This document shows positions 1 through 21,568 of a DNA stretch of 21,568 nt, piece after piece. The DNA comes from a virus (taxonomy: Duplodnaviria > Heunggongvirae > Uroviricota > Caudoviricetes). Positions within the stretch are counted from its first letter, which is position 1, and each line of letters starts with the position of its first letter. The notes beneath the pieces were generated by a model. The model was not told where the DNA came from. It searched no databases and saw nothing but the letters and a program-made list of their open reading frames with translations. The position numbers and the translations under genes were made by a program. Location of the stretch: positions 1 through 21,568 of IMG/VR virus record IMGVR_UViG_3300045988_101336; one strand, given 5' to 3'.

Positions 1-16
1 GACGCTCTTCCGATCT
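1..16. other. Sequencing adapter remnant (Illumina TruSeq-type, GACGCTCTTCCGATCT)
   Basis: Bases 1-16 read GACGCTCTTCCGATCT, the 3' end of the common Illumina adapter; its reverse complement AGATCGGAAGAGC... sits at the other end of the window. Not biological sequence. Confidence 0.85.
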
Positions 17-921
17 TTTTTTAAATTATCTATGGTAGCGGATTCATAAGACGATCTGATAATGCGTATTTGGTCAACTTTCTTGGAGTAGCTATCATCA
101 AAGATAGATTCAATTGCTTCTAAAAATTTGTCTTTAATAGTGTCTTCTTGGCAGAATGGGCAACATGTGCCATTTAAATATAATTCCTTCCCTTTTTTCA
201 CCCAATCAAGGTTTTGAAGTTTTTTAATTGTTTCTGACAAATAGCTATTACTTGAGTCTATAATCGGAGTGGATAAAGATTCTTTATCTTTTTCTGAAAT
301 GATATATTTTTCTAAAGGTGTAATTGATGCAGTGAATTTATCTTTGTTCTTTAAAAGAATACTATATTCTTGAGCAAGTGACTCGATGTTAACGTCAGTG
401 GTTTGAGGGGCTTTTTTAACTTGCTCATAAAATGATCTCTTGCTTCCTAACTGACCTTTCATCAAGTTCTTTAAGTCAGATGTTCTAAAAGGTTCTGCTT
501 TATTCCATATTAAATCAATATATTCATTTTCTTTATTGTTTTTATCGTTAATTAAACGCTCAATAACGTTTTTTTTATCTTTGTATTTTGTAAGTAGGTC
601 TTGTCTTATAGCTTCTTTTTCCAACAATTCTTTTTCAATGTCAGCATTTTCCTTACTTAAAGTGAATACTCCTTTTTGCTCTTTTGCATTATAAAAATTA
701 TCCTCAACAAACTTAGTATTATAAACCAATAGGCGAAAAGTATCTATGAAAGGACATTCGCATTCTTTGTAGTCCGTGTTATTTGGATTATAGAAATAAT
801 TAGATATGGTTGATTTTCCACAACCGTTGTGACCATAAAGTATATTAATTTTTTTTGAGAGATTAAGAGTTGTGAAGCTATCTTTCTTATAGCTGGTTAT
901 ATTCTTTAATTTAAGTTCCAT
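17..921 (-). CDS. SMC/Rad50-like P-loop ATPase with coiled coil and CxxC hook motif, N-terminal ~300 aa only (3' end runs off the window); candidate defence cargo at the cos-proximal variable locus
   Basis: Own translation of the minus strand from ATG at 921-919 (SD-like GAGG about 7 nt upstream): MELKLKNITSYKKDSFTTLNLSKKINILYGHNGCGKSTIS... Walker A GHNGCGKST at residues 31-39, then a long K/E-rich predicted coiled-coil stretch, then CCPFCQ (CxxC, Rad50/RloC-like zinc hook) near residue 257. No stop before the window edge, which is why the ORF track omits it. Strongly AT-rich with AT-rich codons, unlike the phage backbone. Confidence 0.6.
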
Positions 922-1251
922 TTTAAAACCTCATCACTGCCAATGATATGGTATAAATATTTAAGCTGTTTAACATGAATTATTTTGCTAAACGATAAAG
1001 ATCTACCTCAGAAGTTTACTTTGTTCAAGCAAAATCTTTTGTTCTAAGAGATATAAAAATTTTTATTAATAGTTTGATTTTTGTTCATGGGATTTCCTTT
1101 TTTTATGTTTTTACAAAGTAATAACTATGAATGTATCAGGTGCATGGTTTTGCATGTGTCAAAGTTATGCGTCCTCATTGCTTTACGTCACAGCTAGCGA
1201 GGATTCAACGTACTCATGCAACTGCATTAAAAGCGCCCCATGAAGCGGGCG

Positions 1252-1270
1252 GGCGAGGCGGGGAAAGCAC
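1252..1270. other. cos: P2-type cos site (19-nt cohesive-end sequence GGCGAGGCGGGGAAAGCAC)
   Basis: Exact string GGCGAGGCGGGGAAAGCAC at 1252-1270, matching from memory the 19-nt 5' cohesive end of phage P2. It lies immediately upstream of the Q-P packaging genes, as in P2, with GT-rich repeats at 1290-1400 plausibly forming the terminase recognition region. Confidence 0.75.
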
Positions 1271-1411
1271 TGCGCGCTGGCGGTGGTGCTGATTTTATTT
1301 TTTCAGCGTCTGAGCGCGTCGTGATGGCGTTTAGATTGTGCGCCGGGGCGTTGGTGTGTCTGCGGGGTGTTTTGTGCGGTGGTGAGCGTGTGAGGGCGTG
1401 ATGACGGGGTG

Positions 1412-1435
1412 TAAAAAAGCCGCCCGCAGGCGGCG
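1412..1435 (-). terminator. Rho-independent terminator downstream of Q (minus strand)
   Basis: On the minus strand just after the Q stop codon: stem GCCGCC / GGCGGC (plus-strand 1419-1424 and 1429-1434), 4-5 nt loop, followed by TTTTTT (complement of the A-run at 1413-1418). Confidence 0.7.
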
Positions 1436-1439
1436 ATGT

Positions 1440-2474
1440 TCAGCCGTTGTCAGTGTCCAGTGAGTAGTTTTTAAAGCGGATGACCTCCTGACCGAGCCAG
1501 CCGTTTATTTCCCGAATCCTGTCCTGTAGCGGGATAAGCTCATTGCGGACAAAGACCTTTGCCACTTTCTCAATATCGCCCAGCGACCCGACGTTCTCCG
1601 GCTTGCCGCCCATCAACTGAAAGGGGATGCGGTGCGCGTCCAGCAGGTCTGCGGCACTGGCTTTTTTGATATTAAAAAAATCGTCCTTCGTTGCCACTTC
1701 ACTGAGCGGGATAATTTTAATGCCGTCAGCTTTCCCCTGCGGGGCATAGAGAAACAGATTTTTAAAGTTGTTGCGGCCTTTCGACTTAACCATGTTTTCG
1801 CGAAGCATTTCGATATCGTTGCGATCCTGCACGGCATCGGTGACGTACATGATGTATCCGGCATGTGCGCCGTTTTCGTAATACTTGCGGCGGAACAGCG
1901 TGGCCGACTCATTCAGCCAGGCAGAGTTAAGGGCGCTGAGATATTCCGGCAGGCCGTACAGCTCCTGATTGATATCCGGCTCCAGCAGGTGAAACACGGA
2001 GCCGGGCGCGAAAGGTGTCGGCTCGTTGAAGGACGGCACCCACCAGTAAACATCCTCCTCCACGCCACGGCGGGTATATTTTGCCGGTGAGGTTTCCAGT
2101 CTGATGACCTTACCGGTGGTGCTGTAACGCTTTTCCAGAAACGCATTACCGAACACCAGAAAATCCAGCGCAAAGCGGCTGAAATCCTGCTGGGAAAGCC
2201 ACGGATGCGGGATAAATGTCGAGGCCAGAATATTACGTTTGACGTAAATCGGTGAGCTGTGATGCACGGCAGCACGCAGGCTTTTTGCCAGACCGGTAAA
2301 GCTGATTGGTGGCTCATACCATCTGCCGTTACTGATGCATTCGACGTAATCCAGAATGTCACGGCGGTCGAGTACCGGCACCGGCTCACCAAAGGTGAAT
2401 GCCTCCATTTTCGGGGCGCTGGCGGTCATTTTTTTTGCCGCAGGTTGCGGTGTTTTCCCTTTTTTCTTGCTCAT
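1440..2474 (-). CDS. Q: Portal vertex protein (P2 gpQ-like)
   Basis: 344-aa ORF starting MSKKKGKTPQPAAKK...; recognised as P2 gpQ by sequence and length. Its ATG overlaps the stop of P (ATGA). Confidence 0.92.
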   Translation of the reverse strand: MSKKKGKTPQPAAKKMTASAPKMEAFTFGEPVPVLDRRDILDYVECISNGRWYEPPISFTGLAKSLRAAVHHSSPIYVKRNILASTFIPHPWLSQQDFSRFALDFLVFGNAFLEKRYSTTGKVIRLETSPAKYTRRGVEEDVYWWVPSFNEPTPFAPGSVFHLLEPDINQELYGLPEYLSALNSAWLNESATLFRRKYYENGAHAGYIMYVTDAVQDRNDIEMLRENMVKSKGRNNFKNLFLYAPQGKADGIKIIPLSEVATKDDFFNIKKASAADLLDAHRIPFQLMGGKPENVGSLGDIEKVAKVFVRNELIPLQDRIREINGWLGQEVIRFKNYSLDTDNG

Positions 2475-4246
2475 CAGTAAAACTCCAGAATGGTGGATGT
2501 CAGCGGGGTGCTGATACCGGCGGTGAGTGGCTCATTTAACAGGGCGTGCATGGTCGCCCAGGCGAGGTCGGCGTGGCTGGCTTCCTCGCTGCGGCTGGCC
2601 TCATAGGTGGCGCTGCGCCCGCTGCTGGTCATGGTCTTGCGGATAGCCATAAACGAGCTGGTGATGTCGGTGGCGCTGACGTCGTATTCCAGACAGCCAC
2701 GGCGGATAACGTCTTTTGCCTTGAGCACCATTGCGGTTTTCATTTCCGGTGTGTAGCGGATATCGCGCGCGGCGGGATAGAACGAGCGCACGAGCTGGAA
2801 CACGCCGACACCGAGGCCGGTGGCATCAATACCGATGTATTCGACGTTATATTTTTCGGTGAGTTTGCGGATGGATTCAGCCTGAGTGGCAAAGTCCATG
2901 CCTTTCCACTGGTGACGCTCAAGTATTCTGAATTTGCCACCGGCCACCACCGGCGGTGCCAGTACCACGCATCCGGCGCTGTCGCCACGGTGTGACGGGT
3001 CGTAACCAATCCATACCGGACGTGAGCCGAACGGATTGGCGGCAAACGGAGCATAGTCTTCCCATTCTTCCAGCGTGTCGACCATGCAGCGTTGCAGCTC
3101 CTCGAACGGGAACACCGACGCCTTGTCGTCAACAAATTCACACATGAACAGGTTTTTAAAATCGTCGGCGCTGTTTTCACGTTTGAGCTGCTCAATGTCG
3201 AACAGCGTGCAGCCGCCTTTCAGGGCGTCCTCAATGGTGACAATCTGTCGCCACTGGCCGTCCGCACAGAGAAGCCCACCGGCAAGGGCGTTATGACTGA
3301 CGTCGATTTCCACGCGTTCGGCGGCGCTGGCGCGTCCCCGGTTAAACAGTTCACCCGACCAGAACGGGTAGGCGTCGTGCGCCAGCGTGGACGGGGTGGA
3401 GAAATAGGTCGAGCGCAGGTGGCTCTGTGAGGCCATACCTGATGCCACCTTACGCAGTACCTGAAAATTCGGGATCCAGAAAATCTCGTCGACGTACAGG
3501 TCGCCGTTATGGCTCTGTGCGGTGTTGGAGTTGGTGCCGAGAAAAATCAGTTTTGCGCCGTTATTGCCCAGGACAATCGGGTCACCGGTCAGGTCAACGT
3601 CAACCAGACGGGCAAAGGCGATGATGTATTCACGGAACACATACGCCTGCGTTTTACTGGCCGACAGAAAAATCTGGTTATGGCCGGTTTTCAGGGCGCG
3701 CAGCAGTGCCTCGCGGGAAAAATAAAACGTCGCTCCAATCTGGCGGGATTTCAGGATATCGCGGATGCGGTGCTCAAGCCCGGCGCGATACCAGTGCAAC
3801 TGATATTCGAAAGACTGCTCAAAGAAAATCTGCTCCAGCTTTTCGATGGCCTCGTCACTGAAAAAATTCTTTTTCGGTTTGCGCCGCCCGCCTTTGTTGC
3901 GGTTAGCGACGTTCGGATTAAGGTCTGCCTCGTTGCCGGTCTGGCTGTAGCGATTTACCCGTGCCAGTCGTTCAATCTGGCGTCCCAGCAGGTCAATTTC
4001 CTTGAAGTCACCGCCGGTTTTCTGCGGTTTGATGATGAGCTGGGTCAGCCGCGCTTCCAGGCTCATTTCGACACGGCTGATGGGGGCAACGCTGTCCCAG
4101 CCGTCGCGCTGTTTCCAGCTCTGCACCGTCGGGCGTTTCATCTGCAACATGGCGGCAATCTGCGGCACGGAAAATCCCTGCCAGTACAGCAGCGCCGCCT
4201 GACGACGCGGGTCGTGTAAAAGAGTGGTGTCTGTGGTGATGGTCAT
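2474..4246 (-). CDS. P: Terminase large (ATPase) subunit (P2 gpP-like)
   Basis: Track ORF 2474..4276 begins at a TTG; the first ATG (4246-4244) gives MTITTDTTLLHDPRRQAALLYWQGF..., which matches the P2 gpP N-terminus and a ~590-aa product. Confidence 0.92.
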   Translation of the reverse strand: MTITTDTTLLHDPRRQAALLYWQGFSVPQIAAMLQMKRPTVQSWKQRDGWDSVAPISRVEMSLEARLTQLIIKPQKTGGDFKEIDLLGRQIERLARVNRYSQTGNEADLNPNVANRNKGGRRKPKKNFFSDEAIEKLEQIFFEQSFEYQLHWYRAGLEHRIRDILKSRQIGATFYFSREALLRALKTGHNQIFLSASKTQAYVFREYIIAFARLVDVDLTGDPIVLGNNGAKLIFLGTNSNTAQSHNGDLYVDEIFWIPNFQVLRKVASGMASQSHLRSTYFSTPSTLAHDAYPFWSGELFNRGRASAAERVEIDVSHNALAGGLLCADGQWRQIVTIEDALKGGCTLFDIEQLKRENSADDFKNLFMCEFVDDKASVFPFEELQRCMVDTLEEWEDYAPFAANPFGSRPVWIGYDPSHRGDSAGCVVLAPPVVAGGKFRILERHQWKGMDFATQAESIRKLTEKYNVEYIGIDATGLGVGVFQLVRSFYPAARDIRYTPEMKTAMVLKAKDVIRRGCLEYDVSATDITSSFMAIRKTMTSSGRSATYEASRSEEASHADLAWATMHALLNEPLTAGISTPLTSTILEFY

Positions 4247-4419
4247 GAATACCTCGCCGTGATGAATACACGGCAAGGCTACTGAGTCGCGCCCCGCGAT
4301 TCGCTAAGGTGCTGTTGTGTCAGTGATAAGCCATCCGGGACTGATGGCGGAGGATGCGCATCGTCGGGAAACTGATGCCGACATGTGACTCCTCTAATCA
4401 CTATTCAGGACTCCTGACA

Positions 4420-5274
4420 ATGGCAAAAAAAGTCTCAAAATTCTTTCGTATCGGCGTTGAGGGTGACACCTGTGACGGGCGTGTCATCAGTGCGCAGGAT
4501 ATTCAGGAAATGGCCGAAACCTTTGACCCGCGTGTCTATGGTTGCCGCATTAATCTGGAACATCTGCGCGGCATCCTGCCTGACGGTATTTTTAAACGTT
4601 ATGGCGATGTGGCCGAACTGAAGGCCGAAAAGATTGACGATGATTCGGCGCTGAAAGGCAAATGGGCGCTGTTTGCGAAAATCACCCCGACCGATGACCT
4701 TATCGCGATGAACAAGGCCGCGCAGAAGGTCTACACCTCAATGGAAATTCAGCCGAACTTTGCCAACACCGGCAAATGTTATCTGGTGGGGCTGGCCGTC
4801 ACCGATGACCCGGCAAGCCTCGGCACGGAATACCTGGAATTCTGCCGCACGGCAAAACACAACCCCCTGAACCGCTTCAAATTAAGCCCTGAAAACCTGA
4901 TTTCAGTGGCAACGCCTGTTGAGCTGGAATTTGAAGACCTGCCTGAAACCGTGTTCACAGCCCTGACCGAAAAGGTGAAATCCATTTTTGGCCGCAAACA
5001 GGCCAGCGATGACGCCCGTCTGAATGACGTGCATGAAGCGGTGACCGCTGTCGCTGAGCATGTGCAGGAAAAACTGAGCGCCACTGAGCAGCGCCTTGCT
5101 GAGATGGAAACCGCCTTTTCCGCACTTAAGCAGGATGTGACTGACAGGGCGGATGAAACCAGTCAGGCATTCACCCGCCTGAAAAACAGTCTCGACCACA
5201 CCGAAAGTCTGACCCAGCAGCGCCGCAGCAAGGCCACCGGCGGTGGCGGTGACGCCCTGATGACGAACTGCTGA
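4420..5274 (+). CDS. O: Capsid scaffolding protein (P2 gpO-like)
   Basis: Internal ATG at 4420 gives MAKKVSKFFRIGVEGDTCDGRVISAQDIQEMAETFDPRVYG..., the recognised gpO N-terminus (284 aa). The track ORF starts earlier at 4354 with an upstream extension. Divergently arranged relative to P. Confidence 0.9.
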   Translation: MAKKVSKFFRIGVEGDTCDGRVISAQDIQEMAETFDPRVYGCRINLEHLRGILPDGIFKRYGDVAELKAEKIDDDSALKGKWALFAKITPTDDLIAMNKAAQKVYTSMEIQPNFANTGKCYLVGLAVTDDPASLGTEYLEFCRTAKHNPLNRFKLSPENLISVATPVELEFEDLPETVFTALTEKVKSIFGRKQASDDARLNDVHEAVTAVAEHVQEKLSATEQRLAEMETAFSALKQDVTDRADETSQAFTRLKNSLDHTESLTQQRRSKATGGGGDALMTNC

Positions 5275-5332
5275 CCGGCGTCAGTCAGTCCGGGAAAACC
5301 TTCACGATTAACCCTTAATTTCAGGAAAAACT

Positions 5333-6406
5333 ATGCGCCAGGAAACCCGCTTTAAATTTAATGCCTACCTGTCCCGTGTTGCCGAACTGAACGGCATCGA
5401 CGCCGGTGATGTGTCGAAAAAATTCACCGTTGAACCGTCGGTCACCCAGACCCTGATGAACACCATGCAGGAGTCCTCTGACTTTCTGACCCGCATCAAC
5501 ATTGTGCCGGTCAGCGAAATGAAAGGGGAAAAAATTGGTATCGGTGTCACCGGCTCCATCGCCAGCACCACCGACACCGCCGGTGGCACCGAGCGTCAGC
5601 CGAAGGACTTCTCGAAGCTGGCGTCCAACAAGTACGAATGCGACCAGGTTAACTTCGATTTTTATATCCGCTACAAAACGCTGGACCTGTGGGCGCGTTA
5701 TCAGGATTTCCAGCTCCGTATCCGTAACGCCATTATCAAACGCCAGTCCCTTGATTTCATCATGGCCGGTTTTAACGGCGTGAAGCGTGCCGAAACCTCT
5801 GACCGCAGCAGTAACCCGATGCTGCAGGATGTGGCGGTCGGCTGGCTGCAGAAATACCGCAATGAAGCCCCGGCGCGCGTGATGAGCAAGGTTACTGACG
5901 AGGAAGGTCACACCACCTCTGAGGTCATCCGCGTGGGTAAGGGCGGTGATTATGCCAGCCTCGATGCACTGGTGATGGATGCGACCAACAACCTGATTGA
6001 GCCGTGGTATCAGGAAGACCCTGACCTTGTGGTGATTGTGGGGCGTCAGCTACTGGCGGACAAGTATTTCCCCATCGTTAACAAGGAGCAGGACAACAGC
6101 GAAATGCTGGCCGCTGACGTCATCATCAGCCAGAAACGCATCGGTAACCTGCCGGCGGTGCGCGTCCCGTACTTCCCGGCGGATGCGATGCTCATCACGA
6201 AGCTGGAAAACCTGTCCATCTACTACATGGATGACAGCCATCGCCGCGTGATTGTGGAAAACCCGAAACTCGACCGCGTGGAGAACTACGAGTCAATGAA
6301 CATTGATTACGTGGTGGAAGACTACGCCGCCGGTTGTCTGGTGGAAAAAATTAAGGTCGGTGATTTCTCCACACCGGCGAAAGCGACCGCAGAGCCGGGA
6401 GCGTAA
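5333..6406 (+). CDS. N: Major capsid protein (P2 gpN-like)
   Basis: 357-aa ORF MRQETRFKFNAYLSRVAELNGIDAG...; length and sequence match P2 gpN. Confidence 0.93.
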   Translation: MRQETRFKFNAYLSRVAELNGIDAGDVSKKFTVEPSVTQTLMNTMQESSDFLTRINIVPVSEMKGEKIGIGVTGSIASTTDTAGGTERQPKDFSKLASNKYECDQVNFDFYIRYKTLDLWARYQDFQLRIRNAIIKRQSLDFIMAGFNGVKRAETSDRSSNPMLQDVAVGWLQKYRNEAPARVMSKVTDEEGHTTSEVIRVGKGGDYASLDALVMDATNNLIEPWYQEDPDLVVIVGRQLLADKYFPIVNKEQDNSEMLAADVIISQKRIGNLPAVRVPYFPADAMLITKLENLSIYYMDDSHRRVIVENPKLDRVENYESMNIDYVVEDYAAGCLVEKIKVGDFSTPAKATAEPGA

Positions 6407-6409
6407 CCG

Positions 6410-7153
6410 ATGACGAGTCCCGCACAGCGCCACATGATGCGGGTCTCGGCAGCGATGACCGCGCAGCGGGAAGCCGCCCCGCTGCGACATGCAACTGTCT
6501 ATGAGCAGATGCTGGTTAAGCTGGCCGCAGACCAGCGCACACTGAAAGCGATTTATTCAAAAGAGCTGAAGGCCGCGAAAAAACGCGAACTGCTGCCGTT
6601 CTGGTTGCCGTGGGTGAACGGCGTGCTGGAGCAGGGCAAAGGTGCACAGGATGACATTCTGATGACGGTCATGCTGTGGCGTCTGGATACCGGCGATATT
6701 GCCGGTGCGCTGGAGATTGCCCGTTATGCCCTGAAGTACGGTCTGACCATGCCGGGTAAACACCGCCGCACCCCGCCGTACATGTTCACCGAGGAGGTGG
6801 CGCTCGCGGCCATGCGTGCTCACGCTGCCGGTGAGTCTGTGGATACCCGCCTGCTGACGGAGACCCTTGAACTGACCGCCACGGCTGACATGCCTGATGA
6901 AGTGCGCGCAAAGCTGCACAAAATCACCGGTCTGTTTCTGCGTGATGGTGGTGATGCCGCCGGTGCGCTGGCTCACCTGCAACGTGCGACACAGCTCGAC
7001 TGTCAGGCAGGCGTCAAAAAAGAGATTGAACGACTGGAGCGGGAGCTGAAACCGAAGCCGGAGCCGCAGCCCAAAGCGGCCACCCGTACCCCGCGTAAGA
7101 CCCGGAGCGTGACACCGGCAAAACGTGGACGCCCGAAAAAGAAAGCCAGTTAA
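6410..7153 (+). CDS. M: Terminase small / endonuclease subunit (P2 gpM-like)
   Basis: 247-aa ORF MTSPAQRHMMRVSAAMTAQREAAPLRH... with a basic, proline-rich C-terminus; matches P2 gpM in position and length. Confidence 0.9.
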   Translation: MTSPAQRHMMRVSAAMTAQREAAPLRHATVYEQMLVKLAADQRTLKAIYSKELKAAKKRELLPFWLPWVNGVLEQGKGAQDDILMTVMLWRLDTGDIAGALEIARYALKYGLTMPGKHRRTPPYMFTEEVALAAMRAHAAGESVDTRLLTETLELTATADMPDEVRAKLHKITGLFLRDGGDAAGALAHLQRATQLDCQAGVKKEIERLERELKPKPEPQPKAATRTPRKTRSVTPAKRGRPKKKAS

Positions 7154-7252
7154 CAACCGAATGCGCCCCGCGCCAGGGCGGCACGCCGGTCAGTGAGGGT
7201 GAATCACCTGACACTGCACCGGCGTCCACCGCCCGACTTTTCAGAGGTAGTC

Positions 7253-7762
7253 ATGATGACGCTGATTATTCCGCGAAAGGAGGCTCCCGTGTCCGGTGAG
7301 GGTACGGTGGTTATCCCGCAACCGGCAGGCGACGAGCCGGTGATTAAAAACACGTTCTTTTTTCCCGATATCGACCCGAAGCGCGTCCGGGAACGTATGC
7401 GCCTTGAGCAGACCGTCGCCCCCGCCCGTCTGCGTGAGGCCATCAAGTCAGGCATGGCGGAGACGAATGCGGAGCTGTACGAGTACCGCGAACAGAAAAT
7501 TGCCACCGGTTTTACGCGTCTGGCGGACGTCCCGGCGGACGACATCGACGGTGAAAGCATCAAAGTTTTTTACTACGAGCGCGCCGTGTGTGCGATGGCG
7601 ACCGCGTCGCTTTATGAGCGTTATCGCGGCGTGGATGCCAGTGCGAAAGGTGACAAGAAGGCTGACAGCATTGACAGCACCATTGATGAACTGTGGCGGG
7701 ATATGCGCTGGGCGGTGGCGCGTATCCAGGACAAGCCGCGCTGCATCGTGAGTCAAATCTGA
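7253..7762 (+). CDS. L: Head completion / stabilisation protein (P2 gpL-like)
   Basis: ATG at 7253 gives MMTLIIPRKEAPVSGEGTVVIPQPAGDEPVIKNTFFFPDIDPKRVRE... (169 aa). The track ORF starts at a GTG at 7193. Confidence 0.88.
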   Translation: MMTLIIPRKEAPVSGEGTVVIPQPAGDEPVIKNTFFFPDIDPKRVRERMRLEQTVAPARLREAIKSGMAETNAELYEYREQKIATGFTRLADVPADDIDGESIKVFYYERAVCAMATASLYERYRGVDASAKGDKKADSIDSTIDELWRDMRWAVARIQDKPRCIVSQI

Positions 7763-7965
7763 TGAAGACCTTTGCGCTACAGGGCGACACGCTCGACGCC
7801 ATTTGTGTCCGGTATTACGGGCGCACTGAGGGCGTGGTTGAGACCGTGCTCGCCGCAAATCCGGGACTGGCTGAACTGGGTGCGGTGCTGCCACACGGCA
7901 CCGCCGTCGAACTGCCCGACGTTCAGACCGCGCCCGTGGCTGAAACTGTCAATCTGTGGGAGTAA
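7762..7965 (+). CDS. X: Tail protein X (P2 gpX-like, LysM-like)
   Basis: ATG at 7762 (overlaps the L stop) gives MKTFALQGDTLDAICVRYYGRTEGVVETVLAANPGLAELGAVLPHGTAVELPDVQ... (67 aa). The track ORF 7693..7965 includes an upstream extension. Confidence 0.85.
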   Translation: MKTFALQGDTLDAICVRYYGRTEGVVETVLAANPGLAELGAVLPHGTAVELPDVQTAPVAETVNLWE

Positions 7966-7968
7966 CGC

Positions 7969-8250
7969 ATGACAGCAGAAGAAAAAAGCGTCCTGTCGCT
8001 TTTCATGATTGGGGTGCTGATTGTTGTCGGCAAGGTGCTTGCCGGTGGTGAACCCATCACCCCGCGTCTGTTTATCGGGCGCATGTTGCTCGGTGGTTTT
8101 GTCTCGATGGTTGCCGGTGTTGTTCTGGTGCAGTTTCCTGACCTGTCACTGCCTGCGGTGTGCGGTATCGGCTCCATGCTGGGTATCGCCGGTTATCAGG
8201 TGATTGAGATTGCCATTCAGCGCCGTTTTAAGGGCAGGGGGAAACCGTAA
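7969..8250 (+). CDS. Y: Holin (P2 gpY-like)
   Basis: 93-aa ORF with hydrophobic transmembrane segments and a charged C-terminus (RRFKGRGKP); first gene of the lysis cassette, as in P2. Confidence 0.85.
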   Translation: MTAEEKSVLSLFMIGVLIVVGKVLAGGEPITPRLFIGRMLLGGFVSMVAGVVLVQFPDLSLPAVCGIGSMLGIAGYQVIEIAIQRRFKGRGKP

Positions 8251-8747
8251 TGCCGGTAATTAACACGCATCAGAATATCGCGGCCTTTCTCGACATGCTG
8301 GCCGTGTCCGAAGGGACGGCGAATCATCCGCTGACGAAAAACCGGGGCTATGACGTGATAGTCACCGGACTGGACGGGAAGCCGGAAATCTTCACCGACT
8401 ACAGTGACCACCCGTTCGCACATGGCCGACCGGCGAAGGTGTTTAACCGTCGCGGTGAAAAATCCACGGCCTCCGGTCGCTATCAGCAGCTTTACCTGTT
8501 CTGGCCGCACTACCGCAAACAGCTTGCCCTGCCGGATTTCAGTCCGTTGTCACAGGACAGGCTCGCCATTCAGTTGATCCGCGAACGCGGTGCACTGGAT
8601 GACATCCGGGCGGGACGCATTGAGCGCGCCATTTCACGCTGTCGCAATATCTGGGCGTCCCTGCCGGGAGCCGGTTACGGTCAGCGTGAGCATTCACTGG
8701 AAAAACTGGTCACCGTCTGGCGTACCGCTGGCGGCGTACCGGCTTAA
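8250..8747 (+). CDS. K: Endolysin / lysozyme (P2 gpK-like)
   Basis: 165-aa ORF MPVINTHQNIAAFLDMLAVSEGTANHP... The start overlaps the Y stop (TAATG). Confidence 0.9.
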   Translation: MPVINTHQNIAAFLDMLAVSEGTANHPLTKNRGYDVIVTGLDGKPEIFTDYSDHPFAHGRPAKVFNRRGEKSTASGRYQQLYLFWPHYRKQLALPDFSPLSQDRLAIQLIRERGALDDIRAGRIERAISRCRNIWASLPGAGYGQREHSLEKLVTVWRTAGGVPA

Positions 8748-8761
8748 ACGGAGTAAACACC

Positions 8762-9187
8762 ATGAAGAAATTATCCCTTTCACTGATGCTGAACGTGTCG
8801 CTGGCGCTGATGCTGGCACTGTCCCTGATTTACCCGCAGAGCGTGGCCGTCAGTTTTGTCGCCACCTGGGCGATTCTGGCGACGGTTATCTGTGTGGTTG
8901 CCGGTGGTGTCGGGGTGTATGCCACTGAGTATGTACTGGAACGCTACGGGCGGGAGCTTCCGCCGGAATCGCTGGCCGTGAAGATTGTCACGTCGCTGTT
9001 TTTGCAGCCGGTGCCGTGGCGCAGACGGGCGGTGGCTCTGGTGGTGATGGTGGCGACGTTTATCTCGCTGGTCGCTGCCGGGTGGATTTTTACCGCGCTG
9101 ATTTATCTCGTGGCGTCGGTGTTCTTCCGGCTGATACGTACGGCCTGCCGTCAGCGTTTTGAGGGGCGGGAACCATGTCAAAGCTGA
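8762..9187 (+). CDS. lysA: Lysis accessory membrane protein LysA
   Basis: 141-aa highly hydrophobic ORF MKKLSLSLMLNVSLALMLALSLIYPQ... in the P2 lysA position. Confidence 0.8.
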   Translation: MKKLSLSLMLNVSLALMLALSLIYPQSVAVSFVATWAILATVICVVAGGVGVYATEYVLERYGRELPPESLAVKIVTSLFLQPVPWRRRAVALVVMVATFISLVAAGWIFTALIYLVASVFFRLIRTACRQRFEGREPCQS

Positions 9188-9600
9188 TGATTGTGATGGT
9201 TGTGCTGTTATCGCTGGCGGTGGCGGGGCTGTTTCTGGTGAAGCATGAAAACGCCAGCCTGCGCGCCTCGCTGGACAGGGCGAACAACGTCGCCAGCGGG
9301 CAGCAGACGACCATCACCATGCTGCAAAATCAGCTTCATGTTGCCATCACCAGGGCAGACAAAAACGAGCTGGCGCAGGTGGCACTGCGTCAGGAACTGG
9401 AGAACGCCGCGAAGCGTGAAGCACAGCGCGAGAAAACCATCACGAGGTTACTTAATGAAAACGAAGATTTTCGCCGCTGGTACGGTGCTGACCTGCCTGA
9501 TGCTGTGCGCCGGTTGCACCAGCGTCCGGCCTGCACCGACGCCAGTGATTGTCGCCAACGCCTGCCCGAAAGTGAGTCTTTGCCCGATGCCGGGCAGTGA
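9175..9600 (+). CDS. lysB: LysB, Rz-like inner-membrane spanin
   Basis: 141-aa ORF with an N-terminal transmembrane helix (MSKLMIVMVVLLSLAVAGLFLV) followed by a coiled-coil-like region; P2 lysB position. Confidence 0.8.
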   Translation: MSKLMIVMVVLLSLAVAGLFLVKHENASLRASLDRANNVASGQQTTITMLQNQLHVAITRADKNELAQVALRQELENAAKREAQREKTITRLLNENEDFRRWYGADLPDAVRRLHQRPACTDASDCRQRLPESESLPDAGQ

Positions 9601-9745
9601 CCCGCAGACGAACGGCGATTTAAGTGCTGATATCAGGCAGCTTGAGAACGCGCTGGCACGCTGTGCCAGCCAGGTAAAAATGATTAAACACTGTCAGGAC
9701 GAAAACGATGCTCAAACCCGACAGCCTGCGCAGGGCGTTGACTGA
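9455..9745 (+). CDS. lysC: LysC, Rz1-like outer-membrane lipoprotein spanin (nested in the +1 frame of lysB)
   Basis: ATG at 9455 gives MKTKIFAAGTVLTCLMLCAGCTSVRPAPTPV... with a lipobox (LCAGC). It starts inside lysB in another frame and extends past its stop. The track ORF 9245..9745 carries a long upstream extension judged non-coding. Confidence 0.75.
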   Translation: MKTKIFAAGTVLTCLMLCAGCTSVRPAPTPVIVANACPKVSLCPMPGSDPQTNGDLSADIRQLENALARCASQVKMIKHCQDENDAQTRQPAQGVD

Positions 9746-10175
9746 TGCCGTCACGGTGCTGAAAACTAACCCCGATATGCTGCGGATATTCGTGGATAAC
9801 GGGAGTATTGCCTCCACACTGGCGACGTCGCTGTCGTTCGAAAAGCGTTACACGCTCAATGTGATTGTGACCGACTTTACCGGTGATTTTGACCTGCTCA
9901 TCGTGCCGGTGCTGGCGTGGCTGCGGGAAAATCAGCCCGACATCATGACCACCGACGAAGGCCAGAAAAAGGGCTTCACGTTTTATGCAGACATCAACAA
10001 TGACAGCAGCTTTGATATCAGCATCAGCCTGATGCTGACCGAGCGCACGCTGGTCAGTGAGGTGGACGGCGCGCTGCATGTGAAGAATATCCCTGAACCT
10101 CCGCCGCCGGAGCCGGTTACCCGCCCGATGGAGCTGTATATCAATGGCGAACTGGTGAGCAAGTGGGATGAATGA
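9708..10175 (+). CDS. R: Tail completion protein R (P2 gpR-like)
   Basis: 155-aa ORF MLKPDSLRRALTDAVTVLKTNPDMLRIFVDNGSIAST... Confidence 0.88.
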   Translation: MLKPDSLRRALTDAVTVLKTNPDMLRIFVDNGSIASTLATSLSFEKRYTLNVIVTDFTGDFDLLIVPVLAWLRENQPDIMTTDEGQKKGFTFYADINNDSSFDISISLMLTERTLVSEVDGALHVKNIPEPPPPEPVTRPMELYINGELVSKWDE

Positions 10176-10617
10176 GTTTAAGCGTTTTGAAGACCGGCTG
10201 ACCGGACTGATTGAGTCGCTGTCACCGTCAGGGCGTCGGCGACTGAGTGCCGAACTGGCGAAACGTCTGCGTCAGAGTCAGCAGCGTCGGGTGATGGCAC
10301 AGAAAGCCCCGGACGGCACACCCTACGCACCACGCCAGCAGCAGAGCGCCAGAAAAAAGACCGGTCGCGTTAAACGAAAAATGTTTGCGAAACTTATCAC
10401 CAGTCGTTTTTTGCATATCCGCGCCAGCCCGGAACAGGCATCAATGGAGTTTTACGGCGGAAAGTCACCGAAAATCGCCAGTGTGCATCAGTTCGGTCTG
10501 TCGGAAGAAAACCGGAAAGACGGTAAGAAAATTGATTATCCGGCGCGTCCTCTGCTCGGCTTTACCGGTGAGGATGTGCAGATGATTGAAGGGATTATCT
10601 CTAACCATCTAGAATAA
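10168..10617 (+). CDS. S: Tail completion protein S (P2 gpS-like)
   Basis: 149-aa ORF MNEFKRFEDRLTGLIESLSPSGRRRLSAELAKRLRQSQQRR...; overlaps the R stop. Confidence 0.88.
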   Translation: MNEFKRFEDRLTGLIESLSPSGRRRLSAELAKRLRQSQQRRVMAQKAPDGTPYAPRQQQSARKKTGRVKRKMFAKLITSRFLHIRASPEQASMEFYGGKSPKIASVHQFGLSEENRKDGKKIDYPARPLLGFTGEDVQMIEGIISNHLE

Positions 10618-10666
10618 AAACATAGTTAATCATCATTGGTGAAATCATTAGGGGGGCAATCGCTTG

Positions 10667-10697
10667 TTGACTTGAAAATAGCGAAAAAAAATATTAT
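10667..10697 (+). promoter_or_regulatory. Candidate sigma70-type promoter for the cargo gene
   Basis: TTGACT at 10667-10672 and TATTAT at 10692-10697 in the AT-rich leader, followed by a weak SD (AAGGG) before the ATG at 10733. The 19-bp spacer is suboptimal, so this is a guess. Confidence 0.3.
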
Positions 10698-10732
10698 AGA
10701 TCATCCTTTTACACTAATCTTAAAGGGAATAT

Positions 10733-12259
10733 ATGCGCGAACCAGTGTATTTAGAAGATGTCTTTAAACTTTCGGGTATCCCGACAATTACTTTTGTTGA
10801 ACCTAACGAGTATAAACACCTCTATGTGTCGATAAGAACAGCGGGAAGAGGGGTAATTATTGAAGGGCCATCAGGTATAGGGAAGACGACTTGCGTAAGA
10901 CAGGTTATTGAAAAGTTAAAATTCGAGACCAGTAGTCGGATAATTAAAGAGTTTAAAGTATTGTCTGGAAGGAAAAAGGAAGATAAAGCCCAGATTGAAA
11001 ATATAATAACAACGAGTGGTTTCGGTGGGGTGATTATTGATGATTTTCATAAGTTAGATGATGAGTTGAAGCATAAAATATCTGACTTGCTGAAAAATTT
11101 AGCGGATGAACAACCCTTAGATTCTAAGTTGATTATTATAGGTATAAATAAAACAGGCAAATCACTGATTGATTTATCACCGGATTTACTAAATCGAATC
11201 TCCATTGTTAAATTTGAGTCCAATCCGGAATATAAGGTCAGGGAGTTGCTAGAAAAAGGTGAGAATGCGCTTAATTTCAAATTAAATGTAAAAGAAGATA
11301 TTGTAAAGGACTCGGATGGGGCATTTCATCTGGCGCAAATGTTGGCTTATAATGCTTGTTTACAGGCTGATATCACAGAAGAGTTAGAATCTCCTCGGGA
11401 AACAAATATTAGCTATGAATCACTTAAAGAAACAGTGATTCAGGATCTTAGCTATAGATTCAATGATATAGTCGTTCGCTTTGTGAAAGGCCAGCGGGTT
11501 AAAAAGGGTAGTAGAGCTCCATATCTCCACGTTTTATATTGGTTATCTAAAGAAGATGAGCGTTCTTTAAATTTGACAAGTTATTTAATTAACAATCCTA
11601 ATCATCGTAATAGCGTTGGGCAAATTCTGACGCGAGGCCATTTAAAAACGCATTATGAGAGCAATCCTGATTTTTCGGATGTTATTCATTATAATGATGA
11701 AACTACGGAGATTTCAATCGAAGATCCCAAGTTTTATTATTATATAAAGAATTTGTTATGGAGCAAGCTTGCGGAGAAGATAGGTTTCACATCATTTGAG
11801 TTTAAGTCGAAATATGACTTTGCTTTATCATTTGCTGGAGCTAATAGAAATCATGCGGAATATTTAAATCAAAAGCTGATTGAGAATGAGTTATCTGTTT
11901 TTTATGATTTCAATGAGCAGGCCAGAATACTTTCTGAAGATGTAGAACAATATCTTGCTCCAATTTATAGGAGTGAGTCTGTTTTTGTAATTCCGTTTTT
12001 GAGTAGGGATTATCCAACTAGAATATGGTGCAAATTTGAAGGTGATACATTTAGGGATAGATTTGGTGATGGGTGTGTTATTCCTTTAAGATATAGTGAT
12101 GCACCTGTTGGCATGTTTGATACTGCCAATGGCATTGGAGGTTTTACCATAAATCCTAGTGAGGATATATACGCACAGCTAGATACATTTGCAAACTTGC
12201 TTGTTGAAAAAATATGTGAAAAAAGAATGCTCTTAAATGGAAAAGAGAATGAAGAATAA
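10733..12259 (+). CDS. P-loop NTPase (Walker A/B) fused to a C-terminal TIR-like domain; candidate single-gene anti-phage defence (abortive infection) protein in the S-V variable locus
   Basis: 508-aa ORF, strongly AT-rich, between backbone genes S and V. Walker A GPSGIGKTT (K51, codon 10883-10885); Walker B-like GGVIIDDFH (D103/D104). C-terminal ~150 aa (from about residue 358, roughly nt 11804 onward) reads YDFALSFAGANRNHAEYLNQKLIENELSVFYDF...SVFVIPFLSRDYPTRIWCKFEGDTF, which matches the pattern of bacterial TIR domains, with a candidate catalytic Glu at E436. Domain calls are by eye, without HMM confirmation. Confidence 0.7.
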   Translation: MREPVYLEDVFKLSGIPTITFVEPNEYKHLYVSIRTAGRGVIIEGPSGIGKTTCVRQVIEKLKFETSSRIIKEFKVLSGRKKEDKAQIENIITTSGFGGVIIDDFHKLDDELKHKISDLLKNLADEQPLDSKLIIIGINKTGKSLIDLSPDLLNRISIVKFESNPEYKVRELLEKGENALNFKLNVKEDIVKDSDGAFHLAQMLAYNACLQADITEELESPRETNISYESLKETVIQDLSYRFNDIVVRFVKGQRVKKGSRAPYLHVLYWLSKEDERSLNLTSYLINNPNHRNSVGQILTRGHLKTHYESNPDFSDVIHYNDETTEISIEDPKFYYYIKNLLWSKLAEKIGFTSFEFKSKYDFALSFAGANRNHAEYLNQKLIENELSVFYDFNEQARILSEDVEQYLAPIYRSESVFVIPFLSRDYPTRIWCKFEGDTFRDRFGDGCVIPLRYSDAPVGMFDTANGIGGFTINPSEDIYAQLDTFANLLVEKICEKRMLLNGKENEE

Positions 12260-12276
12260 CACACAAAATATGCTGT

Positions 12277-12294
12277 TGTGTCAGCTATAGTACA
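12277..12294 (+). promoter_or_regulatory. Candidate P2 late-promoter activator (Ogr-type) site, TGT-N12-ACA, upstream of V
   Basis: Exact TGT (12277-12279) - 12 nt - ACA (12292-12294), the dyad described for P2 late promoters, about 50-65 bp upstream of the V start. It is closer to the ATG than the usual -55 position would predict, hence low confidence. Confidence 0.3.
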
Positions 12295-12341
12295 TAATGG
12301 GAGGTTTGCCGTGCTGCTTTCTTGGCGGCATCCTTCCCGTT

Positions 12342-12977
12342 ATGAACACTCTCGCAAATATTCAGGAACTCGCGCGCGCACTGCGCAACATGATTCGTAC
12401 CGGCCTTGTCGTCGAAACCAACCTTAAAGCCGGTCGCTGCCGTGTGCAGACCGGTGGCATGTGCACCGACTGGCTTCAGTGGCTGACCCATCGCGCCGGG
12501 CGTTCGCGCACATGGTGGGCACCTTCCGTGGGGGAACAGGTGCTGATTCTGGCCGTGGGCGGTGAACTCGACACGGCGTTCGTTCTGCCGGGGATTTATT
12601 CCGGCGATAACCGCGCGCCGTCTGCGTCGGCGGATGCCCTGCATATCCGTTTCCCTGACGGGGCGGTGATTGAGTATGAACCCGAAACCAGTGCACTCAC
12701 GGTAAGCGGAATTAAAACGGCCAGCGTGACGGCTTCTGATTCTGTTACTGCCACGGTACCGGTGGTCACGGTGAAAGCGTCAACCCGTGTCACCCTGGAC
12801 ACACCGGAAGTGGTCTGCACTAACAAACTGACTACCGGCACGCTGGAAGTGCAGAAGGGCGGGACGATGCGCGGCAACATTGAACACACCGGCGGTGAAC
12901 TCTCATCAAACGGTAAGGTACTGCATACCCACAAACACCCCGGCGACAGCGGCGGCACAACCGGGAGTCCTTTATGA
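12342..12977 (+). CDS. V: Baseplate spike protein (P2 gpV-like)
   Basis: ATG at 12342 gives MNTLANIQELARALRNMIRTGLVVETNLKAGRCRVQTGGMCTDWLQW... (211 aa). The track ORF 12297..12977 has an upstream extension. Confidence 0.9.
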   Translation: MNTLANIQELARALRNMIRTGLVVETNLKAGRCRVQTGGMCTDWLQWLTHRAGRSRTWWAPSVGEQVLILAVGGELDTAFVLPGIYSGDNRAPSASADALHIRFPDGAVIEYEPETSALTVSGIKTASVTASDSVTATVPVVTVKASTRVTLDTPEVVCTNKLTTGTLEVQKGGTMRGNIEHTGGELSSNGKVLHTHKHPGDSGGTTGSPL

Positions 12978-13321
12978 CAGCGCGTTATCTCGGAATGAAT
13001 CGCAGTGATGGCCTGACGGTCACTGACCTTGAGCATATCAGCCAGAGTATCGGCGATATCCTGCGCACACCGGTCGGCTCACGGGTGATGCGTCGTGATT
13101 ACGGCTCGTTGCTGGCGTCAATGATTGACCAGCCGCAGACTCCGGCGCTTGAGTTGCAGATTAAGGTCGCCTGTTACATGGCAGTGCTGAAATGGGAACC
13201 CCGCGTCACCCTGTCATCCGTCACCACTGAGCGCAGTTTTGACGGGCGAATGACGGTCACGTTAACCGGCCAGCACAACGACACCGGCCAGCCACTTTCG
13301 TTAACCATCCCTGTGAGTTGA
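12974..13321 (+). CDS. W: Baseplate wedge protein (P2 gpW-like)
   Basis: 115-aa ORF MTARYLGMNRSDGLTVTDLEHISQSIGDILRTPVGSRV...; start overlaps the V stop (ATGA). Confidence 0.9.
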   Translation: MTARYLGMNRSDGLTVTDLEHISQSIGDILRTPVGSRVMRRDYGSLLASMIDQPQTPALELQIKVACYMAVLKWEPRVTLSSVTTERSFDGRMTVTLTGQHNDTGQPLSLTIPVS

Positions 13322-13325
13322 AATC

Positions 13326-14234
13326 ATGCCGATTATCGACCTGAACCAGCTACCCGCACCGGATGTGGTCGAGGAGCTGGACTTTGAAACCATTCTCGCC
13401 GAACGCAAGGCGACACTGATTTCCCTTTACCCGGAAGACCAGCAGGAGGCGGTCGCCCGTACCCTGACGCTGGAATCTGAGCCTCTCGTCAAACTGCTGG
13501 AGGAAAATGCTTATCGTGAGCTTATCTGGCGTCAGCGTGTGAATGAGGCCGCACGGGCGGTGATGCTGGCCTGTGCTGCCGGTAATGACCTTGATGTGAT
13601 TGGTGCCAATTACAACACCACGCGCCTGATTATCACCCCGGCAGATGATTCGACCCTCCCGCCGACACCGGCAGTGATGGAATCTGACACCGATTATCGT
13701 CTGCGTATTCAGCAGGCGTTTGAAGGTTTAAGCGTCGCCGGGTCGGTGGGTGCCTATCAGTATCATGGCCGCAGTGCCGACGGGCGTGTCGCGGATATCT
13801 CTGTCACCAGTCCGTCTCCGGCCTGCGTCACTATCTCTGTGCTGTCACGTGAAAATAACGGCGTCGCATCCGAAGACCTGCTGGCCGTGGTGCGTAACGC
13901 CCTTAATGGCGAGGACGTCAGGCCGGTGGCCGACCGCGTGACCGTGCAGTCTGCCGCCATCGTTGAATACCAGATAAACGCCACGCTGTATCTTTACCCT
14001 GGTCCCGAAAGCGAACCCATCCGCGCTGCCGCCGTGAAAAAACTGGAAGCGTATATCACGGCACAGCACCGGCTGGGGCGCGACATCCGTCTGTCTGCCA
14101 TTTATGCCGCTTTGCATGTGGAAGGCGTGCAGCGTGTCGAACTGGCTGCACCGCTGGCCGACATCGTGCTCAACAATACGCAGGCGTCTTTCTGTACCGA
14201 ATACAGCGTCGTGACCGGAGGCTCGGATGAGTGA
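13326..14234 (+). CDS. J: Baseplate assembly protein (P2 gpJ-like)
   Basis: 302-aa ORF MPIIDLNQLPAPDVVEELDFETILAERKATLISLYPEDQQ... Confidence 0.9.
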   Translation: MPIIDLNQLPAPDVVEELDFETILAERKATLISLYPEDQQEAVARTLTLESEPLVKLLEENAYRELIWRQRVNEAARAVMLACAAGNDLDVIGANYNTTRLIITPADDSTLPPTPAVMESDTDYRLRIQQAFEGLSVAGSVGAYQYHGRSADGRVADISVTSPSPACVTISVLSRENNGVASEDLLAVVRNALNGEDVRPVADRVTVQSAAIVEYQINATLYLYPGPESEPIRAAAVKKLEAYITAQHRLGRDIRLSAIYAALHVEGVQRVELAAPLADIVLNNTQASFCTEYSVVTGGSDE

Positions 14235-14838
14235 TTCGCGACTGCTGCCGACCGGCTCATCACTGCTTGAAGTTGCCGCCGCAAAAGCCTGTGCGGAAAT
14301 TGAAAAAACGCCGGTCAGTATTCGTGAGCTGTGGAACCCGGATACCTGTCCGGCAAATCTGCTGCCGTGGCTGGCGTGGTCATTTTCGGTTGACCGCTGG
14401 GATGATAAGTGGCCGGAAGCGACAAAACGCGCTGTTATCCGCGATGCGTATTTCATTCACTGCCATAAGGGCACTATTGGTGCGATTCGCCGTGTGGTGG
14501 AGCCGCTCGGCTATCTGATTGAGGTGAGGGAGTGGTGGCAGCTCAACGAGGAGCCGGGGACGTTCCGCATCGTTGTTGGCGTGCTTGAGCAGGGTATTAC
14601 CGAGGAAATGTATCAGGAGCTGGAGCGCCTCGTTGCTGATGCAAAACCGGCGAGCCGCCATCTGACGGGACTGGCTATCAGTTTAAGTACAACCGGCAAC
14701 ATTTTTGCCGGTGCGGGATGCTATCACGGTGACGCCCTGACGGTTTATCCCTACACCCCGGAGGCCATTATTGTCGGAGGGGATTATTTCCCGGCCTCGG
14801 CCATTCATTTAATTGATAACCTGAGAGTAAACGCATGA
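14227..14838 (+). CDS. I: Baseplate protein (P2 gpI-like)
   Basis: 203-aa [56 protein letters not shown]...; overlaps the J stop. Confidence 0.88.
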
Positions 14839-16013
14839 CAGTGAAATACTACGCCATTCTGACTAATCAGGGCGCAGCACGGCTGGCTAACGCGACGATG
14901 CTCGGCAGTAAGCTGAATCTGACGCAAATGGCCGTTGGTGATGCGAATGGTGTCTTGCCGACACCAGACCCGGCACAGACAAAACTGATTAATCAGAAAC
15001 GCATTGCACCGCTGAATCTTCTGAGTGTTGACCCGAACAACCAGAGCCAGATTATTGCGGAGCAAATCATCCCTGAGAACGAGGGCGGATTCTGGATCCG
15101 TGAGATTGGGCTTTATGATGATGAAGGCGTACTCATTGCGGTGGCAAACTGCCCGGAAACGTACAAACCGCAGTTGCAGGAAGGAAGCGGTCGTACCCAG
15201 ACTATCCGCATGATTCTGGTTGTCTCGAATACCGAAGCCATCACGCTGAAAATCGACCCGTCGGTGGTACTGGCGACCCGTAAATACGTGGATGATGAAG
15301 TCCTGGAATTAAGGCTGTATGTGGATGACCAGATGAGAAACCACATTGCCGCACAGGATCCTCATACCCAGTATGCACAGAAACATAATCCGACATTTAC
15401 CGGAGAACCAAAAGCGCCGACGCCTGCCGCAGGAAATAACACCACGCGGATTGCGACCACTGCGTTTGTTCAGGCCGCTATTACCGCTCTGATTAACGGT
15501 GCGCCAGCCACGCTGGACACACTGAAAGAAATTGCCGCAGCCATTAACAATGACCCGAAATTCAGCACCACCATTAACAATGCGCTGTCAGGTAAGCAGC
15601 CACTGGATGAGACGCTGACTCATTTGAGCGGAAAGGATGTTGCCGGCCTTCTCGCATACCTTGGTTTGGGAGAAGCGGCAAAACGGGATGTGGGGACAGG
15701 GACGAATCAGATACCTGATATGGGTAGCTTCACGCTTTCTGTTTCAGGTACTGGATATCAAAAATTACCATCTGGTTTTATTCTTCAGTGGGGCTCAATC
15801 GGCGCACCAGGTATTGCACAGGATGTGGTAACCCATTTTCCGATTGCATTTCCAAACCGATGTCTGCGTGTTTTGGTCTCACAAGACTACACACCAGATA
15901 GCGGGGCTGTTGGTTATATTGCCTGCGCAGGTTTTAGTTCCGACCCGGTTAAATTTATATCCAGAGCCAGTACTCCTGGCCTCGGCGCTTCATTTTTAGC
16001 GTTAGGCTGTTAA
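14835..16013 (+). CDS. H: Tail fibre protein (P2 gpH-like constant N-terminus, residues 1-~276, fused to a variable receptor-binding tip, currently expressed orientation)
   Basis: 392-aa [53 protein letters not shown]..., a conserved P2 H-like N-terminus. The C-terminal ~116 aa lie inside the invertible segment, downstream of the recombination site at 15649-15674. Confidence 0.85.
15649..15674. repeat. Left invertase recombination site (hix/gix-like, 26 bp) inside the tail fibre gene
   Basis: TTCTCGCATACC TT GGTTTGGGAGAA: two 12-bp half-sites around a central TT, following the Hin/Gin site pattern (TTxTCxxxAACC / GGTTTxxxxGAA). It is an inverted repeat of the site at 17517-17542. Confidence 0.7.
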
Positions 16014-16034
16014 TTTAGCCATATGGAGTGAAAA

Positions 16035-16475
16035 ATGAATTACATATATTCCGCGACTACAAACTCTTTCTATCCGCTGGAGATGAAAGAGGATTACACT
16101 CAAGCTGACTCATGGCCAGATGATGCTGTTGAAGTTGATGAGCAAGCGTATATTGAGTTTTCCGGATTACCGCCGAAAGGAAAAATCCGTATCGCTGGAG
16201 AAAATGGTTTTCCTGCATGGTCTGAAATTCCACCACCAACACATGAGGAACAGATTGCTGCAGCCGAACTGGAAAAGCAGCAACTGATTAATCAGGCCAA
16301 CGATTATATGAACAGTAAACAATGGCCTGGTAAAGCGGCTATTGGTCGTCTGAAAGGTGAGGAACTGGCGCAATATAATTTGTGGCTGGATTATCTGGAC
16401 GCACTGGAGCTGGTCGATACTTCCGGTGCGCCAGATATTGAATGGCCTACGCCTCCGGCAGTTCAGGCCAGATGA
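16035..16475 (+). CDS. G: Tail fibre assembly chaperone (Tfa / P2 gpG-like) for the currently expressed fibre tip
   Basis: 146-aa ORF directly downstream of H, with the typical Tfa C-terminus (...LWLDYLDALELVDTSGAPDIEWPTPPAVQ). Confidence 0.8.
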   Translation: MNYIYSATTNSFYPLEMKEDYTQADSWPDDAVEVDEQAYIEFSGLPPKGKIRIAGENGFPAWSEIPPPTHEEQIAAAELEKQQLINQANDYMNSKQWPGKAAIGRLKGEELAQYNLWLDYLDALELVDTSGAPDIEWPTPPAVQAR

Positions 16476-17049
16476 CATCCGGCGCGGTGCTGGTATCTGT
16501 TGCCGTCACCGCGTCAATGTAATCCAGCACAGCGTTAAGGCGGGTTGTTTCTGCCTGCGTCAGTTTACGTCCGGCCTGCAATTTCAGCTGAATCAGACTG
16601 ATGGAGGCCATTGCAGTATCAATCAGTGACTGACGCTGTGCTTCTGCCGCGTCTACTGCGGCGCTATGCTGTGCCTCAGTATCGGTCACCCATTTCTCAC
16701 CATCCCATTTATCGTATGGCGTTAATGGGGCGATAGTGGTTGTATTTTCGGGGTAATCACCCGGTGCTGTGATTTCTTTGGCATCTCCCGTTTCGGTGTT
16801 ATAGACGATTTCACCGCGATGGTCTGGCACATATTCCCATGAGTTTAAATCCATCGAACGGCAGATAGCATAACCAGCCTTATGTGTACCAGGAGCATCT
16901 AAACAGGAATATGCAGGAATACCGACACCAATGGCAAGATATTCATTTGAAGTGGAAATATATTCCCGAGTTTCACCATCATAGTTATAGACGGTAATAT
17001 TCCCCGCCTTCGTGGCAATAAGCTCGCTATTTAATACGGCGTTATCCAT
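16447..17049 (-). CDS. Alternative tail fibre assembly chaperone (Tfa') belonging to the silent fibre cassette
   Basis: 200-aa minus-strand ORF with a Tfa-like C-terminus (...RLNAVLDYIDAVTATDTSTAPDVIWPELPEA). Convergent with tfa, overlapping it tail-to-tail by 29 bp (16447-16475). Confidence 0.75.
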   Translation of the reverse strand: MDNAVLNSELIATKAGNITVYNYDGETREYISTSNEYLAIGVGIPAYSCLDAPGTHKAGYAICRSMDLNSWEYVPDHRGEIVYNTETGDAKEITAPGDYPENTTTIAPLTPYDKWDGEKWVTDTEAQHSAAVDAAEAQRQSLIDTAMASISLIQLKLQAGRKLTQAETTRLNAVLDYIDAVTATDTSTAPDVIWPELPEA

Positions 17050-17570
17050 TATGCAGCCCTCACGATAAAGTTAAATGCAATATTTCGTGGACGGGTTTCA
17101 CTCCCGCCAGTATTACCGATACTCCCTCGTGAATGAAGTGTCGGTGACGGGATTAGGCTCCCTCCTGTATTTGTGGCATCAAGTCCTCGCCCTTGTGTGT
17201 ATGTTTTTTTGAAAATCGTAGCCAGTTCCCATTCATCTTTCGTGTCGTAACCATCATTGGCAACAACAATATGACGGTGTTTTTCCAGCATTCCTGCCTG
17301 AATACTCAATAAAACACGTCCTGCATCAATACCGCGCCCGTCATCCCAGCCACGAATAAACTCACCGCGTAAATCAGGTAATTTATTTGTCGGATAAGCC
17401 TTTGCCAGTTCCGGGTATTCTTCAGCAGAAAAAGCCGCACCGTTGCATTTCAGCCAGCCTGTTGGCGGTGTGGCTGAAGGCCACGGAACAGGCACACCAA
17501 CAGGTAATGCAGAGCCTTCTCCTAAACCAACGTTTATGAAAATGCAGAGATAACGGGCAACTGGCATCAT
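17049..17570 (-). CDS. Alternative tail fibre C-terminal (receptor-binding) cassette Sv', promoterless in this orientation; functional part about 17052-17528
   Basis: Minus-strand ORF whose first 20 codons (...INVGLGEGS) include the recombination site and parallel H residues ...[10 protein letters not shown]. Contains a tail-collar-like motif LPDLRGEFIRGWDDGRGIDAGR. The ATG at 17570 is probably incidental; expression would follow inversion and fusion to H. Confidence 0.7.
   Translation of the reverse strand: MMPVARYLCIFINVGLGEGSALPVGVPVPWPSATPPTGWLKCNGAAFSAEEYPELAKAYPTNKLPDLRGEFIRGWDDGRGIDAGRVLLSIQAGMLEKHRHIVVANDGYDTKDEWELATIFKKTYTQGRGLDATNTGGSLIPSPTLHSRGSIGNTGGSETRPRNIAFNFIVRAA
17517..17542. 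repeat. Right invertase recombination site (inverted copy)
   Basis: Plus strand TTCTCCTAAACC AA CGTTTATGAAAA; its reverse complement TTTTCATAAACG TT GGTTTAGGAGAA matches the left site in 11 of 12 positions of the right half-site and 8 of 12 of the left, with an identical central dinucleotide. Confidence 0.65.
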
Positions 17571-17591
17571 CTCCGGTTTTTATTCAGGGGG

Positions 17592-18191
17592 ATGCTCATG
17601 CTTATTGGCTATGTACGCGTGTCAACAAATGACCAGAACACGGAATTGCAGCGTAACGCGCTGGAGTGCGCAGGATGCGAGCGGATTTTTGAGGATAAAA
17701 TCAGCGGCACGAAGTCCGACCGACCGGGACTGAAAAAACTGCTCAGAACATTATCAGCAGGTGACACTCTGGTAGTCTGGAAGCTGGACAGGCTGGGGCG
17801 TAGTATGCGGCATCTGGTCATTCTGGTTGAGGAACTGCGCGAACGCGGCGTTAATTTTCGCAGTCTGACGGATGCTATTGATACCAGCACGCCGATGGGG
17901 CGTTTTTTCTTTCATGTGATGGGTGCCCTGGCTGAAATGGAGCGAGAACTCATTGTCGAGCGGACACGCGCCGGACTGGAAGCGGCCAGAGCCAAAGGTC
18001 GTATTGGTGGCAGACGTCCGAAACTCACCGCGAGTGAGTGGGAGCAGGTCGGACGGTTGCTGGCTGCGGGGGAATCTCGTCAACGTGTGGCGCTGATTTT
18101 TGATATTGGCCTGTCCACGCTCTATAAAAAATTCCCCTCATCAGCGGCAAAGAATAAATTGTGTCATCCCTTAGCCAACCGGGACAAATAG
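17592..18191 (+). CDS. Serine-recombinase DNA invertase (Hin/Gin/Cin/Pin family)
   Basis: 199-aa ORF M(LM)LIGYVRVSTNDQNTELQRNALECAGCERIFEDKISGTKSDRPGLKKLL...GDTLVVWKLDRLGRSMRHL...FRSLTDAIDTSTPMGRFFFHVMGALAEMERELIVERT...GGRRPKLT...LSTLYKK. Near-identical in pattern to Gin/Hin, including the catalytic serine motif (YVRVSTxDQ) and C-terminal HTH. The true start may be the ATG at 17598. Confidence 0.92.
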   Translation: MLMLIGYVRVSTNDQNTELQRNALECAGCERIFEDKISGTKSDRPGLKKLLRTLSAGDTLVVWKLDRLGRSMRHLVILVEELRERGVNFRSLTDAIDTSTPMGRFFFHVMGALAEMERELIVERTRAGLEAARAKGRIGGRRPKLTASEWEQVGRLLAAGESRQRVALIFDIGLSTLYKKFPSSAAKNKLCHPLANRDK

Positions 18192-18250
18192 CCTGACATC
18201 TCCGGCACAACTGAAAATAACACTCACCCATTAACCACGGAGTTAAACGG

Positions 18251-19441
18251 ATGAGTGACTATCATCACGGCGTGCAGGTGCTGGAGATTAACGACGGCAC
18301 CCGCGTCATTTCCACCGTATCCACCGCCATTGTTGGCATGGTCTGCACGGCCAGCGATGCGGATGCGGAAACCTTCCCCGTCAATAAACCGGTGCTGATC
18401 ACCAATGTGCAGAGCGCGATTGCAAAGGCCGGTAAAAAAGGCACGCTGGCGGCATCGTTGCAGGCCATCGCTGACCAGTCAAAACCGGTCACCGTTGTCG
18501 TGCGCGTGGAAGACGGAACCGGCGACGACGAAGAAACGAAACTCGCGCAGACCGTTTCCAATATCATCGGCACCACTGACGAAAACGGTCAGTACACCGG
18601 ACTGAAAGCCTTGCTGGCGGCGGAGTCGGTAACCGGTGTTAAACCGCGTATTCTCGGTGTGCCGGGACTGGATACCAAAGAGGTGGCTGTTGCACTGGCA
18701 TCCGTCTGTCAGAAGCTGCGCGCTTTCGGGTATATCAGCGCATGGGGCTGTAAAACCATTTCCGAGGTGAAAGCCTACCGCCAGAATTTCAGCCAGCGTG
18801 AGCTGATGGTCATCTGGCCGGATTTCCTCGCATGGGATACGGTCATCAGTACCACCGCCACCGCGTATGCCACCGCCCGTGCGCTGGGTCTGCGCGCTAA
18901 AATCGACCAGGAGCAGGGCTGGCATAAAACGCTGTCCAACGTCGGGGTAAACGGTGTTACCGGCATCAGCGCCTCTGTATTCTGGGATTTGCAGGAGTCC
19001 GGCACCGATGCTGACCTGCTTAACGAGTCAGGCGTCACTACGCTGATTCGCCGCGACGGTTTCCGATTCTGGGGTAACCGTACCTGCTCTGATGACCCGC
19101 TGTTCCTCTTTGAAAACTACACCCGCACCGCGCAGGTGCTGGCCGACACGATGGCTGAGGCGCACATGTGGGCGGTGGACAAGCCCATCACCGCAACGCT
19201 GATTCGCGACATCGTTGACGGCATCAATGCCAAATTCCGTGAGCTGAAAACAAACGGCTATATCGTGGATGCGACCTGCTGGTTCAGCGAAGAATCCAAC
19301 GATGCGGAAACCCTCAAGGCCGGAAAACTGTATATCGACTACGACTATACCCCGGTGCCTCCTCTTGAAAACCTGACCCTGCGCCAGCGTATTACCGATA
19401 AATACCTGGCAAATCTGGTCACCTCGGTTAACAGCAATTAA
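18251..19441 (+). CDS. FI: Tail sheath protein (P2 gpFI-like)
   Basis: 396-aa ORF MSDYHHGVQVLEINDGTRVISTVSTAIVGMV...; length and sequence match P2 FI. Confidence 0.93.
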   Translation: MSDYHHGVQVLEINDGTRVISTVSTAIVGMVCTASDADAETFPVNKPVLITNVQSAIAKAGKKGTLAASLQAIADQSKPVTVVVRVEDGTGDDEETKLAQTVSNIIGTTDENGQYTGLKALLAAESVTGVKPRILGVPGLDTKEVAVALASVCQKLRAFGYISAWGCKTISEVKAYRQNFSQRELMVIWPDFLAWDTVISTTATAYATARALGLRAKIDQEQGWHKTLSNVGVNGVTGISASVFWDLQESGTDADLLNESGVTTLIRRDGFRFWGNRTCSDDPLFLFENYTRTAQVLADTMAEAHMWAVDKPITATLIRDIVDGINAKFRELKTNGYIVDATCWFSEESNDAETLKAGKLYIDYDYTPVPPLENLTLRQRITDKYLANLVTSVNSN

Positions 19442-19453
19442 GGAGCCTGACCG

Positions 19454-19972
19454 ATGGCAATGCCGCGCAAACTCAAGTTAATGAACGTCTTTCTGAACGG
19501 CTACAGCTATCAGGGCGTCGCGAAGTCCGTCACGCTACCAAAACTGACCCGTAAGCTCGAAAACTATCGCGGTGCGGGAATGAACGGCAGCGCACCGGTA
19601 GACCTCGGCCTTGATGACGATGCGCTGTCAATGGAGTGGTCGCTCGGTGGCTTCCCGGATTCGGTTATCTGGGAGCTTTACGCCGCAACCGGTGTGGATG
19701 CCGTGCCGATTCGTTTTGCAGGCTCTTACCAGCGCGACGATACCGGCGAAACGGTGGCCGTCGAAGTGGTCATGCGTGGACGTCAGAAAGAAATCGACAC
19801 CGGCGAGGGTAAACAGGGAGAAGACACTGAGTCGAAAATCTCCGTGGTCTGCACCTATTTCCGGCTGACGATGGACGGTAAGGAGCTGGTCGAAATTGAC
19901 ACCATCAACATGATTGAGAAGGTGAACGGCGTCGACCGGCTGGAGCAACACCGCCGCAATATCGGCCTGTGA
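19454..19972 (+). CDS. FII: Tail tube protein (P2 gpFII-like)
   Basis: 172-aa ORF MAMPRKLKLMNVFLNGYSYQGVAKSVTLPKLTRKLENYRGAG... Confidence 0.93.
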   Translation: MAMPRKLKLMNVFLNGYSYQGVAKSVTLPKLTRKLENYRGAGMNGSAPVDLGLDDDALSMEWSLGGFPDSVIWELYAATGVDAVPIRFAGSYQRDDTGETVAVEVVMRGRQKEIDTGEGKQGEDTESKISVVCTYFRLTMDGKELVEIDTINMIEKVNGVDRLEQHRRNIGL

Positions 19973-20028
19973 TTTTCATCCGGTCAGCCTGGCTGACCGG
20001 TTAACCCCGATTCAGAAGTGAGAAAACC

Positions 20029-20304
20029 ATGAACAAAGAAAACGTCATTACCCTGGATAATCCGGTTAAACGTGGTGAACAGGTTATCGAACAGGTCACG
20101 CTGATGAAACCCAATGCCGGGACGCTGCGCGGTGTCAGTCTGGCTGCGGTCGCAAACTCCGAAGTCGATGCACTGATTAAAGTGCTGCCGCGCATGACGG
20201 CACCGATGCTGACCGAGCAGGAGGTCGCCGCGCTGGAACTGCCTGACCTTGTGGCGCTGGCCGGTAAGGTGGTCGGTTTTTTGTCGCCGAACTCGGTGCA
20301 GTGA
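20029..20304 (+). CDS. E: Tail assembly chaperone E (P2 gpE-like), zero-frame product
   Basis: 91-aa ORF MNKENVITLDNPVKRGEQVIEQVTLMKPNAGTLRGVSLAAVANSEVDALIKVLPRMTAPMLTEQEVAALELPDLVALAGKVVGFLSPNSVQ. Confidence 0.85.
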   Translation: MNKENVITLDNPVKRGEQVIEQVTLMKPNAGTLRGVSLAAVANSEVDALIKVLPRMTAPMLTEQEVAALELPDLVALAGKVVGFLSPNSVQ

Positions 20305-20456
20305 CGTTTCCGAAAAATCTCTCGGTCGATGACCTGATGGCGGATGTGGCAGTGATATTTCACTGGCCGCCATCAGAACTGTATCCCATGAGCCTGACCG
20401 AACTCATCACATGGCGCGAAAAGGCGCTCCGGCGAAGCGGAAACACGAATGAGTAA
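20029..20456 (+). CDS. E+E': E+E' fusion made by programmed -1 ribosomal frameshift at the slippery heptamer TTTTTTG (20277-20283)
   Basis: The -1 frame from 20283 is open to TAA at 20454-20456 and encodes VAELGAVTFPKNLSVDDLMADVAVIFHWPPSELYPMSLTELITWREKALRRSGNTNE. There is no start codon of its own, so the ORF track misses it. Same arrangement as P2 E/E' and lambda G/GT. Confidence 0.7.
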
Positions 20457-21551
20457 CAATGTAAAATTACAGGTATTGCTCAGGGCTGTTGACCAGGCAT
20501 CCCGCCCGTTTAAATCCATCCGCACAGCGAGCAAGTCGCTGTCGGGGGATATCCGGGAAACACAAAAATCACTGCGCGAGCTGAACGGTCAGGCATCCCG
20601 TATTGAGGGATTCCGCAAGACCAGTGCACAGCTCGCCGTGACTGGTCATGCACTTGAAAAGGCTCGGCAGGAAGCAGAAGCCCTTGCCACACAGTTTAAA
20701 AACACCGAACGTCCGACCCGTGCTCAGGCGAAAGTGCTGGAATCCGCAAAGCGTGCGGCGGAGGACTTACAGGCGAAATATAACCGCCTGACGGATTCCG
20801 TTAAACGCCAGCAGCGGGAACTGGCCGCTGTGGGAATTAATACCCGCAATCTTGCACATGATGAGCAGGGACTGAAAAACCGTATCAGTGAAACCACCGC
20901 ACAGCTTAACCGGCAGCGCGACGCGCTGGCGCGTGTCAGTGCGCAACAGGCAAAACTTAACGCAGTCAAACAGCGTTATCAGGCCGGAAAGGAACTGGCC
21001 GGAAATATGGCCTCAGTAGGCGCTGCCGGTGTGGGGATTGCGGCGGCGGGAACGATGGCCGGTGTTAAGCTGCTGATGCCCGGTTATGAGTTTGCGCAGA
21101 AAAACTCAGAATTGCAGGCCGTGCTCGGTGTGGCAAAAGATTCTGCCGAAATGGCCGCGCTACGCAAACAGGCGCGCCAGCTCGGCGACAATACCGCCGC
21201 CTCGGCAGATGATGCAGCCGGTGCGCAGATTATTATTGCGAAAGCCGGTGGGGATGTTGATGCCATTCAGGCGGCAACGCCGGTCACGCTGAACATGGCG
21301 CTGGCGAACCGCCGCACGATGGAAGAAAACGCCGCCCTGCTGATGGGGATGAAATCCGCCTTTCAGCTTTCAAACGATAAGGTCGCTCATATCGGGGATG
21401 TTCTCTCCATGACGATGAACAAAACCGCCGCCGATTTTGACGGCATGAGCGATGCGCTGACCTATGCCGCACCTGTGGCAAAAAATGCCGGTGTCAGCAT
21501 TGAAGAAACCGCCGCAATGGTCGGGGCGCTGCATGATGCAAAAATTACAGG
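20449..21551 (+). CDS. T: Tail tape measure protein (P2 gpT-like), 5' partial (first ~367 codons; gene continues past the window)
   Basis: ATG at 20449, overlapping the E' stop, gives MSNNVKLQVLLRAVDQASRPFKSIRTASKSLSGDIRETQKSLRELNGQASRIEGFRKTSAQLAV... and is open to the end of genuine sequence. The ORF track lacks it because there is no stop in the window. Confidence 0.85.
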
Positions 21552-21568
21552 AGATCGGAAGAGCACAC
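21552..21568. other. Sequencing adapter remnant (Illumina TruSeq-type read-through, AGATCGGAAGAGCACAC)
   Basis: Exact match to the start of the standard Illumina adapter read-through sequence; reverse-complementary in type to the remnant at 1-16. Confidence 0.85.

Follow-up and report, generated by a model that had tools for sequence, protein, structure and literature searches.

An AT-rich open reading frame runs off the left edge of the window (the whole stretch of viral DNA analyzed here, 21,568 nucleotides), close to a P2-type cos site, and its predicted product begins with an ATPase motif. We asked what the complete gene encodes, whether its truncation is biological and which kind of cargo it represents at this position. 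Our analyses indicate that it is probably the first 40%, counted from the 5′ end, of a gene for an anticodon nuclease of the RloC type (AAA_13 / PDC-S06), a single-gene system carried by a prophage; we take RloC to be COG4694.

The reading frame and its upstream region

The frame starts with an ATG at 921-919 on the minus strand and remains open as far as the window edge, and its predicted product starts MELKLKNITSYKK…ILYGHNGCGKSTIS. The features of this part of the window are as follows.

1-16, minus strand: Illumina adapter at the contig end, not gene sequence (exact AGATCGGAAGAGC at 4-16; divergence from the reference at the same point)
16-921, minus strand: 5′ part of the rloC-type gene, codons 1-302 of 739 (translation, Pfam and PADLOC matches, reference alignment)
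929-932, minus strand: Shine-Dalgarno sequence GAGG, 7 nt 5′ of the ATG (read directly from the sequence)
993-1029, minus strand: upstream block CTTGAAC-N17-TAGATCTTTATCG, kept in three E. coli alleles
1252-1270, plus strand: P2-type cos cohesive-end site, exact 19-nt match to GGCGAGGCGGGGAAAGCAC (none in 100 shuffles)
1440-2474, minus strand: portal gene (gpQ homologue), which bounds the hotspot on the opposite side (ORF; annotated as 'phage portal protein' in matching loci)
2474-4276, minus strand: large terminase gene (ORF, past the portal gene from cos)

The GC content of positions 17-921 is 29.5% (~30% for the full gene) versus 52-60% in the flanking phage genes, and 331 bp separate cos from the ATG, which bears out the first-pass annotation of an AT-rich minus-strand frame about 330 bp from cos. 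With such a base composition, an open frame of 301 codons would arise by chance with a probability of ~2e-12, and the span of the gene held just one further ORF of 40 aa or more (52 aa, plus strand). A search for tRNA genes in the whole window returned none. The fragment encodes the N lobe of an ABC-ATPase head, an N-terminal helical arm, a CPFC hook and the start of a C-terminal arm.

An alignment of upstream regions showed that the GAG of the Shine-Dalgarno sequence is kept in four alleles. The upstream block, which reads CTTGAAC-N17-TAGATCT(T/C)TA(T/C)C across the window and the L013 and L006 regions, is surrounded by diverged intergenic DNA and carries a GATC (Dam) site at the place expected for a −10 element. 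Judged by its sequence, it may be a promoter or an operator. A 14-codon Asn/Lys-rich ORF (MNKNQTINKNFYIS, 1044-1088, minus strand) was considered as a leader peptide for the tRNase gene and rejected; since it is missing in three other alleles, we dismissed it as a chance frame.

Origin of the truncation

The adapter core AGATCGGAAGAGC occurs at both ends of the window, at 4-16 on the minus strand and at 21552-21564 on the plus strand (2 occurrences versus 0.02 expected). When the window was compared with the intact 2220-bp gene of NZ_CP023142, only 2 mismatches (99.8% nucleotide identity) were found up to nucleotide 906 of the gene (window position 16), past which the window switches to adapter; the final five 'codons' (DRKSV) are adapter sequence. 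Because the break coincides exactly with the start of the adapter, the gene is cut artificially, by the end of the contig, and the truncation does not mark a pseudogene. The gene had been described earlier as truncated by the window, and the truncation is indeed real, but it is produced by adapter at the contig end; the frame is not lost past this edge, as the reference copies keep an intact frame of 739 aa. All statements on the 3′ 60% of the gene refer to reference copies (99.8% identity for NZ_CP023142), rather than to the source genome.

The contig as a whole is bounded by adapter read-through and not by biological ends (window 1-16 and 21552-21568). A tape-measure-like ORF at the right end of the window is cut by adapter in the same way.

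Location in the P2 old/tin hotspot

A hotspot between gpA and cos/gpQ, that of P2 old/tin, has been documented; validated defence genes (old, tin and retrons) dominate it, and its cargo includes non-defence items, such as partition systems and the cdt toxin (Rousset et al., PMC9122126). The exact P2 cos lying 331 bp from the gene places it in this slot, in agreement with the earlier suggestion of the P2 old/tin moron locus. In NZ_CP023142, the gene resides in a complete P2-like prophage with integrase, C/Cox, gpA, Q, P, O, N, M and further genes, and no other annotated gene separates cos/portal from gpA, the P2 replication endonuclease. The same organization was found in all six distinct loci inspected that had enough flanking sequence, where the rloC-type gene is the only annotated or sizeable gene from gpA to cos/portal. 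Metagenome and Logan contigs coding for a 99%-identical protein (P0001) are arranged as in NZ_CP023142. The effector part and any partner genes had been expected outside the window; the effector is there, but partners are not, as the gene stands alone, with gpA as its nearest annotated neighbour on that side.

A 31-aa ORF (MLKLVKVRQYNRYRFGKWETVCEHRRSYPTR) was observed between gpA and the 3′ end of the rloC-like gene (7583-7678, plus strand, in locus L001; 8229-8324 in L002). It is conserved and was predicted by gene callers in several loci.

Occurrence of the gene and its alleles

We used megablast to compare positions 17-1300 of the window with 5426 complete E. coli genomes. The whole stretch was present in 20 of them at 97.3-99.7% nucleotide identity, with the gene intact (739 aa, 97-100% nucleotide identity). 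The NZ_CP023142 copy (2220 bp, 739 aa, WP_095454399.1) carries the RefSeq label 'AAA family ATPase'. With blastn, any allele was detected in 95 of the 5426 genomes, comprising the 20 above and 75 at ~69-70% nucleotide identity. All 95 copies are chromosomal; none is on a plasmid and none occupies a core-genome position. Among 50,697 phage records searched at megablast sensitivity, no copy of the gene was found and only the cos-proximal 90-175 bp were matched; the gene is thus documented here from prophages and metagenome contigs only.

More divergent alleles from E. coli (P0030, 64% protein identity) and Enterobacter hormaechei (P0040, 54%) also occupy the gpA-cos-portal slot, and an APEC O1:K1:H7 strain carries an allele of 738 aa, 65% identical over its full length, between the portal gene and gpA. 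The genes of distant homologues (27-39% identity), which come from Vibrio, Iodobacter and a metagenome contig, stand alone in variable parts of the chromosome, and no partner gene recurs beside them.

Two further observations concern the E. coli records. A relative of 546 aa (P0046; 54% identity, 73% coverage) represents 1244 E. coli member sequences and is far commoner than the full-length alleles; it may represent a widespread variant that is truncated or has a divergent N-terminus. In addition, several RefSeq E. coli chromosomes (H45, H62, H64, H67, H71, H75 and H78) have the gene at ~2516-4735, at the very start of the record. This position fits a 2268-bp gpA plus a spacer of ~247 bp, suggesting that these assemblies were rotated to the prophage gpA instead of dnaA.

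Family membership and motifs

The 301-aa fragment already matched Pfam AAA_13 (9.4e-34, 117.6 bits) and PADLOC PDC-S06 (8.6e-92), and its matches to PtuA, LmuB, GajA, AriA, Rad50 and RecF models were mostly confined to the N-terminal P-loop region. With the full protein, both family matches extended from end to end: AAA_13 (PF13166) aligned aa 16-716 with model positions 9-712/713 (5e-102, 343 bits, cut-off 36) and the PDC-S06 model PDLC04886 was covered completely (1.2e-252). The PADLOC PrrC model PDLC02360 matched the C-terminal 280 aa (aa 457-734, 3.3e-14), whereas no TOPRIM or HNH match was found in the full protein with Pfam or PADLOC. NCBIfam contained no specific model for the protein, every match being far under its cut-off. 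Two distant homologues with ~28% identity bear the JGI name 'wobble nucleotide-excising tRNase'.

Within the window, the following protein features were located; Walker A is the only ATPase motif among them.

808-834, minus strand: Walker A / P-loop, G30-H-N-G-C-G-K-S-T38 (ILYGHNGCGKSTIS is aa 27-40)
166-657, minus strand: K/E-rich helical arm, aa 89-252, from head to hook (AlphaFold secondary structure, composition)
151-165, minus strand: CX2C zinc-hook motif, C253-C254-P-F-C257, in the loop 249-263 between predicted helices

The motifs lying 3′ of the window are LSEGE (499-503, the ABC signature), Walker B FIVIDDP (531-537; FIVIDD 531-536), T571-H572 and a C-terminal triad R647-x3-E651-x39-S690-H691, read from the 99.8% identical reference gene. 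Across 83 aligned full-length homologues, which range from 25 to 70% identity, G30, N32, G33, G35, K36, T38, C254, P255, F256, C257, L499-E503, D535, P537, T571, H572, R647, E651, S690 and H691 are invariant. Both motifs named in the first-pass annotation are confirmed; the key residues of the Walker A motif near the N-terminus (aa 30-38) are invariant, and CCPFCQ (aa 253-258, window 148-165) includes the CPFC that all 83 homologues share. Across the family, the arginine of the canonical HEPN motif R-x4-6-H is not kept; catalysis would depend on the PrrC-type R/E/H triad.

Three features define RloC: ABC-ATPase motifs like those of PrrC, an insert with a coiled coil and a CX2C zinc hook and, near the C-terminus, the motif Arg-X3-Glu-X36-52-His, in which the His often follows a Ser (PMC2610378). 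All three features are present in the full 739-aa protein, and the leading candidate proposed from the fragment, an AAA_13 protein of the RloC-PrrC type, has gained the nuclease triad that the window lacks, as the full gene from matching prophages has the RloC architecture throughout. In the portion of Supplementary Table 1 of Davidov & Kaufmann 2008 that lists it, orthologue no. 51 is E. coli APEC O1 YP_852004 (738 aa), with the flanking genes given as 'Phage replication initiation, Capsid' (PMC2610378); as far as this entry goes, our 738-aa APEC-lineage allele fits it in size, lineage and flanking genes. The link to the characterized GkaRloC is through motifs, HMMs and this table entry, not through direct alignment. 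Anantharaman et al. grouped 'PrrC/RloC/APECO1_4465' as ABC-ATPase-fused HEPN RNases and noted that APECO1_4465 occurs in prophages too. An E. coli AAA-ATPase flagged PDC-S06 was cited in a 2025 preprint as a likely true defence protein.

Predicted structure and selection

An AlphaFold2 model was built with the 83-sequence alignment (mean pLDDT 82). It divides the protein as follows.

aa 1-88: head N lobe, beta-rich
aa 90-141: 52-residue helix, followed by shorter helices up to aa 248
aa 249-263: loop holding CPFC
aa 264-464: helices, including a 46-residue helix at 403-448
aa 466-615: head C lobe
about aa 616-739: helical C-terminal domain (putative HEPN-class ribonuclease)

A helical insert of ~380 aa, bearing CPFC at 254-257, thus splits the ABC-ATPase head. 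The prediction for this insert is not a simple two-stranded antiparallel coiled coil. The K/E-rich coiled coil of about 200 residues described earlier was approximately right in that the region is mostly helical (26 K and 17 E among the 164 residues of aa 89-252), but one long continuous helix is predicted only at 90-141, with short helices at 142-248. No relative of solved structure emerged from sequence and profile searches of PDB, which gave generic Rad50/SMC P-loop matches and coiled-coil noise only. A fold search with the whole model returned ABC/SMC/Rad50 heads only and nothing on the effector domain; a solved structure of the RloC-like family was found by none of these three PDB searches.

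We also compared the present 739-aa protein with the 738-aa APEC-lineage allele region by region. Amino acid identities were as follows.

Head N lobe: 75%
N arm: 58%
C arm: 47%
Head C lobe: 77%
Nuclease domain: 83%

Identity at third codon positions was uniformly low (~0.41-0.52, with 0.27 in the 15-codon hook loop), which indicates that the gene is old and has been under long-term purifying selection on a working protein. The catalytic modules are constrained and the arms free to drift.

The enterobacterial P2-slot alleles share a conserved acidic C-terminal tail (…MMDEEEEETVTA; …KMMDEEEEETVTA), located at 7689-7730 in L001 and corresponding to aa 727-739. It is missing in more distant family members.

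Alternative interpretations

A gene with RloC architecture could also serve the prophage itself, as a DNA-damage-responsive brake on translation that adjusts induction or as an addiction-type toxin by which the prophage is stabilized. This would suit the response of RloC to genotoxic DNA breaks without phage (PMC3874168), the candidate-level status of anti-phage activity for PDC-S06 and the P2-borne alleles, and the partition systems and cdt toxin reported in the P2 hotspot by Rousset et al. (PMC9122126). However, the validated defence genes old, tin and retrons dominate the slot, and the family occurs as solitary genes in variable regions and prophages, which is typical of defence genes. As regards addiction, a self-contained nuclease without an antitoxin partner makes a poor module. 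We consider a prophage-serving role improbable.

The first-pass annotation had also left room for Lamassu-type and OLD-like proteins. A sensor resembling Lamassu LmuB, or another SMC-like sensor with partner effectors beyond the window, is suggested by the SMC/Rad50-like head and its long helical insert and by matches to LmuB models (3e-5 to 3e-6). These matches cover only the P-loop (aa 1-41), however, and neither LmuA/LmuC-like genes nor other partners were found in the six loci, where gpA follows directly and the effector is fused in cis, so that such a sensor is very unlikely. An even less likely identity is that of an OLD/Gabija-type ATPase-nuclease, like the usual occupant of the slot, P2 old: the slot and an ABC-ATPase N-terminus are shared, but the weak matches to GajA (~7e-5, aa 5-39) and PtuA (4e-6, aa 7-119) are N-terminal only, the full protein gave no TOPRIM or HNH match with Pfam or PADLOC, AAA_13 and PDC-S06 cover its whole length, and a PrrC-type triad is present at its C-terminus. 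A host housekeeping protein of the SMC/RecN/SbcC repair type or a decayed pseudogene, to which the weak Rad50 and RecF matches and the incomplete ORF in the window might point, is hardly credible for a rare AT-rich gene (30% GC) found in only 95 of 5426 E. coli genomes, inside a P2-like prophage at each inspected locus, with a fused PrrC-type ribonuclease domain and no SbcD/Mre11 neighbour, whose break is sequencing adapter and whose intact 739-aa copies are under purifying selection.

Other features of the window

A second AT-rich island (10733-12259, plus strand, 33-38% GC) was observed between tail-completion (S-like) and baseplate (V-like) genes. It encodes a 508-aa protein with an N-terminal AAA/P-loop region, a C-terminal TIR_2 match just below threshold (27.6 bits, cut-off 28) and a match to PADLOC PDC-S59 at aa 53-337 (1.5e-19), and is probably another defence cargo gene. 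A serine recombinase gene (17592-18191, plus strand; Resolvase + HTH_7, 8e-53) lies next to genes in the opposite orientation for tail-fibre collar (17049-17570, minus strand) and tail-fibre assembly (16447-17049, minus strand). The region 16447-18191 sits downstream of tail-fibre genes and looks like a Gin/Cin/Hin-type invertible host-range switch.

Proposed mode of action

For the RloC-type nuclease, the preferred identity of the cos-proximal gene, function can be approached through its characterized relatives. In GkaRloC, zinc-hook mutations activate the nuclease, DNA-requiring ATP hydrolysis switches it on, and proximal DNA ends were proposed as the trigger (PMC3458546). Inducers of double-strand breaks activate RloC in vivo, and in Acinetobacter tRNA-Glu and tRNA-Gln are cleaved (PMC3874168). 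Excision of the wobble nucleotide by RloC should defeat phage tRNA repair (PMC2610378). A literature search returned no experiment on the present protein or, as far as found, on any P2-borne allele. Based on the above mechanism, we propose that the prophage gene is a self-contained sensor-effector, and we infer zinc binding, a DNA trigger, tRNase activity and an anti-phage phenotype by homology. In a lysogen, the zinc hook and the ATPase head would hold the nuclease silent, by homology with the Geobacillus and Acinetobacter RloC proteins. The nuclease would be freed by DNA binding and ATP hydrolysis once an infecting phage produces DNA ends or breaks, and would cleave the tRNA anticodon loop and excise the wobble nucleotide. 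The resulting halt of translation would abort the infection, so that the population of lysogens and the P2-like prophage they carry would be protected.

A more specific and rather doubtful idea is that the enterobacterial P2-slot clade (54-100% identical; E. coli and Enterobacter) is a distinct RloC subtype with an auto-inhibiting tail and arms that tune the trigger. The acidic tail could be an auto-inhibitory element or mimic nucleic acid, inhibiting the head or the nuclease of its own protein, and which structures in phage DNA set off the response, for instance the ends or the replication intermediates of a rival phage, could depend on the diverging arms. If such a subtype exists, it would represent a HEPN-based functional replacement of Old in the same slot, and convergent 'DNA-sensing ATPase to tRNA nuclease' immunity would be swapped as cassettes.

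Comparison with known systems

The Rad50/SbcC/SMC heads differ from the present protein, which has far shorter arms, a fused ribonuclease and no Mre11/SbcD partner, and is encoded by a mobile, rare and AT-rich gene. PrrC, the anticodon nuclease for tRNA-Lys that the E. coli prr locus encodes, has an ATPase C lobe and a nuclease domain homologous to those of the present protein, with the same catalytic triad pattern. However, PrrC has ~400 aa without a coiled-coil/zinc-hook insert and nicks rather than excises, and to our knowledge it occurs only within a type Ic hsd locus, by which it is silenced. The present protein has 739 aa with a 380-aa insert, and its gene neighbours gpA and cos/portal instead of hsd genes.

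P2 Old occupies the same hotspot and likewise fuses an ABC-ATPase DNA sensor to a nuclease. It is now reported to be an ABC-ATPase-TOPRIM abortive tRNase triggered by a DNA substrate (PMC12445682; bioRxiv 10.64898/2026.07.10.737580). Its effector is TOPRIM and not a PrrC/RloC domain of the putative HEPN class, it has neither a long helical insert nor a zinc hook, and its homology to the present protein is limited to the shared P-loop. As the classical occupant is thus also an ABC-ATPase tRNase triggered by DNA, the P2 slot appears to exchange analogous modules, and the present gene would add a further case of abortive immunity directed at tRNA to the cos-proximal hotspot of P2.

The closest resemblance is to RloC itself, in size (739 aa versus 683-895 aa in the portion of Table S1 considered, PMC2610378), in the CX2C hook insert between Walker A and the signature motif, in the C-terminal R-x3-E-x39-S-H triad and in being a solitary gene without a linked R-M system. 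Differences are the identity of only ~28% to the JGI-labelled RloC proteins and the acidic C-terminal tail of the enterobacterial P2-slot clade, which distant members do not have. PDC-S06, also a single-gene system, is matched from end to end with no structural difference; it is a computational candidate label without an assigned mechanism and appears to overlap with the RloC family, which is of small practical value to annotators using PADLOC. Both the RloC family and this prophage slot are already known, so the interest of the finding is low. It nevertheless assigns a function, by homology, to a gene that RefSeq labels as 'AAA family ATPase', and offers a tractable E. coli-native RloC allele for probing the anti-phage role, trigger and tRNA targets of the family in a natural prophage.

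Follow-up and report, generated by a model that had tools for sequence, protein, structure and literature searches.

What is a single AT-rich gene doing between the conserved genes S and V of a GC-rich P2-like prophage, how did it get there, and does it serve the lysogen or the phage itself? The window, that is, the whole stretch of 21,568 nt that was analyzed, carries such a gene in the segment 10618–12341, where the GC content is 0.353 compared to 0.540 in the remaining window. In 50-nt windows the GC content falls at approximately 10575–10625 and climbs at approximately 12275–12325, and the GC content at third codon positions is 0.30 in the cargo gene vs. 0.50–0.73 in the phage genes, so that the abrupt compositional break noticed in the sequence-only reading is confirmed by the computed profiles. 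The claim of one large gene was also correct, as the only open reading frame of at least 100 aa in the island is located at 10733–12259 on the plus strand and encodes 508 aa. The flanking frames are P2 gpR (9708–10175), gpS (10168–10617), gpV (12342–12977) and gpW (Pfam, E-values from 1e-14 to 1e-45), and the core gene order around the cargo is intact (R–S, cargo, V–W–J–I, by Pfam and RefSeq annotation). Both neighbors are on the plus strand: S is a virion morphogenesis/tail completion gene (Phage_tail_S, E = 5.6e-44), and V, with which the V late operon opens, encodes the baseplate spike (Pfam Phage_base_V, Phage_spike, and Apex; RefSeq annotation of an identical prophage).

The junctions were mapped by alignment with the empty site of phage pro483 and with P2. 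At the left junction, the backbone homology stops at 10599, within gene S, and the last six codons of S are swapped (EGIISNHLE* vs. EEIILAHLDR*), the codons past 10599 (SNHLE*) being encoded by the cassette. At the right junction, the homology restarts at 12325 (GGCGGCATCCTTCCCGTT-ATG). Relative to empty P2-like sites, the swapped AT-rich cassette (GC content 0.35) hence spans 10600–12324 on the plus strand and displaces approximately 84 bp, comprising the S tail and most of the 66-bp S–V spacer. The cassette does occupy the S–V (P2 orf30) locus, as proposed previously, but the proposed replacement exactly from stop to start does not hold, since the left edge of the cassette falls 18 nt within S and its right edge leaves 17 nt of backbone sequence in front of the V ATG. 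The C-terminal tails of S are unlike one another in every cargo-bearing locus. No terminal repeats and no target-site duplication were found in a boundary repeat check of the cassette ends, and the island has no second gene that could encode a transposase or integrase; insertion of a transposon or IS element was rejected on these grounds.

The S–V interval is a variable slot, in agreement with its earlier description as a moron locus. Among 80 E. coli-type viral contigs with gpS 96–100% identical, 57 slots are empty, 17 are of the orf30 type, five hold two other inserts (1046 and 1277 bp), and one holds the gene studied here. The observed slot states are empty (72 bp), orf30 (946 bp), 1046, 1277, and 1311 bp, and the present cassette. 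At least four other cargoes use the slot, the other occupants also being AT-rich single genes, and one alternative cargo is likewise defence-like, a RelA_SpoT protein matching the PADLOC candidate PDC-S33. The island is present in two of 5426 complete E. coli genomes, while the backbone is found in 1588, most of them with a short or orf30-sized slot. The gene is variable cargo on this backbone; more than 99% of the P2-like prophages of E. coli lack it, so it is dispensable. Two E. coli chromosomes and three contigs of IMG/VR contain cassette copies with 99.8% identity; strains 28A18CPO003A and E7-1N7 carry the prophage with the gene. A tblastn search of the cargo protein against 50,697 phage records yielded no match, indicating that the isolated and sequenced P2-like phages lack this gene.

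Like the P2 moron loci (orf30 in S–V, old/tin in A–Q, and the Z/fun tail region), the cargo is AT-rich, dispensable and polymorphic, and sits amid conserved late genes, at the orf30 position. It differs from P2 orf30 in being unrelated to it, in lying on the opposite strand, and in being a long-term resident in other genera rather than rapidly swapped. Hotspots of P2-like phages are reservoirs of anti-phage genes (PMC9122126; 10.1101/2024.10.15.618418; PMC13586616); the published hotspots consulted are A–Q, Z/fun, tail-protein/CI, integrase-proximal, “downstream of GpL” and “within the tail genes” positions, and neither the S–V slot nor orf30 is mentioned in the passages covered. Our data add S–V (orf30) as a real though low-diversity cargo slot of P2-like phages, in which two or more of the occupants are defence-like. 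Moreover, the same prophage carries a second defence candidate, PDC-S06, in the classical A–Q hotspot.

The cargo protein consists of a Cdc6/Orc1/STAND-like P-loop ATPase with a lid and a winged helix (approximately aa 1–352; 10733–11788, plus strand), a TIR domain (approximately aa 358–475; 11804–12157, plus strand) and a C-terminal helix (aa 479–506). The structure model is confident. Its ATPase–winged-helix part aligns over 240–263 residues with Cdc6/Orc1, 2qen, Avs5, and NB-ARC, and resembles Cdc6/Orc1, archaeal Walker ATPases, and the NTPase modules of Avs5 and NB-ARC proteins, while the C-terminal part has the flavodoxin-like TIR fold, similar to that of plant TIRs and of two NADases, AbTIR and PdTIR. 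In 46 sequences with identity down to 47%, Walker A (GPSGIGKTT, G45-PSGIGK51-TT), Walker B (VIIDDFH, with D103-D104), N139, R155, and both W432 and E436 of the WxxxE motif (W432-C-K-F-E436) are invariant. The counterparts of E436 in the profile search are the Glu residues of AbTIR “WTNYE” and RPS4 “WCVRE”, which are established catalytic residues. As the Pfam TIR_2 score (27.6 bits) is just below the 28-bit cut-off, the TIR assignment is based on the structure model and the profile search. The protein itself is also below the Pfam cut-offs for nSTAND5 (19.3 vs. 34 bits), nSTAND3 (18.2 vs. 27.2 bits) and NACHT; when the full-length sequence was searched against the PDB, no hit had an E-value under 0.18, and matches in NCBIfam were only noise. 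No repeat or dedicated sensor domain was found in Pfam or as an additional domain in the model, the protein ending with the TIR domain and one helix. The modeled product is thus a sensor-less NLR-like protein whose TIR domain has a catalytic-type Glu and is predicted to be a NADase.

Comparison with known systems places this architecture near bacterial immune NTPases. Avs-type (AVAST) and TIR-NLR proteins are single-protein STAND defences, Avs5 being a SIR2-STAND, and Rousset and colleagues reportedly described a P4-encoded TIR-NLR in 2022. With the STAND/NLR-like NTPases (Avs, TIR-NLR, bNACHT) the cargo protein shares the P-loop, Walker A, hhhhDD-type Walker B, the helical lid, and the winged helix, but it lacks their C-terminal repeat or sensor (TPR, LRR, WD40) and matches no curated family model; membership in Avs, TIR-NLR or NACHT was not accepted given the missing sensor domain and the scores below curated-model cut-offs. 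From the bacterial TIR NADases AbTIR, PdTIR, TIR-STING, and SpbK it differs in partners and activation: TIR-STING uses a cyclic dinucleotide and SpbK the phage portal-like protein YonE, whereas here TIR is fused to an ATPase. The best PADLOC match is the candidate PDC-S59 (E = 1.5e-19; aa 53–337 vs. profile positions 110–399 of 428), which covers the ATPase and winged-helix part, leaves the TIR domain uncovered and the N-terminal part of the profile unmatched, and is itself an unvalidated candidate; no validated PADLOC system was matched, and no Avs or TIR-NLR model at E ≤ 0.1. A literature search found nothing on PDC-S59, ATPase-TIR/AAA-TIR, the RefSeq accession or PHROG 6841, and no experimental characterization of the cargo family.

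The relatives of the ATPase–winged-helix module are informative. Their fusion partners are TIR, SEFIR, SIR2_2, DUF4062, calcineurin-like phosphoesterase, kinase, and EAD1 domains, and matches to the nSTAND5 or nSTAND3 models are frequent among them. Kaur, Burroughs, Iyer, and Aravind predicted counter-invader NTPase systems with such fusion combinations (PMC8195603), the shared elements being the nSTAND_NTPase5/nSTAND3 matches of the relatives and the TIR, calcineurin-like phosphoesterase, kinase, and EAD1 partners. The described systems are, however, computational predictions, mostly from multicellular bacteria, and are not phage cargo, and the window protein itself does not reach the nSTAND cut-offs. 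The family is large, with approximately 2000 detectable homologs and approximately 1000 cluster representatives for the ATPase module, and in unrelated prophages its members turn up repeatedly as AT-rich insertions between structural genes.

Taken with the position of the gene, these features suggest that the cassette is probably a prophage-borne, single-gene anti-phage candidate encoding an NLR-like NADase, held as a moron in the variable S–V slot. The cassette would have been gained when this phage recombined with a different P2-like phage, one crossover falling near the 3′ terminus of S and the other around the V promoter, and would bring its own sigma-70-type promoter and ribosome-binding site, leaving the Ogr-dependent late promoter of V downstream. 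In a lysogen, the protein would be made at a low level and be inactive. Infection by a competing phage may serve as the cue, possibly through a DNA or replication intermediate sensed by the ATPase–winged-helix module; this trigger is a guess, because the protein has no recognizable sensor domain. Nucleotide-dependent oligomerization would then gather the TIR domains into active NADase sites, and cleavage of NAD+, through depletion or an ADP-ribose-derived product, would abort the infection, shielding the lysogen population and the prophage.

The history of the cassette differs from what its composition suggests. Homologs with 65–84% identity are found in the same slot in P2-like prophages of Serratia, Rahnella, Erwinia, and other genera. 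Their divergence roughly tracks that of the backbone (r = 0.77), synonymous sites are saturated, and their GC content is 0.35–0.36 vs. 0.57–0.62 in their backbones. On the other hand, phages whose slot is empty or of the orf30 type share R, S, V, W, and J with the present backbone at 95–100% protein identity. Among the cargo alleles, the closest one that is not identical reaches only 84%, also with saturated synonymous sites, so the locus is mosaic. These comparisons indicate that the gene is foreign to this E. coli-type backbone but is an old resident of the P2-like family, and that it arrived by a cassette swap between P2-like phages rather than by insertion from outside. The horizontal acquisition proposed from sharp edges and foreign codon usage is therefore upheld with respect to this backbone, but AT-richness and codon usage are not signs of recent acquisition, since in-slot homologs have long co-diverged with their backbones and still keep approximately 35% GC. 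This is a clear case of AT-richness outlasting deep co-divergence with a GC-rich backbone, and composition alone cannot date the acquisition. Such rough, deep co-divergence is unusual compared to the defence cargo of P2 and P4, which is described as swapping rapidly (PMC13586616). A scan of GTDB genomes with gpS only gave three close loci, which precluded a cross-genus census from that source.

The expression signals bear on whom the gene serves. The probable sigma-70 promoter of the cargo gene is predicted at 10672–10700 on the plus strand (TTGAAA, 10672–10677; 17-nt spacer; TATAGA, 10695–10700). Both hexamers and the 17-nt spacing are kept in the related loci L004, L008, and L009 with varying spacer letters, and the conserved –10 hexamer lacks the canonical final T. 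A Shine–Dalgarno-like sequence AAAGGGAA, read at 10722–10729 (plus strand), 4 nt before the cargo ATG, has counterparts AAAGGGA, TAGGGA, and CAGGA in L004, L008, and L009. The sequence-only reading was probably right in assigning the island its own promoter but not in the hexamers it named, TTGACT (10667–10672) and TATTAT (10692–10697), which are present with a 19-nt spacer and are not the conserved pair; the conserved TTGAAA–17–TATAGA was preferred. A weaker promoter-like candidate, TTGAAG–18–TAGAAT (10586–10615, plus strand; nine of 12 matches in a consensus scan), overlaps the end of S, and is positionally equivalent to TTGATA–17–TATAAT inside S in the Serratia locus L010, whose sequence was read directly.

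In an alternative reading, the cargo would serve the lytic cycle of its own phage, being expressed by read-through of the O operon and acting as a counter-defence or host-takeover enzyme (on NAD+ or nucleotide immune signals) or in lysis timing. The gene is co-directed with the late operons, whereas P2 orf30 and three other alternative cargoes are on the opposite strand, and a search for terminators found none in the S–cargo interval or after the cargo gene; because of this orientation and the missing terminator after S, the gene may be expressed mainly in the lytic cycle, which would fit a phage-benefit role as well as defence. Moreover, in L009 and L010 the cargo gene begins 13–38 nt past S, and its retention in one slot across genera with rough co-divergence resembles a semi-core accessory gene. 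Nevertheless, we consider a lytic role unlikely. The gene is preceded by a conserved predicted promoter of its own, even in L009, where this promoter is situated within the S coding sequence; it is dispensable, as noted above for E. coli; some members of the family are lone chromosomal genes that are not part of a phage; the ATPase module is joined to the domains typical of predicted immune and conflict systems; and no anti-defence protein with an ATPase-TIR architecture is known to us.

Another possibility is that the TIR domain makes a Thoeris-like signaling nucleotide for a separate effector in the prophage or the host, the protein combining a sensor and a signal generator. Indeed, bacterial TIRs of Thoeris yield cADPR-type signals (10.64898/2025.12.03.692087), and downstream of an Aeromonas homolog lie the gene of a small TIR protein and another ORF. 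This is quite improbable, since in all twelve S–V loci examined the cassette consists of this gene alone, and distant homologs, which are single genes as other family members are, have no conserved neighbor or partner; Thoeris was rejected because no separate effector gene accompanies TIR in the S–V cassettes and no neighbor is conserved with the distant homologs. Standalone and fused TIRs are, besides, usually treated as NAD+-depleting effectors, and were left out of the Thoeris survey for this reason.

That the gene is a selfish or decaying passenger without current function, hitch-hiking in the prophage, might be suggested by its rarity in E. coli and by the common silencing of such AT-rich DNA by H-NS in this species, but this is very unlikely. 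All cargo alleles are intact, pN is 0.11–0.24 while synonymous sites are saturated, catalytic and nucleotide-binding residues are invariant, and several hundred contigs from E. coli and E. fergusonii carry near-identical copies. Allele comparison indicates strong purifying selection on the gene, expressed here only as pN and pS, as dN/dS is not computable with saturated synonymous sites. Hardly any credence can be given to a lysogenic-conversion or virulence factor whose TIR domain interferes with eukaryotic TLR/MyD88 signaling in the manner of TcpB/BtpA, as the weak TIR profile match to Brucella TcpB (E = 0.008) and the human isolates among carrier strains are set against homologs widespread in environmental bacteria (Nitrosomonas, Marinomonas, Chitinibacter, Paenibacillus), invariant ATPase motifs suggesting a regulated enzymatic activity, and residues 1–35, which read as a conserved lead-in of a cytoplasmic-type ATPase.

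Returning to the defence reading, the anti-phage repertoire would gain a compact ATPase-TIR system of one 1.5-kb gene should lysogens prove to be protected by it, from a large family that recurs in structural operons of unrelated prophages, yet is not covered by any curated defence model. A protein with no separate sensor is also a simple test case of how an NLR-like NTPase senses infection and gates TIR. A bolder version, which we put forward tentatively and hold to be rather doubtful, is a new class: a minimal sensor-less receptor, in which the Cdc6/Orc1-like ATPase–winged-helix module itself would recognize phage DNA or replication structures, polymerize, and switch on the TIR NADase, and at the same time an immune gene resident in the P2-like phage lineage, which would have stayed in S–V and AT-rich throughout the divergence of these phages across Enterobacterales, and not transient cargo.

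At the right edge of the cassette, an Ogr-type activator box of the V late promoter is located at 12271–12294 on the plus strand, comprising TGCTGTTGTGTCAG (12271–12284) and the rest of TGT–N12–ACA (12277–12294). The bare TGT–N12–ACA pattern is not enriched (one match vs. 4.85 expected by chance), and was dropped as a stand-alone statistic in favor of homology to other late promoters of this phage. The box is credible because its first 14 nt are identical to those of the box at 4310–4323 upstream of gene O, a similar box is found upstream of FI, and its center, 56 nt before the V ATG, aligns with the annotated P2 activator site; the TGTTGT part is conserved in all P2-like loci compared. Retention of the V late promoter, as initially proposed, is thus well supported. 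Immediately downstream, a hairpin is predicted before and over the V start (12293–12344, plus strand; RNA folding energy –33.3 kcal/mol, z = –4.2). Its inner stem (12307–12312/12325–12330) is a degraded form of a conserved, covarying hairpin in other loci, and the outer 12-bp stem (12293–12304/12333–12344) is cassette-specific and takes in the V ATG.

GC content of the island between genes S and V (10618–12341) is 0.353, compared to 0.540 in the remainder of the window, and its sole internal gene, the cargo gene (10733–12259, plus strand), has GC3 of 0.30 vs. 0.50–0.73 in phage genes; therefore the abrupt compositional break described in the sequence-only reading is real and sharp. The window is part of a P2-like prophage. 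The flanking ORFs have been assigned by Pfam to gpR (9708–10175), gpS (10168–10617), gpV (12342–12977), and gpW, and an identical gene arrangement is annotated in the complete prophage of E. coli 28A18CPO003A, between yegR and trhP. The boundaries themselves, previously placed at the S stop and V start codons, had to be moved: in alignments with the empty site of phage pro483 (66-bp S–V spacer) and with P2, where orf30 is present, the true junctions are 10599/10600 and 12324/12325, the last six S codons being swapped DNA and the final 17 nt upstream of the V ATG, backbone. As no terminal repeats or target duplications are found at the cassette boundaries, the cassette is a replacement via recombination, not an insertion. 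The identity of gpS among P2-like phages (the window and loci L004, L008, L009, L010, L013, L015) is 42–67%, far below that of R, V, W, and J, and does not correlate with it (r = –0.01), which suggests a separate mosaic history of S or its fast evolution.

The S–V slot is variable. The joined flanks, forming an artificial empty site, were searched against 5426 complete E. coli genomes; the backbone is present in 1588 of them, and the flanks join within about 1.4 kb in 1450 of 1591 matching records, most of the sampled rows being empty (span 1870) or orf30-sized (span 2744). Among 80 IMG/VR contigs with 96–100% identical gpS, the S–V gap is 72 bp (55 contigs) or 75 bp (two) at empty sites, 946 bp (17) at orf30-type sites, 1046 bp (two), 1277 bp (four), and 1727 bp in one contig with the cargo gene of the window; an insert of 1311 bp is observed in one Escherichia sp. 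genome. The alternative cargoes are single AT-rich genes (0.335–0.353) on the minus strand, encoding the orf30 membrane protein, two proteins of unknown family, and one RelA_SpoT protein. The latter (363 aa, Escherichia sp. MOD1-EC7003, L019 6447–7759, minus strand; Pfam E 1.8e-21) matches the PADLOC candidate PDC-S33 (E 3e-16) and is a candidate CapRel/toxSAS-like defence protein in this slot. The island was found in two complete E. coli genomes and in none of the deposited phage genomes, while several hundred draft contigs of E. coli and E. fergusonii encode near-identical cargo proteins. The P2-hotspot papers, in the passages searched, cover A–Q, Z/fun, and other sites and do not name the S–V slot. 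In the P2 record orf30 at S–V is annotated as nonessential. As the sequence-only reading had it in outline, the island is a cargo cassette in the orf30 slot, a known P2 moron site whose list of occupants it extends.

Other P2-like prophages harbour all the closest non-identical homologs of the cargo gene, each in the same orientation between gpS and gpV, with identity of 84, 83, and 79% in metagenomic and run assemblies, 67% in Rahnella, 66% in Serratia marcescens, and 65% in Erwinia tasmaniensis. Over seven loci, cargo identity rises with backbone identity, taken as the mean for R, V, W, and J (Pearson r 0.77 for 21 non-independent pairs), the averages being 71% for the cargo and 66% for the backbone. 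Cargo GC is 0.35–0.36 in every locus, with backbones at 0.57–0.62; between alleles, synonymous sites are saturated (pS 0.75–0.86), pN is 0.11–0.24, and every ORF is intact. The shared slot, backbone tracking, stable GC content, and low pN with intact ORFs make the cargo gene an old, selected resident of the S–V slot in the P2-like family. At the same time, R, S, V, W, and J of the window share 95–100% identity with their counterparts in E. coli P2-type phages without this gene, which indicates import of the cassette onto this backbone from a diverged P2-like donor. An inference of recent foreign origin from composition does not hold, AT-richness being a stable family property, uninformative on how recent the import was. 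One 60%-identical homolog lies outside the slot, in Aeromonas sp. BIGb0445 (L016 6001–8438), downstream of a P2 gpA-like gene and followed by a 175-aa TIR_2 protein and a 133-aa ORF; this may be a multi-gene variant.

The cargo protein matches Pfam AAA, AAA_14, and AAA_22 (aa 36–160), TIR_2 (aa 363–456, E 4e-6, 0.4 bits below the cut-off), and PHROG 6841 of unknown function (E 3e-87); NCBIfam and PDB sequence searches were uninformative. Across 46 homologs, the most distant at 47% identity, conservation is complete or almost complete at Walker A (G45...K51-T-T53), Walker B (D103, D104), N139, R155, and W432-x-K-F-E436 of the TIR domain. AlphaFold gives a confident model (pLDDT 87.6, pTM 0.82), whose top Foldseek matches are Cdc6, ORC1, and clamp loaders. 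In the matches of a TIR-only profile to AbTIR and RPS4, E436 faces the WxxxE glutamate that is catalytic in both. The product appears to be an uncharacterised variant of NLR-like TIR defence proteins. No literature on this ATPase–TIR architecture was found, and a recent systematic TIR survey excluded standalone TIR proteins.

The cargo gene stands alone in every context examined, and its relatives are AT-rich inserts in unrelated viral contigs, amid genes for terminase, portal, tail chaperone, tape measure, and spike. About 1000 cluster representatives were counted for the ATPase and winged-helix module; the 54 long ones show its fusion to TIR (47), calcineurin-like phosphoesterase (12), SEFIR, SIR2_2, DUF4062, kinase, receiver, and EAD1 domains, along with frequent matches to nSTAND5 or nSTAND3. 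Such effector shuffling is also a described feature of the predicted counter-invader NTPase systems (PMC8195603). PADLOC yields a partial match to the candidate PDC-S59, and the prophage has a further candidate, PDC-S06, in the A–Q hotspot. This indirect evidence makes the cargo gene a good experimental candidate for a defence gene. The proposed mechanism takes TIR-NLR, Avs, SARM1, and TIR-STING as models: TIR NADase sites would form only upon oligomerisation, and an infection cue would induce nucleotide-dependent assembly of the module and activate TIR, leading to NAD+ loss and abortive infection; as the winged helix is Cdc6/Orc1-like, DNA is a plausible guess for the cue.

The cassette likely brings its own promoter, as had been proposed, albeit a different one: the suggested TTGACT/TATTAT hexamers lie 19 nt apart and are not the ones conserved, whereas TTGA(A/T)N and TATAGA, separated by 17 nt of divergent sequence, are common to the window (10672–10700), L004, L008, and L009. 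In L009 this predicted promoter falls within the S coding sequence, the S stop codon being only 13 nt upstream of the cargo ATG, and in the Serratia locus L010 TTGATA-17-TATAAT lies inside the end of S. Since S reads into the cassette until the next stop codon, the C-terminal 6–10 residues of gpS differ in every locus (encoded by window 10600–10617, L009 5940–5987, L010 5920–5962). Intrinsic terminators were detected neither between S and the cargo gene nor after the latter, making read-through from the O late operon likely. This, together with long co-divergence with the backbone and co-orientation with the late operons (which corrects the strand logic of the sequence-only reading), suggests the main rival explanation, in which the gene would act in the lytic cycle of the phage itself. 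Thoeris-like signalling and a virulence-type TIR are weaker alternatives, as is a functionless passenger, which is opposed by motif conservation and purifying selection.

The V late promoter is retained, though not on account of the bare TGT-N12-ACA pattern, which is not enriched: TGCTGTTGTGTCAG (12271–12284) is identical to 4310–4323 upstream of gene O, a related box precedes FI, and TGTTGT is kept in all P2-like loci, aligning with the annotated activator-binding site of P2. The box is centered 56 nt upstream of the V ATG, where the P2 record places the V transcription start. Between it and the V ATG, P2-like phages, empty sites included, have a GC-rich hairpin, TGCCGnnnn-loop-nnnnCGGCA followed by ATCCTTCCC (window 12307–12330; 1253–1276 in another P2-like locus, L001; just upstream of V in L010, L013, L009, and L008), with compensatory stem changes from phage to phage; P2 itself has lost it, and the window retains a shortened inner stem. 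This hairpin might be a terminator of upstream transcripts or part of the promoter architecture. Moreover, the window has a cassette-specific outer 12-bp stem (12293–12304 with 12333–12344), where cassette bases CATAATGGGAGG are complementary to CCTTCCCGTTATG, which includes the V start codon. The resulting predicted hairpin (–33.3 kcal/mol, z –4.2), absent from other cargo-bearing loci, would block access to the V start in transcripts that read through, though not in those initiated at the V promoter. An in-frame ATG at 12297, overlapping a GGGAGG stretch, would lengthen V by 15 codons (12297–12341); it is probably unused, since V begins at 12342 in RefSeq and in all homologs.

The window starts inside a second AT-rich cargo region (1–1350, GC about 0.29) adjoining the portal gene Q, which is the classical A–Q (old/tin) hotspot. 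An ORF running off the start (1–921, minus strand) encodes the N-terminal 307 aa of an ATPase matching the PADLOC candidate PDC-S06 (E 5.6e-92); therefore, the prophage has two defence-like cargoes. A moderately AT-rich region (15750–17250, GC about 0.43) over the tail-fibre end, with oppositely oriented tail-fibre assembly-like ORFs (16447–17570, minus strand) and a recombinase-like ORF (17592–18191), resembles the invertible tail-fibre/Z-fun region annotated in the identical E. coli prophage.

Follow-up and report, generated by a model that had tools for sequence, protein, structure and literature searches.

Closest described systems

ATPase-gated TIR and SIR2 suicide effectors are an established class, and a new immune principle is therefore unlikely to come from the gene that we describe here. 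It is a fusion of an AAA+ ATPase, a winged-helix domain and a TIR domain, a complete open reading frame (10733..12259, + strand, 508 aa plus stop) in the window, by which we mean the whole 21,568-nt stretch of DNA that was analyzed. Rather probably, in our view, it encodes a self-contained, prophage-borne anti-phage abortive-infection module, and it is credible as a defence gene that is a compact variant on established logic.

bSEFIR (Millman et al. 2022, bioRxiv 10.1101/2022.05.11.491447) is a validated single-gene system of Bacillus sp. NIO-1130 that protects against phi29. It shares with the window protein the single-gene layout and the fusion of a TIR-superfamily domain to an NTPase, but its SEFIR domain is N-terminal, whereas our protein has a C-terminal TIR and matches neither SEFIR nor the bSEFIR model. 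The connection between the two is a relative, P0181, that matches the bSEFIR model over its SEFIR domain plus ~215 ATPase residues (aa 7-394, E 4e-64), and whose ATPase-winged-helix module shares 31% identity with the 508-aa protein across an alignment of 350 aa (E 3e-55). Homology to bSEFIR is that of the ATPase-winged-helix module only, via P0181.

The Avs/AVAST systems including Avs5, bNACHT, Rst_TIR-NLR and TIR-II (Wang et al. 2024) have N-terminal effectors on proteins of 1,000-2,000 aa, whereas the window protein has ~500 aa and a C-terminal TIR. It also lacks the TPR/LRR/WD40 sensor of the Avs/bNACHT/Rst_TIR-NLR class, and its ATPase, which has an SRC-like arginine, has more in common with Orc1/Cdc6 and archaeal AAA+ proteins; the PADLOC Avs, NLR and Rst_TIR-NLR models do not match it. 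Identity with Rst_TIR-NLR (Rousset 2022) is out, given this lack of a PADLOC match and given that Rst_TIR-NLR is encoded by P4 and that its listed TIR-like domain is PF08937 (PMC9122126, PMC10952713). Wang et al. 2024 put 32 of 64 E. coli TIR clusters through a screen and report one new system with an AAA domain, which their text implies to consist of two genes (PMC11350192). The first-pass annotation took TIR first to be the known order of ATPase and TIR. The C-terminal TIR of the window protein does depart from that order, but TIR-first relatives, which are distinct proteins, exist on the same ATPase-winged-helix module.

Two further comparisons concern the TIR domain. NADases of the AbTIR/PdTIR type match in the TIR domain alone and do not have an AAA+ switch, and the TIR of the window family is divergent. 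Thoeris ThsB has the same catalytic-glutamate chemistry as the candidate TIR here. In Thoeris, however, ThsB is a TIR sensor paired with the ThsA effector, whereas the TIR here is part of one protein with an ATPase and, we presume, is itself the effector and not a signal generator, with no partner and no match to ThsB or ThsA in PADLOC even at E<=10.

Beyond weak P-loop matches, PADLOC gives a single match to the 508-aa protein, PDC-S59 (E 1.5e-19, aa 53-337 on profile positions 110-399 of 428). PDC-S59 is a computational candidate of PADLOC, predicted from genomic association, and the match spans the ATPase core, lid and winged helix only, the TIR lying outside the profile. Among 60 larger relatives of the ATPase-winged-helix module, 59 match the same model. 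The PD-T4, PD-T7, PD-lambda, Avs, bNACHT, Thoeris and CBASS/Pycsar effector families were set aside, having no PADLOC match. PHROG 6841, a group of unknown function, is matched by the protein as a whole with an E-value of 3e-87. The description of this system as undescribed holds in part: full-text literature searches found no publication on the ~500-aa family, on this gene or on PDC-S59. It does not hold for the ATPase and winged helix, which match PDC-S59, for the whole protein, which has a PHROG, or for the module, which is homologous to that of proteins that match the validated bSEFIR model.

Domain architecture

RefSeq WP_047644722.1, labeled 'AAA family ATPase', is the same product in 99.8%-identical E. 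coli prophages. The AlphaFold model of the 508-aa protein (pLDDT 88.6, pTM 0.82) is all globular and of cytoplasmic type, and AAA+, lid, winged helix, TIR and one helix explain the whole of it. A Pfam search of the protein detected no secretion or membrane domain families. As first proposed, neither that search nor the predicted structure has a repeat-type sensor (TPR/LRR/WD40).

Profile and structure tools agree with the originally proposed order of a P-loop NTPase, a helical middle and a C-terminal TIR. The middle is indeed helical, and it resolves further into the lid and the winged helix of an Orc1/Cdc6-like ATPase, which makes the protein NLR/STAND-like in its logic. Residues 1-165 (10733..11227, + strand) form a conserved N-terminal strand and helix followed by the AAA+ alpha/beta core. 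Residues 166-255 (11228..11497, + strand) are the helical lid by secondary structure and per-domain conservation, with the highest variability among the globular parts (mean column entropy 1.63). Residues 256-350 (11498..11782, + strand) are winged-helix-like, helices plus a beta-hairpin, comparable to the domain found in Cdc6/Orc1, archaeal ATPases and STAND NTPases. The TIR domain comes next (aa 351-476; 11783..12160, + strand), and the protein ends in a long, poorly conserved helix (aa 477-508; 12161..12256, + strand; entropy 2.6) that may contribute to oligomerization. Conservation reveals no hypervariable sensor region, only the lid and this C-terminal helix being moderately more variable.

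The ATPase has Walker A at G45-T52, with K51, and Walker B at D103/D104; G45, K51, T52, D103 and D104 are invariant in 61 homologs, and Pfam AAA exceeds its cutoff. N139 (in G-I-N) and R155 (in L-N-R-I) are also invariant and stand where sensor-1 and box VII are expected. We infer from sequence that N139 acts as a sensor-1 residue and that R155 is the candidate arginine finger; the L-N-R-I around it resembles the clamp-loader version of the SRC motif. The alpha/beta core, helical lid and winged helix are all present, as in AAA+ proteins of the Orc1/Cdc6, clamp-loader and archaeal-ATPase type, and a BFVD structure search returned clamp-loader-type AAA+ matches only. No STAND-type profile in Pfam rises above threshold: NACHT reaches E 0.0019 over the P-loop only, and nSTAND3 and nSTAND_NTPase5, whose cutoffs are 27-34 bits, reach just 18-19.

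For the TIR domain, the 508-aa protein alone falls 0.4 bits under the gathering score of 28 for Pfam TIR_2 (27.6 bits, E 4.4e-6). TIR models match all 61 homologs at E<=1e-4, and the family profile matches AbTIR-type chains with E-values from 4e-7 to 2e-5. The C-terminal domain has the flavodoxin-like TIR fold, with 'FALSFAG' (363-369) at its first strand, and the initial reading of the C-terminus as a TIR domain holds. In the motif W432-x-K434-F435-E436, none of the four named residues varies across the 61 sequences, and E436, the candidate catalytic glutamate, lines up with the glutamate of W-T-x-Y-E in 7uxr, 8g83 and 7uwg. K51, D103/D104 and E436 had been put forward as the catalytic residues, and each of them is among these invariant positions. 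By profile, fold and conserved glutamate, we predict a TIR of the NADase-competent type.

A mobile family without a conserved partner

The family is large and spans many phyla (10 or more); it comprises at least 1,957 clusters and no fewer than 307 species, all of these numbers being lower bounds. Its members are consistently about 500 aa long. The carriers are largely environmental and include Acidobacteriota, Planctomycetota, Cyanobacteria, Nitrosomonas and Paenibacillus, as well as archaeal MAGs. The ATPase-winged-helix module extends further, to a superfamily of at least 1,000 representative clusters in which it recurs with swapped effectors (TIR, SEFIR, SIR2, kinase and phosphoesterase), and to which TIR-module-TIR proteins also belong. 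Within it, the TIR of the ~500-aa family forms a BLAST cluster of its own, apart from the TIR_2-type domains that its relatives carry. Effector swapping on the module, horizontal mobility and single-gene autonomy are seen here, as are the architecture, the invariance of the catalytic residues and the cargo-slot location described below.

The family has no conserved neighbor gene: of 80 loci, no more than 3 share any one neighbor family, which bears out the single-gene nature claimed for the system. Known defence genes often adjoin family members, an association that is qualitative, and many homologs have housekeeping neighbors.

These neighborhoods bear on a Thoeris-like reading, which we find unlikely, in which the TIR makes a signaling nucleotide (a cADPR isomer, His-ADPR or similar) for an effector whose gene lies at another place in the host or the prophage. 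Thoeris ThsB and the type IV Thoeris TIR proteins do make signal nucleotides. The profile and fold matches of our C-terminus are to TIR domains in general, which suits such a role, and the neighbors of homologs include ThsB-like TIR genes (3 of 150 ORFs) and matches to a caspase model (2 of 136 ORFs). However, no partner is conserved across the 80 loci, the slot in the window holds a lone gene, and ThsB and ThsA are absent from its PADLOC matches. Moreover, a mobile single-gene cassette that needed a receptor in trans would not keep working as it moved through 10 or more phyla.

A cargo slot between two late operons

The gene sits between gpS and gpV of a P2-like E. coli prophage, where P2 carries orf30. 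On the left is gpS (tail completion/virion morphogenesis; 10168..10617, + strand), with DNA 97% identical to P2 up to 10599, and on the right is gpV, the baseplate spike (12342..12977, + strand). The slot, which holds the fusion gene alone, is one of three P2-like moron regions, and its cargo is AT-rich, non-essential and different among P2-like phages (PMC6823313). P2 orf30 is unrelated to the gene here: 261 aa, on the opposite strand, and with no PADLOC match. By slot, by deviant composition (cargo GC 0.35 vs. 0.56) and by variable content, the fusion gene is a P2-like moron, that is, accessory cargo. The moron-type location given by the first-pass annotation was right, but its placement inside a late operon was not, as one late operon ends before the gene and another follows it.

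The gene is carried by only 2 of 5,426 complete E. coli genomes and found in none of 50,697 sequenced phage records at the DNA or protein level. P2-like prophages of four genera retain it between gpS and gpV; among 80 sampled family loci, only an Erwinia locus falls in this slot.

An AT-rich leader (10618..10732, + strand) runs from the gpS stop to the ATG. It includes an AAGGGA Shine-Dalgarno-like element and a weak sigma-70-like site, TTGACT-17 nt-AATATT (10667-10695, + strand). In a promoter/terminator scan neither the promoter count nor any other signal exceeded the shuffled expectation, so these signals are weak evidence that the fusion gene would have its own promoter, and the scan detected no terminator-like site downstream of gpS. 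Beyond the gene is a TGT-N12-ACA dyad, TGTGTCAGCTATAGTACA (12277..12294, + strand), whose spacing of ~56 nt to the gpV start matches P2's annotated activator site. Motif and spacing probably identify it as the Ogr-type site through which the late pV promoter is activated, and with it the cargo slot ends on the right. Read-through from the late O operon could express the fusion gene during P2's own lytic growth, a point against the defence reading that calls for explanation.

This late-gene setting with no terminator detected after gpS, the retention of the slot in four genera, and the resemblance of the ATPase to replication initiators and clamp loaders all suit a prophage role outside defence. 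The protein might then be a DNA-binding Orc1/Cdc6-like factor that serves P2 in replication, lysogeny or morphogenesis, or it might take part in the conflict of helper P2 with satellite P4 as a weapon or a regulator, with the TIR as an interaction module. We consider this quite improbable. In P2 itself the slot holds an unrelated, non-essential gene, most family members lie outside prophages, and the module is shuffled with effectors typical of conflict systems. The invariant catalytic glutamate, in addition, indicates an enzymatic rather than a scaffolding TIR.

Chemistry and proposed mode of action

Granting defence, the TIR might act on nucleic acids or other substrates and not on bulk NAD+, for instance as a 2',3'-cNMP synthetase, a nuclease or an enzyme that ADP-ribosylates a target. 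Plant TIR domains show such activity. The winged-helix/Orc1-like module could bind DNA, and the separate BLAST cluster and borderline Pfam score leave room for a different chemistry. But the closest profile matches are to the NAD+-consuming AbTIR-type TIRs, with the catalytic glutamate aligned, and we regard other chemistry as highly doubtful. As for a TcpC/Btp-like virulence factor that interferes with TLR/MyD88 signaling in an animal host, one carrier strain does come from human stool and mobile islands do encode TIR proteins of pathogens, TcpC and BtpA among them, but with a family mostly of environmental bacteria and archaeal MAGs, no secretion or membrane domain, an all-globular model, and an obligatory AAA+ fusion without parallel among Tcp proteins, it hardly deserves consideration.

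For the abortive-infection module that we favor, we infer a defence phenotype, NADase chemistry, ATP gating, oligomerization and a trigger that would fit together as follows. The Orc1/Cdc6-like AAA+ with its lid and winged helix would work as a switch that depends on nucleotide, with the TIR at the C-terminus as its effector. As long as the lysogen is at rest, it would contain the protein as an inactive monomer or a small oligomer. On infection by a competing phage, some cue would be read by the lid/winged-helix region, to which we assign it because there is no repeat sensor; with no recognizable sensor domain, this trigger step is speculative. The cue would lead to ATP-dependent oligomerization through inter-subunit ATP sites, built from Walker A/B of one subunit and R155 of its neighbor. 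Oligomerization would unite the TIR domains into composite active sites that hydrolyze NAD+, with E436 catalytic. Short of NAD+, the cell would then stop growing or die while the invader's cycle is still incomplete, and the clonal lysogens, and hence the P2-like prophage, would be protected. Against this reading stand the Pfam TIR_2 score just under its cutoff, the absence from phage records and the rarity in E. coli genomes, the housekeeping neighbors of many homologs and the weak evidence for a promoter of the gene's own. Some bacterial TIR proteins, moreover, produce signaling nucleotides and do not deplete NAD+.

If functional, this would be one of the smallest NLR-like immune proteins, fitting a switch ATPase together with its TIR effector into 508 residues, and an attractive model for the ATP-driven licensing of a TIR NADase and for what a sensor-less module detects. 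The little explored gpS-gpV (orf30) slot of P2-like phages would join the prophage defence hotspots. The gene would also offer an experimental entry to a large, cross-phylum superfamily, related to PDC-S59 and bSEFIR, in which most members are unstudied.

A more tentative proposal, and one that we think may well be wrong, is that the Orc1/Cdc6-like module of ~350 aa is the sensor itself. It would read phage DNA ends, replication intermediates, modified DNA or a shift in nucleotide pools, polymerize on or around what it reads, and fire the TIR. This repeat-free, initiator-like mode of sensing would, with equal reserve, be superfamily-wide, including bSEFIR, the TIR-module-TIR proteins and the kinase, SIR2 and phosphoesterase fusions. 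If true, the minimal 508-aa member would explain how infection is sensed across the superfamily.

Domain architecture and conserved residues

The first-pass annotation had proposed an NTPase-TIR fusion encoded by one gene, and both its coordinates and its motifs were right when the translation was re-read: the ORF runs from 10733 to 12259 on the plus strand, starts with ATG, and encodes 508 aa, with GPSGIGKT from residue 45 (K51), IIDDFH from 101 (D103/D104), and WCKFE from 432 (E436). The AT-rich island it described is borne out as well, with GC of 0.33-0.38 across 10501-12000 versus 0.56-0.60 on both sides (0.35 for the gene itself and 0.56 for its flanks).

Pfam AAA matches aa 42-157 at 29.6 bits (cutoff 21.2). 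What had been read as a helical middle region is not a plain helical stretch; it is an AAA+ lid and a winged-helix domain. As for the TIR domain, Pfam TIR_2 scores 27.6 bits at aa 363-456, just under the cutoff of 28; all 61 sequences in our alignment of the ~500-aa family match TIR_2 at E<=1e-4, and the family profile matches solved AbTIR-type TIR NADase chains (7uxr, 8g83, and 7uwg; E 4e-7 to 2e-5). Aligned to these chains, E436 lands on the glutamate of their W-T-x-Y-E motif, the residue that carries out catalysis in TIR NADases.

Among the residues invariant across the 61 sequences are the entire P-loop, D103/D104, G137-I138-N139 (at the position expected for sensor 1), D151-L152-x-x-R155, and, in the TIR domain, the 'SF-G' of the first strand and W432/K434/F435/E436. 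We take R155 as a candidate arginine finger because of the SRC/box VII-like 'NRI' directly before strand 5. Conservation is highest in the TIR domain and the AAA core, and lowest in the lid and the last helix. Per-domain conservation reveals no hypervariable or repeat region in the protein, in agreement with the earlier remark that it has no long repeat sensor.

The gpS-gpV interval of a P2-like prophage

The window is a P2-like prophage of E. coli; the same segment occurs at 99.6-99.8% identity in 2 of 5,426 complete E. coli genomes, where the RefSeq product name is 'AAA family ATPase'. P2 late genes flank the cargo in canonical order, Q, P, O, N, M, L, X, holin, endolysin, lysA/B/C, R, and S before it, and V, W, J, I, H, G and so on after it. 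DNA homology to P2 (97%) extends as far as 10599 and restarts (96%) at 12342, the gpV start. Here P2 itself has the terminator of the O operon; orf30, which is non-essential and runs on the opposite strand; and the site at which the pV promoter binds its activator. At 12277-12294 the window has a TGT-N12-ACA dyad, and the ~56 nt that separate it from the gpV start match the spacing of the P2 activator site. The gene thus lies between two late operons, and not inside one as had been claimed. The S-V interval is one of three moron regions in P2-like phages (PMC6823313). The reading of the gene as a defence moron holds up, defence being its predicted function.

A promoter/terminator scan of the window found no terminator-like site after gpS, and sites such as the weak sigma-70-like TTGACT-17-AATATT upstream of the gene are not commoner than in shuffled sequence, so its expression signals are inferential.

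Homologs 65-67% identical from Serratia, Rahnella, and Erwinia occupy the same slot in P2-like prophages. Just 5′ of the gpV start, at 12308-12337, there is a hairpin-like GC-rich element followed by GGCATCCTTC (GCCGTGCTGCTTTCTTGGCGGCATCCTTCC). The same arrangement precedes gpV in the cargo-bearing Serratia and Rahnella prophages (compared loci L002, 9560-9605, and L005, 9605-9640, both approximate) and is absent from P2; it may be a conserved V-operon leader element of this prophage subgroup. On Cupriavidus nantongensis chromosome 2 (L086), a family member at 10001-11455 lies ~9 kb upstream of adjacent gpS and gpV (20371-21451), which places it in or beside a P2-like prophage, outside the S-V slot.

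Distribution and gene neighbours

A word-indexed search gives at least 1,957 family clusters at 90% identity, and relatives turn up in at least 307 of 185,579 species when one genome of each is scanned for motifs. Save for the 99%-identical E. coli cluster, most of the best 120 listed matches are full-length proteins of 490-515 aa with 47-84% identity. The best 80 relatives, of constant length and 43-65% identity to the window protein, come from Proteobacteria, Bacteroidota, Acidobacteriota, Planctomycetota, Firmicutes, Actinobacteria, Cyanobacteria, Chlorobi, Elusimicrobia, Deinococcota, Verrucomicrobia, and two archaeal MAGs. Full-length archaeal members (~46% identity) are found in a Methanotrichaceae MAG (L056, 10001-11452) and a Halobacteriota MAG (L062, 5022-6467), by either inter-domain transfer or binning contamination.

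Beyond the gpS-gpV slot, members are chromosomal, and nine plasmids also carry one. In 5 of 6 other loci examined, gene GC is 0.34-0.36 versus 0.48-0.59 in the flanks. The wide taxonomic spread, the plasmid carriage, and the low GC point to repeated horizontal transfer under strong purifying selection. The family was not found in INPHARED sequenced phage genomes at the DNA or protein level; PHROG 6841, annotated as of unknown function, matches the window protein.

Across 80 loci, no family of neighbouring genes is seen at more than 3, so we regard the family as an autonomous single-gene unit. When the two nearest ORFs on each side of family members (286 ORFs) were scanned with PADLOC, strong matches included type I RM methylases and specificity subunits, the retron-type genes RT-Protease, RT-TIR, and RT-Toprim, mad2, PD-T4-6, ThsB, Hhe, AbiD, a caspase model, PDC-S37, and PDC-S73. 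PemK and ParE toxin genes adjoin members at other loci, and many neighbours are housekeeping genes. The association with defence genes is a qualitative one.

A shuffled ATPase module

When aa 1-350 alone (AAA+ core, lid, and winged helix) were used to query 1.84 billion representative proteins, 1,005 matched at E<=1e-3 and 205 at E<=1e-30, many with the module at varying positions inside proteins of 560-1,973 aa. The PADLOC candidate PDC-S59 matches 59 out of 60 of these larger proteins, and TIR_2 is present in 50, often at both ends. Other domains are calcineurin-like phosphoesterase (13), protein kinase (PD-T4-6-like; 3), and SIR2 (2), together with EAD1/EAD5 adaptors, WD40, DUF4062, HD-CE, and SEFIR. 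A constant NTPase module with swapped effectors is typical of conflict systems.

The PADLOC bSEFIR model matches 8 of the 60. In one, P0181 (SEFIR-module-TIR), it covers aa 7-394, that is, SEFIR and ~215 ATPase residues (E 4e-64), and its module is 31% identical to the window protein across a 350-residue alignment (E 3e-55). By sequence homology, then, the family is tied to bSEFIR, an experimentally validated single-gene defence of Bacillus sp. NIO-1130 against phi29, lost on mutation of the SEFIR interface (bioRxiv 10.1101/2022.05.11.491447).

In many of the larger relatives the module is flanked by a TIR-type domain at both sides, or the protein pairs TIR with a calcineurin-like phosphoesterase, kinase, SIR2, or SEFIR domain (P0174, P0198, P0212, P0227, P0257, P0203, and P0181). 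The literature searched contained no description of a double TIR around a central NTPase.

Proposed mechanism and alternatives

The best supported reading is that the protein is probably an abortive-infection switch, in which ATP-driven assembly of the module fires NAD+ hydrolysis by the TIR domain. An infection cue would induce ATP-dependent oligomerisation of the Orc1/Cdc6-like module, clustering the TIR domains into composite active sites; these would hydrolyse NAD+ via E436, and the cell would arrest or die. What the analysis establishes is the domain architecture, the invariance of the residues, the autonomy and mobility of the gene, and the shuffling of its module. TIR NADases require self-association, and NTPase-driven assembly switches on TIR or SIR2 effectors in plant TNL resistosomes, SARM1, and Avs5 filaments; by analogy, we infer the same activation here.

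Because the protein has no repeat sensor, only the lid/winged-helix region is a candidate for sensing the cue. The module's resemblance to Orc1/Cdc6 makes a nucleic-acid cue conceivable, and we advance it tentatively, as a doubtful proposal. Transcription of the late O operon may run on into the gene, so one would expect the cue to be absent from P2-like phages themselves. Such an absence would fit with P4-encoded systems mostly sparing P2-like phages (PMC9122126).

Thoeris-like signalling, where the TIR product acts on an effector encoded in trans, is improbable given that there is no conserved partner gene. We put a little lower a non-defence prophage function or a part in P2-P4 conflict, and lower again a TIR domain performing another chemistry. 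A host-directed Tcp-like virulence factor is very improbable, contradicted by the environmental and archaeal distribution.

Relation to known systems

The protein resembles STAND/NLR-type single-protein systems in its proposed working logic, yet it has no NACHT, NB-ARC, or nSTAND match above threshold and no sensor repeats, and its effector is C-terminal. Thoeris is ruled out by the lack of a ThsA/ThsB match and of a conserved partner gene, and Rst_TIR-NLR by its unmatched model. The window protein has its module in common with the PADLOC candidate PDC-S59 and with bSEFIR-type proteins, but it carries no SEFIR domain, and the bSEFIR model gives no match to it.

Full-text searches turned up no paper on this gene or the ~500-aa family; 'undescribed' nevertheless needs qualifying, as the protein had been partly flagged computationally. 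An E. coli TIR screen, which tested 32 of 64 TIR clusters, mentions one system with an AAA domain (PMC11350192). We would describe the protein as a compact, sensor-less ATPase-TIR of reversed domain order and candidate function. The first-pass observation is confirmed, and its interpretation partly supported. To a specialist it is a good candidate, though not a surprising one. What makes it valuable is how small it is, how large a superfamily it stands for, and how little the gpS-gpV slot has been explored.

Other cargo in the prophage

At the AT-rich start of the window (GC 0.27-0.33), positions 1-921 on the minus strand encode another ATPase, of which the window edge leaves the N-terminal 307 aa. 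It adjoins the portal gene Q (1440-2474, minus strand), in the classical cos-proximal P2 defence hotspot, and matches the PADLOC candidate PDC-S06 (E 5.6e-92). A related E. coli prophage (L001) has a full-length 735-aa version (69% DNA identity; PDC-S06 at E 1.7e-254) with a PrrC-like C-terminal part. With the S-V slot gene, the prophage thus has two candidate defence cargos.

Between the tail-fibre and sheath genes (the Z/fun slot; 16447-18191) lie two minus-strand ORFs, 16447-17049 and 17049-17570, followed by a plus-strand ORF of 199 aa, 17592-18191. The annotations of their L001 equivalents, namely tail fibre assembly, gp53-like, and 'recombinase family protein', suggest an invertase-controlled switchable tail-fibre segment.

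Follow-up and report, generated by a model that had tools for sequence, protein, structure and literature searches.

Invertible tail-fibre cassettes have been textbook examples of genetic switches since the G segment of phage Mu, the C segment of P1 and the P segment of e14. Mu (G/Gin) and P1 (C/Cin) follow the same logic, in which a fibre gene is split by a 26-bp site into a constant and a variable part (Sc/Sv), the alternative parts are accompanied by the chaperones U and U', and an adjacent serine invertase carries an internal enhancer, features that recur at the locus described here, the enhancer as a homologous stretch. The P segment of e14, with its invertase PinE (Plasterk and van de Putte 1985, as cited in PMC4272514), runs in the order fibre constant part, site, tip, tfa, convergent tfa', tip', site and invertase, and our locus has the same gene order. 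Read mapping, together with PCR for a three-site locus, revealed that e14 and two P2-like prophages of enteropathogenic E. coli (EPEC) keep inverting in culture (PMC4272514, Goldberg 2014). Furthermore, the e14 segment can be flipped by PinE as well as by PinQ, at the TTGGTTTGGGAGAAGG repeat that is also found at our locus (PMC12529663).

Here we analyse a viral stretch of 21,568 nucleotides (IMG/VR record IMGVR_UViG_3300045988_101336, hereafter the window), in which a cassette of this kind lies in the tail-fibre region. We estimate a probability of about 0.9 that this region of a P2-like E. coli prophage is a working two-state inversion switch of the Gin/Cin/Pin/Hin class, situated in the tail-fibre operon.

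A cassette within a P2-type late gene set

The genes of the window follow the P2 order (Q P; O N M L X Y K lysABC R S; V W J I H G; FI FII E E' T), as read from the map of open reading frames (ORFs) and the Pfam labels of identical loci, with the contig cut at both ends. Late genes for portal, terminase, capsid, lysis, baseplate, sheath, tube and tape-measure proteins are present. Aligned with P2 itself (NC_001895), gene I, the N-terminus of H and the region from FI onward match, and DNA identity reaches 97% from position 18171, that is, from the pF promoter region into FI. In contrast, P2 encodes a 669-aa H with a single G chaperone, and it carries fun(Z), which sits between G and FI, where the window has a second tip set and an invertase. 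The cassette is a homologue of the e14 P segment at the place of P2 fun(Z). A first-pass annotation of the window had stated that P2 lacks such a switch, and the P2 record agrees: across its positions 12000-23000 we found no invertase and no partner crossover site. P2 H does hold one relic gix-like site, at the homologous ...YLGL... position.

Two inverted crossover sites share core and codon phase

The switch is delimited by two inverted 26-bp sites, each built of imperfect 12-bp half-sites around a 2-bp core. The left, pixL-like site (15649-15674, plus strand; TTCTCGCATACC-TT-GGTTTGGGAGAA) lies inside H at ...LAYLGLGE..., where exchange would take place at the central TT (15661-15662). The right, pixR-like site (17517-17542, minus strand) reads TTTTCATAAACG-TT-GGTTTAGGAGAA on that strand, with its central dinucleotide at 17529-17530. 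When the right site is taken as its reverse complement, 20 of the 26 positions are alike, and the pair forms the longest inverted repeat within 14800-18300.

To place these sites within the family, we scanned the whole 21.5 kb window with the Pin/Gin/Cin family consensus TTCTCNNAAACCNNGGTTTNNGAGAA, allowing at most three mismatches. The two sites were the sole matches, and none of 100 shuffled sequences contained any. The consensus was then compared with the Mu gix, P1 cix and e14 pix sites from public records. Both sites closely match e14 pix and follow the family pattern common to Mu gix and P1 cix. Relative to e14 pix, the invertase-proximal outer half-site is identical (the outer half of the right site equals that of the e14 site beside pinE), and the inner half is either identical, as in the left site, or differs by one base. 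The left site is also identical in phage pro483 and in strain GPEC1210. Relaxing the scan to five mismatches yielded no third crossover site in the window; with two sites only, the locus is therefore a two-state switch, and a shufflon such as that of one EPEC P2-like prophage or of p15B Min was rejected.

The reading frame is preserved across both sites. Each begins at the second base of a codon, and the central TT occupies codon positions 2-3 of L276 in H and of a valine codon in the minus-strand ORF (...INVGLGE...). Productive inversion needs matching central dinucleotides in sites oriented as inverted repeats, and in this orientation both cores read TT. Exchanging the segment in silico at the central TT gives an open 435-aa protein, H', composed of 276 constant and 159 new residues. 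The first-pass annotation had reported two inverted 26-bp sites with these coordinates and sequences, had located the left one within H and the right one in the same phase within a minus-strand ORF, and had predicted an in-frame fusion of roughly residues 1-276 of H to a tip of about 159 aa; the scan, the codon positions and the open H' bear it out on all of these points.

Two unrelated tips, each followed by a chaperone

Between the sites lie 1,868 bp (15662-17529) that hold two convergent sets of tip and chaperone. In its current form, H spans 14835-16013 on the plus strand (392 aa), preceded by a P2 I-like gene (14227-14838), and combines a Phage_tail_fib N-terminus with a Gp53-like_C C-terminus. 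Its constant part, codons 1-276 (14835-15662, plus strand), matches Pfam Phage_tail_fib over aa 1-150 (E 8.6e-63) and is 42% identical to P2 gpH over aa 26-258. The current C-terminus, tip A (15663-16013, plus strand; 116 aa and a stop), contains the Gp53-like_C domain (aa 310-392 of H, E 2.2e-14) and is 29% identical to the C-terminus of e14 StfP. The silent alternative, tip B (17049-17528, minus strand; 159 aa and a stop), belongs to the Pfam Collar family (E 1.2e-15) and matches the tip structure of T4 gp37 (2XGF, E 3.4e-17). The swap thus replaces the gp53-like tip of the 392-aa H by the collar-domain tip of the 435-aa H', and both products are open. Since the tips come from unrelated domain families (Gp53-like_C and Collar), it is plausible that they recognise different receptors and differ in host specificity. 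Receptor prediction from solved structures gave generic collar (T4 gp37/gp12) and fibre-shaft matches, with no receptor-binding homologue among them.

Inside the segment, a Caudo_TAP gene for a tail-fibre assembly chaperone lies directly downstream of each tip. Tip A is paired with tfaA (16035-16475, plus strand; 146 aa; Pfam Caudo_TAP, E 1e-37), whose product shares 60% identity with e14 TfaP across the C-terminal 100 aa. Tip B is paired with tfaB (16447-17049, minus strand; 200 aa; Caudo_TAP, E 1.4e-32), whose product is 91% identical to e14 TfaE and whose start overlaps the tip B stop (TAATG); tfaB is silent in the window orientation. The two genes converge with a 29-bp tail-to-tail overlap, and the same overlap exists between K-12 tfaP and tfaE. 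A separate chaperone for each tip, in this convergent and overlapping layout, had been proposed at first pass, and Pfam assigns both genes to the expected family. The 3' ends of the two tfa genes additionally form a second inverted homology (I6). Overall, the protein families that Pfam gives for all five genes of the locus fit the switch model.

Tip B is read as the end of a silent-side ORF with its own ATG (17049-17570, minus strand; 173 aa; Collar domain), which is 62% identical to K-12 stfE. This raises the alternative that the switch mainly serves the lysogen, in which the host would express this invertase-side ORF to block the adsorption of other phages, like the e14 chimera StfE2, which was reported to block T2 adsorption (PMC12529663). 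The layout of the ORF resembles that of stfE, with a comparable short leader (MMPVARYLCIFINV versus MPFACYFFIFINV), and a GGAG stands just upstream of its ATG; after a flip, it would become a 130-aa ORF consisting of the MMPVARYLCIFINV leader and the gp53-like tip. However, a consensus scan gave no promoter for the silent-side ORF, and promoter counts overall were no better than in shuffles. Moreover, the tips differ from those of K-12, and the P2-type late genes around the cassette appear to form a complete set, so that the classical role in virion host range is available and sufficient. A role in the lysogen would in any case come on top of the host-range function rather than supplant it, and we consider a switch devoted mainly to the lysogen unlikely. 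By analogy with e14, a weaker form of the idea is conceivable, though we would wager against it: besides the virion tips, inversion may toggle a stand-alone invertase-side product that, if expressed in the lysogen, could block the adsorption of competing phages. In that case, a single flip would serve an intact P2-like prophage twice, changing its host range and defending against superinfection.

An intact invertase with an enhancer-like stretch

Next to the right site, a Pin-type serine DNA invertase is encoded at 17598-18191 on the plus strand (197 aa; Pfam Resolvase, 8e-53, and HTH_7, 5.5e-13); an in-frame ATG upstream, at 17592, would extend it to 199 aa. The gene is intact. Its product has the composition of a small serine recombinase, with a catalytic domain that includes the active-site serine and a C-terminal helix-turn-helix, and the translation shows both catalytic motifs, YVRVS(9)T and D64-R65-x-x-R68. 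Residues 1-184 align with the crystal structure of Gin (3UJ3, E 2.3e-94). Identical residues number 158 with e14 PinE (86% of PinE's 184), 146 with Gin and 145 with Cin, or 73-74% identity to the latter two, and the protein annotated 'DNA invertase' in pro483 is 96% identical (189/197 residues). A C-terminal extension of 13 residues, which the 184-residue PinE of e14 does not have, runs into the P2 pF promoter region. Upstream of the gene, a consensus scan between the right site and the start codon (17543-17597) found no convincing sigma-70 promoter. The invertase gene is essential to the system, as the enhancer-like stretch inside it would be, and both lie beyond the interval that the first-pass annotation had delimited.

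Several residues are reported to be conserved only in Fis-dependent invertases, namely the basic residues Hin 47/48/51 in helix B and Q151/R154/L155 in DNA-binding helix 1 (PMC3798978). The window invertase keeps K46, K47 and R50 in helix B as well as EQVGRLL (Q-x-x-R-L) in DNA-binding helix 1. The numbering was mapped from the Hin sequence, and the positions of both motifs agree with the Gin and Cin sequences.

The P1 record annotates an 'enhancer of Cin-mediated C-segment inversion' at cin nucleotides 19-90. The homologous stretch of the window (sis; 17616-17687, plus strand) covers invertase nucleotides 19-90, and over these 72 positions gapless identity to the P1 enhancer amounts to 56 positions in the window, 57 in e14 and 55 in Mu, a homology that is confounded because the stretch is a conserved coding region. 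Synonymous conservation within the stretch (5/19 versus 13/79 codons, p = 0.33) is not significant; it peaks at codons 1-12 and 25-36, which is the expected direction, again short of significance. Two candidate Fis cores of the form G-N13-C, at 17619-17633 (GTGTCAACAAATGAC) and 17668-17682 (GCGCAGGATGCGAGC) on the plus strand, occupy positions that are conserved in pin, gin and cin. They lie 49 bp apart, start to start, as against the known Fis-site spacing of 48 bp, and the exact registers of the cores are therefore uncertain. A pair at +120/+168, picked by the simple G-N13-C rule with 48-bp spacing, falls off the enhancer annotated in P1 and was dropped in favour of homology mapping. By its homology to the P1 enhancer, 17616-17687 may act as a recombinational enhancer. 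As in other systems of the Gin/Cin/Pin/Hin class, inversion would depend on host Fis and on negative supercoiling.

Both orientations occur in public genomes

Among complete E. coli genomes, 31 carry the arrangement of the window and 40 carry, in one collinear piece, the arrangement obtained by flipping it in silico. Between the sister isolates GPEC1210 and GPEC1209, an exact inversion bounded by the sites is the sole difference in 15,001 bp, and its breakpoints fall within the central TT plus the shared inner half-site (the equivalent of 15661-15676, 16 bp). Contig DBAGKK010000049 is 99.90% identical to its flipped form over 7,116 bp with no gaps, and another contig (L011) is 99.99% identical to the unflipped form. 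DBAGKK010000049 (our L022) also carries the same AAA-TIR cargo gene as the window. At the protein level, 7 contigs in NCBI E. coli records encode precisely the predicted H', and 11 encode precisely H. Both orientations are thus found for the element family and for the lineage; the window itself is a single short-read contig in one state.

That single state leads to another explanation, namely that the cassette, once acquired from an e14-like element, no longer flips, which would leave the minus-strand tip and chaperone as dead cargo. In line with such a frozen relic, the scan recognised no invertase promoter, and the right inner half-site bears a rare C-to-T substitution at 17523, seen otherwise only in contig ERZ27229836. 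The flipped relatives that we examined carry C at the equivalent position, and therefore none of them shows a flip of the exact site allele of the window. Nevertheless, T is the base found at this position in functional P1 cix and Mu gix half-sites, and all five ORFs and both sites are intact. A frame-disrupting change at one site, named at first pass as a mark of a frozen and decayed switch, is absent, and the lineage is found in either orientation, the breakpoints coinciding with the sites. A prophage 99.9% identical to the window is flipped, and the sister isolates differ only by the inversion. Pin-family invertases of other prophages can, moreover, flip such segments in trans (PMC12529663). 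A frozen relic is accordingly quite improbable.

Least credible of all is that the database arrangements stem from misassembly or from RecA-dependent exchange at inverted homologies. Short-read assemblers can place a segment flanked by inverted repeats the wrong way round, some contigs break at or beside the sites (L023 starts at the central TT and L019 ends just inside the inner half-site, breaks that mixed orientation in the reads would also produce), and the tfa 3' ends offer a second inverted homology, yet finished genomes show both states (31 versus 40), breakpoints fall within 16 bp, counted from the central TT of a canonical 26-bp site, the perfect repeat of only ~15 bp is too short for efficient RecA exchange, and inversion at these repeats was confirmed by PCR in e14 and in an EPEC P2-like prophage (PMC4272514, PMC12529663).

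Proposed mechanism and implications

For a working two-state switch, we propose the following course of events. The invertase (17598-18191) would bind both 26-bp sites as dimers, with host Fis on the putative enhancer within the invertase gene as its activator. After cutting both sites at the central TT, it would rotate the subunits by 180 degrees and religate, leaving the 1,868 bp between 15662 and 17529 inverted. Transcription from the P2 late operon (V-W-J-I-H-G) would presumably reach only the tip and chaperone that face the H constant part. Virions made in the present state would bear H ending in the 116-aa gp53-like tip, with TfaA as its folding chaperone; those made in the inverted state would bear the 435-aa H' ending in the 159-aa collar-domain tip, with TfaB in that role. 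As tip and chaperone alternate together by inversion, a lysogen population would release two kinds of particles with different receptor specificity.

Nothing in this switch is new, as the device was already known; the presence and activity of such cassettes in P2-like prophages are published, and the exact allele is public in both states. The locus does bear on practice. In annotation, the silent tip is routinely given a gene of its own, labelled 'phage tail protein' or 'gp53-like domain-containing protein', and it should be treated as an alternative 3' exon-like cassette of H. In assembly, contigs break at or beside the crossover sites. For phage engineering and typing, a single lysogen would be expected to give two receptor specificities.

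Comparison with known inversion systems

Some e14-type elements in strains other than K-12 (H29, H30) share 93.7% DNA identity over the whole cassette and are closer to it than K-12 e14. K-12 e14 was rejected as a whole-cassette DNA match, as only the tfa 3' end with tfaE, and stfE with pinE, align, at 87-90%. Beyond the cassette, the two differ in context. The StfP of e14 has a short N-terminus, whereas the constant part in the window is a P2-type gpH set in a P2-like late-operon backbone, and e14 is defective, whereas the late region of the window looks complete as far as the contig goes.

In phage pro483 (Peduovirus), the same layout is placed between I and FI, with the same left site and an annotated invertase, but the tips and chaperones diverge, DNA identity being 87% or undetectable across parts of the segment. 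One locus of the P2-like prophages of EPEC E2348/69 is described as a three-site, four-state shufflon, in contrast to the two sites of the window.

The constant part of P1 S shares 72-76% DNA identity with the region just upstream of the left site, and TfaA alone is weakly similar to Mu, namely to U'. The core is TC/GA in Mu and TT/AA in the window, and the segments of Mu (3 kb) and P1 (4.2 kb) are longer than the 1,868 bp found here, with tips that are unrelated and larger. In P1, unlike in the window, cin lies on the other side of the segment, with cixL at its 3' end. In its design, the locus conforms to the Mu G, P1 C and e14 P model to which the first-pass annotation had likened it, with in-frame sites, alternative tips and a chaperone for each tip all in place.

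Organization of the fibre cassette

The fibre gene H (14835-16013, plus strand; 392 aa) combines a P2-type Phage_tail_fib N-terminus with a Gp53-like_C tip (tip A), and is directly followed on the same strand by a Caudo_TAP chaperone gene, tfaA (16035-16475). Facing them on the minus strand are an ORF (17049-17570) encoding a second, silent tip with a phage Collar domain (tip B) and a second Caudo_TAP gene, tfaB (16447-17049). The first-pass annotation had proposed that each tip has its own chaperone, the two genes converging with a 29-bp overlap, and that inversion would exchange the tips in frame; both proposals were borne out. Each crossover site begins at codon base 2, with its central TT at codon positions 2-3. 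Since both sites share this phase, exchange at the central dinucleotide, performed in silico, fused the first 276 codons of H to a further 159 residues in an open 435-aa protein, hereafter H'.

The stop codon of tip B overlaps the start of tfaB (TAATG), which suggests that the two are translationally coupled. Gp53-like_C and Collar are unrelated domain families, and the tips that bear them may recognize different receptors. Structure-sequence searches for a receptor-binding homologue of either tip returned generic collar and fibre matches only, and we therefore assign no receptor to them. In the chicken isolates GPEC1210 and GPEC1209, RefSeq models the silent tip as a gene of its own (L001 7850-8368 and L002 7979-8371, respectively), named “phage tail protein” or “gp53-like domain-containing protein”, whose 5' end is simply the reverse reading of the interval that separates the right site from the invertase gene. 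Invertible cassettes probably give rise to such separate gene models as annotation artefacts.

Re-reading the sequence returned both 26-bp crossover sites with the positions and letters first quoted: the left at 15649-15674 on the plus strand (TTCTCGCATACC-TT-GGTTTGGGAGAA) and the right at 17517-17542 on the minus strand (reverse complement TTTTCATAAACG-TT-GGTTTAGGAGAA). This pair is the longest inverted repeat within 14800-18300. As a site consensus we used TTCTCNNAAACCNNGGTTTNNGAGAA, which was compared with Mu gix (TTATCCAAAACC TC GGTTTACAGGAA), P1 cix, and the K-12 e14 sites (CTCTCGAAAACC TT GGTTTGGGAGAA and TTCTCCCAAACC AA CGTTTATGAAAA) in public records. Allowing up to three mismatches, just these two sites matched in the whole 21.5-kb window, and none of 100 dinucleotide-preserving shuffles contained any match. 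A window scan at up to five mismatches found no third crossover site; the cassette is thus a two-state switch, and a shufflon is ruled out.

At 17523, within the inner half of the right site (TTCTCCTAAACC), a rare T replaces the usual C. Only the window and the ENA contig ERZ27229836 k119_100081 show this change; every other relative compared has C there, as do the flipped relatives examined at the equivalent position, and this is the single caveat to the evidence for flipping presented below. T also occupies this position in functional half-sites of P1 cix and Mu gix, so we do not expect the change to affect the site.

Invertase and proposed mechanism

The adjacent invertase gene (17592/17598-18191, plus strand) encodes Resolvase and HTH_7 domains. 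Residues 1-184 align to the Gin crystal structure (E 2.3e-94), and 158 residues are identical with those of PinE (184 aa), 146 with Gin, and 145 with Cin. The enzyme is intact, with its active-site serine present in YVRVS9T, and a reading of the region as a frozen relic is weak. The protein has kept the basic residues of helix B as well as a Q-x-x-R-L motif, features whose conservation McLean et al. report for Fis/enhancer-dependent invertases only (PMC3798978). Continuation of its frame into the site where the activator binds at the pF late promoter makes it 13 residues longer than PinE, the last 13 codons crossing the P2 pF region (window 18150-18191 versus P2 locus L007 2556-2584), an arrangement that could couple invertase expression to late activation.

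The 5' part of the gene may hold a recombinational enhancer. In the P1 record, nucleotides 19-90 of cin are marked as the Cin enhancer, and the homologous stretch of the window, 17616-17687, is identical at 56 of 72 positions (57 for e14 and 55 for Mu). Synonymous conservation here peaks at codons 1-12 and 25-36 with a dip between, a pattern that is not significant and lies in a conserved coding region; two candidate Fis cores fall within these same codons.

Classical Fis-activated Pin inversion is the best-supported explanation of the region. Fis, acting at the putative enhancer inside the invertase gene, would activate the Pin-type invertase, which would exchange both sites at the central TT and invert 15662-17529. 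The P2 late operon would then express whichever tip and chaperone face the constant part of H, and a lysogen population would thus release two kinds of virion. An alternative in which the switch chiefly benefits the host, as has been claimed for e14 StfE2 (PMC12529663), is weak.

Both orientations occur in E. coli

We inverted the segment in silico and screened the complete E. coli genomes for either arrangement with a 3-kb query, requiring a single place to cover at least 80% of it. The window arrangement was present in 31 genomes and the flipped arrangement in 40, with the top matches forming a single collinear piece at ~97% identity. GPEC1210 and GPEC1209 share the chromosomal location of the prophage. 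Over 15,001 bp the two differ only by an exact inversion, whose allowed breakpoints run from the central TT through the whole of the shared inner half-site (equivalent to window 15661-15676). At the protein level, the exact 392-aa H was found on 11 public contigs and the exact predicted 435-aa H' on seven, all of the latter from E. coli. An explanation by assembly or RecA artefact is weak.

Close relatives of the window itself exist in both states. Contig DBAGKK010000049, which has the AAA-TIR cargo gene in common with the window, matches the flipped window at 99.90% identity over 7,116 bp without gaps, and k119_100081 matches the unflipped window at 99.99%. Two draft contigs break at or beside the sites: PIMQ01000014.1 begins at the central TT, and DADSSE010000004.1 stops just within the inner half-site. 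Such breaks are expected where cultures or reads contain both orientations.

In E. coli MS 198-1, a related cassette lies in one orientation on the chromosome (NZ_CP146687.1) and in the opposite one on a 66.8-kb plasmid-labelled sequence (NZ_CP146689.1). This pair could represent a second copy, a phage-plasmid, or a by-product of assembling mixed orientations.

Contig ends and cargo genes

Window positions 1-16 (GACGCTCTTCCGATCT) and 21552-21568 (AGATCGGAAGAGCACAC) are what we take to be Illumina TruSeq adapter ends, and where the window turns to adapter, near-identical contigs go on through the tape-measure gene. It follows that the window spans one complete short-read contig that is chimeric with adapter at either end.

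Two known variable slots of P2 are occupied here by AT-rich cargo genes that are candidates for defence. The first (10733-12259, plus strand; 508 aa, 33-36% GC) lies between P2 S-like and V-like genes and encodes a protein with a P-loop/AAA region at its N-terminus, a TIR_2 domain at its C-terminus (27.6 bits, narrowly short of the 28-bit cut-off) and a PADLOC match to PDC-S59 (1.5e-19). It is probably anti-phage cargo, as related prophages hold a different gene in this slot or leave it empty. The second, an AAA_13 ATPase (Pfam PF13166, 9.4e-34; PADLOC PDC-S06, 8.6e-92), is cut by the left contig end, leaving the N-terminal 301 aa (about 17-925, minus strand; 30% GC). It adjoins the P2 Q-like portal gene, in the old/tin-type cargo slot of P2-like prophages.

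Relation to P2 and to known invertible systems

As the first-pass annotation had held, P2 itself lacks the switch: between G and FI it carries the non-essential fun(Z), without a second tip set or invertase, and the part of its record that we read (NC_001895, 12000-23000) contains neither a partner site nor an invertase. Homology to P2 restarts at window 18171, partway through the sequence annotated as the binding site of the pF activator, and the upstream TTGTG element is preserved at the same spacing. P2 H does contain a single gix-like site, TTATCGAATATC TC GGTTTACAGGAA, at ...IEYLGLQE... (L024 1858-1883), identical to Mu gix in its core and right half. Judged by its sequence, it looks like a fossil of an earlier cassette exchange.

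The proposed kinship with the Mu G, P1 C, and e14 P designs also stood, the cassette belonging to the Gin/Cin/Pin/Hin tail-fibre systems with e14 P/PinE nearest. Sequence comparison indicates a layout orthologous to the e14 P segment. Identity reaches 91% between TfaB and TfaE, 62% between the silent-side ORF with tip B and stfE, 60% between TfaA and TfaP over the C-terminal 100 residues, and 29% between the tip A region of H and the StfP C-terminus. K-12 tfaP and tfaE share the identical 29-bp tail-to-tail overlap. The whole cassette shows 93.7% DNA identity to e14-type elements of other strains (matches H29 and H30), and an identical TfaB also adjoins Mu/e14-type baseplate genes on two public contigs (L020 and L021). 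Phage pro483 (Peduovirus) has an equal layout, with a gene annotated as DNA invertase. Goldberg et al. found that such segments invert in culture, by read mapping and PCR for e14 and by read mapping for two EPEC P2-like prophages, with PCR confirmation for a three-site locus (PMC4272514). Surveys of programmed inversion list tail-fibre genes among the enriched families (PMC9881135), and according to Kirigo et al. (PMC12529663), 33% of 562 E. coli genome sequences show inversion of the e14 P segment. Given these precedents, an invertible tail-fibre cassette of this kind is already known.
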